The translations under genes were made by a program, and so were the position numbers. Below the pieces are notes generated by a model. That model was given only the letters and a program-made list of their open reading frames with translations. It made no database searches and was not told where the DNA came from. Shown piece by piece: positions 1 through 64,000 of a stretch of 64,000 bases of DNA. Numbering within the stretch: the first letter of the stretch is position 1; each line of letters begins with the position of its first letter. Origin of the DNA: Dehalococcoidia bacterium (GTDB lineage Bacteria > Chloroflexota > Dehalococcoidia > Lucifugimonadales > UBA3495); contig OZ244879.1 in NCBI GenBank assembly GCA_965221295.1, positions 3,281,603-3,345,602 of the forward strand, in the 5' to 3' direction.

Positions 1-1
1 G

Positions 2-259
2 CGCGTTGCCGGCTATTTGCAGGCCGCCGGAGTGCGCGTAGATGATCACCTATCAGGACCCTTCGGCGACGAGCTGGCCCTGCAGGATTCCGCCGTTGCC
101 GTTCTCGACCGCAACCTTGACCGACACGTTCTGATCATCTTGGCCGATTCCGCCGACACCATGGCCCAATCAATTGACCGCCTGTTCAGCGGCGATTACC
201 GCGAAGACTTGGTCAATGATTTCGCGTCGGTCTCGTCTTTCGCAAAAGAGAGCAAATAG
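2..259 (+). CDS. 3' end of an unidentified CDS entering from upstream of the window
   Basis: Frame open from the window edge to TAG at 257-259. No recognisable family. Confidence 0.3.
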   Translation, partial: RVAGYLQAAGVRVDDHLSGPFGDELALQDSAVAVLDRNLDRHVLIILADSADTMAQSIDRLFSGDYREDLVNDFASVSSFAKESK

Positions 260-262
260 ATT

Positions 263-1747
263 ATGCCCGTCTATCTTCGTTCCTTCCGATTACGGGGTTT
301 GGCCCGAGGGGCGCTTTTGGCCCTGGCATTGCTTGGCGTCGCCGCGTTGGCGGCGTGCACCCAACCGGCAACCCCCGATTCCGCGGCGCCGCCCACGGAA
401 CCACCGCTGATTCCAGCCACTGCGCCCTCCCCCGACCAGGCGGCCGCCGTATCCGACTTCGCCAGCCAACACGCCGCCATCGTTGAGGAATGGAACCTAC
501 TGCACGACGACTTTGACCAATGGAGCGCGGGCCTGTCCGCCTGCCACCCCAACGCCATGCACCTGGCCCTCAACGAACTGGCCGTCTCGTTCAATTCCGT
601 TACCCAAGGGGCTCGCGCCCTGTCCCGCGGGACGACCAGCAGCGAGTTGGCAGACTTGCTGATCGCCGCCGCCGAGGCGGAAGAAGCCGCATTTCGCCAG
701 CTGCGCGACCGTTGGCAACCCAACAACTCCACGCTATTCGAGAACGTGGAACTGCAACGGGCCAAGTCTTCCCAAGCCCAAAAGGACGCTGAAGACCGCG
801 CCATTGAACTTCGCGACGGCCTCCAGGACGCCGCCGACCCGGAGCAAATCGCAGCCTTCCTGGAAGTCTTTGAGGCGTTGAGCGAGGCCTGGAAAAAACT
901 AGGCGACAACTACGAGACCTTGCGGGACGGCGCGGATGACATGGAACTCGCCGCCGTCGCCAAGGGACTAGAAGAACATGTCGCTGGGCTGAAATCCATC
1001 GCTGACGCGATTTCTGAACTACCCGAACTGGAAGGCGCCGAAGACGCGGTGGAGCTACTGACCAGCGCCGCAAAGGCAGAGTCGGAAGCCTTTTCCGACA
1101 TCGTCGACTCCCTGGCCAAGGATCAGGCCGCCAAAACCACCAGCGCCGCCCAGAGCGACGACGCCTCATCGGACGATGCCGACGCCGACGCTGAGTCCGG
1201 CGCCGCCGCCGACGCGTCCACAGCGACAGCCAGCGCCAGCGCCGACGCGCAACTTCCTGACTTCGACCCACTCGACCACGCCGTAGAAGCCAGCGCCGCA
1301 GCCCTCAAGCAGGCCAGCCGCGCCATCGACGGCCTCGCCGACCCCGACGCCGAAAGGACTCTCGCCGAGCTGCAGACGTTCGATACCGAATACCAGAGTC
1401 TGCTCGCATCCTGGTTGTCCTTCCACCAAGCCTACAATGATTGGCGCATGGACGATGGCGGCTGCGACCGAGCGCAGGTAATCGCCGACCTGGATCAGTA
1501 CGCCCTGCGGATCACGTTGCTGGCCAGGGACGTGCGCGGCCTGCCCAGTTCGGGATACCTGCTGCCCATCTACTCCCTGCTCACCGAAGCGGCGGCCCGG
1601 GACGAAAACGCCTTCCGCACCCTCAGCTACACCTGGCAACCCTTCACCCTGGATTCGCTCAAGGCCGTTCATCAGGAAAGAATCAACACCGACAACCTCC
1701 GCAGAGAGGCGGAAATCGCCGTTCAGGAGCTGAAAAACAGGTCTTGA
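263..1747 (+). CDS. Secreted lipoprotein of unknown function with an internally duplicated helical domain
   Basis: N-terminal signal with lipobox LAAC. Two similar halves, each with W..F..W...C ... AAE.E.AFR.L...WQP, separated by an Ala/Asp/Ser-rich linker. Confidence 0.65.
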   Translation: MPVYLRSFRLRGLARGALLALALLGVAALAACTQPATPDSAAPPTEPPLIPATAPSPDQAAAVSDFASQHAAIVEEWNLLHDDFDQWSAGLSACHPNAMHLALNELAVSFNSVTQGARALSRGTTSSELADLLIAAAEAEEAAFRQLRDRWQPNNSTLFENVELQRAKSSQAQKDAEDRAIELRDGLQDAADPEQIAAFLEVFEALSEAWKKLGDNYETLRDGADDMELAAVAKGLEEHVAGLKSIADAISELPELEGAEDAVELLTSAAKAESEAFSDIVDSLAKDQAAKTTSAAQSDDASSDDADADAESGAAADASTATASASADAQLPDFDPLDHAVEASAAALKQASRAIDGLADPDAERTLAELQTFDTEYQSLLASWLSFHQAYNDWRMDDGGCDRAQVIADLDQYALRITLLARDVRGLPSSGYLLPIYSLLTEAAARDENAFRTLSYTWQPFTLDSLKAVHQERINTDNLRREAEIAVQELKNRS

Positions 1748-1813
1748 ACCAGCTCTTTGCCCGTGCACTGGCTGTTTGCCCGTGAGCGTGCCTTTTGATA
1801 AGGAGACCAGACC

Positions 1814-2725
1814 ATGGCCCTGCCACCGGACCGTATCGACTATCTGCCCATCATCGACCGGCCCATCATCAAATGGCCCAACGACGCTCGCGTCGCCCTG
1901 TGGATCTCCCCCAACGTGGAGCACTACGAATACCAGCCCGTCAATGAAGGCGTCCGCGACCCGTGGCCGCGCACCCCGTATCCCGACGTGCAGCAATACA
2001 CCTACCGCGATTACGGCAACCGAGTCGGATTCTGGCGGATGCTCGAACCCCTGGACAAGCACGGCATTCGCTGCTGCGTTTCCCTCAACCTGGCCGTGCT
2101 GGAGCACTTCCCGGAAATCGCTGAGGCCATGATCGAGCGCGATTACGACTTCATGAGCCACGGCATCTACAACACCCGCTACCTCTACACCTGCACGGAA
2201 GACGAAGAGCGCGAATTCTACCGCGACTGCATCGACACCCTGAAGCGACACACCGGCAAGCAGCTCAAGGGAATGCTTGGCCCCGCCATCTCCGGCAGCG
2301 TGAGCACGCCCGACCTCATGGCCGAGGCGGGCTTGATCTACCACACGGACTGGTTCCACGACGACCAGCCCACGCCGATCAAGGTCAACGCCGGCAAACT
2401 GGTTTCGGTGCCCTACTCCATCGAACTGAACGATTCTTCAGTACTGCGAGACAACCACTACAGCGCCGAATACTTCGCCGACATCTGCAAGGCCCAGTTC
2501 GACCAACTCTACGAGGAAGGAGCCGAGAGCGGGCGCGTCATGTGCATCGCCTTGCACCCTTTCCTGATCGGTCAACCCCACCGCATCAAGTACCTGGAAG
2601 ATACGCTGGACTACATCATGTCCCACGACGGCGTATGGCAAACCACCGCCGATGAAATCGCTGAGTATTACATCGCCAATTACTACGACCAGTCCGTGTC
2701 CCACGCCCGGCAGCTCGGCGGATGA
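1814..2725 (+). CDS. Polysaccharide deacetylase family protein (PuuE-type allantoinase-like)
   Basis: 303 aa. The N-terminal pattern IIKWPNDARVALWISPNVEHYEY and the later HG..H motifs are typical of the PuuE/deacetylase fold. GGAG precedes the ATG. Confidence 0.8.
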   Translation: MALPPDRIDYLPIIDRPIIKWPNDARVALWISPNVEHYEYQPVNEGVRDPWPRTPYPDVQQYTYRDYGNRVGFWRMLEPLDKHGIRCCVSLNLAVLEHFPEIAEAMIERDYDFMSHGIYNTRYLYTCTEDEEREFYRDCIDTLKRHTGKQLKGMLGPAISGSVSTPDLMAEAGLIYHTDWFHDDQPTPIKVNAGKLVSVPYSIELNDSSVLRDNHYSAEYFADICKAQFDQLYEEGAESGRVMCIALHPFLIGQPHRIKYLEDTLDYIMSHDGVWQTTADEIAEYYIANYYDQSVSHARQLGG

Positions 2726-2752
2726 CGCCGCTGGCCCCGTTTACGACCCGGT

Positions 2753-3694
2753 ATGACGCAACGCTCCCGGAAGATAGCAGATATGCCCGCTCAACGAACC
2801 TTCGGCATGGACCACCCCCACCACGAGTGGTCTCCAATCACCACGCGGCCCACCCTGCGTTGGCCCCACGACGCCCAGGTAGCCCTCTGCGTCATTCTGT
2901 CGCTGGAGCATATGGAATGGGAACCCCCGGCCACCGCTTTCCAGGTCGCCAACCTGGCCGGCGGTTCCGCTCCCCGCGCCTTTCCCGACTATGCCCGCGT
3001 GTCCCACCGCGAATACGGCCACCGGGTGGGAATCTTTCGGCTGCTGGACATCCTGGATAAGCATGGCATCACCGCCACGATTGCCATGGATGCCATGACG
3101 GCTGAAAACTACCCCTACCTGGTTCGCCATTGCCTCGACCGTGGCTGCGAAATCATCGGCCACGGCGTGTCGGTCAGCCGGATGATCACCAGCAATATGT
3201 CCGAGCAGGACGAGCGAGACTACATCCAGTCGTCGATCGACGCCCTGGCCCGGGCCACCGGCTCGGCGCCTCACGGATGGCTGGGCCCCGAGTACGGCGA
3301 GTCCGACCGGACGCCCCGGCTGCTGGCCGAGGCTGGAATCCGGTACGTCTGCGACTGGGCCAACGACGAACAGCCTTACCCCATGACCGTCGGCGGGAGC
3401 CCTTTCTACGCGCTGCCGCTGCTCTACGAGCTGGACGATGTGGCCGCTTTGGCCCAGCGCAAGGTAACCGTCGCCGACTACCAGCGCCGGCTCATCGAGA
3501 GCTACGAGGTTCTGCGCGACGACGGCGCCGTGACGGGCCGTCTGCTGGCGTTGCACTGGCGCCCCTGGCTGATCGGACAGCCCTTCCGGGTAGCGGCCGT
3601 TGACCGGGCTCTGGCGCGCATAATGGAACAGGGCGGCGTGTGGCCGGCCACCGGCTCCGAAATCATAGAGTGGTACCGGTCCCAATTGACCTGA
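2753..3694 (+). CDS. Polysaccharide deacetylase family protein, paralogue of the preceding gene
   Basis: Aligns by eye with 1814-2725 (TLRWPHDAQVALCVILSLEHMEW). The start is uncertain: ATG at 2753, 2783 or 2807. Confidence 0.8.
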   Translation: MTQRSRKIADMPAQRTFGMDHPHHEWSPITTRPTLRWPHDAQVALCVILSLEHMEWEPPATAFQVANLAGGSAPRAFPDYARVSHREYGHRVGIFRLLDILDKHGITATIAMDAMTAENYPYLVRHCLDRGCEIIGHGVSVSRMITSNMSEQDERDYIQSSIDALARATGSAPHGWLGPEYGESDRTPRLLAEAGIRYVCDWANDEQPYPMTVGGSPFYALPLLYELDDVAALAQRKVTVADYQRRLIESYEVLRDDGAVTGRLLALHWRPWLIGQPFRVAAVDRALARIMEQGGVWPATGSEIIEWYRSQLT

Positions 3695-4006
3695 CGGGAC
3701 GACGGCGCTGATGTGGTTATAGCGAAGGTATCCCAAGTTAGCGATTTTCGATAACGTAGGTCCAATTTGCTATGAACGACGGGAGTAGCGGTTAACGGCG
3801 ATCTTTGGACGCCATAGTTGAACAAACGCTCCGCTATCCCTACTTCCTGCAGGAATGAGCGAGTACGTTTCGGATGTCGCAGAGCAAGCGCCAACAGCTA
3901 GAACCAATGCAGAACACATATTCGACGAATTCATGCTCCGCATCATGCCCGGCGATGACTGGCGGGCGACGCAGTAGCAGTAGCAGTAGCATCGGGAGGT
4001 GAACCG

Positions 4007-5545
4007 ATGGCTTCCTCGCTCATTTGGGGCAAATGCCTCCTCACCGCCGCCGGCGACGCCCACCGCGTATCTTCGCTGGCCGACGCAGCCGTTTACCAGG
4101 AAGATGGACTCATCGTTGACGTCGGACCCTACCAGCAATTGCGGGCGAAATACTCCCCGGATGCTGAATTGGGCGGTCCCGGCTACGCCATAGTCCCCGG
4201 ATTGGTTAACTCCCATCACCACGGCCGCGGCGTGACAACCCTCCAGATGGGAACCTGCGACGATTGCCTGGAAATGTGGATCCTGGCCGGCTGGGGACGA
4301 CGACCCTACGACCACTACCTCATGACGTTGTACACCGCCCTCAACATGCTGGAATCCGGTACCACCACCGTTATGTACAACCACCCTCAAACGCCGGCCG
4401 CCACCCTGCGGGAGGATGTTGAGGCGGTGATCCGCGGTTTCCTCGACGCCGGTATGCGGGTCGCCTTCTCCAGCTACCTCCGCAATCAGAATCGCATCGT
4501 GTACGGCGACGACGACGCCTTCCTGTCCGGCCTGCCCTCCGACCTCGCGCGTGATGTTCACCGCCATCTGGCGGCGAGCCACATGACCGACGACGATTAC
4601 TTTGCCTTTACCGATGAACTGTACCGCGAATATCACGCTCACCCGTCCGGCAAGGTCAGAGTATTGCTGAGCCCCGCCAACGTCCAGTGGAATTCCGATG
4701 ACTTCCTGCTGCGAACCAAAGAGCGAGCCGCCAGCCTCCAAACCGGCATCCACATGCACCTGGTAGAAAGCCCGTACCAAAGGGACTACGGCATCAGAAC
4801 CTGGGGCAAAACGCCGGTGGCGCACCTGCACGACCTGGAGTTTCTGGGACCCGAAGTGTCCTTCGCCCACGCCGTTTGGCTCACCGAGAGCGACATTGAC
4901 CTGCTGGCGGATGCCGGAGCCACCGTGTGCCACAACGCCAGTTCCAACCTGCGCCTCAAGAACGGCATCGCCCCGGTGAACCCCATGCTGGCACGGGGCC
5001 TCAATGTGGCCATGGGCACCGACAGCACAGCCATCAACGACGACGACGACCTGCTGCAGGAAATGCGCCTCGTCAGCAAACTGCACCGTCAGCCTGGACT
5101 GGACTCTCCGGCCATCGCCGCCGATCAGACCTTCGCCATGGCCACGGCCAACGCCGCCTCGCCCACCGGCTTCGGGGACGCCATCGGCCGACTGGAGCCG
5201 GGGCGCCGCGCTGACCTGATCCTCATTCGCCTCGACGCCCTGCAAGACCCCTACTTGGACGACGAGGTTCCATCCGTAGAACTGATCGTCGGCCGGGCCA
5301 AGTCCCGGGACATCGCCTCCGTCATGGTCGACGGCGAGGTTTTGCTGAACGACGGGCGGCATCGCCAGGTCAACAAGGCGGAACTGGCCAGCGAACTGCG
5401 CGAACAGCTGGCCCGACCATTGGAACCTGATACCATCGCCACCCGGCAAATGGCCCGGCGGTTGGCTCCTCACGTCGAAGGCTTCTACCGGAACCATCCG
5501 CCCAGCCTGGAAAACCCTCACTACGTATTCAACAGTCGCGACTGA
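4007..5545 (+). CDS. Metal-dependent amidohydrolase (deaminase/chlorohydrolase-like superfamily)
   Basis: 512 aa. HxH motif in GLVNSHHHG and downstream His/Asp ligand contexts. GGAGGT lies 7 nt upstream of the ATG. Confidence 0.85.
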   Translation: MASSLIWGKCLLTAAGDAHRVSSLADAAVYQEDGLIVDVGPYQQLRAKYSPDAELGGPGYAIVPGLVNSHHHGRGVTTLQMGTCDDCLEMWILAGWGRRPYDHYLMTLYTALNMLESGTTTVMYNHPQTPAATLREDVEAVIRGFLDAGMRVAFSSYLRNQNRIVYGDDDAFLSGLPSDLARDVHRHLAASHMTDDDYFAFTDELYREYHAHPSGKVRVLLSPANVQWNSDDFLLRTKERAASLQTGIHMHLVESPYQRDYGIRTWGKTPVAHLHDLEFLGPEVSFAHAVWLTESDIDLLADAGATVCHNASSNLRLKNGIAPVNPMLARGLNVAMGTDSTAINDDDDLLQEMRLVSKLHRQPGLDSPAIAADQTFAMATANAASPTGFGDAIGRLEPGRRADLILIRLDALQDPYLDDEVPSVELIVGRAKSRDIASVMVDGEVLLNDGRHRQVNKAELASELREQLARPLEPDTIATRQMARRLAPHVEGFYRNHPPSLENPHYVFNSRD

Positions 5546-5561
5546 CCGTTGCCAGGATAAT

Positions 5562-7646
5562 ATGCCGCGTCATGCCCTTGCCGTCGATGTGGGCGGCACC
5601 TTCACCGACATCGTTCTGTGCGACCTTGAAACCGGCGCCCAGACCGTCCACAAAACGCCTTCCACGCCCGACGATCCTTCGGTGGGCTTCATGCGCGGCC
5701 TGGGGGAGATTCTGCAGTCGCAAAGCCTGCCCTTCGACTCGCTGATCCACATCCTCCACGGCACCACCATCGCCACCAACTCCGTCCTGGAAAACAAGGG
5801 CGCGCCGGTGGGGTTGCTGGTCACCAACGGGTACAAATACGTCCTCGAGATCGCCCGGCACGGCACGCCTCGCCTGGTCAACCCCAACACGTGGGTCAAG
5901 CCAGAACGCCCGGTGCGGCCACGCGATTGCCTGGAAATCAACGAAAGGGTCGCTTTCGGGGGCGACATTCTCCAGCCGCTGGAAGAGGCCGACGTGGTCC
6001 GCGCGGCCCGGCAATTTGCGCGTTCCGGCGTGGCGGCCATCGCGGTCGCGTTCCTCCATTCCTACGCCAACCCCGCCCACGAGCGGCGCGCTCGCGAAAT
6101 CTTGGAGCGGGAGCTGCCGGGCGTTCCCGTGTCCCTGTCGTCCGACGTGCTGCCGGTATATCGGGAGTACGAACGCGCCATCACCACCGTGCTCAACGCA
6201 TACGTCACGCCTCGGGTTAGCCGCTACCTGGAAAATCTCAAACGTTCGCTGGAAGAATCGGAAATCTCAGCCGCGCTATCCATAATGAAGTCCAACGGTG
6301 GGATCATCGGCGCGGACACGGCGGTTCGCCAACCCGTTTACACCGCGCTCTCTGGCCCGGCGGCCGGCGTGATGGCCACCGTCCAGATCGCCGAGGCGGC
6401 GGGTATCGACAACTGCATCTCCTTCGACATGGGGGGCACCAGCGCCGACGTTTCCCTGCTGCGCAACCGACAACCCGGCCTCACCCTGGACGGGAAGTTG
6501 GGCGATTGGCCGGTTCAACTTCCCATGCTGGACATCGCCACCATCGGCTGCGGCGGCGGAAGCATCGCCTCCGTTTCGCCCTACGGCAGCCTCACCGTCG
6601 GCCCCGACAGCGCCGGCGCCGACCCCGGTCCCGCCTGCTACGGCCGGGGCGCGATGTTTCCCACCGTCACCGACGCCAACCTGGTCCTGGGAAGGGTCAG
6701 CCCGCAGATCGCCAACGGTCAACTGGTACTGGACGCCCAATTGGCCCATCGCGCCATCTCCGAGGCCATCTCGACCCGCCTGAGCTTGGACACGCCGGCC
6801 GCCGCAAGCGGCATCCTGCGGATCGCCAACAACAACATGGTCGGCGCCATCCGCAACATCAGCGTCGAGCGGGGACACGACCCTCGCGATTTCGCCCTGG
6901 TCGCCTACGGTGGAGCCGGACCCATGCACGCCATTGACGTGGCCAACCTGCTCGGCATCAACCAGGTCGTGGCGCCCGCCCATCCCGGCGCCACCTCCGC
7001 ATACGGATTGCTGGCCGCGGAGTTCAAAAACGACTACGCCCGTACCTTCCCACAGCGCGCCCCGGACTATGACCTTGACGCCATGGCCGCCGTTTTCGCG
7101 GAATTGCAGCAAGAAGGGCGCGACTGGCTGCAGGGAGAGGGCGTTCCCGGGGCCAGCCACGTCATCAACTACCACGCCGATCTCCGTTACACTCATCAAG
7201 GATCCGAACTCACCGTCCCCTACCGGCATCCGCAAATCAACCCGCAGGGATTCCAGCAGATGCTCGAAGAATTCCACGCCGAGCACCGGCAACTCTACGG
7301 CTTCTCCCTTGACCAGCCCGTGGAAATCGTGACCCTGCGGGCGACCGCCATCGGCCAGGTGGCCCGCGCCCGGATGCAACCCATCAGCGCCAACCCAGCC
7401 GACCACAGCGACGGTTCAATTCCCAGGCGGGCGCTGATCGAGCGCCGGCCCGTGCACTTCGACGAAACATCGGGATTCGTAGAGTGCCCCATCTACCAGC
7501 GCGCCGAACTGCCACCAGGCGCCCACTTCAACGGCCCCGCCATCCTGGAAGGCATGGACTCCACCGTCGTCGTCAACCCCGGCTGGCGCGGTCGCATCGA
7601 CCAATACGGCAATTGCATCATGCGATCGGAAAGGAACCCAACATGA
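5562..7646 (+). CDS. hyuA: Hydantoinase/oxoprolinase A subunit (N-methylhydantoinase A-like)
   Basis: 694 aa. N-terminal ALAVDVGGTFTDIVL ATPase motif, with family-typical length and content. Confidence 0.9.
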   Translation: MPRHALAVDVGGTFTDIVLCDLETGAQTVHKTPSTPDDPSVGFMRGLGEILQSQSLPFDSLIHILHGTTIATNSVLENKGAPVGLLVTNGYKYVLEIARHGTPRLVNPNTWVKPERPVRPRDCLEINERVAFGGDILQPLEEADVVRAARQFARSGVAAIAVAFLHSYANPAHERRAREILERELPGVPVSLSSDVLPVYREYERAITTVLNAYVTPRVSRYLENLKRSLEESEISAALSIMKSNGGIIGADTAVRQPVYTALSGPAAGVMATVQIAEAAGIDNCISFDMGGTSADVSLLRNRQPGLTLDGKLGDWPVQLPMLDIATIGCGGGSIASVSPYGSLTVGPDSAGADPGPACYGRGAMFPTVTDANLVLGRVSPQIANGQLVLDAQLAHRAISEAISTRLSLDTPAAASGILRIANNNMVGAIRNISVERGHDPRDFALVAYGGAGPMHAIDVANLLGINQVVAPAHPGATSAYGLLAAEFKNDYARTFPQRAPDYDLDAMAAVFAELQQEGRDWLQGEGVPGASHVINYHADLRYTHQGSELTVPYRHPQINPQGFQQMLEEFHAEHRQLYGFSLDQPVEIVTLRATAIGQVARARMQPISANPADHSDGSIPRRALIERRPVHFDETSGFVECPIYQRAELPPGAHFNGPAILEGMDSTVVVNPGWRGRIDQYGNCIMRSERNPT

Positions 7647-9478
7647 CCGACCATCTTTCCGCCCCCGTTGATCCCGTGACGCGGCAGCTCATTCGTGGCG
7701 GGCTGCGCGCCGCTCGCCTGGAGTGCGAGCTGATCATCGAGCGCACGGCCATGTCCGCCTTCATTCGTGAGAAGAAGGATTACACCGTCAGCTTCCTGGA
7801 CCGCCACGGTCAGGAAATCTACGGCGACACCATGGGCAGCGATATCCTGGGCTGTGTCTGGCAATGCTACCCCGTTGAATCCATGCGCCCGGATGACCTC
7901 TATTGGTATAACGATCCCTACTTGTCGCAGGGCAGCATCACCCACACCCCCGACATGGTGTTCATCGCCCCCGTATTCCATGATGGCGAGGTCGTCGCCT
8001 ACTGTCATTCCTTCGCGCACTTCTGGGATCTGGGAGGTTCGCGGCCCGGCAGCATCGGGCCCGCCAATACCGAAATCTTCCACGACGGCACCCTGGTGCC
8101 GCCCATCAAGATCATCGACGCCGGTCGGCTCAACGACGAGGCCTACCGCATCATCCTGCGCAACTCCCGCTATCCCGACCTCCTGGAAGGAGACTCCCGC
8201 GCCCTCATGGCCGCGGCGAGCCGAGCCCAGGAGCGTTTGCTGGAGATGTTCCACCGTTTCGGGAAGGACACCATGTTGGCCGCCATCGAGCAGGATCAGG
8301 CCGACACTGCCCGCCTCGTGCGCGACAAAACCCTACAGCTGATTCCCGAAGGGGAGTATACCGTCCGCGACTACATGGATCACGCCGGCGTGGGCGATGA
8401 CTGGCATTCCTTCCACCTGAAACTCAGCCGCAAGGGCGACGACGTGACCCTGGACGCCACCGCCAGCGACGACCAAGCCCACGGTTCCATCAATTTCATC
8501 GCCAGCGATGGAGCCCTCAAAGCCTACTTCGGCCAGTATTTCCACCAGTTTGACCCTTCGCTCCTGGCCAATCACGGGCTCCTTGCCGGCATCGACGCTG
8601 TGAATCTGCGACCAGGCAGCATTCTGCGGCCCGAATGGCCGGCCGCGCTGGGTTGTCGGGCCCACACCTTCACCAAGCTCAAGAGCGCCGTGCGCGCTGT
8701 GGTCGCCCAGGCCACCGACGGCGAGGTCATGGCCGCCGCCGCCGTTTACGTCATCGCCTACTGGCGCATGAAAGACGACGCCAACGGCGATTGGTTACTG
8801 TGCACCGACGGGATCGCCGTGGGACACGGCGCCCGCCCTTCCGGCGATGGCCTCGACGCAATTTACCAACGGCACAACGAAAACTATCCCGCCGAGTTCA
8901 TGGAGATGGAGTATCCCCTTCGCCTGGAACGCTACGCCATATCCACCGACTCCGGCGGCCCCGGAAAATTCCGCGGCGGATGCGGCGTGATCCGCGATGT
9001 CCGCCTGCTGGCCGACGCGGGAACCTTCGGTTTGCGGGTGGAGAATCACATATTCCCCGCCTGGGGCGTCGCCGGAGGATTGGGCGGCGGCTTGTCCCGG
9101 GTGGTCCTCAACCCGGATACTCCCAACGAACGGGAAATACGTCCCTTCTCAGACGACAACCATTGGCAACGGGGCGACTTGGTGCGGATCTACACCGCCG
9201 GCGGCGGCGGGTGGGGCGATCCCCTGGAACGCGACCCTGCCCAGGTTTTGGATGATGCGCTCGATGGCTTCGTTTCCCAGGAAGCCGCTCGCGAGCATTA
9301 CGGAGTCATCATCGATCTCGACGCGCAGGCGGTGGACGCCGCCGCCACCGATGCCGCTCGCGCCGCCCTCCGGGATTCGCGCGGCCGCCCGGAGATGTTC
9401 CATCGGTTCAACTACTTCCGAACCGAATCCGATGAATTCCGCTGGGTGAACCAAAACATCCCCCGCCATTCTGCCTGA
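7643..9478 (+). CDS. hyuB: Hydantoinase B/oxoprolinase subunit
   Basis: The ORF-track start at 7484 was trimmed to the ATG at 7643, which overlaps the hyuA stop as ATGA. The product begins MTDHLSAPVDPVTRQLIRGGL, typical of HyuB. Confidence 0.9.
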   Translation: MTDHLSAPVDPVTRQLIRGGLRAARLECELIIERTAMSAFIREKKDYTVSFLDRHGQEIYGDTMGSDILGCVWQCYPVESMRPDDLYWYNDPYLSQGSITHTPDMVFIAPVFHDGEVVAYCHSFAHFWDLGGSRPGSIGPANTEIFHDGTLVPPIKIIDAGRLNDEAYRIILRNSRYPDLLEGDSRALMAAASRAQERLLEMFHRFGKDTMLAAIEQDQADTARLVRDKTLQLIPEGEYTVRDYMDHAGVGDDWHSFHLKLSRKGDDVTLDATASDDQAHGSINFIASDGALKAYFGQYFHQFDPSLLANHGLLAGIDAVNLRPGSILRPEWPAALGCRAHTFTKLKSAVRAVVAQATDGEVMAAAAVYVIAYWRMKDDANGDWLLCTDGIAVGHGARPSGDGLDAIYQRHNENYPAEFMEMEYPLRLERYAISTDSGGPGKFRGGCGVIRDVRLLADAGTFGLRVENHIFPAWGVAGGLGGGLSRVVLNPDTPNEREIRPFSDDNHWQRGDLVRIYTAGGGGWGDPLERDPAQVLDDALDGFVSQEAAREHYGVIIDLDAQAVDAAATDAARAALRDSRGRPEMFHRFNYFRTESDEFRWVNQNIPRHSA

Positions 9479-9594
9479 AGGAACTACCTCGGAGCCGGCA
9501 TCCCACCCACAGCAGTAGCCCTGCCGGACGTTCCGTCGGAAGGAGCGCCAGATTCAAAGGCGCGGAATGGATGCCTGGGCGCGGGGCAAAAAAA

Positions 9595-9669
9595 TGGAGC
9601 GGAAGACGGGATTCGAACCCGCGACCTTCTCCTTGGCAAGGAGACGCTCTACCACTGAGCCACTTCCGC
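9595..9669 (-). tRNA. tRNA-Gly (anticodon GCC), CCA encoded
   Basis: The reverse complement folds as a cloverleaf. Acceptor stem GCGGAAG/CTTCCGC, anticodon loop TTGCCAA, T-arm GGTTCGAATCC. Confidence 0.9.
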
Positions 9670-9794
9670 CCAAAATAGCTGGGCTGCGGCGTCCAATTCC
9701 AGAAAACTAGGCTTAGCCGCAAAATCAGTATATCGCGTTTCCACAACCCTGTACAGCGCTTGTACTCGTTCAGTACATTTGTGATCCCTGGAGC

Positions 9795-10392
9795 GTCCTG
9801 GGTGAACGGCCGTTGGTTGTGGTCGACGAGATTGCCGCGCTTCGCTCGCAATGACAGTGGAGGCTGGGCGCTGGCGTTCCCCCAACTGTCATTGCGAGGA
9901 GCGCCTCTTTATCTGTCATTGCGAGGAGCGCCAGCGACGCGGCAATCCCGGCGCCTGGGCGAACGGCCGCCAGGCGTCGATGCCGAGCGGCCGTTGGTTG
10001 TGATCAACGAGATTGCCGCGCTTCGCTCGCAATGACAGTAAAAGAACGCTCGCAATGACAGCAAAAAGGGATCGCAATGACGGCGGCAAAGGGCGGGGGC
10101 GCCTCCCACAACTGCCATTGCGAGGAGCGCCAGCGACGCGGCAATCCCGGCGCCTGGGCGGACGGCCGCCGGGCGTCGATGCCGAGCGGCCGTTGGTTGT
10201 GATCAACGAGATTGCCGCGCTTCGCTCGCAATGACAGTGGGTGTGGATCGCTATGACCGTAGCAACCGTCATTGCGAGGAGCGTTAGCGACGCGGCAATC
10301 CCGGCGCTTGGGCGAACGGCCGCCGGGCGTCGATGCCGAGCGGCCGTTGGTTGCGACCGACGAGATTGCCGCGCTTCGCTCGCAATGACAGT
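9795..10392. repeat. Cluster of about 4 copies (plus fragments) of a ~125-bp MITE/REP-like palindromic element
   Basis: Units are bounded by TGTCATTGCGAGGAGCG..GACGCGGCAATC and GAGATTGCCGCGCTTCGCTCGCAATGACA, which are imperfect inverted repeats of each other. Full copies lie near 9906-10035, 10105-10235 and 10265-10390. Confidence 0.85.
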
Positions 10393-10447
10393 GTGAGGGT
10401 AGGCGCTCGATGCAACAAGTCTCCTCAACCCTTGCCGACGGCGCCGG

Positions 10448-11968
10448 TCACAGGCCGCTGATTTCAAGCGTTCTAACCGCGTCGGCCTCGAAGTCGGCCA
10501 CGCGAATGGCGTGGTTGTTGGTGTCCGCGATGTACAGCAGAGGTTGACGGCCATTTTCGAAGACCGCGAAACTCAATCCGCTGGGCTCGCTGAAGGTCGC
10601 CAGTTTACCCGCGCCGTCGTGCAATCCCATGGCGCCGGAGCCCAGAACGGTTTGCGCCGAACGGGTCAGGGGCAGAATTTTCTTGATCTTGTGGTTGTAG
10701 GTGTCGGCGACGAACAACTCGCCCTGATGCCACTCGATGCCAATCGGATGCTGGAGGCGGACGTTGTGTTCCACCCCGTCGCGGTCGCCGAAGGCGAACA
10801 GGTCGATGCCCACCAACGTTGCCACCCGTCCGGTCGCCGGGTCGATGCCGGCGCTGCGCACACTGCTGGTTTCGGAGTCGGCGAAATATAGGATGGGGTC
10901 GCCGCTCCGGTCGTTGCCCACGACGATGCCGCTGGGCTGGGCCAGTGTCGCCTGCGCCAGTGGTCCGTTGTCGATGTTTTCGCCGCCCGTGCCAGCATGT
11001 GGACACACGGCGCCGTCGGCCAGCGACAACCGCCACAGCTGGTGTGTCCCAGCCATGGCGATGTAGAGGATGTCTTGGTGGTGGGCCAGATCCCAAGGAC
11101 TGCTGAGCGCGACCTGCGTACCTGGTCCCGCGGCGCGGCGGTCGTGTCCCTGTTGGCCCGTGCCGGCCACGGTGTCCACGATGCCGGCGCTGAGGTTGAC
11201 GCGGCGGATGGCGTGGTTCTCGGTGTCGGCTACGTAGAGGGCATCGCCCACCAGCTCCATCCCCTGTGGGTGGTTGAAGGCCGCGGTGGCATAACTGCCG
11301 TCTGCGAAGCCCTCGGCGCCGGATCCAATTGTGGCCTGCGTTTGTCCGTCCAGATCGGTGATCACGATGCGGTTGTGGTTGGTGTCGGCGATGAACAAGC
11401 GGTTGCCAGGGCCGTCGGCCAGAACCTTGCCGGGGAAGGCCAGGGGCGTGTCCTGAGCTTCCTCAGGCGTCAGGCCCAAGTCGCGTCGGTCGATCAGGCC
11501 TTGTTCGTCGAATTCGGCGATCATACGCCCCAGCAAGTCATCGAAAGCCTCGTAGGGCAGCTCGCCTTCATGTTTGCCGATGACCTTTCCCTCGGGGTCA
11601 ACGAACATCAGCGTGGGCCAGGCTCTACAGGCGTACTGCCGCCACACCTCGAACTCGGCGTCGTTGACGATGGGATGCTTGAGTTCGTAGCGTTGGGCCG
11701 CCAACAACACGTTGTCGGCGTATTTTTCGTTGGGGAATTTGGCGGAATGCACGCCAATGACCACCAACTCGTCCGCGTATTTTTCTTCCATTTTCCGCAA
11801 CTGCGGAAACACGTGGACGCAGTTGATTCAACAGTAGGTCCAGAAGTCCAGGATGACCACCTTGCCGCGCAGGTCGGCCATGCTGAGCGGCCGGTCGGTG
11901 TTGATCCATTCGACGCTGGCGGGGAAATCCGGCGCGTTGACGGCGCCGGCGAAAGAACGGGTGGCCAT
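10448..11968 (-). CDS. Thioredoxin-like domain + NHL-repeat beta-propeller protein (NHLRC2-like), predicted selenoprotein
   Basis: ATG at 11968 with GGAGG 9 nt upstream. The frame stays open through one in-frame TGA (11830-11828) inside FWTYC-U-INC. The C-terminal part has repeated NHL motifs (ADTNNHAIR-like). Confidence 0.75.
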
Positions 11969-11983
11969 GGGTTGATTCCTCCA

Positions 11984-12036
11984 GGGGTGATCTATTGCCG
12001 GGGTGATCTATTGCCGGGGTGAGCTATTGTCTGGGG
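11984..12036. repeat. 3 x 16-bp tandem repeat in the 76-nt spacer upstream of the selenoprotein gene
   Basis: GGGGTGATCTATTGCC occurs twice, then GGGGTGAGCTATTGTC, then a partial TGGGG. Confidence 0.9.
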
Positions 12037-12044
12037 TTCCGGCG

Positions 12045-12854
12045 CTAATCGGCGCGGCCTTGTCGCACCGCCCGGGCGCGCTCGATGATGCGTCCGGCGT
12101 CGGCGACGGTGCGCTCCCGGTAGTCGGGCTGATCGGTGAGCAGGGGCTGCGCCCGCTCTTTTTCTTGCTCATACTCCTGCTCTCCCGCATACGCGGAATA
12201 GATGTCGGGCGATATACTGAGCTGGAACCCGCGCAGTTCTTGGTCAACGCGGCGAATATGGCCCAACAGGTGTCCTATATCGTGGGTGCGCCGGTAGCGG
12301 ACGCTGTGGGCCTCTAGCAGGGCTTTCATCCCATGCTCCAACGCCGCCTGCGCCTGTTGACCGATGAGCAGATCAACGCGACCCAAGTCGATCAAGTCCA
12401 AGAAAGCCGTCAGGTGCGATTCAGCGTGCAGGAGCCGGTTGTTGTAGTTCCTCCAGTCGTACTCGTACTCCGTCTCCATATCGTCCGCGTCGCGGTTGTG
12501 GTATTCCTCCGGGTTCTGCGTCATTATCACCCCGTCGAACAGAGCCTGAGTAGCAACGTGGTTGATGTATCGTTGGCCCTTGCTGAACCTATCCGCCGAG
12601 AACCAAACCAGTTGAACCGGTACCCGGCGTCCGTAGGTGGCCCGGACGACGCCTTCGGCCCACTCCTCAACCGATCCTTTGTACTCCCGGTCGGGCTCTG
12701 TGGCCTGCACCAGCATGATGTCAATGTCGGAACGGCTCTCTTCGTAGTCGCCCCGGGCCCGGGAGCCGAACAGGATGGTGGCCAGCGGCCGCTCCCGTTC
12801 GTGGACGGCTTGCGCGACGCTCAAGGCGCGCTGGTCGCAGGTAGTTGCGGTCAT
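12045..12854 (-). CDS. Fused minimal nucleotidyltransferase (MNT) + HEPN domain protein
   Basis: The N-terminus has LFGSRARGD...SDIDIML (GS-x-RGD, DxD). The C-terminus has an R-x4-H motif (RYRRTHDIGH) in a helical region. Confidence 0.7.
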   Translation of the reverse strand: MTATTCDQRALSVAQAVHERERPLATILFGSRARGDYEESRSDIDIMLVQATEPDREYKGSVEEWAEGVVRATYGRRVPVQLVWFSADRFSKGQRYINHVATQALFDGVIMTQNPEEYHNRDADDMETEYEYDWRNYNNRLLHAESHLTAFLDLIDLGRVDLLIGQQAQAALEHGMKALLEAHSVRYRRTHDIGHLLGHIRRVDQELRGFQLSISPDIYSAYAGEQEYEQEKERAQPLLTDQPDYRERTVADAGRIIERARAVRQGRAD

Positions 12855-12870
12855 GACGGAACCCGCGTAG

Positions 12871-13395
12871 CTATCGCGGCGGCTGGGACTCGAAGGCCAG
12901 GGTAGCGTAGCGCATGAAGATGGCGCCCACGGGTTCGCCCAACGGAGCGTTGGCGACCAGCACGGCGATGACGTGCTCCTTGCCCGGTTCGCCCGGCTCT
13001 TCCACCAGCACCCGCTTGGGGGTATTGTTGCCGGTCACCACGCCGATGTTGCGGTCGATCTTGCCATCGATGAACACCTCGCCGTAGTTATCCACGTTGG
13101 TCTCGAACCAGACGCGACAGGTGGACACGTCCTGCCCCTTGACGGTCTCGGGCATGGTGAAGCGCAGGCGATACCAGGCGAAGGTGAAGCCGACGGAGTA
13201 GCGCTTCTGGAAGTCGGCGCCGCTCTCCCAATCGGAGTCATCGTAGTCGGGCAGGCGGGCGTCGCTGCCCAGCTTTTCGGCGACCAGGCCCTGGTTTGGT
13301 TCGCCGGGCTCCAAACCCTGGGCGACGCGCCAGCCGTCGGACTTGATGACGGCCAGGTCAGTTTGTTGTTCAAGGTCAAGCGCAACTCTGGGCAT
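12871..13395 (-). CDS. Hypothetical protein, possibly with a galactose-binding-domain-like fold
   Basis: 174-aa ORF 16 nt upstream of the MNT-HEPN gene. The WYRLRF...VWFETNVDNYGEVFIDGK pattern resembles the GH2 N-terminal sugar-binding domain. Confidence 0.5.
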   Translation of the reverse strand: MPRVALDLEQQTDLAVIKSDGWRVAQGLEPGEPNQGLVAEKLGSDARLPDYDDSDWESGADFQKRYSVGFTFAWYRLRFTMPETVKGQDVSTCRVWFETNVDNYGEVFIDGKIDRNIGVVTGNNTPKRVLVEEPGEPGKEHVIAVLVANAPLGEPVGAIFMRYATLAFESQPPR

Positions 13396-13561
13396 GGGGG
13401 GTCTCCTTACAAGGTGAAATATGGGGCATTATACGCTATGGGCACTCAGTGCTGAGGAGCGCAGTGAACCGGCTCTTTTGTGCTACCATCAGCCCAACCG
13501 GAATTCGCTGGCTCTGCTGATGCTATGCGTCTGGCCACCAAATGGACGAGGAGGGTGAACG

Positions 13562-15136
13562 ATGAAGAAAGCGCTCAAAATCCTAGCCGCCGGCGTGGTA
13601 GGGTTTGCTATCACGCTCATCTTTGTTTCAGTTTTGGCAATTTTGATCTTAGCTAATCTGGTACCAGTGGGTGATGTCTGCCACAGAATAAACGTGCCAG
13701 CATTCCTAACTCCTTTGTGCAGTGAGATCGACGCCCCGGGGGCGGCCTACCTTTTTGCTGTAGGTGGCGTCGTGGCAGGGATCGTCCTGCTGCGCGTTGC
13801 TTCTGGTGCAAAAGGATTGGCGGTTGTCATCACGTTATGCATAGCCACGTTGTCGGGAGCCGTTTACCTAGCGGTGCCGTTAGATCGCGATTTCCTCGGG
13901 GCGGATTATGTTCGCTCCGCAACCTATGCCGTTACTGACTCGTTGAACCAGCGTTCGCCGACCGTGACGCCGATGGGCTCGCTGGCTGATAAGAGTGTGA
14001 CCATGCCGGTGCAACAACGGCCTACTGCTATGCCTACTCGCCGGTTCGCGTCCAGGTCGGCTTGGCGTCCGCCCACACCACAAGAGTTAGCCACGTTGAA
14101 AAAGCTGATGCTGGAATTAACCAACGAGGAACGGGCCAGGCATGGCGCTCAGCCGGTCAAACTAGGCAACAATCAATCGCCGCAAACCCACGCAGAGCAG
14201 GCCCTGGTAAATTGTTATTCTTCACATTGGGATATGTGGGGAATGAAACCGCTGTATCGCTACACCCTAGCCGGTGGCGACCAATACACTGCTGAAAACG
14301 TCAGCGGGATCGACTATTGTCCCAAAACCAGCGATAATTTTCGCGTCAATTGGCAAGAACATTGGGAAAACGATGTGCGTGAAACTGTCGCTGGCTGGAT
14401 TGACAGTCCCGGGCATCATCGCAACCTCGTCGATCATCGGCACACGGTTATGCATGCCGGCATCGCTATCGGCAAATATGGCAACTCAAACATGGTACAG
14501 GTGTTCAGCGGCGACTACGTAACCTGGACCGAAAAGCCGGGCATCAGCGATGCCACGCTGACCGCGACAGGCCGGATATACAATGCCTTTTGGGACAAAA
14601 ATGGCAACTATGCCATGGCCGGTATCTCGTATCACCCACCAACACACTTACTCAGTCCAGGCCAGTTGGCTGGAACATATTGCTTGGAGCCTGACATTTA
14701 TGTGGGATCGTTGTCCGCTCCCTTGAAAGAAAGAGAATATTACATCGACCGCGAGACCGGGCGCCAGTACACGGATTACACTACGTACACCAGAAATAAC
14801 AAACAATGCGTGAATCCTTATGAACTGCGGCCGGACAGGCCTGCGCCGTCTTCGTGGGATGCGGCCAACGTACAGTACCGCGCCGCGGTAGAACTATCCC
14901 AAGTGATGCCGAGAGAGGAAAGCGTTGTGTATTCGGTTGTATCGGAACAATTGGACATCAGCCCGGAAGGTAATCAATTTGCGATTCGCGCCGACTTGTC
15001 ACCCATCCTGTCGCACTACGGCCCAGGCATATACACCTTGACCATCTGGGCCACCACACCGTCCGGTAAATTTAATCCTGTGGCGCAATATCCGATATGG
15101 TGGCATACTGAACCTACGATGGGACATCCTTATTGA
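13562..15136 (+). CDS. Membrane-anchored CAP/SCP (PR-1-like) domain protein
   Basis: N-terminal hydrophobic helices. The central region has NEERARHG...GWIDSPGHHRNL, typical of the CAP domain. GC is visibly lower than in the flanks. GAGGAGGG lies upstream of the ATG. Confidence 0.75.
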   Translation: MKKALKILAAGVVGFAITLIFVSVLAILILANLVPVGDVCHRINVPAFLTPLCSEIDAPGAAYLFAVGGVVAGIVLLRVASGAKGLAVVITLCIATLSGAVYLAVPLDRDFLGADYVRSATYAVTDSLNQRSPTVTPMGSLADKSVTMPVQQRPTAMPTRRFASRSAWRPPTPQELATLKKLMLELTNEERARHGAQPVKLGNNQSPQTHAEQALVNCYSSHWDMWGMKPLYRYTLAGGDQYTAENVSGIDYCPKTSDNFRVNWQEHWENDVRETVAGWIDSPGHHRNLVDHRHTVMHAGIAIGKYGNSNMVQVFSGDYVTWTEKPGISDATLTATGRIYNAFWDKNGNYAMAGISYHPPTHLLSPGQLAGTYCLEPDIYVGSLSAPLKEREYYIDRETGRQYTDYTTYTRNNKQCVNPYELRPDRPAPSSWDAANVQYRAAVELSQVMPREESVVYSVVSEQLDISPEGNQFAIRADLSPILSHYGPGIYTLTIWATTPSGKFNPVAQYPIWWHTEPTMGHPY

Positions 15137-15565
15137 CAAGAAATTGGACATCCGCACCAGCTCGGGTTTCGATTCGTGCTCCAACTACGGGGTCCACGAA
15201 GGGCTACAACACTTGCTCGGCGGGTTCAATGGGAACGGCCTACGCGGATGTATGATCCTCTTTGCTGTAGGTAAACACTATGCCTTTTGCGATCGTCGCC
15301 CCTTTCCCCAGAAATGCGTCTCTGTCAATCCTCAAGCATTGAATTTCGGTAGAATTCGTCCCGTCCAGCGGCGGGCTAAAACTATCACGCGAACGTTGCG
15401 CTGGCTTGGCGGTTGCTTGCCAGGCTACCTCGTCGTAAGGCGGAATCACCGCACGCAACCTACAGGTTTAGCTCGCCTGCAGAAATTATCAGGATCGAAG
15501 CCGTCCATTTGGGGTGCGGCTCCGATCCTGCCATCGCGGATCACGGAAAATTCCGGCGCTGCTCT

Positions 15566-16291
15566 TTACCCCTTCAGGTGCTTGGCGAAGAACTCTAGGG
15601 TGCGGGGCCAGGAGCGGTCGGCGGCTTCCTTTTGGTAGCGCGGGCCGGTGAAGTCCATGAAGGCGTGGTCGGCGTCGCGGTACACGTAGAATTGATGGTC
15701 CTTGCCCAGCCGGTTCAATTCCTCGTCGAACTTGCGCATATCGTCTTGGGACGGATTTTCGTCAACTTCGCCGAAGTGGAACAGCATGGGGCAGTTGATG
15801 TTGGCAGCCAACTCGAAGGGAGGCGTTTCGCCGGCGCCCCAGGTGACCAGCAGATTCCCGCCGTAGTAGGGAGCAACCGCGTTGAAGTGGGGGTTGCTGG
15901 CCGCGGCCAGCCAGGCCACGCGGCCTCCCATGCAGAATCCGGTCACGCCGATGCGGTCGGACACGGCGTCGTGGTTGCGCAGCCAGTCCACGGTGGCGTT
16001 GACGTCGGCGACAATGTCGGGGTCGCTGAGCACGTCCCAGGGCCGCGGACGGGGGTCGGCGTTCATCACCTCGTCGGAGTTGCGGTGGTAGAGATTGGGG
16101 GCGACGGCGGCGTAACCTTCAGCGGCCAGGCGGTCGCAGATGGCGCGGATGAATTCGTCCACACCGCCGCCGTGCTGGGCCACGACCACTGCGGGATATG
16201 GCGCGGTGAAGCCGGCGCTGCTGCTGGGCACGCTGGCGTACATGTCCATTTCGCTGCCGTCAACGGTGAGCTTTTCCCAGAAACTTGCCAT
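15566..16291 (-). CDS. Dienelactone hydrolase family protein
   Basis: GFCMGG nucleophile elbow and C-terminal DADHAF. The start was trimmed to the ATG at 16291, which has GGAGG 8 nt upstream. Confidence 0.85.
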   Translation of the reverse strand: MASFWEKLTVDGSEMDMYASVPSSSAGFTAPYPAVVVAQHGGGVDEFIRAICDRLAAEGYAAVAPNLYHRNSDEVMNADPRPRPWDVLSDPDIVADVNATVDWLRNHDAVSDRIGVTGFCMGGRVAWLAAASNPHFNAVAPYYGGNLLVTWGAGETPPFELAANINCPMLFHFGEVDENPSQDDMRKFDEELNRLGKDHQFYVYRDADHAFMDFTGPRYQKEAADRSWPRTLEFFAKHLKG

Positions 16292-16430
16292 GACGAAACC
16301 TCCTGTTGGCGTCGGGTTTGCAGCCGACATACGAGCGAATGGTCTTCGCCCCTACCATAACATAAACTCGGCGCCGGGCCATCCTCCACCGCCAGTTTCA
16401 GAAGCGCTTCGGCTGTCGCTGGAAGAAGCC

Positions 16431-16900
16431 AACGACCGTTGGTTGCGATCGGCGAGATTGCCACGGCCTTCGGCCTCGCAATGACAGACCGCGGCAACTG
16501 TCATTGTGAGGAGCGACAGCGACGCGGCAATCCCGTTGCTTGGGCGAACGGCCGCCGGGGCGGGGGCGGACGGGCGTTGGCTGCGGACGACGAGATTGCC
16601 GCGCTGCGCTCGCAATGACAGACCGTGGCAACTGTCATTGCGAGGAGCGCTAGCGACGCGGCAATCCCGATGCTTGGTTGAACGGCCGCCGGGGCTGGGG
16701 CGAACGGCCGCTGGTTGCGGACGACGGGATTGCCGCGCTTCGCTCGCAATGACAGGGGGAGGGCGCTCGCAATGACAGGAGGAGGGCGCTCGCAATGACG
16801 GTTGGGAGGGGATGCTCTCAAAGGCAGGGAGAGGGAATGCTCGCGATGACAGGGAGAGGGCGCTCGCAATGGCGGTTGGGAGAGGGCGCTCCCAATGACG
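16431..16900. repeat. Second cluster of the MITE/REP-like element, plus about six 22-27-bp tandem half-element units
   Basis: Two full elements lie at about 16431-16760. They are followed by repeated GGGAGAGGGCGCTCGCAATGAC units at 16754-16900. Confidence 0.85.
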
Positions 16901-17064
16901 GCGACAGCCGACTTCACCCGTGGTGAGCGGCGTTCGCAAGGACGTTTGCGGCCGCCTGCCGCAGGTGCAGTGAATGGGCCAAATTTCGTTATGGTATGAT
17001 GTTCTGAAAGTTTCACGTTTTCTGCACTGAAGCGCCAGCCGCTCCCCGATGACTAGAGGTTACG

Positions 17065-17505
17065 ATGCCCCGGTTGACTCCACAGGAAGTTGACGACTAC
17101 CTTGCCGGTCCCCATGTGGGCCATTTCGCCTCTATCCGGCGAAACGGCGGCCCCCATATCTCGCCGGTTTGGTATCAATGGCGCGCCGGCAGCGAACCGG
17201 GCACCGGCGTCATAACCGTAGTATCCGGCGAATCCGCCGTCAAAACCCGCAACGTTCGCCGCAACCCCAAAGTATCCCTCTCCGTCGCCACCGACGAATG
17301 GCCCTATCAATACGTGATTCTCGAGGGCGACGCCACGGTGACCACGGACGACATCAGGGAGGCGGTGCGCTCCATATTTTCCCGTTATGAGGGCGCTGAG
17401 CGCGGAGAAGAAGACGCCAACGAGCTGACCCAGGGCGGTCAGCAGCTGGTGGCCATCGTGATTCACGTCAAGCGCATCCTATCCTGGAAGGGAGATGTTG
17501 AGTAA
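17065..17505 (+). CDS. Pyridoxamine 5'-phosphate oxidase family (PPOX-class, possibly F420-dependent) protein
   Basis: 146 aa. The pattern HVGHFASIRRNGGPHISPVWYQW is typical of the split-barrel PPOX class. Confidence 0.75.
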   Translation: MPRLTPQEVDDYLAGPHVGHFASIRRNGGPHISPVWYQWRAGSEPGTGVITVVSGESAVKTRNVRRNPKVSLSVATDEWPYQYVILEGDATVTTDDIREAVRSIFSRYEGAERGEEDANELTQGGQQLVAIVIHVKRILSWKGDVE

Positions 17506-18691
17506 CGCGATACCCAACGCGCCGGCCACCGCCGACGCCGTTATAGTCGGCGGCGGCGTGATCGGCTGCTCTATCCAGTATCATCTGGCCAGGCTGGGGG
17601 TGACCAACACGGTCCTACTGGAACGCGATGTCTTGGCGTCCGGCAGCACCGGCCGTTCTCAGGCCATCTGCCGGATGCACTATTCCAATCGAATCACCAC
17701 CCAGTTGGCGTGGCAGAGCCTACAGGTATTCGCCGATTTCGACGAACGCGTGGGTGGAACGTCCGGGTTCGTGCGCACCGGCTACCTGGTAGTGGTCAAC
17801 GAGGCGGATCAGGACGGACTGGAACGCAACGTCGCCATGCAGCAGGAACTGGGGGTGCCCACGTCGGTGGTATCCCAGGACGACCTGTCCCAGGTGGCGC
17901 CCATGGTCACGCTGTACAATGACGAACGGGCGGCCTGGGAACCCAATTCCGGCTACGCCGACCCTTACCAGGTTACTGTCGCGTACGCGGCCCGAGCCCG
18001 GGAGGCTGGCGCGCGCATCCTGACGCGCAACCCAGCGGCGGGAATCGAAGCGCAAAGCGGCAGAGTGCAGGCCGTCGTCACCACCGCCGGCGACCGCATT
18101 GCGACAGAAACCGTAATTGTGGCCGCCGGCCCCTGGTCCAGGCGCGTGCTCGCCGGCGTGGGAGTCGAAGCGCCGCTGATCCCCGTGCGCCACCAGGTCG
18201 CCACCGTCGCGCGGCCCATCGAAGCCGTTCCCCATCATCCCACGGTGGGCGACATCAGCCAGTCCTTCTCCTTCCGACCCGACGGCTCCAACTTCACCAC
18301 CATGGGCTTCGGGGATGACGAGGAAGAATCCGACCCTGAAATCTACCCTCAGGGGCTGGAGATGCCACAGGCGGCGGCCGCCCGCGCCAAGCTGGGCCGG
18401 CGGGTTCCCGGAATGTCGGACGCGTACTACAGGGGCGGTTGGTCGGGTCTTTTCACCACCACGCCAGATTGGCATCCCATTTTGGACGCGACGCCCGGCG
18501 TGGGAGGGCTATACTGCGCCATCGGATTCAGCGGCCATGGGTTCAAGTTGTCGCCAGCGGTAGGCAAATCCGTCGCCGAGTTGGTGGTGGAAGGAAGGGC
18601 ACGGGACGTTGACCTGGCGCCTCTGCGCTTCACCCGGTTCGCCGAAAACGACCTGCTCCAGTCCAGCTACCGCTACCGGGTGCTGGCGTGA
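17495..18691 (+). CDS. FAD-dependent oxidoreductase (DAO family; sarcosine oxidase beta / D-amino-acid oxidase-like)
   Basis: Dinucleotide-binding motif VIVGGGVIGCS. 398 aa. Overlaps the PPOX gene by 11 nt. Confidence 0.85.
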   Translation: MLSNAIPNAPATADAVIVGGGVIGCSIQYHLARLGVTNTVLLERDVLASGSTGRSQAICRMHYSNRITTQLAWQSLQVFADFDERVGGTSGFVRTGYLVVVNEADQDGLERNVAMQQELGVPTSVVSQDDLSQVAPMVTLYNDERAAWEPNSGYADPYQVTVAYAARAREAGARILTRNPAAGIEAQSGRVQAVVTTAGDRIATETVIVAAGPWSRRVLAGVGVEAPLIPVRHQVATVARPIEAVPHHPTVGDISQSFSFRPDGSNFTTMGFGDDEEESDPEIYPQGLEMPQAAAARAKLGRRVPGMSDAYYRGGWSGLFTTTPDWHPILDATPGVGGLYCAIGFSGHGFKLSPAVGKSVAELVVEGRARDVDLAPLRFTRFAENDLLQSSYRYRVLA

Positions 18692-18736
18692 CGGACGGTT
18701 GAAGACGGCAGTGTATCGTCTGAGGAATAGCCTGTC

Positions 18737-19189
18737 TTGCCGAGGTCGACAATGCGCCAGCGTAAGCGTAAGGGAAGCGGGAAGATTAAAAAAATCACTC
18801 CTCATGGGGCAATGAGTTGCGAGGTTCGCGCAGAGTTGGAATCGGCGCGCTATGTTGGCAACCCACAGCATAAACGCTGGCCAGCCGATTATGGCCTTAA
18901 TCCTCCGGCCGATCCCCGTCCCAACAAATCGCTTTGTGATGGACTACGCCCAATTAAAAAAAGAGAAGCCATCGAACTGTTCCGTTCTGGCATTGGGTTA
19001 GACATGGTAAGCGTTGATCTGGATCACCGAGGCCTGCCCAAGCGCGTATGGGCGGTTGACGAATACGGTGAAGCCTACGAGGCGATGTCGAGCGCTGATG
19101 GCAAATACCATGGGTATCGTCTTTACAGAGATCAGGATATGAGAGATCTTGTCATCGCAGAGTGGAACAGAAGGAACCAGCTACCATGA
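18737..19189 (+). CDS. Hypothetical small basic protein (possible toxin-like component)
   Basis: Low-GC ORF. Lys/Arg-rich N-terminus and C-terminal KRVWAVDEYGEAYEA...GKYHGYRLY. The start is TTG at 18737 or ATG at 18752. Confidence 0.55.
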   Translation: MPRSTMRQRKRKGSGKIKKITPHGAMSCEVRAELESARYVGNPQHKRWPADYGLNPPADPRPNKSLCDGLRPIKKREAIELFRSGIGLDMVSVDLDHRGLPKRVWAVDEYGEAYEAMSSADGKYHGYRLYRDQDMRDLVIAEWNRRNQLP

Positions 19190-20508
19190 ACGAATTGCAG
19201 ATTGCCTTGTCTCAAGAAGTTCTGGATGAGGGCCCGGACTACGAGAAGGCCACTTTTGGCTTGCTTGAAATCAAGGCGCAAGATCAAATTCTTACTGCGG
19301 CTACCAGAGCGGAAGATAACGGGAATCGTTGGGTTAGCGGCCCTTACGTTTCGGGCTATCATCTCGCGGAATGGCTGGTTTGGAACTGGTGGCGACTGAG
19401 ATGGGAACCGCCTTTGCCACGGGGAACGGCGTCCTATGATTGGAATATGAGCCACCGTATGCCCAACATCGGAGAGGGCTATTTCTGGCCCAATATCACC
19501 ATAGAGTCAGATGGCCTGCACTGCGATCTGGCCTCTCGCGGATCGGACCCTTCGGATTCTCCGTATTTTTTCTACAACGGAGCCGACTTGGCCACCATAC
19601 CGGCAAATGACTTTGAAAGCGCCGTGGACCTATTCGTAGCGTGCATCATGGACCGGCTGCGCGGTGAAGGGATTCGTGGCACCAACCTCCAGACACTGTG
19701 GGACGACTTGGCATTCGAACGGAAAGATCCGGAATCTGCCCGTTACCGACGCATTGAGGCTATGCTTGGCTTTGACCCAGACGAAGCGAAAGAGGAGATG
19801 ATTGAGGGGTACATTAGAGACAAAGACCAGCTGGGCGAAAACTCCCTGGAGGAACTTGCTGCTGCCACTTTCCGCCACATGGTGTCGGCCCTCCAAATCG
19901 CCAACGACACCAAATCTCTCGGATATGAGTTGAACGTAGCCGACGGAATCCATGTTACAGGCTCCATCCATGAGCAGTGGGGGCTGCGACCCGCCTGGCG
20001 TGTGGGTGTCGCAACAGCAACAGCGGTACGGCAAGAGGCTGGTTTTACAGACGAACCCATCAGCGACCAGAAATTGGCTGGGTTGGCGGGCATTTCAGAA
20101 AGTAGCTTGATCTCGCGCCAGTGCAGTAACAGATTGTCGTGGGTAATGCGGCAAGACGCAACCCGTAGTCGCGCGGTGTTCGGGTCGTCTTGGCATACCA
20201 ATCGGCGCTTTGCTTTGGCGCGCTTGATCGGAGACAGGTTGTTTGGTGAAAGGGGCTTCACTGTTGAGGAACCGCTGACGCCGGCGACCCGGTCGTTCAG
20301 TTACCGCCAAAAGGCTCAACGCGCATTTGCGGCGGAGCTGTTGAGTCCATGGGAACTTGTTGAAGGAATGTTGAGCAATGATTATTCCAAAGAAAACCAG
20401 AAAAAGGTCGCCGCCCATTTCGTCGTGTCGGAGATGGCCATCAGCACATCGGTGGTCAACCGGACTGGTATTGGCCGCGAAGAATTGCAACGATGGATGA
20501 CCACATAA
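19186..20508 (+). CDS. Hypothetical protein with a degenerate ImmA/IrrE (COG2856)-like C-terminal region
   Basis: The ATG at 19186 overlaps the upstream stop as ATGA. The C-terminus has RRFALARLIGDRLF ... QRAFAAELLSPWELV where active peptidases have HExxH ... E..AN.FA.E.L.P. The N-terminal ~300 aa are Trp-rich and of unknown function. Confidence 0.6.
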   Translation: MNELQIALSQEVLDEGPDYEKATFGLLEIKAQDQILTAATRAEDNGNRWVSGPYVSGYHLAEWLVWNWWRLRWEPPLPRGTASYDWNMSHRMPNIGEGYFWPNITIESDGLHCDLASRGSDPSDSPYFFYNGADLATIPANDFESAVDLFVACIMDRLRGEGIRGTNLQTLWDDLAFERKDPESARYRRIEAMLGFDPDEAKEEMIEGYIRDKDQLGENSLEELAAATFRHMVSALQIANDTKSLGYELNVADGIHVTGSIHEQWGLRPAWRVGVATATAVRQEAGFTDEPISDQKLAGLAGISESSLISRQCSNRLSWVMRQDATRSRAVFGSSWHTNRRFALARLIGDRLFGERGFTVEEPLTPATRSFSYRQKAQRAFAAELLSPWELVEGMLSNDYSKENQKKVAAHFVVSEMAISTSVVNRTGIGREELQRWMTT

Positions 20509-20541
20509 TCTATTGCTAATCCACCCCCGGAGCTACCCTGC

Positions 20542-21867
20542 ATGGCCACCAACTTCCAATCTCATTACATCCCCAACACTCCGATGGAGCAGGATGCCTT
20601 GCTGGCCTCCATTGGCCTGCCCAGCATCGATGATCTGTTCGCGGACATCCCGGACGCCTACCGCAACCCGCCTCTGGATCTGCCCGCCCCTCTGTCCGAG
20701 CTGGAAATCCAGCGTGAACTCAACGAACTGGCGGCGCGAAACCGGCCACTGGCCAGCGGCCCTTCTTTCCTCGGCGCCGGCTCCTACCACCACTTCATAC
20801 CATCCATCGTCAAGGCGATCATGACCCGGGGCGAGTTCCTGACCGCGTACACGCCCTACCAGCCTGAAGTGTCTCAGGGCACGCTGCAGGTGATCTTCGA
20901 GTTCCAGACCATGATCAGCGCCCTCTACGACATGGAGGTCGCCAACGCCGGCATGTACGACGGCGCCACCAGCCTCGCCGAGGCCGTGCTGATGGCTTGC
21001 CGCGTCACGCGGCGCCAGCATGTCATCGTCGCCGACACCGTATCGCCGGCCTACCGGCAGGTCATCGCCACCTATTGCCAGGCCCAGGGCATCACCATAG
21101 ATGCGCCGCCTCCGGACCAGATCGACGCCGCCGTAACGGAAGCCACCGCCGGAGTCGTGGCCCAATACCCCAACTTCTACGGCTCTTTGGAAGACCTGAA
21201 GGCATTGGGCGAGGCGGCCCACGCCGACGGCGCGCTTCTCGTCGTGTCAGCCGACCCGCTGGCCATGGGGGTGCTGACGCCACCCGGTCGATTCGGCGCC
21301 GACATCGTTACCGGAGAGGGTCAGCCCTTGGGCATCCCGCCATCCTTCGGCGGTCCCTACCTGGGCCTGTTCAGTTGCCAGCAGCAGTACATACGGCAGA
21401 TGCCCAGCCGGCTGGTCGGACGCACCACCGACACCGAGGGGCGCGTCGGTTACGTACTGACCCTGCAGACTCGCGAGCAGCACATCAGACGCGAGCGCGC
21501 CACCTCCAACATCTGCACCAACGAGGCCCTGTACGCTCTGGCTTCCTCAATTTACCTCGCCGCGATGGGCCGGAACGGGCTGCGCCAGGTTGCCGAACTT
21601 TGCTACCACAAGGCGCATTACGCCGCTGCCGAAATCGACAAACTGGATGGATACTCCCTACCTCAGTCCGCGGCGTTCTTCCAGGAATTCGTGGTCGCCT
21701 GCCCCAGACCACCGGCCGAAGTCAACCGGCAACTCATGAAACGCAACATCTTGGGCGGCCTGGATGTCAGCGACCGGTTCGACAACGGAATGCTGTTCTG
21801 CGTTACCGAAATGAACTCCCGCGCCGAAATCGACTCCCTGGTTTTGGCGCTCTCAGAAATCGGATGA
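20542..21867 (+). CDS. gcvPA: Glycine dehydrogenase (decarboxylating) subunit 1
   Basis: 441 aa. The N-terminus HYIPNTPMEQDALLASIGLPSIDDLFADIP and the overall content are typical of GcvPA. Confidence 0.9.
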   Translation: MATNFQSHYIPNTPMEQDALLASIGLPSIDDLFADIPDAYRNPPLDLPAPLSELEIQRELNELAARNRPLASGPSFLGAGSYHHFIPSIVKAIMTRGEFLTAYTPYQPEVSQGTLQVIFEFQTMISALYDMEVANAGMYDGATSLAEAVLMACRVTRRQHVIVADTVSPAYRQVIATYCQAQGITIDAPPPDQIDAAVTEATAGVVAQYPNFYGSLEDLKALGEAAHADGALLVVSADPLAMGVLTPPGRFGADIVTGEGQPLGIPPSFGGPYLGLFSCQQQYIRQMPSRLVGRTTDTEGRVGYVLTLQTREQHIRRERATSNICTNEALYALASSIYLAAMGRNGLRQVAELCYHKAHYAAAEIDKLDGYSLPQSAAFFQEFVVACPRPPAEVNRQLMKRNILGGLDVSDRFDNGMLFCVTEMNSRAEIDSLVLALSEIG

Positions 21868-22012
21868 CCAGACGACGCCTGAGCGCCCAGATTTCACTAA
21901 ATTGGCGACCGGCAGATGAGTGACGGATATAAACGTGGCCAGGGACCAACGCCCACCGGATTGTCAGGCCAAGTTCTTGGCTGAATTGCTTGTACTGGAG
22001 ACACATCGAAAC

Positions 22013-23482
22013 ATGCTGATCAAAGGCGGAAATCGCGATACCACCAGGATGCTCATGGACCGCAGCGTATCGGGACGTGTGGGCGTGATAACGCCGGAAC
22101 TGGACGTTCCGTCTGCGCCGCTACCGGATGCCGCCTACCTGCGCCATGACCTGTCGTTGCCCGAGGTTTCCGAACCCGAAGTGGTGCAGTACTTCACCGC
22201 GCTCAGCCAGCTCAACTTCAGCATCGACACTCATTTCTACCCCCTGGGGTCATGTACCATGAAGTACAACCCCAAGATCAACGACGAAGTGGCGTTCCTA
22301 CCCGGCTTCGCCGGCATTCATCCGCAGCAGCCGGCCGAGCAATCGCAAGGCGCGTTGGAGCTGCTGTATCGTCTCCAGGGTTTCCTGACCGAAGTAACTG
22401 GCATGGCCGCCACCAGTCTGGCCACCCTGGCCGGCGCCCACGGAGAACTCGCTGGCGTACTGATGATGCGCGCCTACCATCTGGCCCGGGGCGATTCTGG
22501 CCGCACGAAGATGGGTATACCCGACAGCGCCCACGGCACCAACCCCGCTTCGGCTGCAATGGCCGGATTCGACGTGGTAACCATCCCCTCCGACGCTGAC
22601 GGCAACACCGACCTGACCGCCCTGCGCGAAATCGCGGGAGATGACTTGGCCGGCGTTATGATCACCCTGCCCAGCACCCTGGGCCTCTTCGACACCAACA
22701 TTGTGGAGGTGTGCCGCGTAGTCCACGAGTGCGGCGGCCTGGTGTATGGCGACGGCGCCAACATGAATGCCCTGCTGGGGCGGGCCAAGTTGGGGGAGTT
22801 GGGCTTCGACGTGTGCCACCTAAACCTGCACAAGACCTTCAGCACCCCCCACGGCGGCGGCGGGCCGGGCGCGGGCCCCGTGTGCTGCGGGGAAATACTC
22901 GCGCCTTACCTCGCGGCTCCGGTGGCGCTGCGCGCTGACGGTGGCGACTACATCCTGTCGGAACCGGAGCAGAGCATCGGCAAGATCAGCGGATTCCATG
23001 GCAACTTCGGCGTCCTGGTGCGGGCCTACACCTACATCCGCACGCTGGGAGCCGCCGGGCTGCAGTCCATCAGCGGCAACGCCGTGCTCAACGCCAACTA
23101 CCTCATGCGCGAGCTCAAGGACATCTACGCGCTTCCCTACGACCGAACCTGCATGCACGAGGTGGTGTTCTCCGCAGACTGGCAGCGGGAACGGGGCGTG
23201 AGCGGCCTTGAGGTCGCCAAACGACTGCTCGATTACGGGTTCCACGCGCCGACGATGTATTTCCCGCTCATCGTGCACGAAGCGCTGATGATCGAACCCA
23301 CGGAGTCGGAGACCAAGGAAACCCTGGACGCCTTCATCGACGCTCTCAGATCCATCGACGCGGAGGCGACATCGCAACCGGAACTGGTGCAAAGCGCTCC
23401 GCATCAGACGCCAGTATCGCGCCTCGACGAAGCAACGGCCGCCCGGCGCCCAGTACTGAAGTGGGAAGCAGCCGCGGATTAA
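22013..23482 (+). CDS. gcvPB: Glycine dehydrogenase (decarboxylating) subunit 2
   Basis: PLP-enzyme content (NLHKTFSTPHGGGGPG). The start was chosen at ATG 22013; 21920 and 22049 are also possible. Confidence 0.88.
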   Translation: MLIKGGNRDTTRMLMDRSVSGRVGVITPELDVPSAPLPDAAYLRHDLSLPEVSEPEVVQYFTALSQLNFSIDTHFYPLGSCTMKYNPKINDEVAFLPGFAGIHPQQPAEQSQGALELLYRLQGFLTEVTGMAATSLATLAGAHGELAGVLMMRAYHLARGDSGRTKMGIPDSAHGTNPASAAMAGFDVVTIPSDADGNTDLTALREIAGDDLAGVMITLPSTLGLFDTNIVEVCRVVHECGGLVYGDGANMNALLGRAKLGELGFDVCHLNLHKTFSTPHGGGGPGAGPVCCGEILAPYLAAPVALRADGGDYILSEPEQSIGKISGFHGNFGVLVRAYTYIRTLGAAGLQSISGNAVLNANYLMRELKDIYALPYDRTCMHEVVFSADWQRERGVSGLEVAKRLLDYGFHAPTMYFPLIVHEALMIEPTESETKETLDAFIDALRSIDAEATSQPELVQSAPHQTPVSRLDEATAARRPVLKWEAAAD

Positions 23483-23501
23483 CGAGCTGAGATTTGGAGG
23501 G

Positions 23502-23984
23502 CTAAAACCTCCAGTTCTCGCGTTCCATCAACTGCTGCAAATTTATGCAATTGATCCCGAAGTAAGCGCACACGTTGGGTATACGAACTGCGTTAGGCCG
23601 CGACACCTCCTCCGTAACCACGAACAACGCTGACCCAGCCCCTACCTTGGCGATGATGAATGGGTCAGCGACCGGAGCGCCTTTAGTCATGGCTTTGGCG
23701 CTAATCAAGCCATTGAATTGGTTTACCGAGAATATGCGAGAAACAAATTGCTGTTCTTCGGGCGACGGCATTGTGAAAAAATTGGGTTCCAATCGCTTCA
23801 AATCCTTGACCGCCGCTTCGAGACCCGAGTGCCGCGATAATTCAGCTTCAACTTCGCTGACGGAACCTGCGCGGCCAGCCTGAATTAATTCGCTGAAATT
23901 GTCCCAGAAACTGGGAAATCGATCCCGATAGTAGAAACGGTAAATCTGGCTCAACGTATTGGTGTCAAGAGCGTAGTCCATCAT
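23502..23984 (-). CDS. DUF4411-like PIN-fold protein (putative toxin/nuclease)
   Basis: MMDYALDTNTL..FWDNF...V.EL pattern. The ATG at 23984 overlaps the upstream stop as ATGA and has GGAGG 11 nt upstream. Low GC. Confidence 0.7.
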   Translation of the reverse strand: MMDYALDTNTLSQIYRFYYRDRFPSFWDNFSELIQAGRAGSVSEVEAELSRHSGLEAAVKDLKRLEPNFFTMPSPEEQQFVSRIFSVNQFNGLISAKAMTKGAPVADPFIIAKVGAGSALFVVTEEVSRPNAVRIPNVCAYFGINCINLQQLMERENWRF

Positions 23985-25162
23985 CGCGGCGCCAGCCTCC
24001 TGGTCAACCAATTTTCGAGGCGACTGATATTGGACGCCTTTATGTTCAAGTATTCTGCCAATTGGTCGATGCCGTAGGCGCCTTGGTAATACCCTCGGAA
24101 AGCAAGGGCTGCGTACTTGACTCCCAAATACGTGCCTTGGTTTGCATAATAATCCCCTCCTTTCCGTTTACCATCATCGATAAACACCTCACTTCGCCAG
24201 TCGTTGACTTTATTGTGATAGAAGTGACTGTTGATCCAACCTTGGTCCAAATATTTTCGGAGAATGATTTCTCTGCTAACCCGATAATTCTCCGACAATC
24301 TAGCTAAAACATCGTCTGTAGGCTCGGCGCCGGCAGCTAAACCGTGAGTTCGAAGGAAATGGTCTTTGGGCACCAAAAATTCCCCAGCGAATCGGTTGCA
24401 AGCTATTTCAACCTCCCTGTCGGCGCCCTGTAGCGAGCTCAAGTAACGGTCCACTTCAGAGCGTTCCAAGTGGTTGAACCCATACAACAAGTGCGCCAGC
24501 TCATAAAACAGAGTGAATATCTGGCGCACTTTTGGCTGGCCGTTGTTCAAGTAAACTAACGGATAACGCCCTCCGTTTAGGCAAAAACCCGCGACATCAT
24601 GTTGCCTGAATGAACGTTTGAAAACCCAAACGCCCGCGGTCTGCACGGCATCCCGCCAGTAGGATAAAGCATCATCGTCTGAGGCCCAGCCGAGTTGGTC
24701 ATCAAGACCTATGCCCAAGTAGCGCCTGACCTCCGTCGCGAGTTCATCAGGGTCGGCGACCGTGGCGTTGCTCATGTCTCGTAGAATCGATCTTTCGTCC
24801 GAATCGTTGAACTCCGCTAACTCCGCCAATTCCAATTGCCGAGCTTTGGCTTCGCGCACCGCCAACCACGTGTCAGGTTCCAGGTCTTCCAGATCTTTTT
24901 CAGGGATTCTTCGAAATTCTGCGGACGGTGTTTCTTCCTCTGGCGGTTCCCACAAGAAGAACGATGCAGTCGGGCGATGGTACAAATCACGAGCCAATCG
25001 TTCCAATTGTCGCCACGTCAGGAATGCCTCTCCGGACTCCCATGCGGTAATTTCGTTTGGGGCGCGTTTCATCCGGCTGGCTACTTCTTCGACTGAATAG
25101 CCCGCCCGTTCCCGCGCCCAACGTAGCATCGCGGGGTTGATGCCTGTCGCTCGCACTACCAT
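23981..25162 (-). CDS. Xre-type HTH + ImmA/IrrE (COG2856) metallopeptidase-like protein
   Basis: N-terminal HTH (LRWARERAGYSVEEVASRM). The central region has YELAHLL in the HExxH position, followed by NRFAGEFLVP. Confidence 0.75.
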   Translation of the reverse strand: MVVRATGINPAMLRWARERAGYSVEEVASRMKRAPNEITAWESGEAFLTWRQLERLARDLYHRPTASFFLWEPPEEETPSAEFRRIPEKDLEDLEPDTWLAVREAKARQLELAELAEFNDSDERSILRDMSNATVADPDELATEVRRYLGIGLDDQLGWASDDDALSYWRDAVQTAGVWVFKRSFRQHDVAGFCLNGGRYPLVYLNNGQPKVRQIFTLFYELAHLLYGFNHLERSEVDRYLSSLQGADREVEIACNRFAGEFLVPKDHFLRTHGLAAGAEPTDDVLARLSENYRVSREIILRKYLDQGWINSHFYHNKVNDWRSEVFIDDGKRKGGDYYANQGTYLGVKYAALAFRGYYQGAYGIDQLAEYLNIKASNISRLENWLTRRLAPR

Positions 25163-25198
25163 AGCGAAACTCTGATGAGCCGGCGCTCCGGCCCCCCG

Positions 25199-26134
25199 CT
25201 ACCCGCCCTGTTCCTCCAGGGCGCGTTGCAGGTCGGCTGGGTCAACTTGCACCTCGACGCCGGAGCGCTCCTGCTGCAGCAGCATCGCCACCCGAGAATC
25301 GCGGCCAGCCCAGCCTCGGTTCAGCGCCTCGGTCATCTCGGCCAACGTGGTGTTGGCCAACTTCATCGGCACGTCGAACTCGCGACCCACCGCCACCGCC
25401 AGGTCAACGTCCTTACGCGCCAGGCGCAACGCGAAGTCCGGCGGGTCGTAGTCGTTGATCAGGAAGTGCTGAGCCAGCCCCTCGAACATCCCGCGGCGCC
25501 CGCCCGCGCCCTTGCGCACCGCCAACCACAGCGCCAATGGATCCACGCCGGCCTTGATGCCCATGGTGAACACTTCGGCCAGGGCGGTCTGCACGATGTA
25601 GCCCGCGCAATTGTGCACCAACTTGGCGACGGCGCCGCTGCCGATCGGACCCACGTAGTAGGCAGCGTCGCCGATGGAATCCAGGACCGCTTTGTGTTGG
25701 TCGAACACTGCCTTGTCGCCACCGACCCAGATGGCCAACCGGCCGCTGGAGGCTCCGGCTGGCCCGCCGCTCACCGGCGCGTCCAGCACGTTCACGCCCA
25801 AGGGAGCCACCCGGTCGTGGATCTGCCGGATCAGGGTCGGAGAGCTGGTGCTGAGGTCAAAATAGGCCTTGCCGCCAGACATGCCCGACATGATTCCGTC
25901 CTCGCCCAGCGCAACCGCCTCCACCTCCACCGGTCCGGGAAGCGAAGTGAACACCACGTCGCTGGCTTCGGCAACCTCACGCGGCGTGTCCGCCCACTGG
26001 GCCCCGGCCTCCAGGTGCTGGGTGGCCGCCTCCCGCCGGATGTCATGAACCACCATGTCGTTGCCACCGTTCAGGCAGTTGTACGCCATGCTGGCTCCCA
26101 TTGTGCCCAGGCCGATGAATCCTACTTTTGCCAT
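25199..26134 (-). CDS. NAD(P)-dependent oxidoreductase, 3-hydroxyisobutyrate dehydrogenase family
   Basis: The start was trimmed to MAKVGFIGLGTMGASMA (ATG at 26134, AGGAG upstream). The downstream content is family-typical. Confidence 0.85.
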   Translation of the reverse strand: MAKVGFIGLGTMGASMAYNCLNGGNDMVVHDIRREAATQHLEAGAQWADTPREVAEASDVVFTSLPGPVEVEAVALGEDGIMSGMSGGKAYFDLSTSSPTLIRQIHDRVAPLGVNVLDAPVSGGPAGASSGRLAIWVGGDKAVFDQHKAVLDSIGDAAYYVGPIGSGAVAKLVHNCAGYIVQTALAEVFTMGIKAGVDPLALWLAVRKGAGGRRGMFEGLAQHFLINDYDPPDFALRLARKDVDLAVAVGREFDVPMKLANTTLAEMTEALNRGWAGRDSRVAMLLQQERSGVEVQVDPADLQRALEEQGG

Positions 26135-26202
26135 AGCCAATTGTCTCCTGTAACAGTCCGGTTCTGCCGGCGCCGTCGAACGGCCCGGGGGCGTCATTCT
26201 AT

Positions 26203-26365
26203 CAGAGCGCGAACCGACCAGCGCGAGAACCCGACCAGCGCGAGAGCACGGCCAGCGCGAGAGCACGGCCAGCGCGAGAGCACGGCCAGCGCGAGAGCAC
26301 GGCCAGCGCGAGAACCCGGCCAGCGCGAGAACCCGGCCAGCGCGAGAACCCGACCAGCGCGGCGA
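26203..26365. repeat. About 9 x 17-bp tandem repeat in an intergenic spacer
   Basis: Units CAGCGCGAGA(G/A)C(A/C)CG(G/A)C start at 26219, 26236, 26253, 26270, 26287, 26304, 26321, 26338 and 26355. A degenerate unit lies at 26203. Confidence 0.95.
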
Positions 26366-26461
26366 AACAACTGGCAGAAGGGAGCCTCGGAGCCAGGGGG
26401 CCGACGGATACCGGATGGCGAGGGGCGCCGCAGGCGGGTCAGCTCTAGGGCCTTCCTGCCG

Positions 26462-27202
26462 TCAGCGCGGGGCGTTGGCGTTCGCCGGCTGATTCCGACG
26501 GTTGGCTGAAGTTTCGCCCAATACGATGCTGCGTCCGGTGTCGGTTACCCGGTAGTGTCCGGATTTGCCGGGGATGCGTTCGAGCCAGCGGAATTTGGTG
26601 CGCGCGGCGTTGCGCAGCGTCTGCACGAAGCTGTGCGGAATGGACCACCCGGCCAGGGTAAAGAGCCGTTCCAACTCTTCGGGGTCAACGCTCCTCACCG
26701 CCAGGTGGCGGTCGGCGGCCTCGGCGGCGACCACCACACGCCGCATGTCGCCCAGCGGATTGACGCGCTGGCAAAAGGCGATGAACTCGTGCTCGTCCGG
26801 GCCGGAAGGAACAAAGGCCGCTACTGGCGCGGCAGCCGGCGGCGGTGGCGGTGGCGGCTGGGTGGGTTCGTTGGCGACCGGTTGGCGACCGACCGCAGGC
26901 AGGGATGGCGGCGGCGCGTCGTAGCCAGGCGGGTGGTTGCCGTTGGCGGAGTCTCGCGCCGGATCCATTCCGTTGACCACCGGTTGGGGTTGGACCGAAG
27001 GTGAACCGTGGTCTTTGGACAGCCCGCCGTCGTCGCGGGTTACGGAGTCGGATACGCTGCCGTTCGACTCCCTCGCGGCTTGATGCGCCGCGCCGTTGAG
27101 GTGCGGCATGGTGGAATACAAGACCTCCCGCACCAGGTCTCTGTCGTCGGCTTCGATGGATACCTGAGCCCCCGACGGCAATGTGATATTGAGTTTGATC
27201 AT
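26462..27202 (-). CDS. Hypothetical protein with a proline-rich linker
   Basis: 246-aa ORF. Small N-terminal domain, PPPPPPP linker, and a C-terminal basic domain. No family recognised. Confidence 0.5.
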   Translation of the reverse strand: MIKLNITLPSGAQVSIEADDRDLVREVLYSTMPHLNGAAHQAARESNGSVSDSVTRDDGGLSKDHGSPSVQPQPVVNGMDPARDSANGNHPPGYDAPPPSLPAVGRQPVANEPTQPPPPPPPAAAPVAAFVPSGPDEHEFIAFCQRVNPLGDMRRVVVAAEAADRHLAVRSVDPEELERLFTLAGWSIPHSFVQTLRNAARTKFRWLERIPGKSGHYRVTDTGRSIVLGETSANRRNQPANANAPR

Positions 27203-27535
27203 TCCCTGCCACCCAACGCCGGTGAAGCTACCGATAGCCTCTCAGCGGCTGCGTAATTCGCCATGCAACAGCGGTTCCCTGGTCCACTGTTCCCTAGCCC
27301 AATGGTAATGTACCTCAGAAGGTCGCGCAAGGCGGGAGACAGACCACGTGTTCCCGGTTTTCGCAAACTGTCTTGGCGGACCCGGCGTGACGATCTCGTT
27401 GACCACAACTGATGACCGTTCGGCTCCGCCTCTGACGACCGTTGGCCTTAGCAACGCGATAGCCATGTCGCCGCCGTTCTTCGCAATCAAATTGAGTAAT
27501 GCCCAACCAGCAGTAACCCTGCCCCCGCAGCCAAC

Positions 27536-27579
27536 GGGGCCCATAGAACTAGGATCGCTCCCAGGGTTCTATGGGGCCC
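27536..27579 (-). terminator. Perfect 14-bp inverted repeat spanning the stop codon of the glycosylase gene (possible terminator or processing hairpin)
   Basis: GGGGCCCATAGAAC, 16-nt loop, GTTCTATGGGGCCC. No U-tract follows. Confidence 0.35.
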
Positions 27580-27980
27580 GGCACAACCACCAAGCAGGGG
27601 TGAGGGTCGGGTAGGTCAACTCTGCCAAGACTCTCGGCTCGCTGAGGGTCGCGCAATTCCAGCTTGCCCAGTAGATGCGCCAGTTCATAGCGCAGCTGGC
27701 CTTCGGTCACCTCGATCCTCAAGGACGCGCTTTCGTACTCTGGTATCCGGCTCCGGTCGAAGCGGTAGTTCCGCCGAATGGACTCGTCCCAAACGGCCGT
27801 CAAATAAGCGGCAATCATAGCTGACGGCGCCTGGTGTCTTCGGAAACGCTGCAACTGGGGATGATGGCGGTAGCCGCGGGTTCCGCCGTTGAGAACCTTC
27901 TGCGCCAGCAGGCCCTCGCGCCAAAGGGCCACCAGCCCCTTGGCGTCCAGGTAACCCGGATGCAGCGACCAGAGTCTCAT
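27549..27980 (-). CDS. Pyrimidine dimer DNA glycosylase / endonuclease V family protein
   Basis: The N-terminus MRLWSLHPGYLDAKGLVALWREGLLAQKVL..GYRHHPQLQRF matches the bacterial T4-endoV-like family signature. Its ATG overlaps the upstream stop as ATGA. Confidence 0.8.
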   Translation of the reverse strand: MRLWSLHPGYLDAKGLVALWREGLLAQKVLNGGTRGYRHHPQLQRFRRHQAPSAMIAAYLTAVWDESIRRNYRFDRSRIPEYESASLRIEVTEGQLRYELAHLLGKLELRDPQRAESLGRVDLPDPHPCLVVVPGPIEPWERS

Positions 27981-29584
27981 AGCGGCTGCTTAGCTCCGTC
28001 GGCAATGGCAGCCTTGGCGATTCCTCGGAGCATCCCGCGGAAGATGAAGGCATGCGCCGGCCACAGCCCATACCAGTACAGGCGCCCGCATATCCCCACC
28101 GGGTCGAACTCGGCAGTCTGCCGAACGACGGCGCCTCCACCAACGGCAGGGTTGACCTCAAACTCCAGCCACGCCCGCCCGGGCAGCTTCATCTCCGCAG
28201 CTAGGCGCAAACGCTGACCGGACTCCAAGACTTCCACCCGCCACCAGTCCAAGGTATCTCCTGGCGCCAGGCGCTCCGGATGGCGCCGGCCCCGGCCCAA
28301 ACCCACGCCGCCGACCAGCCGGTCCAGCATTCCCCGTGTTTTCCAGAGATAGTTGGCGAAATACCAGCCCGTCGACCCGCCGATACGCTGGACGACGGCG
28401 AAGGCGGCTTCCGGCGGCGCGGCCACCGCGATCGTTCGGGTGTCCACGTGGCGGGCTCCAAAGCGGGCCGCCGCTCCACGGGGCGATCCGCCTGAGGAGG
28501 AAAGGGCGTCCGACCACCGGGTTTCGACAAACTCCCGGTCCTCGTTCCGCAAGGCTCCCGCGATGGCGTCGGCCACGCCTCGGGGACGTACGTTGAAGCC
28601 TTGGGCGGACTGGGGGTCTTCGACCACGCTGGCATGACGCAGGCTGTCCACCAGTCGTCGCCCAATGCGCGCGTAAACCGGCGTAACCAGCCCCAGCCAG
28701 AGACTGGACAATCGGGGTGTCAGCGCCGGAACTCGGATCATCCAGCGGCGCAGGCCCCGTTGCCGGGCGTATTCGTGCATCAATCCTCCGTAGGAAACTA
28801 CGTCGGCCCCGCCAATCTCCACGATGCGGCTCTCCTGGCAGTGTGGGCTCAGAGCCGCCTCCAGGTATGCCAGCAGGTCGTCGATGGCAATGGGTTGGGC
28901 TGGAACGGACACCCAACGCGGAGTGATCATCACCGGAAGCCGTTCCACCAGCGCCCGCACCACTTCAAAGGAAACGCTGCCGGAACCCACCACGATGGAG
29001 GCGCGAAACTCCAGAACGGACGCCCCCGAATCCCGCAATATCCTGCCGACCCGTTGCCGACTGCGCAGGTGCGGCGACAGGTTGGGCGTGTCCGGACCCA
29101 GCCCGCCCAGGTAGATGATCCGCCGCACGCCGCAGGCGCTGGCCGCCGCCGCGAAGTTCTGGGCGCCGCGGGACTCCTCGGCTTCGAAATCCCCGGATGA
29201 TCCCAGGGCATGGGCGAGATAGTAGGCGACATCGATGTCGCGGCAGGCGCGGTTCAGGCTGTCTGGATCCAGCAGGTCGCCTCGAACCACTTCGGTGTCG
29301 GCGGAGACAGTTGGCTGCAGAAACTCGGGCCGCCGCGCCAAGCACCGGACGCGGTAGCCCTTCCGTTCCAGCAACCCCAGCAATCGGCGGCCCACGTAGC
29401 CCGTGGAACCCACCAGCAGGATTCGCGGGCGGCCGTTGGGGTCGGTATCCGCTTGTTCGGGCGTGAATTCCGTGGGTGTGAATTCTGTGGGCGTGGTTTC
29501 AGTTGGCATGATTCCCGGCTCGCGGGGGAAATGGGCTAAAAGCGGGTTGGCGTCCTGCAAAAGCTTTGGCTCTTCACTCCTCAT
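27977..29584 (-). CDS. NAD(P)-binding SDR/epimerase-like domain fused to a DUF2867-like C-terminal domain
   Basis: ILLVGSTGYVGRRL Rossmann motif. The C-terminal YWYGLWPAHAFIFRGMLRGIA is typical of DUF2867. The start is uncertain: 29584 overlaps the methylase gene by 11 nt, and 29509 is the alternative. Confidence 0.75.
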   Translation of the reverse strand: MRSEEPKLLQDANPLLAHFPREPGIMPTETTPTEFTPTEFTPEQADTDPNGRPRILLVGSTGYVGRRLLGLLERKGYRVRCLARRPEFLQPTVSADTEVVRGDLLDPDSLNRACRDIDVAYYLAHALGSSGDFEAEESRGAQNFAAAASACGVRRIIYLGGLGPDTPNLSPHLRSRQRVGRILRDSGASVLEFRASIVVGSGSVSFEVVRALVERLPVMITPRWVSVPAQPIAIDDLLAYLEAALSPHCQESRIVEIGGADVVSYGGLMHEYARQRGLRRWMIRVPALTPRLSSLWLGLVTPVYARIGRRLVDSLRHASVVEDPQSAQGFNVRPRGVADAIAGALRNEDREFVETRWSDALSSSGGSPRGAAARFGARHVDTRTIAVAAPPEAAFAVVQRIGGSTGWYFANYLWKTRGMLDRLVGGVGLGRGRRHPERLAPGDTLDWWRVEVLESGQRLRLAAEMKLPGRAWLEFEVNPAVGGGAVVRQTAEFDPVGICGRLYWYGLWPAHAFIFRGMLRGIAKAAIADGAKQPL

Positions 29585-32483
29585 ACCGCACGTTTCGCGG
29601 CCGGGCCTTGCCACCGTGAACGGATGGTTCGGCGCACCACTTGGCGGCCAGGCGACGCACCGCGCGGTACACGTCATCTTCGAAGCCCAGCAGGTCGCAG
29701 ACGACGCGACGGTCCAGCAGGGCGCGGTTGGGGTCGGCGTCGGCCAAATAGGCGGGTTGCAACTCCAGGTCTCGGAACTCGTCGAAGATGGTCTCGGCAG
29801 TGGCAAGCTGGTCATCCGTGAGAGTACGGAAGTCAAGCACGGGTAGGGTTTCGGCGGAGCGGATGGTCATGCTCGCTTTGCTGGACTGTTGGCGGCTGGA
29901 ATGCCACCAATGCGATAGCAAACCCAACGTGCTGTTGCCCCAGATTGAGAAGGCATAGTCAAACCGTGAGTCTTCGAAGGACACGTTGGGCCATACTCGA
30001 CCGCCTGCTGATGGTTGGTTCGTAAAGGCTACAGAGAGCGCTTGAGACCCGAAAGTGAAATCACGGTTCAAATGGGCGCGGCTGACTGTGGCCCAAACTT
30101 CGGCAGCCCTGACCTCCATGCCAGGCCTAACTTGCAACGACTGGTCCGGAGCGCAGACCATCCGCGTTTCGCGAGGGGCGTGATGATTCCACAACGCCGG
30201 ATAAGATGCCGTTGGGCTGGCTGCAACCCGGGTAAAAGGCCCGTTGTGGGCGTCGCTGATGTAGAGCTGAGAATCGAGGCCGCGCTGCCCAACATCACTC
30301 AGTGGAGCGACGGGCAACGTCAGGCCTTCTAATCGAGTCGGCAACCATAGTTGGCCGTCCGAAAGAGCGTGGGCTACTTGGGCTAGGGTCGCGTCAGTCA
30401 GTCTCGCCGCGCCCCATCCGTTCTCATATCCGTCAATTGGAGCGTCCAATATTTCGCCATCCACCGTTGCGGCGTCGCCGCATTGAACGAAAATTCCTCC
30501 GTAGGGGCCGTCTTCCAAACGCCGTACCTCAGTCGCGTTTTGAATGGCGTCGGCGACTTCCCTGGCTTCGAGGAAACTCTGCGGCCGACGTCGAAGCGAA
30601 ACGAACTGCGCCCGGCCAGTGGGCGTATCGCTTTCCAATTTGCGGCGGGCGACCACCAAACATTCGGCAATGCCCGTATCCGACGAGAAGGACATGTCAT
30701 CGCCCTCAGCCGCGATGCTGACGATGGTAACGTCAACGTAATGCGTGGCGATCATCTGCCGGAACTTCGCCCAGGATGCGCCGTTGATGGCGGTAAAGGG
30801 CAACACCAGCGCCAGTACGCCGCCCGGTCGCAGTTTCTTGTCCGCGATGGCAGCGAACGCGGAACCCAGGCCGGCGTGGCCATGATAGTAGGAGTTCCGC
30901 GCCAGGCGAATCAGGCGGGCCGACATATCGTCCTGGTCTGCGACCGACGCGCCGAAGGCGGCAAAGGCGGCATTTTGCACGTTGCCGGCAGCGTCTCGGT
31001 GCTTGGTGTTGCTGGTGAACGGCGGGTTCATTATCACCAGGTCAAAGCCCTGGTCTGGCATGTCCGCTATGATCTGCGCCGCCGTTTCCTCGCCGACGCT
31101 GCCGGTGCGCCGCGCCGGGTCGCTGGTGTTGAACAGCGTCAACGCCGCAGAGGATTGAAGCAATTCCAACGAGCCAATGGCAACGCTGCCATCCCGTTGC
31201 CGCCCATAGGCCAGGGTATAGAGTCGCGAGTTATCAAACTGGACCGACGGCGCAATTCCTGAAAGGGTGGACCCGGTGATGTGAATGGCCGATGGCATTA
31301 CGTCGCAGCCGTAAAGCGTTTCTTCCAGCATCGTCGGATGCAACGCGGAGGGGTCTCCGCCGGTGCGTTCGTGGCGCGCGGCGATCTGCTGATACGCCGC
31401 CGACAGCAGAGCCCCCGTGCCGCAGGCGAAGTCGCCGACCCGCAAGGCGCCGATGCTTTCGCTACTGGACCAGTCAACCCCGCGCATTTTGCCGACAGCG
31501 AGCCTGGCCAAAAACGCCGCCGACGCCGGCAAGGTATAGAAGGTGGCCAGGTACTTGCGGTCAGCGATCAATCGTTGGAAGATGCGCCCGGTCAGGTCGT
31601 GGGCGATGCTGGCGCCGGCGCGGGATACTTCAAGGGCGGTATCCCGCAAAATTTCCAGTACCATTGCTCCCGGGCCAGAGGGAATATGTTCCAATATGTC
31701 CTTGGCGATGGAAAAAATCGCCCAGTAGTTGACCCTGAGAATTTCCCCCCACGCATCCAGCGTGTCTCCAAATGGGTTGCTCACATCCGGGCCGCAAACC
31801 AGGCGCAGTGGCTTGATGCCGTGGAACCCGGACAGCCGCTCGTGAAAAATCAGGGCGTTGGCGACGATGGCGCAGGCCATGCGCCGGGTTTGGGGAACAT
31901 CCGGCATCCCGAGCAAACTCGCGATGCTGGGCATGGTGTCCGGCCGCAGTTGATGCATCTGGTTGAGAACCGTCACGCCCCGCTCGATGCCCTGCTCCAG
32001 TTGCGCGGCCGCCAGGTTAACGGCGTTTTGGGGGATGGATACCAAACTGACCAGATCAGCCAGATCTGTTACCGAGCCTTGCAGCCAGCCCGTTTCGGGG
32101 AAGCGGCCGCCATCCTGGTACAGTACGGCGTAGGAAAGGCGGGCCTCGCATAGGGCGGAGCGAAGGTCGTCGGCAAAACGCACCGAATCGGGGTAGCGCA
32201 GCGCGATGGCGGCCTCGATTGGGTGCGCTTCGCCCACCACGGGCAGTCCGAGGCGTCCGGCGGCGTCGCCCTCGGCCGTCCCCAGGGCTTCGTATTGCGC
32301 TTCCACCACCACTGGAGCTCGGTCGGGCGCGGTGATGAGGTTGTCAAGCTGAAGGCCAGGCTGGCCGTCAATCAACTGCGTGTTCTCAGAGCGCGCCAGG
32401 CAGCCGAAGAGCATCCCGCTTAGCAGGTTGCCCAACTCGGCATTGACTCTGGGTTCGCTGTGTCTGGGCTGTTGGATGGTCAT
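29574..32483 (-). CDS. Large gamma-class N6-adenine DNA methyltransferase-like protein (type IIG/IIL-like architecture)
   Basis: 969 aa. Motif I VGDFACGTGALL lies upstream of motif IV VIMNPPF. There are long N-terminal and C-terminal extensions. A possible PD..E-x-Q lies at APDRAPVVVEAQ. Confidence 0.75.
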   Translation of the reverse strand: MTIQQPRHSEPRVNAELGNLLSGMLFGCLARSENTQLIDGQPGLQLDNLITAPDRAPVVVEAQYEALGTAEGDAAGRLGLPVVGEAHPIEAAIALRYPDSVRFADDLRSALCEARLSYAVLYQDGGRFPETGWLQGSVTDLADLVSLVSIPQNAVNLAAAQLEQGIERGVTVLNQMHQLRPDTMPSIASLLGMPDVPQTRRMACAIVANALIFHERLSGFHGIKPLRLVCGPDVSNPFGDTLDAWGEILRVNYWAIFSIAKDILEHIPSGPGAMVLEILRDTALEVSRAGASIAHDLTGRIFQRLIADRKYLATFYTLPASAAFLARLAVGKMRGVDWSSSESIGALRVGDFACGTGALLSAAYQQIAARHERTGGDPSALHPTMLEETLYGCDVMPSAIHITGSTLSGIAPSVQFDNSRLYTLAYGRQRDGSVAIGSLELLQSSAALTLFNTSDPARRTGSVGEETAAQIIADMPDQGFDLVIMNPPFTSNTKHRDAAGNVQNAAFAAFGASVADQDDMSARLIRLARNSYYHGHAGLGSAFAAIADKKLRPGGVLALVLPFTAINGASWAKFRQMIATHYVDVTIVSIAAEGDDMSFSSDTGIAECLVVARRKLESDTPTGRAQFVSLRRRPQSFLEAREVADAIQNATEVRRLEDGPYGGIFVQCGDAATVDGEILDAPIDGYENGWGAARLTDATLAQVAHALSDGQLWLPTRLEGLTLPVAPLSDVGQRGLDSQLYISDAHNGPFTRVAASPTASYPALWNHHAPRETRMVCAPDQSLQVRPGMEVRAAEVWATVSRAHLNRDFTFGSQALSVAFTNQPSAGGRVWPNVSFEDSRFDYAFSIWGNSTLGLLSHWWHSSRQQSSKASMTIRSAETLPVLDFRTLTDDQLATAETIFDEFRDLELQPAYLADADPNRALLDRRVVCDLLGFEDDVYRAVRRLAAKWCAEPSVHGGKARPRNVRYEE

Positions 32484-32500
32484 GCCAAGGGTCTGTGGTC

Positions 32501-32612
32501 AGCCGGGTCAATCGCTAGCCGGGTCGATTCCTGGCCGGGTCGATTCCTAGCCGGGTCGATCACTAGTCGAGTCGTTTGCGGGCCTGATAAATCGCCAGCC
32601 GGCTCAATCGCT
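32501..32612. repeat. 7 x 16-bp tandem repeat starting 18 nt upstream of the methyltransferase start codon
   Basis: The units are AGCCGGGTCAATCGCT, AGCCGGGTCGATTCCT, GGCCGGGTCGATTCCT, AGCCGGGTCGATCACT, two degenerate units, then AGCCGGCTCAATCGCT. Confidence 0.9.
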
Positions 32613-33190
32613 GCCGCCACTAATTCTAACCGATTTTGAACAATCTCCCCACACCGGCGCCCGCTCGTCGCCCGTTCCCAGCATAATTTCCGACGGTATC
32701 GGCGCCGGCCCCGCCGTGGCCGCCAACCTTGCGATTTCGGTTCCCAGGCCGTTCGCCGCTTCCATGATCCAGGCAAGGCTGGCGCCATGAGACGACGGAT
32801 TCGACAGCGCCGTCAACGGTGACGGCGATTGCGGCTATGGGCGGGGCGAACCCCTACTGGGGCGCCGCGCGTTAGTTCCCTCTGAACGGTCCGCGGACGC
32901 TACCGCGAGCCGGTTCTGTGCTTGACTTCCCGCGGGTCACGATTGCCGCGCGGCGTTCGCAATTGCCGGATTTTGGGCCGGCGCCGACCGGAGAGTGGGC
33001 CGGCGCCTATGGGTCGCAAAACGCGGCGAGCGCTGGAGATCAAGGTCGCCGGCCGATTCATCGGTCTGGCCTATCATCATCGTTGACGGCGTGATAGAAT
33101 CCTCGCGCAAAACTGGGACGCCCCACGGACTATTGCGGATCGCGGCCCGGCCATGCGACGGATGAATTTTTCGCTTTCTCAGAGGCAAAG

Positions 33191-36100
33191 ATGCGTAGGC
33201 TGCTCCAAGAATCTCTCGTCGCCCGTCGCCCCCTGGCGATATTCGCCTCGCTGCTGGCTGCCGGCCTGATTCTCCTCATCTCCACCACGGCAACGGCTCA
33301 GCAGACTCCTACGCCTACGCCGCAGCCCACGGCCACGCCGACCCCTGCGGCCACAGCCACGCCCACGCCAGCGGCCACGGCAACGCCTACTCCGAGCTTG
33401 GGCACCGATAAGGCGGCGTTGCAGGCCCTGTACAACGCCACCGACGGCGCCAATTGGCACGTCAACACGGGGTGGGACTTCACCACCACCCCCAGCAACT
33501 CCTGGCACGGCGTGACCGTCCGCAACGGGCGGGTAACCGAGCTGGATCTGGACAGTCCCAAGACAATTGGCGGCGTCACGCTGTTGGGCAACGGGCTGGA
33601 TGGAACTCTGCCGGCGGCGTTGGGCAATCTGGACGCCCTGACCTTACTTCACCTGGGAGACAATAGCCTCACGGGCAGCATCCCCGCCGAACTGGGGAAC
33701 CTGTCCAATCTGCAGTACCTGGAAATTGACGATAACAGCCTGAGCGGCAGCATCCCCGCCGCGCTGGGGAACCTGTCCAAGCTGCAACGCCTGGACCTTC
33801 ACTTCAATAGCCTGAGCGGCGGCATCCCCAGCGAACTGGGCAGCTTGGCCGAGCTGCGGTACCTGGATCTTAAGGAAAACAATCTCACCGGCAGCATCCC
33901 CAGCGAACTGGGTGACCTCAGCAAGCTTGAGGAATTGGACCTAAGTGACAATGGGCTGACCGGAGGGATTCCCGCGGAATTGGGCAACCTTTCGCAGTTG
34001 ACTGAACTGGATCTCAATTTCAACGCCCTGGACGGCTCGATCCCCGAAGAATTGGGAGACCTTGGTGAACTGACTGTCCTCCTGCTTTATGGCAACAACC
34101 TCACCGGTTCTATTCCAACGGAACTGGGCGACTTGGCCAAGCTGAAGGGCCTTTACCTTGGGTACAATGATCTGACCGGCTCCATCCCGGTAGAATTGGG
34201 CCAGTTGACGGAGCTAACATTCCTGGCCCTCCCATCAAACGACCTGAGCGGAACGTTGCCGTCGCAACTGGGCAACCTGAGCAAACTGACCCATCTGTTT
34301 TTGCAGGGTTCCGGACTATCCGGCCCGATTCCCGCCACCTTCACCAACTTGACTGCGATGGAAAACATCGTGGTTACCAACACCGGGCTCTGCATCCCCG
34401 CCGGGCAGACTGCCCTGACTTCCTGGTACTCAGGCATCTCCAACCGGCAGCCAAGCGCCATGTCCACCTGCTCGACCACGACACCAACGCCGGCGCCCAC
34501 GGCCACGCCCACGCCAACACCAGCTCCCACGGCTACTCCGGCGCCGACAGCCACACCCACGCCAACGCCTACGGGGAGTCTGGCCACCGACAAGGCGGCG
34601 TTGCAGGCCTTGTACAACGCCACCGATGGCGCCAACTGGCACGACAGCGCCGGGTGGGACTTCACCACCAACCCCAGCAACTCTTGGTTCGGCGTGACCG
34701 TCAGCGGCGGCCGGGTGACCGAGCTTGACTTGAACTACGTGAAGAACATTGGCGGCGTACCGACGGAAGGCAACGGTCTGGATGGCGCGCTACCGTCGTC
34801 GATGGGAACACTCAGCGCCCTGACCGAACTCGACCTGGCCGGCAACAGCCTCAGCGGCAGCATTCCCAGCGAGTTGGGAGACCTCAGCAACCTCACTGAG
34901 CTGATACTTGACGGAAACGACCTGACCGGCGCGATTCCCGAGGAATTGGGAGATCTCGCCAAATTGGAGCAGCTCAACCTCGCTTTCAACGCTTTGACCG
35001 GCTCCATCCCTGAAGAGCTGGCGGACCTCAGCGAGTTGGAAATCCTCCTGCTCTACGGCAACCAGCTGACCGGTTCCATTCCACCAGAGCTGGGCGACCT
35101 GGCCAAATTGAGGCATCTCTTCATCGGTTACAACGACCTGAGTGGAACCATTCCAAAGGAACTGGGCAACCTGACAGAACTGACCTATCTGGGATTGCCT
35201 TCGATTGACATATCTGGAACCTTCCCGCCGGAACTGGGCAACCTGACCAAGCTAGGCTCTTTGTACGTGCAGACCACCCAACTCTCTGGCCCGATTCCTG
35301 CCACGTTTACCAACCTGACGGCCCTCGCCAACTTGGTAATAACCGAAACAGACATCTGCATTTCCGCCGGCGATACGGCCCTGACAACCTGGTACGCTGG
35401 CATCACAAACGCTCGGCCAAGTACGGCGCCCACCTGCGCAAGCACGACACCCACACCCACGCCGGTCCCGACAGCGACACCGGCTCCCACAGCCACACCC
35501 ACGCCGGCTCCCACGGCCACACCGACGCCGACCCCTACCGCCACTCCGCAACCTACCGCCACGGCTACTCCAGCGCCGACGGCTACGCCAACGCCGGCTC
35601 CCACGGCCACGCCTACTCCGGCTCCTACAGCCACGCCGACGCCGACGCCAGCGCCCACAGCCACGCCTACTCCGGCTCCTACGGCAACGCCAACGCCGGC
35701 GCCTACGGCTACACCAACGCCGACAGCCACGCCCTTGCCGGGCCTGCCCACGGACAAGGCAGCGTTGCAGGCCCTGTACAACGCCACCGACGGCGATAAC
35801 TGGCACGACAACACAGGGTGGGACTTCACCACCGACCCAAGTTCGTCTTGGGAGGGGGTGACGGTCACTGACGGGCGGGTAACGAGATTGCAATTGGTCA
35901 ACAACAATCTTAAAGGCTCGCTCCCGGCTGAGTTGGGGGACTTGTCGGAGCTTACCTACCTGCAGATCAGTGACCATCAAGAAACCTTGACAGGCGCGAT
36001 CCCCTCAGAGTTAGGCAAGCTTGCCAAACTAACGCAACTGCGTCTGAATCACAACAGGTTGAGTGGGTCTATTCCGACACGTTTGGGTGGCCTTTCAAAA

Positions 36101-38527
36101 CTGACCCGCCTATACCTGCATTCCAACTTGAGCCTGAGCGGAACGATTCCGCCGGAGTTGGGCGACCTTTCGGAACTACAGCTTCTGTACTTGAACTCGA
36201 ACAATTTGGACGGGCAGATACCTGTAGAATTGGGAAACCTTTCGAATTTGGAGAGGCTTTATCTTTACGGTAATGACTTGCGCGGATCGATCCCCGGTGA
36301 GCTAGGCAGTATCTCGCAGCTGCAATGGCTGTCTGTTGCCCGAAACCAACTCTCGGGAAAGTTGCCGTCGGAACTGGGTGGACTGACCAAGATTGCCCGA
36401 CTCCATGTGTACGGTAACGAGCTCTATGGCCCCATCCCTTCCTCGTTCACCAATATGGTTAGTCTTTATGACTTCCGAGGATATGAAAACGACTTTTGTA
36501 TTCTCGCCAGGGACACCGAGGTCGCCGCTTGGTATGGCAACATACAACAGAGGAATCCGGGCAGCCTCCGTGCCTGTGATCCTCCCACCGCGCCCACCGG
36601 CTTCACTGCCTCGCTCAGCGCCGGTGGCAGTGGGGCGGATCTATCTTGGACCGACCCACAGGATGCGGACATCACCGGTTGGCAGTACCGTCATAAGGAG
36701 GGCAGTGGCGAGTACGGAGACTGGACAAACATCGCCGGCAGCGATGCCACAACCACCTCTCACAGCGTTCCCGACCTGTCCGCAGGGGAGACCCACACCT
36801 TCCAAGTGCGAGCCATCAGCGACGAAGGAGGAAGCGCCGCCTCGGAGGAGGCAAGCGTGACTACTCCACCGCCCACGGCCACGCCAACGCCAGCGCCTAC
36901 GGCCACACCGGCGCCTACCGCGACGCCGGAACCGACGGCTACCCCGCAACCGACGGCTACGCCTACGGCAACGCCGGCTCCGACAGCCACGCCAACGCCG
37001 GGACTGGCCACGGACAAGGCGGCGCTGCAGGACCTGTACAACGCCACCGGCGGCGACAACTGGCACAACAACTCCGGCTGGGACTTCACCACCGACCCCA
37101 GCAACTCCTGGTTCGGCGTCACCGTCGAAAACGGCCGGGTTACCAGGTTGCTCCTTCATGCCAACAACCTGACCGGTCAGATACCGTCGAAACTGGGCGA
37201 CCTCGCCAATCTCACTGAATTGCACCTTTACTACAACAATCTGAGCGGTTCGATCCCGGCGGAACTGGGCGACCTCGCCAATCTCACTGAATTGCGCCTT
37301 TACGGCAACAAGCTGAGCGGTTCCATCCCCGCGGAACTGGGCGACCTCTCCAATCTCACTGTCTTCTGGCTTAACGGCAACGACCTGGACGGCTCGATTC
37401 CGGAGGAATTGGGCGACCTCTCCAATCTCACTGAATTGCGACTTAGCGGCAACGACCTGAGCGGTTCTATCCCGGCGGAACTGGGCGACCTCTCCAATCT
37501 TGTCCGCTTGTCCCTCAACCACAACGACCTGAGCGGGTCGATACCAGCGGAACTGGGCGACCTCTCCAATCTCGTTCACCTGTACCTTAACAGCAACGAC
37601 CTGAGCGGTTCGATTCCGGCGGGACTGGGGAATTTGTCCAAGCTGGAATCTCTGTACGTGCATGACACCCAACTCTCCGGCCCGATTCCTGCCACGTTTA
37701 CCAACCTGACGGCCCTCACCGGCTTCACAATACTCGAAACAGACATCTGCATTTCCGCCGGTGATACGGCCCTAACCACCTGGTACGCTGGCATTACGAA
37801 TGCTCAGCCAAGTACGGCGCCCACCTGCGAACCCGCCAAGCCGGAGGGATTCACCGCCACGCCGCAGGACGGCAGCGTCCGGTTGGAGTGGCAGGCCGAC
37901 GACCGGGCCGATGAGTGGCATTACCGGTTCCGCGCCTGGGACGGCAGTTTTGGCGACTGGCAGTCCATCGCGGGCAGCGACGGCGACACCACCCAGTTCG
38001 TGGTCACGGGCCTGACCAACGGTACCGAGTACGAGTTCCAGGTCAGGGCCAGCAACTCCGCAGGAAACGGCCCCGACTCCGACGTGGAGTACGCCAGACC
38101 CGCCGGCCCCGGAGAACCGGAGGCGCCAGGGATCACCGGCGTGGTGGCCGGAAGCAGCCCGGGCAGCCTCGCCATCACTTGGACTTGGACGGGAACCTCC
38201 TGCTACATAACGGGAACATCGGCCGGTTACGAAGTCCAATACAAGAAGGCGTCGGTGTCCGCGTGGCGCGGCGCCTGGGAGGTGGATGAAGGCGCCCTGG
38301 CCAACAACGCGGACAGCGGAGCCTACGAGGGGTTCGAGGACTACGGCGAGAGCCAGACTGTGACCGATACCTTCACCATCGACGCCTCGGCGGGACACGG
38401 AGCCTGGGGCCAGGTGGGGGTGACGCTGGACCCGGTGGTGTACGACGTGCGGGTGCTGGTGTACAGCCCCGGCTGTTCCAACCCGTGGAGCGAGGCCGCC
38501 ACATCCAGCGGAACCCCAGCGAATTAG
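33191..38527 (+). CDS. Giant secreted protein: four plant-type LRR modules separated by Pro/Thr linkers, plus FN3 domains
   Basis: Signal-like N-terminus. A DKAALQ(A/D)LYNATDG.NWH..(T/S/A)GWDFTT..S.SW.GVTV..GRVT.L cap recurs at nt 33407, 34589, 35753 and 37013. Each cap is followed by 24-aa L..L..L.L..N.L(S/T)G.IP.ELG.L repeats. FN3-like segments lie near 36585-36865 and 37830-38500. Confidence 0.85.
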
Positions 38528-38585
38528 TTGGAGTAGGTCGCGAAGCGAGTGAGCGCAGGAACAGCCCGGGGCGCTCACAGAGCCA

Positions 38586-38623
38586 ATAGGGGAAGGCCGT
38601 CCAAATTGGTGGCCCTCCCCTAT
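38586..38623 (+). terminator. Stem-loop downstream of the LRR gene (possible terminator)
   Basis: ATAGGGGAAGGCC, 12-nt loop, GGCCCTCCCCTAT (13-bp stem with 1 mismatch). No clear U-run follows. Confidence 0.4.
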
Positions 38624-38892
38624 TATCCCCCGTTCAGTAGCGAGGTTGGCCAGCGCGGTCAGCAGGTTCCGGAACCGCCGGAACGGTTCACGGTTCACTC
38701 AAGAATGACGGGGTAAAGGTGAGCGCCATATAGCCATCCTCCTCCGCTCGGGACGCCCCAGGGGGACTCTACTGTGCGAGGAATTCGATTGCCCTTGGGG
38801 AGGCCGAGTTCCGCCTCGCGGTTGCTGGCGCAATGATATAATGCGTTTGGCATTGTCGGCTTCTTCACTTGCGCGCCCACAAATCCTGGAGG

Positions 38893-41800
38893 ATGAGAGC
38901 CGTGAATCGCTGGCCAAATCGGGCCCCGGAAACATTTCCCGACGGAACCGAGGATGATCGGCGACGGGAGAAGCGGATAGTGGCCTCGGGCGGCATCGGA
39001 ATCCTTTCCGTTGCTTTTGGGTTGGCCGCTCTGGCCGTCGGACTGGCCCTGCTGTTGAACCTGATCATCGCTCCGTCCGCCCACGGGCGGGAACCGACAA
39101 CTCCCCCACCCGAGACCGTCAGACACACGCCATTGCCGATAGCCTCCAGCGTCACGACTCCACCAGGCGCTACCTCTGGCGGAAACGATGACGTGGCTCC
39201 TCCGTCCAGGTTGAGCCTGCAAGTGGACGCCAACGACCCTGACAATCTGACCGTCAACTACACCCAAAGCGTCAACCACACCCAGAGGGTCGTCCCCCTC
39301 CGCTATCGGTTCGAACTATACCGCTGGGCCAACGATTTTGGCAGATACCTCTTGGCCGATTCCGTTGACGACGTCAACCCTCCGGCCAACTTCAACAACG
39401 TGCCAAGGGGCTACTGGTACGTAGCCAGGGGCCAGAGTTGCGCGATCTACAGCCGCGTCATTTGCGGGCCGTGGAGCGCCTGGAGCAACGCGCAGTGGGT
39501 TCCCAACAACAGGGAGCCATCTTTCGAGGCCTCCGGCTACAGCTTCAGCGTGGCAGGGAACGCCTCGGCGGGAACCCTGGTGGGAACAGTTTCAGCCACC
39601 GACTTGGATTCCGGCGATACGGTGAGCTACTCGATCGCTTCAGGGAACACGTCGGGGGACTTCAGGATCGGGTCCCAGAATGGACAAATTATCGCGACCG
39701 GAAGCCTCGATCATTCCTCATACACGCTGAAGGTGAGGGCCAGCGACGGGAACGGCGGCACGGCTACTGCCACCGTGGACATCAGCGTTGCAGGTGACGC
39801 AGAACCCGCTTTGCCTCCGGCTCCTGTTGGGTTACAGTCCGAAGCTGAGACGACAGATTCCATAAGCATAAAATGGACCGGGTTGACCGGAACCGCCAAG
39901 TACCGTTTGGAATACAGCAGAAGCGCACAAGGACAATGGGCGCTGGCGGACAGCAACATGCACGCCACATCAACTGCAGTACCCGGTTTGGCCTGTGGCG
40001 CGAGGTACGATTTCAGGGTAAGCGCATACGGAAATGGATCTGACTACCGCGCGGATTGGGGCGAATTCTCTCACCTCAAGGGCGTCAGCTCCCTGCTGTG
40101 TGGAGCACCCGCTCCGGTTTTGTCTGCCGCCACAACCAACGCCGCGATCACCGTCAGTTGGGCGCCTACATCCGGCGTGACGAAGCGCCAAGTGAGACAC
40201 AGGCGGTCCGGAGCATCATCCTGGGTGGAGTCGCCGGACCTTACGGGAAGCAGTTATCCGCTCAGTGGAGTCGTTTCCGGTTTCAGCTACGAAACCCAAG
40301 CCCGCGCTTACGGCGACGGCGTCGTTTACGCGGCCGGTTGGGGGACATGGTCGGACTCTTTCGTGGCTGCCGCCACCGCGCCGCTGGCGCCGCCTGGCCT
40401 GACCGCAGACGAAACCCGCGCCTCCACGATCCTGCTCACATCGGAGGCCGTTGCTGGCGCGGCAGAGTATCAAATTCGATACCGAGGACAAGAAGACGCG
40501 GAATGGACTGAAGGGACCAAAACCGACGCCCCGCGCTATGTCGCCTCCGGACTCAGCCCCGCCTCAACGTATTGGTTGCAAGTCCGGGCCAAGGGCGACG
40601 GCGCAGGGCGTTCCAGCGGCTGGGGACCTTGGTCGCCATCGCTCCGGTCGCAAAGCGGCCCAGCGCGGGGATGCGCCGAAGGAACCGCCGTGGCATCCCC
40701 GGACTCCAACCCGGCCCTCGTGGACGATTGCAGCATACTGCTGGGATTGAAGGATGCTCTGGCCGGCGCCGCGAGGCTGAACTGGTCATCTACCCTCTCC
40801 ATGGCGACCTGGGACGGCGTAACGGTGTCCGGTTCACCCAGGCGGGTCACCGGTTTGACGCTGAGCGACAAGGGCCTCAACGGAACGATTCCGGGTTCTC
40901 TGGGAAGTGTGACGAGGCTGGCGACGTTGGACCTTTCAGACAACGCGCTGACCGGCGGCATCCCAGCGGAACTGGGCGATCTTGCCGGCTTGATGCGCCT
41001 GGTTCTGAAGAACAACGAACTGACGGGCACAATCCCTGCGGAGCTGGGAGAACTGGCGAGTTTAACCGAGGTAGGTCTTGCCGGCAACGAACTATTCGGC
41101 TGCGCGCCTTTGAGCTGGCGACGAGGCTATCGGGACCGCATCGATGACGCCCCGCTGCCCAACTGTCGGTTGGCGATGTTCGTGGCGGCGCAGAACCGGT
41201 TTCCGGGCGCCGGCGAAACTACCACGCTAGTGGCCGTTACGTTCCCGGAGAATGTCGGCGGAATATCCTACAACTGGCAGGAACTGGTTTCAGGAGAATG
41301 GACGGATTTGGGGAGGCATTCGAAATTCCTCACGACCACCGCATTGGTCAGCGGGATCAGGGCGTTCCGGGTGCAGGTGTTTCTCGACGGCAAACCGGAC
41401 GAGCCGCCGCTGGTGTCTGGGTTGCGCGTAATCTGGAACTGGCCAGCGATCTTCGACGAGTTTATGAGCGAAGTGTTCGCTGGGGGGCGAAATTCCGCGG
41501 CGTACCGGGCGGCGGAGGCGAATCTGTTGACCTGCATGAAGCAGAGAACCGGCGAGGCCTTCCAGTCCATTGAGCACACGCTGACCCGGTATACCGGGAG
41601 CTTCAAGGATCAAATCAACGCCTGCTACGAACAGCATGACGTGTTTGAAGGAGTCAACGGAGCCTATCGGTCAGAGATTGGACGCGTCGCGAAGACTTCA
41701 ACTTCCTTCAACATGCTTCTCAGTTTATTTCCCAGCTTGAGCCACCACTTGGGCCGGCCCTACTTCCTCCGCACGAAGGGCCACGCGGAGGACGCTGCCA

Positions 41801-42867
41801 TGCCGGCTCAAGAGCAGTCGGTTAACGCTACAGCAGGAGACGCGCAGCGAGGGTTGCTCGGCTGCTTGCACGATGCCCACGGCAATGAGATTGATTCTCC
41901 CACTGCGCAGCAGAAATTCGACGCGCTGAACTGCTTAATCATCGACACTCCCTTCATATACTGGCTCCAACAGGCGGATGAGTTCAAAGAATTGATCGAT
42001 AAAGTGGAGGACGGCAATAGACCATTCGGATGGCTAGGGACAGGCGACTGGACATGCAGTTTCCCAGAACTCACCACGCTTTTCTCCTCCTTCCAGATGC
42101 CAGTCGAACTCTGTTTGAGGCATGACGTAGCCTACGCCAGTTTGCAGAAACTCTATGGAGACATGGCTAACGAAGCGCCTATCCCAAACTCGGGGTTGGA
42201 TTCAGCCTGGAACGCTCGGAACAAGAACCTGGCGGATTTCATCGTTGCCAGCGAACCACTGCCGCATATAATCCCCTGTGACAATGTCCTGATCCCCGAG
42301 GTGGCCCACGAATGCAACGCTTACCAAACCAACAGGGTATTTCTGCAATCCCTGTTGGAGCTCGGCCCCAGGAGGGCAACCTTGTGGCCCGCTACCCGAT
42401 ACGATGTGCAGCATTCGATGATGAGATACAACGAGCAGGGACAATTCGATGCCAGTGGCAATCTGAAATTCGTTCCCTGCCCGCCTTCTGGCGCAGTAGC
42501 TCTGGGGAGAAGCGGCCAGACCGATTCGACCCTCCGCTTCCGCTTCGACCAGGGATGCGTGCCGGAACAACTCGGCGTGGAGGTAAAGCCATCCAGGTAT
42601 GAGGTCTGCGAAATCACGGATGGCTCCCATTACTTGAACTTCCTGCGCTTTGCTCAGTCCAATGGCTTATTGCCAGACGCCTACGGGCGCCCCACCCAGG
42701 CAGACTGCACCGATAAACTGCCTTCGGAACTGAATGGGCAATATCGTGTGGATTCGTTCGAGGGTTTGCTCCAAGTGACCCTCAAGGCAATCGTCGATGG
42801 CGATATCAAGGTTTTTGGAACGGACGCCTACCCGGAGATCGTCCTATACGACCGGAATGACAGCTAA
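38893..42867 (+). CDS. Giant membrane-anchored surface protein: cadherin-like repeat, about 4 FN3 domains, an LRR block and a C-terminal PLA2-like region
   Basis: N-terminal TM helix (GILSVAFGLAALAVGLALLL). Cadherin-like VSATDLDSGDTVSYSI. Repeated FN3 patterns. LRRs [25 protein letters not shown] motif at 42112-42135. Start options are TTG 38869, ATG 38893 and GTG 38902. Confidence 0.8.
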   Translation: MRAVNRWPNRAPETFPDGTEDDRRREKRIVASGGIGILSVAFGLAALAVGLALLLNLIIAPSAHGREPTTPPPETVRHTPLPIASSVTTPPGATSGGNDDVAPPSRLSLQVDANDPDNLTVNYTQSVNHTQRVVPLRYRFELYRWANDFGRYLLADSVDDVNPPANFNNVPRGYWYVARGQSCAIYSRVICGPWSAWSNAQWVPNNREPSFEASGYSFSVAGNASAGTLVGTVSATDLDSGDTVSYSIASGNTSGDFRIGSQNGQIIATGSLDHSSYTLKVRASDGNGGTATATVDISVAGDAEPALPPAPVGLQSEAETTDSISIKWTGLTGTAKYRLEYSRSAQGQWALADSNMHATSTAVPGLACGARYDFRVSAYGNGSDYRADWGEFSHLKGVSSLLCGAPAPVLSAATTNAAITVSWAPTSGVTKRQVRHRRSGASSWVESPDLTGSSYPLSGVVSGFSYETQARAYGDGVVYAAGWGTWSDSFVAAATAPLAPPGLTADETRASTILLTSEAVAGAAEYQIRYRGQEDAEWTEGTKTDAPRYVASGLSPASTYWLQVRAKGDGAGRSSGWGPWSPSLRSQSGPARGCAEGTAVASPDSNPALVDDCSILLGLKDALAGAARLNWSSTLSMATWDGVTVSGSPRRVTGLTLSDKGLNGTIPGSLGSVTRLATLDLSDNALTGGIPAELGDLAGLMRLVLKNNELTGTIPAELGELASLTEVGLAGNELFGCAPLSWRRGYRDRIDDAPLPNCRLAMFVAAQNRFPGAGETTTLVAVTFPENVGGISYNWQELVSGEWTDLGRHSKFLTTTALVSGIRAFRVQVFLDGKPDEPPLVSGLRVIWNWPAIFDEFMSEVFAGGRNSAAYRAAEANLLTCMKQRTGEAFQSIEHTLTRYTGSFKDQINACYEQHDVFEGVNGAYRSEIGRVAKTSTSFNMLLSLFPSLSHHLGRPYFLRTKGHAEDAAMPAQEQSVNATAGDAQRGLLGCLHDAHGNEIDSPTAQQKFDALNCLIIDTPFIYWLQQADEFKELIDKVEDGNRPFGWLGTGDWTCSFPELTTLFSSFQMPVELCLRHDVAYASLQKLYGDMANEAPIPNSGLDSAWNARNKNLADFIVASEPLPHIIPCDNVLIPEVAHECNAYQTNRVFLQSLLELGPRRATLWPATRYDVQHSMMRYNEQGQFDASGNLKFVPCPPSGAVALGRSGQTDSTLRFRFDQGCVPEQLGVEVKPSRYEVCEITDGSHYLNFLRFAQSNGLLPDAYGRPTQADCTDKLPSELNGQYRVDSFEGLLQVTLKAIVDGDIKVFGTDAYPEIVLYDRNDS

Positions 42868-43146
42868 CCACCATTGGAGCTAGGCGTTTTTGCAGTCCCA
42901 ATCGGCAGTTGGTTCCCACTGGTTGAGTGCCCCCTTTGGCGGGGAACGACGCACAGTTCGCATCCCGCAATCCAGCGACGGTTGGCGAAGCGCCCCCGCG
43001 CTGCGCGATTGACGTACAGGTCGTTGGTCGAATAAGCGCGACTCGACGCGGCGTTCCAAAACAGAGCGCCGAGAACCAGCAAGACGATGGCGGCAATGGG
43101 GGGTTCATAGTTGCACCAGCTCGGGAATCTTGGCCTCAACTGCTTA

Positions 43147-44130
43147 TCATTGCGAGCGCAGCGCGGCGATCTCGTTGATCGCAGAGAATCGCCGTTTGGC
43201 TCCGCCTTCAACGACCGTTCGCCCAGGCGTCGGGATTGCCGCGTCGCTAGCGCTCCTCGCAATGACAGTTGAGGGAGGCGCTGTCTGGCCCCTCCCACTG
43301 TCTTTGCGAGCGCAGCGCGGCAATCTCGTTGATCGCAGAGAATCGCCGTTTGGCTCCGCCTTCAACGGCCGTTCGCCCAGGCGTCGGGATTGCCGCGTCG
43401 CTAGCGCTCCTCGCAATGACAGTTGAGGGAGGCGCTGTCTGGCCCCTCCCACTGTCTTTGCGAGCGCAGCGCGGCGATCTCGTTGATCGCAGAGAATCGC
43501 CGTTTGGCTCCGCCTTCAACGACCGTTCGCCCAGGCGTCGGGATTGCCGCGTCGCTGGCGCTCCTCGCAATGACAGTTGAGGGAGGCGCTGTCTGGCCCC
43601 TCCCACTGTCTTTGCGAGTGCAGCGCGGCGATCTCGTTGATCGCAGAGAATCTCCGTTTGGCTCCGCCTTCAACGGCCGTTCGCCCAGGTGTCGGGATTG
43701 CCGCGTCGCTGGCGCTCCTCGCAATGACAGTTGAGGGAGGCGCTGTCTGGCCCCTCCCACTGTCTTTGCGAGCGCAGCGCGGCAATCTCGTTGATCGCAG
43801 CGAATCGCCGTTTGGCTCCGCCTTCAACGACCGTTCGCCCAGGCGTCGGGATTGCCGCGTCGCTAGCGCTCCTCGCAATGACAGTTGAGGGAGGCGCTCC
43901 CTGGCCCTTCCCACTGTCATTGCGAGCGCAGCGCGGCAATCTCGTTGATCGCAGCGAATCGCCGTTTGGCTCCGCCTTCAACGGCCGTTCGCCCAGGCGT
44001 CGGGATTGCCGCGTCGCTAGCGCTCCTCGCAATGACAGTAGAGGGAGGCGCTCATCGCAGTGACGGTAAAGGAATAAGCGCGGCCTGCCGCCTCTCATTG
44101 TCATTGCCAGCGAAGCGGGGCGATCTCGTA
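43147..44130. repeat. Tandem array of 6 x 154-bp units of the MITE/REP-like element (reverse orientation), plus a degenerate partial copy
   Basis: Unit starts at 43147, 43301, 43455, 43609, 43763 and 43917. The units are near-identical. Each contains the long imperfect palindrome plus a GAGGGAGGCGCTGTCTGGCCCCTCCC segment. Confidence 0.95.
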
Positions 44131-44171
44131 AGGTTCCCCTCATGGTTTGGCGCTGGCGTTGAGCGGCGCGA

Positions 44172-45071
44172 TTACAGGTTCGGCGCCGCGGCCTTGAAGG
44201 CGGCGATGCCCTCGGCCAGGCCAGGATGAGGCAGGCCCAGTCGCCGCATCGTTTCGCGACTGTCCAGACCCAGCCGGTCGGCGCGGCCGGCTGATCCAGC
44301 GCGGGCTTGAGCATGGGAATCCATCGGTTCCACCAGGTTGGCGTCCAGACCGAAGGCGTCGGCAATGGCGACGGCGAATTCGTACATGCTGACCCAGTCT
44401 CGGCCGGCCACGTGCCGGATGCCCGGACGTTCATCCTCGACGATTGTCGCTATGCCGTCGACGAGATGCTCAACGTACACCGGCGTACGGAGCGTATCGG
44501 TTGGCGCGTAGTAAGGCTGGCCGTTGCGCAGGTTTTCGATCAGCCACGGCGCGAAGTTGCGCTTGCTCGGATGCGGCCAGCCGTACACGATGCTGGTGCG
44601 CGCGACGCTCCAGGACGCGGCCCCCCACGCCACTTCCTGCTCGGCCCGCCACTTGGTCAGGCCGTAGTGGGTCGTGGGTCGTGGCGTTTCATCCTCCCGG
44701 TAGAACCCGCGCTCTCCGTCGAACACGCACTCGGTTGACACGAAAACCAGCCGGGAGCCGTGCCGTTGGCACAGGGCGGCAATGTTCGACGTTGCGACCA
44801 CGTTCACCTGGGTAGCGCGCTCCGGTTCCCGCTCGGCCACGCCGATGTCTGCGATGGCGGCGAGGTGGATGACCACCTGCGGATCAGTCTGTTGGAATAG
44901 CCGCTCCACGGCCGGGGAGTCCGTCAATTCCACCTGAAGCCACGAATCGCCGTCCACGGCGGGCGCCTGAGACCGGAAGGTTCCGGTAGCCTCGTGTTCG
45001 GGCATCGCCGCCAGGCGGCGCATTACGTGCCGTCCGATGAACCCGCTAGCTCCGATTACCAGGATGCGCAT
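44172..45071 (-). CDS. NAD-dependent epimerase/dehydratase family (RmlD-like dTDP-4-dehydrorhamnose reductase-like)
   Basis: MRILVIGASGFIGRHV Rossmann motif and the Y-x3-K context HYGLTKWRAE. Confidence 0.8.
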   Translation of the reverse strand: MRILVIGASGFIGRHVMRRLAAMPEHEATGTFRSQAPAVDGDSWLQVELTDSPAVERLFQQTDPQVVIHLAAIADIGVAEREPERATQVNVVATSNIAALCQRHGSRLVFVSTECVFDGERGFYREDETPRPTTHYGLTKWRAEQEVAWGAASWSVARTSIVYGWPHPSKRNFAPWLIENLRNGQPYYAPTDTLRTPVYVEHLVDGIATIVEDERPGIRHVAGRDWVSMYEFAVAIADAFGLDANLVEPMDSHAQARAGSAGRADRLGLDSRETMRRLGLPHPGLAEGIAAFKAAAPNL

Positions 45072-45119
45072 AACGGGCCTATCCCATGCCGTTGTTTGCC
45101 CAATGTCGTTGGTTGGCGG

Positions 45120-45953
45120 TCATTCGCTCCGAAGTTGGCGGAGCTGGTTTTCCAACTCACGGACCCTGGCTTCGGCCCGGGCGCGAGCTTCGCGTTCTCT
45201 GGTCAGAGTTTCGCGTTCTCTGGTCAGAGCTTCGCGTTCTTGGGCAAAAGCCTCCCTGATCGATTCCAGAGTAGCTACGGGGTCGCCGCTTGCGGGGTCG
45301 CACCAGACCAGTTGCCCGTGGACCCAGCGGATGTCAACGTTCAGGATCGCGCTGTGCCCCTGGAGGCTGCCGTCGGGCAGTTCTACGATAGGAATGGGTT
45401 GGTATTGCTCTCCCACCAATCGGTCGCCGGCCAGCCGAGCGCCGTGGAATTGGCCAGTCTCGTCGAACCGCCAGTATTCCGGTATGTCCAGGGCGGCGTA
45501 GATGAACCGCTTGTCCACGGTGTCCCGACGCCCGGTGGAGGCTGAGGCGACTTCCAGCACAAAATCAGGCGGCTTGCCCTGCTCCGAGATGACGTAGCCG
45601 TTGCGGGCTCGAAACGCGGCTGGGTCTGCGTTGAAGGACAGCAGCATGTCGGGATAGGGTACGCCGGACATATCGGCGAGTTCGGCGGGTAAAACCCTGG
45701 TGAGGTAGCGGTCGCCGCCGATGACGGTGGTTTCCAGGTTGCCGAGGTGTTGAGCCAGGTAATGCGCGCCGCCGGTGATGGTCAGGTGGTCGAATACGGT
45801 CATCTTTTCGTCCGGGACCCATGGGGGATCCGGCAATTTGTAGAACGGTGGAGAGTCGGGCGATTTGGCGGTGGTCATATTGAGCCTCGCCGGGCCAGGT
45901 GGGAACTCGGTTGGTTTGAGACGCCTCAAGCGTTGGGTTAGATTATAACCCAC
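45120..45953 (-). CDS. Uma2-family (DUF820) putative endonuclease with a C-terminal coiled-coil repeat tail
   Basis: PDMLLSF...PDFVLEVAS...IPEYWRFD pattern. The tail EREALTRERETLTREREARARAE is encoded by 21-bp repeats at about 45183-45245. Confidence 0.75.
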   Translation of the reverse strand: MGYNLTQRLRRLKPTEFPPGPARLNMTTAKSPDSPPFYKLPDPPWVPDEKMTVFDHLTITGGAHYLAQHLGNLETTVIGGDRYLTRVLPAELADMSGVPYPDMLLSFNADPAAFRARNGYVISEQGKPPDFVLEVASASTGRRDTVDKRFIYAALDIPEYWRFDETGQFHGARLAGDRLVGEQYQPIPIVELPDGSLQGHSAILNVDIRWVHGQLVWCDPASGDPVATLESIREAFAQEREALTRERETLTREREARARAEARVRELENQLRQLRSE

Positions 45954-46005
45954 CCGTACCGGCGTTCTCGGGGTTCAGGCGCGTTGGTTCCAGACGCATG
46001 GGAGT

Positions 46006-47160
46006 TCAGGCGTACAGGCGGTTCAAGTTGGCGTACCGGTCGGGGTCTAGGTCCCGGCCGGCCAAGGCAGGATGGTCGTAGCCGTAGCGGTGGGCGCGGA
46101 ACACGGAGTTGGCGTTGCCGGAGATGGAATCGCCGACGCCGAAACCGCTCTGCCCCATGAAGGGATTGATGTACTCCCAGACGATTTGCTTCGCCGGCGT
46201 CACCTCAAAGATGCGGCCCGGCGCTCCCTCGCAGATCAGCGTGTTGCCGTTGGGCTGCCGTTCCGCGCCGCTGATATGGTAGCTGTAGAAGGATATGGGA
46301 GGGTCGCCCCGATATTCCCAGGCGATGTGGTCGGTGGCGGGATCGACCTCGATGACCCTGGAGTGAGTGACGCCCCGCTTGTGGGGGCCATTGTCGAACA
46401 GCAGCACGTTGCCGTTGTCCAGCATAGTGGGATGATGCTGGTGCGAGATATTGCCAGGTCCCCACTTCCAACGGAATTCACCGCTGGCCTTATCAACGAT
46501 GCCAACCGTGTCGGTTTGGCGGAAGCTGACCAGGAAATCGCCTTCCGGCGTCACGTTGAGGGCGTTCTGGTGCGTCCACTCCTCACGTCCTTCGAGGAAG
46601 CAGATGCGGTCTTCTTCCAGGTTCAGAAATTCCCACGATTTCCATTCGTACGCCACGTCTCCGGCTGGCGTGATTTCCCGAACCACATCGCCCAACATGC
46701 CCTGATTCTCATGCGGGCTGTGGCCGCCGCGGACCTGCAGCGCCATCCCTTCAGGGAGCAGTTCCCACGCCAACACTAGGGTGTTGCCGTTGGGCAGCCG
46801 CTCGAAGTCGTGGTGCAACAGCGGGTAGCGGTATTCCCACACCACGTTGCTGTCCCAGTCCAGCTCGAGGATGGCTCCCGCCACCGTGCGGCCGCCGCGA
46901 GGCAGGATTGCCATCTCCGGATGATCCAGCAAGGAGACTTCCTCGGCCGCCGGTCCAGCGCGCAGCAACAGGTTGCCATTGGGCAGCAGGTATGAGTAGC
47001 CGATGCCCTGGCTGCAATGCCAAGTGTGACAAATGCGACCCTCCATGTCGATGAGACGCGACTCGTGGCTGTTGAGGTTGGTCACCAGCGTGTAGCCACG
47101 ATAAGCGTGTTGCGGCGCGTAGTGAATGAGACCGTTCGGATGGTTGACCGACCAACCCAT
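46006..47160 (-). CDS. Beta-propeller protein, arylsulfotransferase (ASST)-like
   Basis: The start was trimmed to MGWSVNHPNG (ATG at 47160, AAGGAG 8 nt upstream). The repeated ...LPNGN(T/L)L... blades are typical of ASST-like propellers. Confidence 0.7.
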   Translation of the reverse strand: MGWSVNHPNGLIHYAPQHAYRGYTLVTNLNSHESRLIDMEGRICHTWHCSQGIGYSYLLPNGNLLLRAGPAAEEVSLLDHPEMAILPRGGRTVAGAILELDWDSNVVWEYRYPLLHHDFERLPNGNTLVLAWELLPEGMALQVRGGHSPHENQGMLGDVVREITPAGDVAYEWKSWEFLNLEEDRICFLEGREEWTHQNALNVTPEGDFLVSFRQTDTVGIVDKASGEFRWKWGPGNISHQHHPTMLDNGNVLLFDNGPHKRGVTHSRVIEVDPATDHIAWEYRGDPPISFYSYHISGAERQPNGNTLICEGAPGRIFEVTPAKQIVWEYINPFMGQSGFGVGDSISGNANSVFRAHRYGYDHPALAGRDLDPDRYANLNRLYA

Positions 47161-47200
47161 GGCTTTGGCTCCTTGTGGGAGGTGGATTCTGCGGGCATTG

Positions 47201-47275
47201 TATAATACGCGCGGAACATCGACTGGAACACGGCAACACGCGGAACAAATTAACACGCGGAGCACAGCAACATGG
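47201..47275. repeat. Degenerate 17-bp tandem repeats forming the leader and RBS of the following gene
   Basis: AACACGCGGAACAAATT is followed by AACACGCGGAGCACAGC, then AACATGG, which contains the start codon. Two weaker units lie upstream. Confidence 0.7.
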
Positions 47276-48096
47276 CAGATTTGACTCGAACGCGCCGCAT
47301 CGGGGCGCTGGTCCCCGCCACCAACCCGGTGGTGGAACCCGACTTCTACCGGGTGATACCCCCGGAGATCACGGTGCATTTCGAACGGATGTGGAACGGC
47401 GCCTGGGGCAGCCAACCCGATACAACCTCCGAGTCGGGGCACGTGCTCAGCATGACCAGCGCGGAGGCCAACGAGGTTGAAACGGCGCTGTTCGGGTTTG
47501 ACATCGCCAAAATGAACGACGACGTGGCCCGGGGCGCCAGCGCCCTGTCCAACATCGGGCCCGATCTGATGGTGTACGCCTGCACTTCCGGGACCTGGCA
47601 CAAGGGATACATGGCCTACGATCAGTCAATGGCGAAACTCATGGAGGAGGCCAGCGGCGTGGCGTCGATTACCGCCGTTGGTTCCTGCATCGCAGCCATG
47701 CGACACGTGGGCAGCCGCAAACTTAGCGTCGCCGGACCATACCGCAACTACCACCTGCGCAACCGCCTCAAGCCGTTGCTGGAGGAAGCCGGCTTCCAGG
47801 TCCTGAGCGCCGATGGGGCGCCATGGATGGAAGACTCCATGAACCCCCGTGAAATCGACATGGATCCGCCCCAAGCCATCATCGATTTTGCCGCTCAAGT
47901 GGCCCAGGACGACGCCGACACCATCTTCCTGCCGGGCACGGCGTGGCGCGCCCTGGACGCGGCTGAGGAACTGGAACAGCGTCTCGGCAAGACGGTGGTT
48001 ACCGTGAATCAGGCAACCATCTGGATGGCGCTGCGGCGGTTGGGATGGACCAAGCCCATCGACGGCTTCGGCAGGTTGCTGAGGAGCCTGGAGTAG
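47272..48096 (+). CDS. Asp/Glu/hydantoin racemase superfamily protein (maleate isomerase / arylmalonate decarboxylase-like)
   Basis: RIGALVPATNPVVEPDF and YACTSGTW motifs. Confidence 0.75.
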   Translation: MADLTRTRRIGALVPATNPVVEPDFYRVIPPEITVHFERMWNGAWGSQPDTTSESGHVLSMTSAEANEVETALFGFDIAKMNDDVARGASALSNIGPDLMVYACTSGTWHKGYMAYDQSMAKLMEEASGVASITAVGSCIAAMRHVGSRKLSVAGPYRNYHLRNRLKPLLEEAGFQVLSADGAPWMEDSMNPREIDMDPPQAIIDFAAQVAQDDADTIFLPGTAWRALDAAEELEQRLGKTVVTVNQATIWMALRRLGWTKPIDGFGRLLRSLE

Positions 48097-48161
48097 GCTG
48101 GCGAGCAACGCTCCCGAGCAACGTTGTTCCGCCCGCAATCACGAGGGGCGCTGGGCTTCCC

Positions 48162-48385
48162 TCATCGCGATGCGAACTCGATCCCGTTGGCCGGGCCCAT
48201 GATCACGTCCCGGGTGGCGCTGCCGTCGCCGCCCGCGATCGACTGCCAGCCACCGTAGCTGCCGCCCCAAGCGCGAGCCCGGCAACGCCACTCATCGGCC
48301 TGGCCATCTGCCGGCCATTGCAACCGGACGCTTCCATCCTACCGCGCGGAGGTTTGCCCGCCGGCTTTGCGGGTGGCTCCACGGG
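48162..48385 (-). pseudogene. Decayed fragment of an FN3 domain paralogous to the one at about 37860-38050
   Basis: The minus-strand frame reads DGSVRLQWPADGQADEWRCRARAWGGSYGGWQSIAGGDGSATRD. The intact copy reads [44 protein letters not shown]. The fragment is preceded by an in-frame TAG (48341-48339) and a frame shift. Confidence 0.7.
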
Positions 48386-48402
48386 TTCCGGCGTGGCCGT
48401 GG

Positions 48403-48504
48403 GCCAAGGAAATTCGACAGGGCGGCAATAAAGCGGGTGTCTTCCCGGACCGGAGAGCCACCCGGCGTCTGGTGGGCGCGGCCCTGGCCGAGCCGCGCGA
48501 CTAA
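48403..48504 (+). mobile_element. C-terminal remnant of an IS256-family (mutator-type) transposase
   Basis: Reads AKEIRQGGNKAGVFPDRRATRRLVGAALAEPRD*. The family C-terminus is approximately EI.RRT.VVGIFPN....RLVGAVL.E. No upstream transposase body or inverted repeats are present. Confidence 0.55.
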
Positions 48505-48581
48505 TTGGCCAGAGGCCGCCGCCTAAACATCATCGCCTGGGATTTCGCCAACCACACCACTGGGCAGGATATGTTCGGGAG

Positions 48582-49646
48582 TTACCAGGACTTGAGGACG
48601 GGCAGTACTTCATTGGCGAAGAGTTGCAGGCTCCGTTCGGCGACTTTGAAGGGGACGCCGCCAAAGCGGAAGGCAACGTTCAGCTCAAAATCGCCGAGTA
48701 TCTGCCGGCGTTCTTCCAGGCCCCGCAGGATCTTGTCCGGGGTACCCCAGCTGGCGGCTTTCATAAAGCCTTCGACCGCTCCCTCGAGTCCGGCGGAACG
48801 GGCGATTTCGGCCTTTTGCTGATAGGCATCGTAGCCACGCACGGCGCCAAAGTGGTCGCCCAGAAACTCGTAGTGGTAGAAGTTGCTCTCCACGAACTTG
48901 CCCTGGTAGCGGCGGGCTTCGTCTTCGCACTGTTCCAGGTCGGCGCCGCACACCACGAACTCGGTGAGCATGAGGCTGGGCGGTTCCGTTCCGTGGATTT
49001 CACGATGCAGGGCGCGACCGCGTTCGATGCCCGGCATCCGCATTTCCCAGGGTCGGTCGGCGAACATGATGATGTGGGCGCCCAACTTGGCGGCGGACAG
49101 CACGGATTCGTCGCTGGCGGCCACGGCGTAGATGCGCCCGTCGAAGGAATGCTGCGGCCGGGGCCGGATTTCCGTCCGTTGCTGCGGATAATGTTTGCCA
49201 TCGCCTTCGATGAATCCGGTTCTGAGGGCCTCGACGATCATTGGGGCCGCCTCGTCGAAGCGTTCCCGTGATTCATCCATGCTGATGCCGAAGGCTTCAA
49301 ACTCGCGTCGGGCCAAACCGCGACCAAAGCCGAGACGCAGGCGTCCGCCGCTCAATAGGTCGAGGGTCGCGGCGTTTTCCGCGACCCGCAGCGGGTTGTG
49401 CCATGGCAGAATCACCGCGGCCGTGCCCACATCTATGTCGGGGTGTTTGGCGGCGACGTGAGTCATCAGTTGCAGGTTGTCGGGCACGAAAGAATAGTCG
49501 TTGAAATGGTGTTCAGCGGACCACAGGCAGTCGAACCCAGAGTCGGCGGCCATCTCGGCGAGGCGCAGCTCCTCCTGCCACATCTGTCCGTCTGTTCCCT
49601 CTTCCCAGCCGTAACTGGAGAAGATCATCATCATGCCGACGTCCAT
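48582..49646 (-). CDS. LLM-class (luciferase-like) flavin-dependent oxidoreductase
   Basis: FDCLWSAEHHF motif. 354 aa. AAGGAG lies 8 nt upstream of the ATG. Confidence 0.85.
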   Translation of the reverse strand: MDVGMMMIFSSYGWEEGTDGQMWQEELRLAEMAADSGFDCLWSAEHHFNDYSFVPDNLQLMTHVAAKHPDIDVGTAAVILPWHNPLRVAENAATLDLLSGGRLRLGFGRGLARREFEAFGISMDESRERFDEAAPMIVEALRTGFIEGDGKHYPQQRTEIRPRPQHSFDGRIYAVAASDESVLSAAKLGAHIIMFADRPWEMRMPGIERGRALHREIHGTEPPSLMLTEFVVCGADLEQCEDEARRYQGKFVESNFYHYEFLGDHFGAVRGYDAYQQKAEIARSAGLEGAVEGFMKAASWGTPDKILRGLEERRQILGDFELNVAFRFGGVPFKVAERSLQLFANEVLPVLKSW

Positions 49647-49701
49647 TCGAAATCTCCTTGGATGCGCAATCGGTAAAGGACCAGGCCCAGGGCCCGGCGA
49701 T

Positions 49702-49797
49702 GGGATAAGCCTGGCTTGGGATAAGCTTGGCTCGGGATAAACCTCGCTTGGTATTAGCCTCGCTTGGCATGAGCCTCGCTGGGTATGTGCTTCAGAC
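49702..49797. repeat. 6 x 16-bp tandem repeat filling the spacer between the SDR and LLM genes
   Basis: The units are GGGATAAGCCTGGCTT, GGGATAAGCTTGGCTC, GGGATAAACCTCGCTT, GGTATTAGCCTCGCTT, GGCATGAGCCTCGCTG and GGTATGTGCTTCAGAC. The last unit overlaps the SDR stop. Confidence 0.9.
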
Positions 49798-50634
49798 GCT
49801 GGGCTTGGCGGCGTAGGGAGTGAGCTGAAGTTCGTGAGTCCAGCAGGACTTATCCTGGGTGTGAAGGTAGTAGAAGGCTTCGGCGATCTTCATGGGGTTG
49901 ATCAGCAGCTCGGGATGCTGCTGGGCCCGGGGCATGGCGCGAGTCCCCGGAGAATCGATGGTGCCGTCGATCACCACGTTGGCGACGTGCACCCCGTGCT
50001 CGGAGTATTCCTCGGTGAGGGCCTGGGCCAGGGTTCGCATCATCACTCGGGGGTAGTAGAGGGATTGGCCGGTGTACCGTTTGCGACCGCGCAATCCAGC
50101 GGCGTTATTGGAAAACAGGATGCTGCCTTCACCGCGTTGCCGCATGGCTGGCAAGACCTCCTGCGCAACCAGGAAGGGGCCGCTGCTGGAGATGTGCTGG
50201 GCCGTCTCGAACATTTCATACGGCATGTGTTCGAGCAGTTCCATCTCCGGCGGTAGATCCCGTCCCTCCAGGTAACCGGCGTTATAGACCAGGACGGATG
50301 GGTCGCCGGCCTCGGTTCTGATGCGGGCGAAGGCATCGGAAATGGAGTCGCGGGAGGCAAGGTCGAGTTCCACGATAGCGCTGTCGCCGCCCTGTTCCCG
50401 GATGGCGGCGTTCAACGGTTCGGCGTTGGCGGCGCTGCGGGTGGTCAGCACGGTATAGAATCCCTCGGCGGCGAATTTCTGCGAAATGGCCCCACCCACG
50501 CCCCACCGCACGGCGACGGGCAGGTCGCTGTCATCAATGTCTCCGCCGTGAATCAGATGGGTATTGCGGCCATCCGCCTGCCACTTGGAGGTTGCTCCGA
50601 TCACGACGGCGACCGGTTTTCCGCTGGTGTTCAT
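49792..50634 (-). CDS. SDR-family oxidoreductase
   Basis: 280 aa. N-terminal VAVVIGATS nucleotide-binding region and SDR-like length. Confidence 0.75.
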   Translation of the reverse strand: MNTSGKPVAVVIGATSKWQADGRNTHLIHGGDIDDSDLPVAVRWGVGGAISQKFAAEGFYTVLTTRSAANAEPLNAAIREQGGDSAIVELDLASRDSISDAFARIRTEAGDPSVLVYNAGYLEGRDLPPEMELLEHMPYEMFETAQHISSSGPFLVAQEVLPAMRQRGEGSILFSNNAAGLRGRKRYTGQSLYYPRVMMRTLAQALTEEYSEHGVHVANVVIDGTIDSPGTRAMPRAQQHPELLINPMKIAEAFYYLHTQDKSCWTHELQLTPYAAKPSV

Positions 50635-50831
50635 GGTTCATTCCCTTCTTCTGGAGGTATCTGAGGAGGTTTCGTGGGGATACCGAAGCGTCGCCGGCTA
50701 GGGTTTGCTGCCGGCCAACCGATTGTCGGGTACTGTACTACAAATCGGCGCGAGTTGGTAACGGTTCAAGTTGCCTCGCGTCCACCCGGTTCCCCAAAGG
50801 AGTCATGCGGTGTAACGGTCAAGTATCCACC

Positions 50832-50909
50832 ATCGCGTGGCGCCGGCGCTGGTATCGCGTAGCGACGGCGCTGGCATCGCGTGGCGACGGCGCTGGCATC
50901 CGGTGTCGC
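50832..50909. repeat. 3.5 x 22-bp tandem repeat next to a solitary MITE half-site (50917-50950)
   Basis: The units are ATCGCGTGGCGCCGGCGCTGGT, ATCGCGTAGCGACGGCGCTGGC, ATCGCGTGGCGACGGCGCTGGC and a partial ATCCGGTGTCGC. TGTCATTGCGAGCGCAGCGCGGCAATCTC follows. Confidence 0.85.
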
Positions 50910-51273
50910 TCTGCATCTGTCATTGCGAGCGCAGCGCGGCAATCTCAATGACCGCCACCAACGGCCGCGGGACACCAACCCTGCCGGCCATAGGCGCCGG
51001 GGCGGGATCGCAGCGTTGCCGTCGTTCCCGGCATCAGCTGGTTTCGGAACAACCGCCCGGGAAGACCCAACGCCGGTGAGACGAGCGCAACCGACTTGAT
51101 CGCTACTGGGCAGCTTGGGATCCGCAGACGGGGATGGGCCCCAAGTAGAGACGAAACCTGCGTGAGACGCGCCCAGGGATCGTATCCAGCGATTTCCATA
51201 CGGGAATGCGCCGAAACGACGCCCTTGGGGATGCGACGGGCCAAATGGAGGGGTCGAGGCAGCTGGGAGAAAT

Positions 51274-51360
51274 TGGTGCCGAGGGAGGGACTCGAACCCA
51301 CACACCTCCAAGAGGTAGCGGATTTTAAGTCCGCCGCGTCTGCCGTTTCGCCACCTCGGC
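51274..51360 (-). tRNA. tRNA-Leu (anticodon UAA), long variable arm, CCA encoded
   Basis: The reverse complement reads GCCGAGGTGGCGAAACGGCAGAC...GCGGACTTAAAATCCGC...GGGTTCGAGTCCCTCCCTCGGCACCA. Confidence 0.9.
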
Positions 51361-51488
51361 ACGGAGGTAAAAATTATCGCGCTACCCGATATGGATCATG
51401 ATCGGAGCGCGCCCAGAACGCTGTTCTATCGCACAGCGATTGCAATTCGGAAGATGCAGGGGAAGACAGGTCATATGTAGAAAGGCGT

Positions 51489-51565
51489 TGGAGGCGACGG
51501 GCGGATTCGAACCGCCGAATAGAGGTTTTGCAGACCTCCGCCTTAGTCCACTTGGCTACGTCGCC
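51489..51565 (-). tRNA. tRNA-Cys (anticodon GCA), CCA encoded
   Basis: The reverse complement reads GGCGACGTAGCCAAGTGG...GAGGTCTGCAAAACCTC...GGTTCGAATCCGCCCGTCGCCTCCA. Confidence 0.88.
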
Positions 51566-51632
51566 TCATTGAGGGACTCGCGCGCGGGGCGCCTCAGTCC
51601 TTTGGTCATTTGGCTTGCTCGTCCAACCTGTC

Positions 51633-51719
51633 TGGTGCCGAGGGCGGGACTTGAACCCACACGAGCGAAAGCCCACGGCCCCCTCAAGACCGCGTGTCTA
51701 CCATTTCCACCACCTCGGC
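51633..51719 (-). tRNA. tRNA-Leu (anticodon GAG), long variable arm, CCA encoded
   Basis: The reverse complement reads GCCGAGGTGGTGGAAATGGTAGAC...CGGTCTTGAGGGGGCCG...GGGTTCAAGTCCCGCCCTCGGCACCA. Confidence 0.88.
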
Positions 51720-51860
51720 ATATGCATGGGCCGATTATAGCACAAACGCGGGGCCAATCGTCAAAAGGGCGATGGCCGGTCCACAGGTCATGTGGACCGG
51801 CGGTTGGATCAATGGACTGGTTGGCTGACGGTCGGCGCGCCGCCAATCCGCGGTCAGCGT

Positions 51861-52193
51861 TCAGTTGACCTGGCGCTCGCGGTGCAGCAAATCCTTGGCG
51901 ACGGACCCGATGTTGGCTTCGATGCAATCCCGCAACGCCGAGTATATCGAGCGGTTGATGGATTCCATCATCCAAGATTCGTAGTCGGGTTCCGACTGGT
52001 ATTCGTTTTTGACCGCTATCAGTTGTCGCAGCGATTCCAGGTAGTGGGTCTGCAACGGAGTCAAAGACTCGATGTCGAAGTCCTCCACCTGAGGGCCCGC
52101 TTGCTCCTCGAGCTTGATGGAATTCGAATCCGCCAACTGGCTTTCGTTTTCCAATCCGCCGACTTCAACGTCGTCTTTTGGTGATGCGTTCAT
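51861..52193 (-). CDS. Hypothetical acidic protein downstream of dnaK
   Basis: 110-aa ORF with a Glu/Asp-rich N-terminal half and lower GC. No family recognised. Confidence 0.45.
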   Translation of the reverse strand: MNASPKDDVEVGGLENESQLADSNSIKLEEQAGPQVEDFDIESLTPLQTHYLESLRQLIAVKNEYQSEPDYESWMMESINRSIYSALRDCIEANIGSVAKDLLHRERQVN

Positions 52194-52449
52194 TGCAAAT
52201 CTCCCAATCGCGTTCGCGGTGGTCCCACGATTGCAACTGTTTAGGTCGCCACCATTATAGCGCCTGTGAAACGGGGCGACACTGTGTGTTGGGGTAGTTT
52301 ACACGGGATTCACGGTATGGCAACCCTGTGGCTGGAGCCAACCCTCCGGCGCCGGCTGGCGCGGCGCCGGCCGACGCCGCCCCGGAGGGAATGGTCTCTT
52401 GATCCTGAATACGCTGGATCTGGGTTATCCGGATGTCGGCCAAGCGCGC

Positions 52450-54351
52450 CTATACTTCTCGAAATTCGCCTTCCACCGTATCATCGCCTGGAGCGCCGCC
52501 AGACGGCCCGGCGCCGGATGGGCCGCCCGGGCCCTCGGCGCCCGGTTGGGTGTAGACGGCCTGTCCCACCCTTTGCAGGGTTTCGTTCAAGTCGTTCATG
52601 GCGGTTTGCATCTGGGCGACGTTGTTGGCGGCGATGGCGGAACGAAGCGTCTCCAGCTTGCCTTCCGCTTCGGTTTTCAGCTCGGGCGGCAGCGCCTCGG
52701 CGTGTTCGGCGAGCAACCGTTCCGCGGAGTAGGCCAGGCTGTCGGCCTGGTTGCGCGTTTCCACCTCGGCCCGCCGGGCCCGGTCGGCTTCCTCGTTGGC
52801 CTGCGCCTCGGCCATCATCCGCTCGATGTCTTCCTGGGCCAGGCCGCTGCTGGTCTGGATGACGATGCGCTGCTCTTTGCCGGTTCCCTTGTCCTGGGCG
52901 GATACGCTCAGGATGCCGTTGGAGTCGATGTCGAAAGTAACGTCGATCTGGGGCAATCCTCTCGGGGCCGGCAGGATGCCGTCCAGCATGAACCGGCCAA
53001 TGGTCTTGTTGTCGGCTGACATCGGGCGTTCGCCCTGGAGCACGTGAATGTCCACGCTTGGCTGGTTATCAGAGGCAGTGGTAAAGGTTTCGGTCTTCTT
53101 GGTGGGGATGGTGGTGTTGCGCGGGATCAAGGCGGTGGTGACGTTGCCCAAGGTTTCGATGCCGAGGGTGAGCGGAGTAACGTCAAGGAGGACAATATCG
53201 CCCACTTCGCCGCCCAGCACACCGGCCTGGATGGCGGCGCCCAGGGCCACCGCTTCGTCGGGGTTCACGGAGCGGGACGGCTCCTTGCCGAAGATCTGCT
53301 GGACCTTGGCTTGCACCGACGGCATACGGGTCATGCCGCCAACGAGGATCACGTCGTCGATCTTGTCGATGGAGACGCCGGCGTCGGCGATGGCCTGGCG
53401 GCAGGGGCCTTCGGTGCGGTCGATGAGGTTGCCAACCAGTTGTTCGAGGCGGGAGCGGCTCAGGGGTTTGACCAGGTGTTGCGGGCCGCTGGCGTCAGCA
53501 GTAATGAACGGCAGGTTGATTTCGGTTTCCAGGGTGCTGGACAGCTCGATTTTGGCCCGCTCGGCGGCGTCGCGAAGGCGTTGGAGGGCCATGCGATCCT
53601 GGGCCAGGTCGATGCCGGTTTCGGCGCGGAACTCCGTGACCAGCCAGTTGAGGATCGCCTCGTCGAAGTCGTCGCCGCCCAGGTAGGTATCGCCGTTGGT
53701 GGACAGAACCTCAAACACTCCGTCGCCGAGTTCCAGGATGGTGATATCGAAGGTGCCGCCGCCCAGGTCGAACACCGCCACGGTGGAATCGGTCTGCTGG
53801 CGGTCGATGCCGTAGGCCAGCGAAGATGCGGTGGGTTCGTTGATGATGCGGAGCACGTCGAGGCCGGCGATCGTTCCAGCGTCCTTGGTCGCCTGACGTT
53901 GGGCGTCGTTGAAATAGGCGGGGACGGTGATGACGGCCTGGGTGATTCGCTCACCCAGTTTGGCTTCGGCGTCCTGGCGGATCTTCTGCAGGACCATGCT
54001 GGAAATTTGCGGAGGGGCGTAGGCCTGTCCGGCCATTTCCACGTGGGCATCGCCGTTATCGCCGGCAACGATCTTGTAGGGAAGGCGAGTGGCCGCGTCC
54101 TGCACTTCGGCGTCGGTGAAGCGGCGACCCATCAGGCGTTTGACGGAGAATACGGTGTTTTCCGGGTTGGTGACCGCCTGTCGCTTGGCGGTTTGCCCCA
54201 CATATCGCTCCCCGCTGCGGGTGTTGACCGCCACCACAGAGGGGGTGATGCGGCTGCCCTCGGCGCTCTCCACCACCTCGGCTTCGCCGGCCTCAATGAC
54301 GGCGGCTACCGAGTTGGTGGTTCCGAGGTCGATTCCCAATATTTTCGGCAT
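52450..54351 (-). CDS. dnaK: Molecular chaperone DnaK (Hsp70)
   Basis: Unambiguous Hsp70 signatures ([30 protein letters not shown]). Confidence 0.98.
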
Positions 54352-54428
54352 TTTTGCACTCCTGAAAAATGGATTTACAGTGTCGGTTAGGTTTGGAAGG
54401 GAATTGGTTTTGGGAGCAGGATCACGGG

Positions 54429-55076
54429 CTATTGGTTCACCACCACCTGGGCCACCTGCACCACGCGGTCATGCAGCAAGTAGCCCTGGCGGAGGACTTC
54501 CACGATGCTGCCCGATTCCGCGCCGTCCACCTGGGCCATGCCCACGGCCTCGTGGAGTTCAGGGTTGAAGGGCTCGCCGATGGATTCGATTTTGGCGACG
54601 CCCTGGGCCTCCAGGAAACCAGCGAGTTTGCGCTGAATCAGACGCACGCCGCGCGCCCAGGAATCGGCTGCAGGATCATCAGGCGCGGCGGCGTTGCCAC
54701 TTTCCAGGTGGTTCACCGCCAGGTCCAGTTCGTCAACTATGGGCAGAAGCTGCACCAACAACCGGCTGTTGGCCTGCTGCTGGATATTCAGCCGTTCCTC
54801 GTCGTGGCGGCGCCGGGCGTTGGCCAGATCAGCTTGGCCCCGTTGCACCGCGTCGATCTGGCGGTCGATCTCCGCGCGGGCGTCGGCCAGGGCGGCGCGG
54901 AGCAGCTCGGCTTCCTGCTCCGGGGTAACGGGTGGTTCCGCCACGGAACCGCCGTCAAGGCCGGCCGTCTCGCGGACTTCGGGGGAAGCTTGGGCGGCAT
55001 CCACGGGTGGGTTGGCTTCGGCGCGGCCGGGGTCTGGGCGGTTTGGATCCGGGGGCATGTTTGGTTCGCTGGTCAT
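54429..55076 (-). CDS. grpE: Nucleotide exchange factor GrpE
   Basis: GrpE-like C-terminus (FNPELHEAV...[13 protein letters not shown]). Its ATG overlaps the hspR stop as ATGA. Confidence 0.9.
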
Positions 55077-55609
55077 TGGGCGTTCCTGTTGGGGTTGTTA
55101 GACGCCGGTGGCTCCGGGGCGGGGAGGCTGAGGCTGGCGCACAGCAGGGAGACTTCATCGTGGATGCGCTCCGCGGTGAGGCTCCGATCCTCCGATCTGG
55201 AAAGTCGTCGGGTGAATACGTTGAGGTTATTGACGAGTTTCAAAGCGAACTCGACGCCGGCTAGGTTCAATCCGAGATTATCCATCAGGTGGCGAATCAG
55301 CAGGACCTTACGCAGGTCATCCTGAGAGTACAGGCGCAGCATTCCCATGGTTCGCACGGGTTGGATGAGGCCGAGGCGCTCGTATTTGCGGAGGGTTTGC
55401 GGGTGCATTTCCAGCAGGCGAGCGGCTACGGAAATTATGTAAACGCCCTCCAGCTCTCCGGCCGGGGTCGTCGCGTCTTGGGGCTTATCGCCATTGGCAT
55501 TTGCATCGGCGCTGCCCGACCAGGAAGACGGAACATCAGCAATGGGGGCAGGATACGCCTCCAACTGTCGGCTTCGGATCCGCGCTTGTCTGGGCCATCG
55601 TTGCTGCAT
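55073..55609 (-). CDS. hspR: MerR-family heat-shock regulator HspR
   Basis: MerR HTH (YIISVAARLLEMHPQTLRKYERLGL) at the head of the grpE-dnaK operon. The start was set at ATG 55609 (GGAGAGG upstream) because the longer ORF would include the predicted -10 box. Confidence 0.8.
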   Translation of the reverse strand: MQQRWPRQARIRSRQLEAYPAPIADVPSSWSGSADANANGDKPQDATTPAGELEGVYIISVAARLLEMHPQTLRKYERLGLIQPVRTMGMLRLYSQDDLRKVLLIRHLMDNLGLNLAGVEFALKLVNNLNVFTRRLSRSEDRSLTAERIHDEVSLLCASLSLPAPEPPASNNPNRNAQ

Positions 55610-55645
55610 CTCAATACCTCTCCGTCCTGGGTACCATGCCACTGA

Positions 55646-55674
55646 ATTATATCCCATGCTACGATAGCTGTAAA
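55646..55674 (-). promoter_or_regulatory. Sigma-70-type promoter of the hspR-grpE-dnaK operon
   Basis: The minus strand reads TTTACA (55674-55669), a 17-nt spacer, then TATAAT (55651-55646). Confidence 0.6.
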
Positions 55675-55677
55675 TGG

Positions 55678-55698
55678 CTTGACACAGTATGTATCAAG
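55678..55698. promoter_or_regulatory. HAIR-like HspR operator
   Basis: CTTGACA-N7-TATCAAG compared with the actinobacterial HAIR consensus CTTGAGT-N7-ACTCAAG. It lies 4 nt upstream of the -35 box. Confidence 0.6.
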
Positions 55699-55707
55699 TC
55701 GTATATT
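55679..55707 (+). promoter_or_regulatory. Divergent sigma-70-type promoter overlapping the HAIR-like site
   Basis: TTGACA (55679-55684), a 17-nt spacer, then TATATT (55702-55707). It points toward the zinc-ribbon ORF. Confidence 0.5.
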
Positions 55708-55873
55708 CCGCCCATGGCGACTCCGGGCGCCGCTGGCGCAGAATCGGGCAATCGGAAAATTCGACAAAAGGCAATCCAAACCGCTCTTCAAATCCGTACC
55801 ACTACTGAACCACCGGAATTTGAAACGCCAGACACGACCAATACGCGCAAGTCGAGTCGGCGAGGAGGCAACC

Positions 55874-56080
55874 ATGAAACTCAGATTCGGCGCTTGTCCA
55901 AAATGTCAGGGCGACCTTCAGGTGAGGCGAGACGTTTACGGCATGTTCAGCAACTGCCTGCAGTGCGGATTGCAGTTGGACTTGGAAACAACCGACCCGG
56001 CGCTGCCGGGCCACGGGGTGGAGCCAGCCCTCATTGATCTGCGAGCGCGAGAGCGGGAGCAGCTGGCGCGGGCGGCATAG
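55874..56080 (+). CDS. Small zinc-ribbon protein (68 aa)
   Basis: CPKC...18 residues...CLQC. GGAGG lies 5 nt upstream of the ATG. An intrinsic terminator follows. Confidence 0.6.
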   Translation: MKLRFGACPKCQGDLQVRRDVYGMFSNCLQCGLQLDLETTDPALPGHGVEPALIDLRAREREQLARAA

Positions 56081-56106
56081 TCGGCGGCGCGTCAGGGACG
56101 TGAATC

Positions 56107-56137
56107 AGGGGCGGGTTGCAACCCGCCCCTGCTTTTT
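56107..56137 (+). terminator. Rho-independent terminator
   Basis: AGGGGCGGGT, loop TGCA, ACCCGCCCCT, followed by GCTTTTT. Confidence 0.8.
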
Positions 56138-56177
56138 GGATGATCATGGCGTCTCGATGGCCATCAACGAGTGAGGA

Positions 56178-56870
56178 TCATCGGGTGAGTTCCGGCCAGA
56201 ATCGTTCTTCCTGCCAAGGGTCGCCATTGTTGTTGTACCCGCGCTGTTCCCAGAACCCGGGGGCGTCCTCGGCCATCAATTCGATTCCATTCACCCACTT
56301 GGCCGACTTCCAGCCGTAGCGGCTGGGAACCACCAATCTCAGCGGCCAACCGTGATCCTTGCCGATCTCCGCGCCGTTCTGCCGGTGGGCCAGCAACCCT
56401 TCGGATAGGGCCAGATCCAGCGGCAGGTTGGTGGTGTAATCGCCGAAGCAATGGGCCATGATGTGCCGGGCCTCGGGACTGACGCCGGCCGATTCCAGCA
56501 AATCCGCCAGCCAAACGCCCTCCCAGGTTTGGTCCAGGGCTGACCATTGGGTGACGCAGTGGAAGTCGGCGTTCAGCGTGATCCACGGCAGAGCGCAGAA
56601 CTGGGACCAGTCCAGTTCCAATTCCCGCTCCACTAATCCCCAGACCCGGAAGCGCCACGCGGCCAGGTCAACCTCTGGTGTGTCGCCGTAGGTCAAGACC
56701 GGGAAGGTTTTGGCGACGAACTGTCCGGGAGGCACCCGTTCGCCAGCCGGCGGCGCGATCTTCACCTGGTCGGGCCGTTTCAACCCGAACTCCGGCTGCA
56801 CGCCGGCGGACTGTTGGCTTTGCTGGCTGGAAGTAGGCTGGCCGGAGGTAGCCTGATTGGAAGTTGTCAT
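56178..56870 (-). CDS. Sulfite-oxidase-fold molybdopterin-binding oxidoreductase (MsrP/YedY-like catalytic domain)
   Basis: FHCVTQWS...WEGV...GWPLRLVVP..YG.KS.KW. No signal peptide is evident. Confidence 0.8.
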   Translation of the reverse strand: MTTSNQATSGQPTSSQQSQQSAGVQPEFGLKRPDQVKIAPPAGERVPPGQFVAKTFPVLTYGDTPEVDLAAWRFRVWGLVERELELDWSQFCALPWITLNADFHCVTQWSALDQTWEGVWLADLLESAGVSPEARHIMAHCFGDYTTNLPLDLALSEGLLAHRQNGAEIGKDHGWPLRLVVPSRYGWKSAKWVNGIELMAEDAPGFWEQRGYNNNGDPWQEERFWPELTR

Positions 56871-56939
56871 GGGAGAACTCCTGGATCCGCCGTCCTGACG
56901 GCTCAGGTGACGTGGCGAGTGAGGTTCAAAACGCTCGAA

Positions 56940-57992
56940 TCACGGGTTGGCAAAGATGGTTCCGGGCGGGCCGTCGGATACGCTGCCAACGATGGCGGCG
57001 CAGGGGGCGCCTTCCTCCAGCAATGCGGCGACCAGAGCGTCCGCCTTGGCGGAGGGTACGGACATCAGGAGGCCGCCAGAGGTTTGAGCGTCGCACAGCA
57101 ACATCCGGTCATCATCGGTTAAGGACGGATTCCAGGTCACCGCGTCGTTGACGCTGCTGACGTTGCGATGGGTGCCGCCGGGGGCTACGCCCCGCTCCAG
57201 CAGCTCCCTGGTTCCCGGCAACATGGGAACGGACCTCAGGTTGACCTCGGCGGAAACGCCGCTGCCCTTCACCATGCTCTTGAGGTGGCCCAGCAAGCCG
57301 AAACCGGTAATGTCAGTGGCGGCGTTGACGCCAACCCGCTGCATGGCCAGGGCGGCCGGACGGTTCAACGCGGCCATGTTTTCCACGGCGCTGGCCAAAA
57401 CGTCAGCGCTGACCACTCCTTGCTTGCCGGCGGTGGTGATGATGCCGGTTCCGATGGGTTTGCTCAGGATCAAGACGTCGCCGGGCTGGGCGTTGGCGTT
57501 GCTGACCTGCTTGCCGGGCTCCACGACGCCGATCACGGACAGACCGTACTTGGGTTCGGGATCGTCCACGGTGTGGCCGCCGACGATGAGGCATTCGGCT
57601 TCGGCGGCTTTGGCGTAGCCGCCCTGCAGGGTTTTGCCCAGGATCTCCTTGTCCAGCGAGGCGGGGAATCCGACGACGTTGAGGGCGATCAGGGGTTTGC
57701 CGCCCATGGCGTACACGTCGGACAGGGAGTTGGCGGCTGCAATCGCCCCAAACTCGTAGGGATCGTCGGTGATTGGAGGGAAGAAGTCCACGGTTACGAT
57801 GAGGGCGGTATCGTCGTTGAGACGGTACACGGCCGCATCGTCGCCGGTTTCGGCGCCCACCAGCAAGTCAGGATGCCGCAGGAGGGGCACGTAGCTCAGG
57901 ACCTGGCCCAGGTCCTCGAGGCTCAGCTTGGCCGCTCAACCTGCGCAGTGGGAAAGCTCGGTAAGGCGGACGGGCAGTTCGGTTTGAGTCAT
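56940..57992 (-). CDS. selD: Selenide, water dikinase SelD, itself Sec-containing (in-frame TGA at codon 19)
   Basis: The frame ATG 57992 ... LTELSHCAG-TGA(57938-57936)-AAKLS continues into the annotated 316-aa ORF. The position matches the G(C/U)GCK active-site loop of SelD. Confidence 0.8.
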
Positions 57993-58202
57993 GCGGAGAC
58001 AGTCCTATTGGTCGAATTGTCTGAGGAAGTCAATCCAGCTCTTGGCGGGAATACCCGCCAGCGGAAGATCGAGCGTTTCATCCATGTACTGGTCCATTAT
58101 ACCCATCCTGGCCAGTCTCCCAAAATTGCCGCCGCCATCGCTCACGGGTCGGTCGGCGCGGGGATTTTTAGGATCCCTGCGCCAATGCGTCATCTCCGCG
58201 CT

Positions 58203-59378
58203 TCACAGTTGGTATTCCGGGCGGCGCAGCAGTTGGCGGGCAATCACCAGCCGCATGATCTCGTTGGTGCCTTCCCCGATGATCATGAGAGGGGCGTCGC
58301 GGTAGTAGCGCTCGACGGGAAAGTCCTTGGTGTAGCCATAGCCGCCGTGGATGCGCATGGCCTCCATGGCCACCTCGCCGCAGACCTCGCTGGCGAAGAG
58401 CTTGGCCATTCCCGACTCCAGGTCGATGCGCTGGCCGCTGTCCTTCTTGGCGGCGGCGTCGTACACCAACAGGCGGGCTGCTTGGATCTTGGTGGCCATG
58501 TCGGCGATTTTCAGCTGGATGGCCTGATGCTGGCTGATGGGCTGGCCGAAGGTTTCCCGCTGCTGCACATAGCGCATCGAGGCGTCCAGGGCGGCCTGGG
58601 CGACCCCGACGGCGCGGGCGGCCACGTTGATCCGGCCGGTTTCCAGACCGCCCATCACCTGGGCGAAGCCGACGTTCTCGACCTCTCCAATCAAATTTTC
58701 AGCGGGGATGCGGAAGTCTTCGAAGAACAGCTCACAGGTGTCGAGGCCGCGGTAACCCAGCTTGTCGAGATGGCGGCCCACCTTGAAGCCGGGGCTGCCG
58801 TCCTTCTCGATGACGAAGGCGGACAGGCCACGGTGCTTGATGGACGGGTCAGGATCGGTGCGGGCCAGCAGGCAAAAGGCGTCGCCGGAGTCGGCGTTGG
58901 TGATGAACATCTTGGAGCCGTTGACGACGTATTCCTCGCCATCCTTGACGGCGCGGGTTTGCAGGGCGCCCACGTCGCTGCCGCCGCCGGGCTCGGTGAG
59001 GGCCAAACCGCCGCGCATTTCGCCGCTGGCCAGCCGGGGCAGGAACCGCCGTTGTTGCTCCGGGGTTCCGTGTTGGGCCAGCACGTAGGTCAGGATGTGG
59101 TGGGTGCCCAGGGCGCCGGTGAGGGCCATGTATCCCTTGCTGATCTCTTCGAAGATCATGGCAAAGGTCGTATAGTCCAGGCCCATGCCGCCGAATTCCT
59201 CCGGCACGTTGATGCCGAACAGGCCCAGCCCTTTCATCTGGTCAATGAGGTCGTAGGGAACGGTGTCGTTGGCGTCGTGTTCGGCTGCGACTGGCTCCAC
59301 CTCCTGGCGCACGAAATCGCGCACCATATTGACGATTTGCGAGCGGGCTTCGTCGGGAGTCTTGGCAATCGTGGTCAC
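58203..59378 (-). CDS. Acyl-CoA dehydrogenase
   Basis: 391 aa. Typical ACAD motifs (LTEPGGGSD; IYEGTNEI-like IGEGTNEI). GTG start with AGGAG upstream. Confidence 0.9.
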   Translation of the reverse strand: MTTIAKTPDEARSQIVNMVRDFVRQEVEPVAAEHDANDTVPYDLIDQMKGLGLFGINVPEEFGGMGLDYTTFAMIFEEISKGYMALTGALGTHHILTYVLAQHGTPEQQRRFLPRLASGEMRGGLALTEPGGGSDVGALQTRAVKDGEEYVVNGSKMFITNADSGDAFCLLARTDPDPSIKHRGLSAFVIEKDGSPGFKVGRHLDKLGYRGLDTCELFFEDFRIPAENLIGEVENVGFAQVMGGLETGRINVAARAVGVAQAALDASMRYVQQRETFGQPISQHQAIQLKIADMATKIQAARLLVYDAAAKKDSGQRIDLESGMAKLFASEVCGEVAMEAMRIHGGYGYTKDFPVERYYRDAPLMIIGEGTNEIMRLVIARQLLRRPEYQL

Positions 59379-59734
59379 GGGATCTCCTGTTGAGGCATAG
59401 CGTTTATTGCCGGTTCAGTCTATCCCAGGCCATGGGGAGGCGCAACTGGACCGGATGGTTCACGGCGTCCTTTGGGATCAGCGGCCCCGCGCGCCGGCGG
59501 CCGTTCGCTCAATGACAGGCGACTCGCTCCCGGGCCGGCCGCACCGATTGGCCCACACGCGCGGTTTTTGCGACATGCAAGTGACCACTGGGAAAGGCGC
59601 GCCTGACGGATTCCTCGAAACCGTCTATAATCCATGCGCGCTGGGGCCCGTCATTCCATGTGGGCCAAGCCCAATCGAATTGGGTCGATGGACGGACAAC
59701 TACGGTTGCCCAGATTGCGCCCGTTGCACTGAAA

Positions 59735-59764
59735 ATCGGTTGCCCCGATAATCGGTTCCCCGAT
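59735..59764. promoter_or_regulatory. Two adjacent ATCGG-N4/5-CCGAT palindromes (candidate operator) upstream of the amidohydrolase-2 gene
   Basis: ATCGGTTGCCCCGAT, then TA, then ATCGGTTCCCCGAT. The pair ends 19 nt before the start codon. Confidence 0.4.
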
Positions 59765-59782
59765 ACAGGAGACTCCGCGACT

Positions 59783-60754
59783 ATGGCAGTAAGAGTCCTC
59801 GACGTTCATGCTCACATCACCCCGGGCAGCGCGCTGCGGGCCATGCAGAGCGGCGACAGCTGGTTCGGCGTCGGCGCGCCCGCTCTTTACAACCAGCATC
59901 GTTACAATCCTCGCACCTTCTGGACGCCGGAGCAGCGCATCGCAGATATGCAGTCCCTGGGAGTGGACTTGCACGTTCTCTCCAGCAACGCCGGTTTGTA
60001 CTTCTACGACCTGGACCCCGACCAGACCATGACCATGCACCGGGAGTGCAACGACTACGTGGCCCAACTGACCCAGGAGTACCCGGACCGGTTCGCCGGC
60101 CTGGCTCACCTGCCCATGCAGGACGTGGGGGCAGCCATCGAAGAACTGAACCGGGCTGTCGAGCAGCTGGGCCTCAAGGGCGCCATGATTGGCGACCACG
60201 TGAACGGGCGCACCTTCGACGACCCCTACTTTAACCCGCTGTGGGCCACTGCGGAACGATTGGGCGCGATGTTCCTGATACACCAGGGCGGCGACACCGT
60301 GGTTTCGCCCCGTCTCGACAGGTACCACCTGCCCAACACCATCGGCAACTTGGCAGAGCGGGCCGTAACCTTCGCGTCCTTCGTATTCGGCGGCGTCATG
60401 GACCGCTACCCAGACCTCAAGGTCTGCCTCTGCCACGGCGGTGGCTACACCTGCTACGGCATCGGACGCATGGATCGTGGTTGGCAGGTGCGCCCGGAGG
60501 CTCGCGTCAACATTGATCAACCACCCAGCGCCTACCTGAGTCGCTTCTACTATGACTGCCTGACCCACAGCGAAGAGGCCCTGCGAATGCTCATCGACAC
60601 GGTGGGCGTCGAGCAAGTGGTTTTCGGCACTGACTGGCCATTCGACATGTGCGCCGACTGGCCCGTCTCCTGGCTACTCGGATTGGACAGCCTATCCCGC
60701 GAGGAAAAGGACGCCATCCTGTTCGCCAACCTGGAACGCCTCCTGAACATCTAG
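59783..60754 (+). CDS. Amidohydrolase-2 family protein (ACMSD-like decarboxylase/hydratase)
   Basis: The start was trimmed to MAVRVLDVHAHI (HxH). It has an HGGG motif and a C-terminal FGTDWPF. Confidence 0.85.
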   Translation: MAVRVLDVHAHITPGSALRAMQSGDSWFGVGAPALYNQHRYNPRTFWTPEQRIADMQSLGVDLHVLSSNAGLYFYDLDPDQTMTMHRECNDYVAQLTQEYPDRFAGLAHLPMQDVGAAIEELNRAVEQLGLKGAMIGDHVNGRTFDDPYFNPLWATAERLGAMFLIHQGGDTVVSPRLDRYHLPNTIGNLAERAVTFASFVFGGVMDRYPDLKVCLCHGGGYTCYGIGRMDRGWQVRPEARVNIDQPPSAYLSRFYYDCLTHSEEALRMLIDTVGVEQVVFGTDWPFDMCADWPVSWLLGLDSLSREEKDAILFANLERLLNI

Positions 60755-60863
60755 GCCAAAATTGAGTGGCATTCCCACAGTGGCTTGACGATAAGGCGCA
60801 GTCAGTGGCGATGGCCCTTCGTCTCCGCCCCGCACCGTATCACTGAATCGACCCAACTGAAAT

Positions 60864-60935
60864 AAACCAACACGCAGGACCAAACCGACACGGAAAACCA
60901 ACCCAACACCCAGCAACAAACCAACACGGAGGAAA
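60864..60935. repeat. 4 x 18-bp CA-rich tandem repeat forming the leader and RBS of the VOC gene
   Basis: The units are AAACCAACACGCAGGACC, AAACCGACACGGAAAACC, AACCCAACACCCAGCAAC and AAACCAACACGGAGGAAA. The last unit carries the Shine-Dalgarno sequence. Confidence 0.8.
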
Positions 60936-60941
60936 GAAAAC

Positions 60942-61337
60942 ATGGGACTCATCGCCGACAACATACGGCTCAAGGCCATCAATCACATCACCTACAACGT
61001 GCGCGACAAAGACATCGCGCTCAAGTGGTACCAGGAAGTCCTGGGCGTCAAGCAGATACCCAAGATGGTTGACAGCGACAACCTCTACTGGCTGCAGTTG
61101 CCCAGCGGAGCCATGGTGCACATCATCGAGAACCCCGACGCGCCCTCCGCGCCGTCCCATCACACCGCCTTCGAGGTGGACGACATCTCAGCGGCCCGCG
61201 ACGAGCTGCAGAGCATCGGGGTGGAATGCACCGACATTCAGACCCGCCACGATGGGCAGCAGGCGTTCTACTTCCACGACCCCGACCACAACCGCCTGGA
61301 AATCTGCACCAAGTCAGGCTTCGGCGTGCTGGTGTAG
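60942..61337 (+). CDS. VOC (glyoxalase/bleomycin-resistance/dioxygenase) family protein
   Basis: 131 aa. Has INHITYNV...HTAFEV...FHDPDHNRLE metal-ligand contexts. Confidence 0.8.
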   Translation: MGLIADNIRLKAINHITYNVRDKDIALKWYQEVLGVKQIPKMVDSDNLYWLQLPSGAMVHIIENPDAPSAPSHHTAFEVDDISAARDELQSIGVECTDIQTRHDGQQAFYFHDPDHNRLEICTKSGFGVLV

Positions 61338-61354
61338 CACACCAGCGGAACCGG

Positions 61355-61393
61355 AAAACGGAGGGGCGGGTTTGAGACCCGCCCCTCCGTTTT
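61355..61393. terminator. Bidirectional intrinsic terminator between convergent genes
   Basis: AAAACGGAGGGGCGGGT, loop TTGAG, ACCCGCCCCTCCGTTTT. The 14-bp GC-rich stem is flanked by an A-run and a T-run. Confidence 0.85.
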
Positions 61394-61449
61394 ATCTCCA
61401 CTGAATTGTCCGCCGGCAGCGCAATTGCGCTTGTTTGGCGCCGAAGTCT

Positions 61450-61782
61450 TCAGGCATGAAGTCCGTATTCGTCAGCCCACGTTTCCAGCGCGACCAATCC
61501 GGGTTCCGCGTGGTCAACCAGCTCCGGAAACAATTTGAACATAACCGGGTCCTCAAGAACGAAATTACGCAGTCCATCTAGGGCGGACGCATATTCCCTG
61601 CGTTGCATTGGAGCTAGCGCATCATCTCGCAGTGTCTGGATTTTATCGTACCTTGCAAGCAATATCAGTAACGGAATAGCATACGAATCAAGTATAGCAA
61701 CGACGTTATCGTGAATATCCCACAACATAGATCTTTCAGCGATCCAATCGAGCTCGTAATCGTACCTGCTGCCAACTGTCAA
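61450..61782 (-). CDS. Hypothetical helical protein (low-GC island)
   Basis: 110-aa ORF with a TTG start. No family recognised. Confidence 0.4.
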   Translation of the reverse strand: MTVGSRYDYELDWIAERSMLWDIHDNVVAILDSYAIPLLILLARYDKIQTLRDDALAPMQRREYASALDGLRNFVLEDPVMFKLFPELVDHAEPGLVALETWADEYGLHA

Positions 61783-61786
61783 TGGC

Positions 61787-61957
61787 CTAATGTCCGTCAG
61801 TCACAGCCTTTCGCTTCGCGCGGCTTTCGTAGAATTTGGCGATCAGTTTCTGGTTTTCTGCGGCCTTTGCCTCGGCTATGGACTCCAAACGTTGAACCTC
61901 CTTTGAGTTTTTCGCCAACAAGCGGTCGATCTTGGCGTCGCCAGTTTCCCGTAGCAT
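61787..61957 (-). CDS. Hypothetical 56-aa coiled-coil protein (below the ORF-track length cutoff)
   Basis: My own translation is MLRETGDAKIDRLLAKNSKEVQRLESIAEAKAAENQKLIAKFYESRAKRKAVTDGH. GGGAG lies 8 nt upstream of the ATG. Confidence 0.4.
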   Translation of the reverse strand: MLRETGDAKIDRLLAKNSKEVQRLESIAEAKAAENQKLIAKFYESRAKRKAVTDGH

Positions 61958-62135
61958 TTTGAAATCTCCCGGTTCCGTATCCTGAAATCTCCCGAATCCA
62001 TATTAATGTATCAAGCTTTGGCCAGTGAGGCAACTTGGAACGGCGCAACCAGTCAGCGTTCACTCCACGGAGCCGCATTGACGGGCTAAAATTGTGAAAC
62101 GCATCGTTTGCATTGCGCGGGCGTTCTCCGGCCCG

Positions 62136-62450
62136 TCACGGCCGTCCCATAGAGTACCGATTCAGAATCCCCAGGTACGCGCGTTGGCCTTCTACCGCGA
62201 TCGCCGTGCGGTCCGCCTGGTATTCGGCCCACACCGATTGCGTCAGGGCCGTGGCCTTGCCTGCTGGCGTGTGAGGATTGGCCGGGTCCAGCCCGGCGAA
62301 CGCCTGCATCCGCGCGGCGATGGACTTGGGGCTGCGTTCCAGAGCCGCGGCCAGCGCGGCCACCTCGCGGCTGTCGTGGGCCACCTTGCCCCGATACAAG
62401 TGCAGCGTCGCCAGGTCTTCCAACCGGGTCCATTTACGCGGTGTGGGCAT
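62136..62450 (-). CDS. Hypothetical protein resembling the non-catalytic N-terminal module of some HNH-type restriction proteins
   Basis: 104 aa. W.RLEDLATLHLY......S..V.ALA..L.RSPKSIAARMQAF pattern. It starts 3 nt after the upstream stop. Confidence 0.5.
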   Translation of the reverse strand: MPTPRKWTRLEDLATLHLYRGKVAHDSREVAALAAALERSPKSIAARMQAFAGLDPANPHTPAGKATALTQSVWAEYQADRTAIAVEGQRAYLGILNRYSMGRP

Positions 62451-62453
62451 GGT

Positions 62454-62945
62454 CTATCGTTTGTGGTGAAGGGGGCGGCGCAGTATTCGATTTAGCGCGG
62501 TGGCGCATTGCCTGGGCGCATCAACAAGGATGTTTAGTTCGAGCACAAGCTTGGATTGGAAGTTACCGCGCCTACTCAGATCCCAAACCTTCCAGTCCAC
62601 GCCGTTAGTCAGTATCGCATACCCGCTCCGCATGCCTTCGGCATAAGCCAATAACTGTCTCTCATCTCGTACCTTGATGCCGTTGACAGTCAGTTTTTTC
62701 GCTTCGATGATTATGGCTGGCTCGTCGTCATTGTTGAGCAAAGCGTAATCGACACGTCCGTATTGGTTGTGCTCGTACTCTACTTCGACCTCGGTAACGT
62801 CCGACAGATCCCAATCCAGCGCAGAAAGGATAGGGTCGATCGCAGCATACCGAGTGCAGATTTCATGTCGGCTGATGTATGCATAGAAATCCTCTATATG
62901 GTCAGCCACCAGTTCAATTGCCATCGTTACGTCCGATATCGCCAT
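62454..62945 (-). CDS. PD-(D/E)xK nuclease-like protein (type I restriction enzyme HsdR N-terminal domain-like)
   Basis: GRVDYALL...AIIIEAKKL...QLLAYA...YAILTNGVDWKVW. The start was trimmed to ATG 62945, which has GGAGG upstream. Confidence 0.65.
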   Translation of the reverse strand: MAISDVTMAIELVADHIEDFYAYISRHEICTRYAAIDPILSALDWDLSDVTEVEVEYEHNQYGRVDYALLNNDDEPAIIIEAKKLTVNGIKVRDERQLLAYAEGMRSGYAILTNGVDWKVWDLSRRGNFQSKLVLELNILVDAPRQCATALNRILRRPLHHKR

Positions 62946-63019
62946 CTCGCTTTCCTCCCTATTGGATGAGTGGCGGCAGCAGAGGCGGAGCATGCTTCGC
63001 CTCTGCTGGCCACGGTCAC

Positions 63020-64000
63020 CTACCGCCCTTCCTTGATGAAGTCGGCGACACGCTCCCCGATGGTCATTGACGTTACGTTGGTGTTGGCCCGGATGCAGTC
63101 TGGCATCACGCTGGCGTCGGCCACCCGCAGATTGGTCACGCCTTTTACCTTGCCAAACTGGTCCACCACCGCCATGGGGTCGCTGTCCGGGCCCATCTTG
63201 CAGGTGCCGGAAATATGCTGCGACGTGGTGACCTCCCGGGCGATCCAGGCGTCCAGCGCATCGTCGCTCTGTAGAGCGTCGGCCGGCGGTTCAATGCACT
63301 CCTGGATCAGGTTCACGAAATCGGGATGCTCCGCCAACTGCATGCACAGGCGCACCGAGTCGCGCAGCCGCACCCGGTCCGATTCTTCCCGCAGGTAGTT
63401 GTAGTCCAGGAAGGGTTGCTGATGGGGGTCGGTGGATTGCAGCCGCATCTGTCCCGCCCCGGCGGCGAGCTGGATGCCAGCGCTCATGCGGATGCCCAGG
63501 GGAACCATGCGGTCGCCGCCCCGGTTGATCCGCTCGGTGGCGAAGGATTGCATGCTGATTTTCATGTCGTTGCGCAGGTCTGAACCGTCGGCGGTATAGC
63601 GCAGGCACAACTGCGAACGCGGGGCCAGGCCGTCCAACTCCACTTCGGGCTTGGTGCGCCAGGTGCACCAGACGGTGGGATGGTCTCGCAGGTTCTGACC
63701 TACGCCCGGCGAATCCTGGATAACCGGGATCCCAATTTCGCGCAGATGCTCGGCCGGCCCGATGCCCGACAGCATCAGGATGTGGGGCGAGCCGATGGCG
63801 CCGCTGCTGAGGATGATTTCGTCCGCCTCGGCGATGAAAACCTCGCCTCCCGACTCCAGCTGTACGCCGGTGGCCCGGTTCCCGTCGAACAGAATCCGGT
63901 GCACGTGGCAATTGGCCTTGATGGTGAGGTTCAAGCGGTGACGCGACTCTGCCAGGTAGCCCAAGTTGGTGCTCATCCGGATGCCGTTGGGGTTGTTGAA
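63020..64000 (-). CDS. GMC-family (choline dehydrogenase-like) oxidoreductase, C-terminal part; the N-terminus lies beyond the window
   Basis: The frame is open to the window edge (FNNPNGIRMSTNLGYL). The C-terminal SGTCKMG...VVD...VKGV.NLRVADASVMP is diagnostic for the GMC family. Confidence 0.88.
   Translation of the reverse strand, partial: FNNPNGIRMSTNLGYLAESRHRLNLTIKANCHVHRILFDGNRATGVQLESGGEVFIAEADEIILSSGAIGSPHILMLSGIGPAEHLREIGIPVIQDSPGVGQNLRDHPTVWCTWRTKPEVELDGLAPRSQLCLRYTADGSDLRNDMKISMQSFATERINRGGDRMVPLGIRMSAGIQLAAGAGQMRLQSTDPHQQPFLDYNYLREESDRVRLRDSVRLCMQLAEHPDFVNLIQECIEPPADALQSDDALDAWIAREVTTSQHISGTCKMGPDSDPMAVVDQFGKVKGVTNLRVADASVMPDCIRANTNVTSMTIGERVADFIKEGR

What the first reader, a model, noticed from the sequence alone, without database searches (positions are those of the whole stretch)
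10448..11968. Thioredoxin-fold/NHL gene reads through an in-frame TGA at the redox motif (U-x-x-C): predicted selenoprotein
The ORF track starts this protein at 11812. The same frame continues upstream to an ATG at 11968, which has GGAGG 9 nt upstream, and is interrupted only by TGA at 11830-11828. The translation reads [59 protein letters not shown]. In NHLRC2-type thioredoxin-like domains this position is, as far as I recall, WTYCCINC. The TGA therefore replaces the first Cys of the CxxC pair, which is the classic Sec position in thiol-disulfide oxidoreductase-like selenoproteins. An 8-bp stem (CAACTGCG, 12-nt loop, CGCAGTTG; 11825-11798 on the minus strand) starts 2 nt after the TGA. That is where a bacterial SECIS hairpin would sit.
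Basis: partly seen in the sequence, partly recalled or inferred. Interest (0 to 1): 0.7.

Follow-up and report, generated by a model that had tools for sequence, protein, structure and literature searches.

The report
Selenocysteine form of bacterial NHLRC2-like oxidoreductase

Summary
On the minus strand, the frame from ATG 11968 to the stop at 10450-10448 is broken only by TGA 11830-11828, inside FWTYC-TGA-INC.

The selenoprotein reading is strongly supported:
- 72 of 80 related genome loci (Dehalococcoidia/SAR202, Chloroflexia, Rokubacteria, Gemmataceae, Fervidibacter) have TGA at this codon, with conserved coding sequence on both sides. The other 8 have TGC (Cys).
- Solved relatives SOQ1 and NHLRC2 read WTYCCINC there.
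- The window carries selD, itself with an in-frame TGA at the catalytic Cys position.
- A SelB is recorded on a contig of the same length as the one recorded for the window's protein.

The real element is an overlapping hairpin at 11809-11792, UUUCCGC-AGUU-GCGGAAA. It has an invariant 12-nt core with no synonymous variation, compensatory changes in the outer pairs, and 120/120 association with TGA in metagenomes.

NCBI names truncated homologues "alkyl hydroperoxide reductase". No catalogue or paper I could search lists an NHL-fused selenoprotein.

Verdict: a genuine, mis-annotated UxxC selenoprotein, a new member of a known kind. selA, tRNA-Sec and direct selenium incorporation remain unverified.

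The parts
10448..11968 (-). Full-length gene: 506 codons plus a TGA stop. It encodes a Trx-like + NHL beta-propeller protein with Sec at residue 47.
   Evidence: Single frame broken only by one TGA. Pfam Thioredoxin_8/AhpC-TSA/Redoxin plus NHL. SOQ1 7djj E=1.6e-128 and NHLRC2 6gc1 E=1.3e-119 over residues 9-505.
11978..11982 (-). Shine-Dalgarno-like GGAGG, 9 nt upstream of ATG 11968
   Evidence: Read directly from the sequence.
11828..11830 (-). In-frame TGA, predicted Sec codon (U47) within C46-U47-I48-N49-C50
   Evidence: TGA in 72/80 genome loci and TGC in 8. 120/120 TGA in the metagenome scan. Aligned to the second Cys of CCINC in SOQ1.
11792..11809 (-). Predicted SECIS: 7-bp stem UUUCCGC/GCGGAAA with tetraloop AGUU. 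The loop starts 25 nt after the UGA.
   Evidence: 98.5% of cells paired, 2 pairs with compensatory changes, 0/500 shuffles reach the observed score. RNAalifold consensus. -9.5 kcal/mol. No synonymous variation at CCG CAG TTG CGG. Independent covariation in 91 distinct metagenome sequences.
11798..11825 (-). An alternative pairing that excludes the SECIS hairpin; not supported as the SECIS.
   Evidence: 88% paired, no compensatory change, closing pair broken in 53/67. A 12-14 nt loop and a 10-nt spacing both fall outside the bSECIS model.
11513..11944 (-). Thioredoxin-like domain (residues ~9-152)
   Evidence: Pfam AhpC-TSA 12-129, Thioredoxin_8 35-129. DipZ Trx-like domain matches residues 11-152.
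10454..11449 (-). NHL-repeat beta-propeller (residues ~174-505)
   Evidence: Pfam NHL. SOQ1 7djm and NHLRC2 6g7w propeller-only chains match residues 174-505.
56940..57992 (-). selD (selenophosphate synthetase), itself with an in-frame TGA at 57938-57936 (SHCAG-U-AAK, aligned to E. coli Cys17) and a hairpin at 57916-57898. Evidence that the genome decodes Sec.
   Evidence: tblastn with E. coli SelD gives 43% identity over 333 aa. Translation. TIGR00476 at 386 bits against a cut-off of 125. Hairpin AGGACCUG-GGC-CAGGUCCU at -11.6 kcal/mol.

Best explanation
The gene at 11968-10448 (minus strand) encodes one 506-residue cytoplasmic protein. It has an N-terminal thioredoxin-like domain and a six-bladed NHL beta-propeller, and it belongs to the NHLRC2/SOQ1 family.

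Proposed mechanism:
- Codon 47 (UGA) is decoded as selenocysteine.
- SelB with GTP and Sec-tRNA(Sec) is recruited by an in-frame SECIS hairpin that begins 18 nt after the UGA: 7-bp stem UUUCCGC/GCGGAAA, loop AGUU with the G-U dinucleotide, coordinates 11809-11792.
- The product carries a C-U-I-N-C centre. Sec takes the N-terminal, attacking position of the CxxC pair, equivalent to SOQ1 C431 and NHLRC2 C90.
- It would act as a selenol/thiol-disulfide oxidoreductase, possibly a methionine-sulfoxide-type reductase, on a substrate held in the Trx/propeller cleft.

Shown here: the UGA/Cys alignment, conservation of both flanks, RNA-level selection and covariation of the hairpin, selD in the window, and a SelB attributable to the same contig.

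Inferred: actual Sec insertion, SelB binding to this hairpin, and the catalytic role and substrate.
For: 1. Only one TGA breaks the frame, and a GGAGG precedes the ATG.
2. In the protein search, 119 of the best 120 homologues are N-terminally truncated at the same point (start MHVFPQLRK...). The one full-length hit, P0106, reads WTYCCINC.
3. 72/80 genome loci from Dehalococcoidia/SAR202, Chloroflexia, Rokubacteria, Gemmataceae and Fervidibacter have TGA at this codon. Upstream and downstream protein sequence is conserved and wobble positions vary. The other 8 (Acidobacteria, Chthonomonadaceae and others) have TGC.
4. Codons +8 to +11 (CCG CAG TTG CGG) have zero third-position entropy in 71 distinct Sec sequences. 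Other Pro/Leu/Arg codons show 1.1-1.8 bits. The Cys forms vary at these positions and read IIPDLKK.
5. Hairpin A: 98.5% paired, UA>CG in 11 sequences and UA>GC in 4. It is the RNAalifold consensus. In L074/L078 the 3' arm is shifted one nt out of the reading frame, yet the stem is kept. In 91 distinct metagenome sequences the three outer pairs are 91/100/88% paired with UA/CG/GC/UG types, while the 4th and 5th positions outward are 23%/2% paired.
6. Hairpin A meets every criterion of the published bSECIS model: loop 3-9 nt, stem 4-16 bp, G in the first two loop positions followed by U, 16-37 nt from UGA, MFE <= -7.5 kcal/mol (PMC13188914; -9.5 kcal/mol).
7. A metagenome pattern allowing TGN at the codon plus the 12-mer returned 120/120 TGA.
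8. selD is in the window and carries its own Sec codon and hairpin. SelB P0185 lies on a contig of 3,367,335 bp, the same length as the contig recorded for the window's protein P0001.
9. TGA is an ordinary stop here: it terminates this gene and selD.
Against: - There is no direct evidence of selenium incorporation.
- selA and tRNA-Sec were not found in the 64-kb window or in about 2.4 Mb of related loci. The rest of the genome could not be searched.
- No Rfam SECIS family matches.
Its 6-bp core AAYUGY/GCAGUU can pair in every Sec-form sequence, so it cannot be excluded as a competing or auxiliary fold.
- The catalytic function is extrapolated from SOQ1. NHLRC2 showed no insulin-reductase activity (PMC6107167).
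Confidence: 0.9

Rival explanations
1. The reader's hairpin (stem 11825-11818 / 11805-11798, 12-nt loop) is the functional SECIS, or both folds act together. In the combined version it sequesters the SECIS loop until the ribosome melts it.
For: It folds at -10.0 kcal/mol in isolation. Its 6-bp core AAYUGY/GCAGUU can pair in all 67 distinct Sec sequences and in none of the Cys forms.
Against: No pair shows a change on both sides. The shuffle control carries no information because the 3' arm is invariant. The closing pair is broken in 53/67 sequences and the first pair in 9/67. The 5' arm is the Asn-Cys codons of the active site, which are fixed in the Cys forms too. The loop of 12-14 nt and the 10-nt distance from UGA violate the bSECIS model. 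Inference from ribosome footprints: nt +5 to +12 lie inside the mRNA channel when UGA is in the A site, so this stem cannot exist at the moment of decoding.
Confidence: 0.06
2. The TGA is a real stop. The gene is a pseudogene, or only the C-terminal ~447-455 residues are made from GTG 11812 or ATG 11791, as public annotation has it.
For: Gene callers and NCBI annotate exactly this truncated product, as 'alkyl hydroperoxide reductase' of 444-452 aa.
Against: The 46 upstream codons are conserved as protein across phyla with free wobble positions. The truncated product would lack beta-1 and the whole CxxC active site of the Trx fold. The same stop is kept in 72 genomes and 120 metagenome contigs. 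A broken gene would not hold a covarying hairpin just downstream.
Confidence: 0.02
3. UGA is read through without Sec, either by a near-cognate Trp/Cys/Gly tRNA or by a reassigned genetic code.
For: Some bacterial lineages reassign UGA (established knowledge). No tRNA-Sec was located.
Against: TGA terminates this very gene and selD, so it is not reassigned. The position is the redox Cys, where Sec/Cys pairs are the rule. The hairpin fits the SelB-type model. selD (itself with a Sec codon) and SelB are present.
Confidence: 0.02

Closest known systems
Human NHLRC2 (PDB 6gc1/6g7w; mutated in FINCA disease)
   Same: [quoted passage not shown] Same CC(I/V)NC motif at the N-terminus of helix alpha-1, facing the propeller cleft (PMC6107167).
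   Different: NHLRC2 has Cys-90 where this protein has Sec. It also has an extra C-terminal beta-stranded domain that is absent here. Its biochemical activity is unknown, and it showed no insulin-reductase activity.
Arabidopsis SOQ1 lumenal region (PDB 7djj)
   Same: Best solved relative (E=1.6e-128 over residues 9-505). It reads DFWTYCCINC aligned residue for residue. The redox pair C431-C434 corresponds to U47-C50. It is reported as redox-active with methionine sulfoxide reductase activity (bioRxiv 10.1101/2024.11.01.621559).
   Different: SOQ1 is a thylakoid membrane protein with HAD, TM and C-terminal domains. Electrons pass from the Trx-like domain to the C-terminal domain, and the bacterial protein has no such domain. 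It is an all-Cys protein.
[quoted passage not shown]
   Same: UxxC motif in a Trx-fold domain that hits PF00578 and PF08534 above their cut-offs. In-frame bSECIS just downstream. Sec/Cys pairs (PMC13188914 and PMC9312934).
   Different: Those entries are defined by a single domain. None is described with an NHL propeller, and no searchable paper links NHL/NHLRC2 with Sec. Whether their representative accessions are related to this protein could not be checked.
E. coli fdhF-type / consensus bacterial SECIS
   Same: A hairpin inside the coding region downstream of UGA, with a small apical loop carrying G-U, within the 16-37 nt distance window.
   Different: A minimal 7-bp perfect stem with a tetraloop and no bulged U. 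The 12-nt core is frozen across phyla, whereas bSECIS sequences are usually unrelated between genes. No Rfam SECIS model matches.

Membership tests
Bacterial selenoprotein gene (SelB/SECIS-dependent UGA recoding) | In-frame UGA flanked on both sides by conserved coding sequence | tested here: met
   low amino-acid entropy and high wobble entropy on both sides in 71 distinct sequences.
Bacterial selenoprotein gene (SelB/SECIS-dependent UGA recoding) | Cys-containing homologues align Cys to the UGA | tested here: met
   P0106, 8 genome loci with TGC, and the SOQ1 residue alignment. NHLRC2's CCINC motif is taken from PMC6107167.
Bacterial selenoprotein gene (SelB/SECIS-dependent UGA recoding) | bSECIS model: apical loop 3-9 nt, upper stem 4-16 bp, G in the first two loop positions, 16-37 nt between UGA and loop, MFE <= -7.5 kcal/mol | tested here: met
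Hairpin 11809-11792: loop AGUU, 7 bp, 25 nt, -9.5 kcal/mol, with covariation.
Bacterial selenoprotein gene (SelB/SECIS-dependent UGA recoding) | Genome encodes selD | tested here: met
   Window 56940-57992, TIGR00476 at 386 bits.
Bacterial selenoprotein gene (SelB/SECIS-dependent UGA recoding) | Genome encodes selB | tested here: inconclusive
   SelB P0185 (PF09106/PF09107) is recorded on a 3,367,335-bp contig, the same length and contig count as for the window's protein P0001.
Bacterial selenoprotein gene (SelB/SECIS-dependent UGA recoding) | Genome encodes selA and tRNA-Sec (selC) | not testable with these tools
   Neither is in the 64-kb window or in the held loci.
Bacterial selenoprotein gene (SelB/SECIS-dependent UGA recoding) | Selenium demonstrably incorporated at the UGA | not testable with these tools
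   Needs 75Se labelling or mass spectrometry.
NHLRC2/SOQ1 family | [quoted passage not shown] | tested here: met
   Sequence matches to solved structures over residues 9-505. Pfam. No 3D model was computed.
NHLRC2/SOQ1 family | CC(I/V)NC motif at the CxxC position | tested here: met
   C-U-I-N-C, with U in place of the second Cys. The Sec forms read I or V at the next position.
NHLRC2/SOQ1 family | C-terminal domain after the propeller (beta-stranded domain in NHLRC2, CTD in SOQ1) | tested here: not met
   The protein ends at residue 506, at the end of the propeller match. According to PMC6107167, most bacterial orthologues lack this domain.
Rfam SECIS families | Match to a curated SECIS covariance model | tested here: not met
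   No SECIS hit at the gathering threshold or at E<=10.
Catalogued 'Prx-like thiol:disulfide oxidoreductase' selenoprotein family (PF00578, UxxC) | PF00578 domain with a UxxC motif | tested here: met
   AhpC-TSA at 43.4 bits against a cut-off of 26; UxxC present.
Catalogued 'Prx-like thiol:disulfide oxidoreductase' selenoprotein family (PF00578, UxxC) | Orthology with the family representative (WP_010940744.1) | not tested
   The representative sequence could not be retrieved with these tools.

The most novel reading that the evidence does not exclude
The Sec form of the NHLRC2/SOQ1 family is a so far uncatalogued selenoprotein family with a single origin. It spread through at least five bacterial lineages with one frozen SECIS. 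Nature's choice of Sec at the second Cys of CCINC would mark that residue as the catalytic nucleophile of a family whose chemistry is unresolved, namely the human disease protein NHLRC2 and plant SOQ1. A more speculative addition: the conserved alternative pairing AAYUGY/GCAGUU hides the SECIS loop until the translating ribosome unwinds it, giving ribosome-gated presentation of the SECIS.
Probability: 0.4. Interest if true: 0.6.

Novelty: new member of a known kind. Interest (0 to 1): 0.48.

Why it matters
- Annotation. Every close homologue in public databases is truncated by about 50 residues and has lost its active site. Those that carry a name are called "alkyl hydroperoxide reductase". 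Dehalococcoidia/SAR202 genomes, which are abundant in oceans, sponges and soils, are among the richest in selenoproteins.
- Enzymology. Sec/Cys pairs mark catalytic redox residues. Sec at the second Cys of CCINC argues that NHLRC2/SOQ1-type proteins are true redox catalysts, and it gives a naturally hyper-reactive orthologue for finding their substrate. The biochemical function of NHLRC2, which is essential in mouse and mutated in FINCA disease, is unknown.
- RNA. The element is one of the smallest and most sharply defined natural bacterial SECIS hairpins: 18 nt, covarying, with one lineage in which it slides out of the reading frame. It suits SelB-specificity studies and recombinant selenoprotein design.

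Tried and rejected
- Rfam at the gathering threshold over the whole window, and at E<=10 over 11700-11900, gave no SECIS family.
- ARAGORN on the window and all held loci, including the 120 metagenome loci, found no tRNA-Sec.
- tblastn with E. coli SelA, SelB and SelD against the window plus about 2.4 Mb of loci found selD in the window and selB in L011, L083 and L168, but no selA.
- An exact look-up of the window's truncated product P0001 returned nothing on record, so the source contig could not be read directly.
- A mechanical scan of the window for other TGA-interrupted ORFs with redox motifs and bSECIS-like hairpins gave 183 raw candidates. That is too noisy in this GC-rich sequence. Only this gene and selD stood out, and my strict hairpin filter even missed the true one because a terminal A-U pair does not form without flanking bases. 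I did not pursue this further.
- The 76-nt fold around the TGA has z = -1.84, which is uninformative on its own.
- The supplement of the BSepDB paper is not held, so I could not check whether this gene is already listed there under a generic family name.
- I considered and rejected the pseudogene, split-gene and code-reassignment readings (see rivals).
- I did not run a structure prediction, because sequence matches to solved structures were already decisive.
Full report
**Observation.** On the minus strand, the frame from ATG 11968 to the stop at 10450-10448 is 507 codons long and is broken only by TGA 11830-11828. The local sequence is ...[22 protein letters not shown].... GGAGG lies at 11982-11978, 9 nt before the ATG. 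The mechanical ORF list starts the protein at GTG 11812. All statements of fact in the finding are correct.

**What the protein is.** With Cys put in for the TGA, the product hits Pfam Thioredoxin_8, AhpC-TSA and Redoxin over residues 12-138, plus NHL repeats. Against solved structures it matches three proteins:
- the lumenal Trx-like/NHL region of Arabidopsis SOQ1 (7djj, E=1.6e-128, residues 9-505);
- human NHLRC2 (6gc1, E=1.3e-119);
- for the N-terminal domain alone, the Trx-like domain of mycobacterial DipZ.

The SOQ1 alignment reads DFWTYCCINC against the window's DFWTYC-U-INC. The TGA therefore sits at the second Cys of the CC(I/V)NC motif. That is the first Cys of the CxxC pair: SOQ1 C431-C434, NHLRC2 CCINC residues 89-93 at the N-terminus of helix alpha-1. 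The protein ends with the propeller. It lacks the C-terminal domains of NHLRC2 and SOQ1, which the NHLRC2 paper says is the usual bacterial architecture. I saw no N-terminal hydrophobic segment on reading the sequence, so I take it to be cytoplasmic.

**Conservation of the TGA.**
- A search of 5.8 billion proteins returned 120 best hits down to about 62% identity. Of these, 119 cover only 87-91% of the query. Every one I inspected begins just after the TGA (MHVFPQLRK..., or later starts such as MRKLEQ.../MEEKY...). The single full-length hit, P0106 (58% identity), reads WTYCCINC.
- Eighty genome loci were fetched from one-genome-per-species contigs. 72 have TGA at exactly this codon. They come from Dehalococcoidia/SAR202, Chloroflexia, Rokubacteria, a Gemmataceae MAG and Fervidibacter, including the complete genome of strain PD1.
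- The other 8 have TGC. They come from Acidobacteria/Blastocatellia, Chthonomonadaceae and two oddly labelled bins.
- The 20 codons before the TGA have low amino-acid entropy but 0.5-1.7 bits of third-position entropy. That is the signature of translated sequence under purifying selection.
- In a neighbour-joining tree the Sec forms and the Cys forms fall into separate clades.
- At the level of 50%-identity clusters, six of the best 150 hits start just after the TGA position. Most of the single-match family members are full-length. The Sec form is therefore a sub-clade of a broad Cys family.

**The RNA element.** All Sec-form sequences share an invariant 12-mer, CCGCAGTTGCGG (codons Pro-Gln-Leu-Arg, +24 to +35 from the U of UGA).
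- Third-position entropy at these four codons is zero in 71 distinct sequences. Other Pro, Leu and Arg codons in the same alignment show 1.1-1.8 bits. The Cys forms read IIPDLKK there with variable nucleotides.
- The 12-mer is the core of a hairpin, UUUCCGC-AGUU-GCGGAAA (window 11809-11792).
- On the 72-sequence alignment this helix is 98.5% paired. Two pairs carry compensatory changes (U-A to C-G in 11 sequences, U-A to G-C in 4). None of 500 shuffles reaches the observed covariation score, and sliding the 3' partners destroys the pairing.
- RNAalifold predicts the same seven pairs with no prior input.
- The two Chloroflexia sequences that count as "broken" keep the stem, with the 3' arm moved one nucleotide out of the reading frame (CCG CAG TTG GCG GAA, loop AGUUG, -12.7 kcal/mol). 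That is hard to explain by protein-level selection.
- As an independent test I scanned metagenome contigs with a pattern that allowed any TGN at the codon and required the 12-mer.
- Among their 91 distinct sequences, the three pairs outside the invariant core are 91%, 100% and 88% paired, with U-A, C-G, G-C and U-G types. The next two positions outward are 23% and 2% paired. The helix is therefore exactly 7 bp.
- Nearly every synonymous alternative in CCG-CAG-UUG-CGG would break a stem pair or the loop G-U. The one exception is the paired double change CCU/AGG, which is not seen. This explains why the core is frozen (inference from the codon table).

**Which hairpin is the SECIS.** The published consensus model requires an apical loop of 3-9 nt, a stem of 4-16 bp, a G (often followed by G or U) in the first two loop positions, 16-37 nt between UGA and the loop, and MFE <= -7.5 kcal/mol (PMC13188914).

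|---|---|---|
| Loop | AGUU, 4 nt | 12 nt in the window, 14 nt in most relatives |
| Stem | 7 bp | 8 bp; closing pair broken in 53 of 67 distinct sequences |
| Distance from UGA to loop | 25 nt | 10 nt |
| MFE in isolation | -9.5 kcal/mol | -10.0 kcal/mol |
| Compensatory changes | 2 pairs | none |

(Values.)

Its 3' arm is part of the true hairpin, so the two folds exclude each other. With UGA in the A site, nucleotides +5 to +12 should lie inside the ribosome's mRNA channel (established footprint geometry; inference). The 6-bp core AAYUGY/GCAGUU can pair in every Sec-form sequence. I therefore cannot exclude that it forms on untranslated mRNA, but nothing requires it.

**Sec machinery.**
- tblastn with E. 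coli SelD found a homologue in the window itself (56940-57992, minus strand; 43% identity; TIGR00476 at 386 bits).
- This selD is also interrupted by an in-frame TGA (57938-57936), in SHCAG-U-AAK, aligned to the catalytic Cys17 of E. coli SelD. It is followed by a hairpin AGGACCUG-GGC-CAGGUCCU whose loop starts 27 nt after the UGA. A Sec-dependent SelD makes sense only in a Sec-decoding organism.
- I took a Dehalococcoidia SelB from locus L011, where it lies 5 kb downstream of the NHL gene, and used it as a query. It found P0185 (621 aa, SelB winged-helix domains). P0185 is recorded on two contigs, the longest of 3,367,335 bp. Those are the same figures as for the window's own product P0001.
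- selA and tRNA-Sec were not found in the DNA available. The rest of the genome could not be searched.
- TGA is an ordinary stop here: it ends both this gene and selD.

**A natural control.** The contig that encodes the full-length Cys homologue P0106 (L084) has TGC at the codon. It still carries the intact TTTCCGCAGTTGCGGAAA. I read this as a recent TGA-to-TGC conversion with a fossil SECIS.

**Comparison with what is known.**
- UxxC thioredoxin-fold selenoproteins with in-frame bSECIS elements are a well-known kind. [quoted passage not shown]
- Dehalococcoidia are known to be rich in selenoproteins. UBA1141, the genome of locus L016, is credited with 49 genes.
- None of the reviews, the BSepDB paper or the Sargasso Sea paper mentions an NHL-fused family. 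No paper in the library combines NHLRC2 or NHL with bacterial Sec.
- NCBIfam has no model that reaches its cut-off for this protein.
- NCBI names the truncated homologues "alkyl hydroperoxide reductase" at 444-452 aa.
- I therefore file it as a new member of a known kind. The caveat is that it may already be counted under a generic family name in databases I could not query.

**Mechanism and function.** Shown: the recoding signals and their conservation. Inferred:
- SelB binds the AGUU hairpin and delivers Sec-tRNA(Sec) to codon 47.
- The product has a C46-U47-x-x-C50 centre that forms a selenenylsulfide with C50.
- The propeller presents a protein substrate to the cleft, as proposed for NHLRC2.

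SOQ1 is reported to be redox-active and to reduce methionine sulfoxide in its target LCNP. A comparable protein-repair or reductase role is my best guess for the bacterial enzyme, at moderate confidence.

**Verdict.** This is a genuine, conserved and mis-annotated selenoprotein gene. Interest is moderate: the class is familiar, but the family link to NHLRC2/SOQ1 and the unusually clean minimal SECIS add value.

Noticed in passing
window 56940-57992 (-), TGA at 57938-57936, hairpin at 57916-57898: selD (selenophosphate synthetase) is a second selenoprotein gene in the window. Its in-frame TGA aligns to the catalytic Cys17 of E. coli SelD (SHCAG-U-AAK). A strong hairpin, AGGACCUG-GGC-CAGGUCCU, follows. 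The ORF list shows only the 316-aa C-terminal part.
   Followed up: yes
window 9790-10400: Between the gene's stop codon and tRNA-Gly (9595-9669) lies an array of repeats: 3 copies of a 127-nt unit (94-100% identical), 4 copies of a 68-nt unit, and many direct and inverted copies of a ~22-nt motif, GCGCTTCGCTCGCAATGACAGT. It looks like a cluster of small repetitive or miniature mobile elements.
   Followed up: partly
window 11984-12029: A 16-nt tandem repeat (GGGGTGATCTATTGCC on the + strand, 2.9 copies, 96% matches) lies immediately upstream of the gene's ribosome-binding site, in the 76-nt gap after the preceding HEPN/nucleotidyltransferase gene.
   Followed up: no
L084 383-1876 (metagenome contig encoding P0106): This full-length Cys homologue has TGC at the Sec position but keeps an intact TTTCCGCAGTTGCGGAAA hairpin, an apparent recent Sec-to-Cys conversion with a fossil SECIS. 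The next gene encodes a Thioredox_DsbH (PF03190) protein.
   Followed up: partly
L074 and L078 (Chloroflexia), about 24-43 nt after the TGA: The 3' arm of the SECIS is shifted by one nucleotide relative to the reading frame (CCG CAG TTG GCG GAA, protein PQLAEV instead of PQLRK). This gives an AGUUG loop and keeps a 7-8 bp stem, so the RNA structure is preserved at the expense of the protein sequence.
   Followed up: partly
L011 16361-18226: In one Dehalococcoidia genome, selB lies about 5 kb downstream of the NHL selenoprotein gene. A large N6-adenine-methyltransferase-like ORF sits between them on the opposite strand.
   Followed up: partly
L034-L061, about 1-2 kb upstream of the gene: tRNA-Arg(TCT) sits at a nearly constant distance upstream of the NHL gene in many Dehalococcoidia loci. 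This is conserved synteny that the window does not share.
   Followed up: no
window 12045-12854 (-): The gene directly upstream on the same strand encodes a nucleotidyltransferase + HEPN fusion protein (Pfam NTP_transf_2 and HEPN), a domain pair typical of toxin-antitoxin or defence modules.
   Followed up: partly
window 55073-59378: The neighbours of selD are a molybdopterin-binding oxidoreductase domain protein (56178-56870), a MerR-family regulator (55073-55657) and an acyl-CoA dehydrogenase (58203-59378).
   Followed up: partly

Follow-up and report, generated by a model that had tools for sequence, protein, structure and literature searches.

The short tandem arrays that occupy many intergenic spacers of this genome are interpreted as young minisatellites born at the loci where they lie, by-products of a genome-wide process of short duplication with a preferred length of 15-17 bp, and we assign this reading a probability of roughly 0.7. 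The arrays are abundant, local in sequence and recent, they show no specificity for start codons, their unit lengths form a distinct mode, and within genes they are filtered by reading frame. The sequence-only reading, which had noticed spacers filled by 16-18-bp arrays just upstream of genes, was right that the arrays are real, but its side claims on the period and on the unit carrying the Shine-Dalgarno (SD) sequence either failed or needed trimming.

The genome analyzed here (G000) is a single contig (C1) of 3.37 Mb with 62.5% G+C, and the window, which is the whole 64-kb stretch of DNA that was analyzed, corresponds to C1:3281603-3345602. The host lineage is an uncultured, SAR202-type member of the Dehalococcoidia, and the host genome is sponge-associated. 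Many of its close relatives are sponge-associated, chromosome-level MAGs, and the genus contains at least 19 species, with 79-91% protein identity for one window gene. Relatives are labelled G001-G030 and their loci are given L-numbers. Arrays were detected with TRF in the window and in the whole genome (1619 rows, reduced to 1066 non-redundant arrays), and a Markov-3 simulation of the same genome served as the chance baseline. Gene positions are those of our own crude codon-usage caller, with no curated annotation, which yielded 2807 genes in a first pass and 3233 in a second (about 84% coding).

Arrays in the 64-kb window

All seven arrays previously listed for the window were recovered by TRF, although the repeat at 1756-1797 was weak, and a further non-coding array that had been absent from that list was found upstream of the gene at 59783..60754 (Table 1). 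The duplication reported as 12 nt long at 61960/61984 exists, but it is actually an imperfect duplication of a 24-nt unit.

Table 1. Tandem repeats and associated sequence elements in the 64-kb window (window positions).
Feature	Position	Strand	Unit (nt) x copies	Matches	Remarks
Weak repeat	1756-1797		19 x 2.2	79%	TRF; score 47
Shine-Dalgarno GGAGG	11978..11982	minus			Gene starting at 11968; outside the repeated unit
Array	11984-12029		16 x 2.9	96%	TRF; feature 11984..12036
Putative extended -10 element TGATAGAAT	26196..26204	minus			About 55-67 nt 5' of the ATG
Array	26203-26361		17 x 9.4	93%	TRF
Array	32500-32616		16 x 4.6		TRF; about 7 units; 48-nt super-period also
Coding array	45185-45240		21 x 2.7		In-frame in predicted gene 45120..45878 (minus), near its 3' end
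Array	47225-47272		17 x 2.8	74%	TRF
Array	49701-49780		16 x 5.0	82%	TRF
REP-linked array	50831-50900		22 x 3.2		Beside REP-type hairpin arm (GTCATTGCGAGCG...)
Extra non-coding array	59723-59765		16 x 2.8		TRF; 5' of 59783..60754 (plus)
Array	60864-60933		18 x 3.9	71%	TRF
Imperfect duplication	61960..62007		24 x 2		TGAAATCTCCCG...

The array at 11984 lies in the 76-nt spacer between the stop codon of a HEPN/nucleotidyltransferase gene (12045, minus) and the ATG of a thioredoxin/NHL gene (11968, minus). The sequence-only reading had derived the repeated unit from the SD sequence at this locus, but only 7 of 16 positions agree between the SD segment and the unit, and in relatives this segment is part of the ancestral, unrepeated spacer. 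The gene downstream of this array (10448..11968) encodes a thioredoxin-like/NHL-repeat protein and carries an in-frame TGA at 11828-11830 (minus) within the FWTYC-U-(I/V)NC redox motif. Both this TGA and a downstream TTTCCGCAGTTGCGGAAA hairpin are conserved in 11 species of the genus, and a tRNA-Sec is present in the genome at C1:2150150-2150246.

The array at 26203, in which neighbouring units are identical in blocks (4 + 2) when the units are aligned in register, lies directly upstream of the putative promoter -10 element of a 3-hydroxyisobutyrate-dehydrogenase-like gene (25199..26134, minus) and would therefore not be in the leader of that gene. The array at 32500 precedes an Eco57I-like methyltransferase gene (Pfam; ATG at 32483, minus) and is itself preceded by a -10-like TAGAAT; it would be transcribed as a leader if the TAGAAT promoter were used. 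In the 111-nt divergent spacer that holds the array at 47225, the repeats lie downstream of TGTATAAT, and the last unit bears the GGAG of an arylmalonate-decarboxylase-like gene (47272..48096, plus; Pfam). The array at 49701 adjoins the stop codon of the upstream SDR gene (49792, minus) and ends 55 nt from the ATG of a luciferase-like monooxygenase gene (49646, minus), with the SD outside the array. At 60864, the last unit (AAACCAACACGGAGGAAA) bears the SD of a glyoxalase-family gene (60942..61337, plus), and the units upstream of it have none. The weak repeat at 1756 sits in a 66-nt spacer between the genes at 317..1747 and 1814..2725 (plus).

The genes downstream of the arrays are functionally unrelated, encoding a thioredoxin/NHL selenoprotein, a 3-hydroxyisobutyrate-dehydrogenase-like protein, an Eco57I-like methyltransferase, an arylsulfotransferase, an arylmalonate-decarboxylase-like protein, a luciferase-like monooxygenase and a glyoxalase, and the genes near the window arrays are ordinary metabolic genes. 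No RNA structure signal was detected in the arrays, which folded no better than shuffled sequences (z -1.7 to +1.2), and an Rfam search of the window returned three tRNAs only. The coding array at 45185-45240 would give a 7-residue peptide repeat.

Abundance, unit length and unit sequence in the genome

The 1066 non-redundant arrays covered 129 kb, or 3.8% of the genome, and the density of all arrays was about 32 per 100 kb here versus about 3 in a 150-kb sample of E. coli. Arrays of 13-19 bp with a unit length not divisible by three (non-3n; score ≥ 50) occurred at 4.3 per 100 kb, compared with 0.18 per 100 kb in the simulation, which is about 24 times the chance level; the 150-kb E. coli sample, analyzed with a looser cut-off (score ≥ 40, period 10-30), contained 2 non-3n arrays, or about 1.3 per 100 kb. 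Most arrays consist of 2-4 units, some reach 17 copies, and the median match within arrays was 88%.

The period had been said never to be a multiple of three, a statement already at odds with the 18-nt unit at 60864 and not borne out genome-wide, where the numbers of intergenic arrays at periods 13 to 19 were 16, 34, 46, 55, 41, 20 and 15, respectively, so that 46 arrays had period 15 and 20 had period 18. A dependence on three is found within genes. Among arrays of period 9-40, 254 of 349 non-3n arrays were intergenic and 363 of 500 3n arrays were coding, with coding counts of 82, 114 and 53 at periods 12, 15 and 18. Perfect duplications gave the same picture, as coding DNA held one of period 14, one of period 16, none of period 17, and 43 of the 57 of period 15. 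Thus only 3n units persist within genes, as peptide repeats, and spacers tolerate any period.

Apart from this filter, the length envelope was alike in the coding and intergenic compartments. Perfect two-copy duplications were found 6, 9, 13 and 3 times at periods 10 to 13, versus 5, 4, 1 and 1 in the simulation, and 10, 57, 18, 18 and 16 times at periods 14 to 18, where the simulation gave none for any period of 14 or more. Intergenic arrays of at least three copies also peaked at periods 15-17 (15, 17 and 18 arrays), with few at 11-14, and the 15-17 mode is therefore not an artefact of detection.

The statement that units are unrelated between loci was borne out, since the best-rotation identities among 226 intergenic units followed the distribution obtained with shuffled units. 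A shared motif or a mobile family was ruled out on the same grounds, pairwise unit similarity being equal to that of shuffles. The base composition of the arrays (A 0.20, C 0.29, G 0.32, T 0.19) was that of the intergenic background.

An origin of the 13-19-nt arrays from REP hairpins was also ruled out. Only 4% of these arrays lay within 60 nt of a REP arm, versus 18% of intergenic bases, and 3 of 172 units bore a REP arm; the link holds only for arrays of 22-26 nt, 81% of which lay within 60 nt of a REP arm. In the window, the 22-23-nt arrays at 10024-10081, 16741-16899 and 50831-50900 are made from REP hairpin arms or lie beside them.

Arrays were about twice as dense in one arc of the chromosome (3.1 Mb through 0 to 1.2 Mb), which also had a lower coding density (0.76-0.82 versus 0.85-0.90 elsewhere). 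The GC skew was too weak to define replichores, and no strand or replication bias could be assigned from it. The sign of the skew switches sharply near 2.1-2.2 Mb, a possible site of the origin, and in that case the dense arc would lie on the terminus side.

Position relative to genes and comparison with relatives

To the sequence-only reading, the arrays looked like a mechanism of leader or RBS duplication or a class of cis-regulatory array just upstream of genes. However, the TRF scan revealed no excess of arrays near starts over convergent spacers, the outcome by which that proposal was to be judged refuted. In a test of 1317 spacers of 20-500 nt with confident flanking genes (arrays of period 12-30, score ≥ 50), convergent spacers had 0.81 arrays per kb, divergent ones 0.66 and co-directional ones 0.77 (chi-square p = 0.69). 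A looser first spacer test had given 0.56 per kb in convergent spacers versus 0.75 per kb in the others, a difference that was gone in the stricter set. Within co-directional spacers the mean relative position of arrays was 0.45 (0 = stop side, 1 = start side), and the fifth adjacent to the start was depleted (9 of 100 arrays). Relative to all unannotated DNA, arrays were enriched 1.6-fold within 150 nt 5' of starts and 1.5-fold within 150 nt 3' of stops, because they are depleted inside long unannotated stretches. When REP sequences were masked and weaker gene calls were added, the ratio was 0.92 for start-only and 0.62 for stop-only positions, which was not significant (p = 0.10). The equality of the spacer classes and the similar enrichment at stops and starts therefore indicate that arrays favour short spacers as such and not starts.

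The gene-proximal unit was said to carry the SD sequence in several arrays. This holds for two of the seven window arrays (47225 and 60864) but not for those at 26203, 49701 and 32500 (begun at 32501 in the sequence-only reading). SD-like 4-mers were present in 21 of 102 start-proximal units in the sense orientation versus 7 of 102 in the antisense orientation, and this sense-strand excess is as expected if local sequence near an SD is duplicated at random.

Sister species do not share the four G000 arrays at 11984, 26203, 49701 and 60864. None of these was present at the orthologous position in the 10-19 congeners compared, and the ancestral spacers were 30-55 nt long with the same SD kept. 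At the 11984 locus, no array is present in the seven congeners that share the upstream gene, in which the spacer measures about 45 nt (TAG ... CGCTATCAACCCACCTCTGGAGGCT..ATG), and the TGGAGG block at the SD is kept in 11 species; in G000, the stretch that directly precedes this conserved SD is present three times. At the 26203 locus, a block CTCTG-TAGAAT, with one variable base between its halves, was invariant in a 12-species alignment and present in most of 48 loci. To judge from this conservation, the block is probably the extended -10 element of the promoter. Upstream of it the sequence was unalignable between species, and no array of the 26203 type was present in the 11 aligned genus members. 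Three of about 47 related loci had unrelated duplications of their own (L213, 18 x 2.8; L208, 17 x 2; L193, 17 x 2).

At the 49701 locus, relatives either have an array-free spacer of 45-55 nt with the same SD or carry REP hairpins there. In G001 (L142), a perfect 14-nt tandem duplication containing the SD (AAGGAGTAATCGA x 2) precedes the orthologue of gene 48582..49646; it lies directly before the ATG and is a natural tandem pair of SDs. At the 60864 locus, most of 19 congeners have spacers of 30-45 nt ending in AAACCGGAGGGAAA, and none has the array of G000, where there are four 18-nt units with GGAGG kept only in the last; in G005 this spacer contains a different array of its own beside a hairpin repeat. 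Homologues of the methyltransferase gene downstream of the 32500 array occur elsewhere in other contexts without such an array, their orthology being uncertain, and in G008 (L167) a 17-nt duplication of independent origin (ACTCAACACCTCGTC..) directly precedes the SD of the homologue of 29574..32483. The comparison of spacers thus shows that the arrays are younger than the species splits. Duplications of the same preferred length arise repeatedly in the same variable spacers.

In other species, spacers that hold short arrays in G000 carry REP-type hairpins (GTCATTGCGAGCG...CGCTCGCAATGAC, or GTCATTCCGGCGAAAGCCGGAATGAC), as at L132, L137, L139 and L140 (49701 spacer) and at L147, L152 and L159 (60864 spacer), and G005 has a 20-nt array made of the hairpin arm, followed by the hairpin. 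Insertions of all kinds recur in a few hot-spot spacers.

The load of arrays, defined as the number of non-3n arrays of period 13-19 and score ≥ 50 per 100 kb, was measured in relatives on samples of 400-460 kb, not on whole genomes. It was 6.5 in G011, 5.2 in G010, 4.3 in G000, 2.0 in both G017 and G022, 0.75 in G002 and 0.43 in G029, compared with 0.18 in the simulation, so that the six relatives sampled span a range of up to about 15-fold. Because its closest relatives (G002 and G017) are 2-6 times poorer in arrays, the load of G000 represents a species-level burst. Loss of repeat-stabilizing genes was considered as a cause and rejected, because recJ and mutS are intact in G000 and in all 30 relatives, and xseA in G000 and in 29 of 30 (missing in G030). 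REP density did not track array load across the genomes.

Origin of the arrays and comparison with known systems

The process most likely to have produced the arrays would be RecA-independent misalignment during replication or repair, either slippage or template switching, by which a short stretch of whatever local sequence is present would be duplicated and existing arrays would expand further. The runs of identical units at 26203 are the pattern expected of recent expansion within an array. Selection would then act as a filter, allowing any period in spacers and only multiples of three in genes, and constraint at the start site may leave the last 20% of the spacer before the start codon under-populated. 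Where a duplication happened to include the SD, the gene-adjacent copy would keep it and the upstream copies would decay. The arrays are probably close to neutral. Individual arrays may still affect expression, and such effects would be incidental and locus-specific, for example because the leader is lengthened, an upstream promoter region is displaced or translational coupling is loosened. As in minisatellites and VNTRs, the units are locus-specific and arranged head-to-tail without spacers, turnover is fast and a frame filter is apparent. An exact-protein look-up and a metagenome pattern scan for another assembly of the species gave no match. The earlier proposal of a lineage-specific mechanism survives as a propensity for tandem duplication of about 16 nt, which sometimes duplicates an SD, but not as a mechanism that targets leaders.

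Plain slippage does not account for the length spectrum, as it predicts a steady fall with length, and duplications of 10-13 bp are at the chance level while those of 15-17 bp are frequent. Something sets a minimum or preferred length for the duplications. Flanking microhomology was inconsistent, with 29 of 93 perfect two-copy duplications having only 0-1 extra matching base; the distribution of extra matching bases was broad, and many perfect pairs lie inside older arrays.

These length data bear on the rival that we regard as improbable but retain as a minority view, because length preference and patchy load are unexplained by slippage and part of the perfect duplications lack flanking microhomology. 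It holds that a dedicated, sequence-independent process measures length, that its activity differs between species and that the arrays are its non-functional by-products. An enzyme might cut the two strands about 15-17 bp (about 1.5 helical turns) apart, with subsequent fill-in, as in integrase target-site duplications, or unprocessed flaps of fixed length might be ligated. The sharp 15-17-bp mode with a near-absence of 10-13 bp in both coding and non-coding DNA, the roughly one-third of perfect duplications without flanking microhomology, and the variation in load of up to about 15-fold in genomes that keep the classic repeat-stabilizing genes would all be consistent with such a process. The period, however, is a distribution (13-19 bp) and not a fixed number, no candidate enzyme was found, secondary expansion must be invoked anyway for arrays that reach 17 copies, and the 13-19-nt arrays avoid REP sequences, which alone among the repeat classes of this genome have a suspected nuclease partner. 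It is conceivable, though doubtful, that the SAR202-type genus harbours a sequence-blind duplication activity with a quantum of about 15-17 bp (about 1.5 turns) that burst in G000, G010 and G011 and not in their sisters. If this were true, one process would write both new spacer DNA and pentapeptide repeats and would be a bacterial counterpart of the repeat-forming process of Borg elements.

It is far less probable that the arrays are a functional class, either leader or RBS duplications or cis-regulatory arrays acting as standby sites, regulator binding sites or expression tuners, even though each listed window array lies upstream of some start codon, those at 47225 and 60864 include an SD-bearing unit, SD-like 4-mers are three times commoner in sense than in antisense, the arrays at 32501 and 47225 lie between -10-like boxes and an ATG, and start-only positions show a weak, non-significant advantage over stop-only ones (p ~0.1). 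Convergent spacers are as dense in arrays as the others and arrays are depleted beside starts; the orthologues in sister species manage with a plain 30-55-nt spacer and the same SD; the array at 26203 lies upstream of the conserved -10 element, and that at 49701 adjoins the stop codon of the preceding gene; about 200 different units would need about 200 different readers; and the duplication process also acts within genes. Assignment to a cis-regulatory class failed, as the units all differ and display neither conservation in orthologues, nor an RNA folding signal, nor a common function of the adjacent genes. That the arrays are assembly or sequencing artefacts has a probability close to nil. 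Assemblies are known to go wrong at tandem repeats, but here reading frames are respected, with non-3n perfect duplications almost absent from genes and 15-nt ones common there, and this frame filter rules out artefact as the source; in addition, independent assemblies of relatives have similar arrays elsewhere, and the chromosome is a single contig from a chromosome-level MAG series.

Under the preferred reading, that the arrays are young by-products of a short-duplication process, they should not be annotated as regulatory elements or conserved leaders. They account for spacers in G000 that are two to four times longer than those of sister species, and one mutational process supplies both spacer growth and in-frame peptide repeats, with frame selection visible in the period spectrum. 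Textbook slippage explains neither the preference for 15-17 bp nor the differences in load of up to about 15-fold among relatives that retain recJ, xseA and mutS. With dozens of chromosome-level genomes in the genus, the factor responsible can feasibly be sought by comparative genomics.

Phase-variable simple-sequence contingency loci, such as those of Haemophilus, Neisseria and Campylobacter, have units of 1-7 nt and functionally critical spacings and are tied to particular surface or restriction genes. As at those loci, a G000 array placed within a promoter, leader or 5' coding region could alter expression of the adjacent gene, but the G000 arrays differ in having units of 13-19 nt, no start specificity and metabolic genes downstream. 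The REP/Ssn-type arrays of G000 itself also occupy intergenic spacers, including the same variable spacers in sister species, but have periods of 22-26 nt or about 154 nt and belong to one common sequence family. Like prokaryotic VNTRs, the arrays are locus-specific direct repeats in spacers that are resized by misalignment and are enriched near both starts and stops, but their density in G000 is far higher and the distribution of unit lengths is unusually narrow. A survey published in 2025 found that prokaryotic tandem repeats are generally enriched in intergenic DNA, on both sides of genes (PMC12418385).

Among published systems, the arrays most resemble the tandem repeats of Borg elements of Methanoperedens, which are pervasive, have unique units, and are recent, genome-specific and absent from the aligned regions of relatives (Schoelmerich et al., bioRxiv 10.1101/2022.05.18.492195). 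In Borgs, the units of genic repeats are all divisible by three and those of most intergenic repeats are not (bioRxiv 10.1101/2022.05.18.492195). The G000 arrays likewise have a unique unit per locus, a genome-specific occurrence and mostly 3n units in genes. Borg repeats differ in being perfect, with a strong enrichment in A and units of 18-36 nt in the examples given, whereas the arrays of G000 have a median match of 88%, the composition of the background and units clustering at 15-17 nt, and are located on a bacterial chromosome and not on an archaeal extrachromosomal element.
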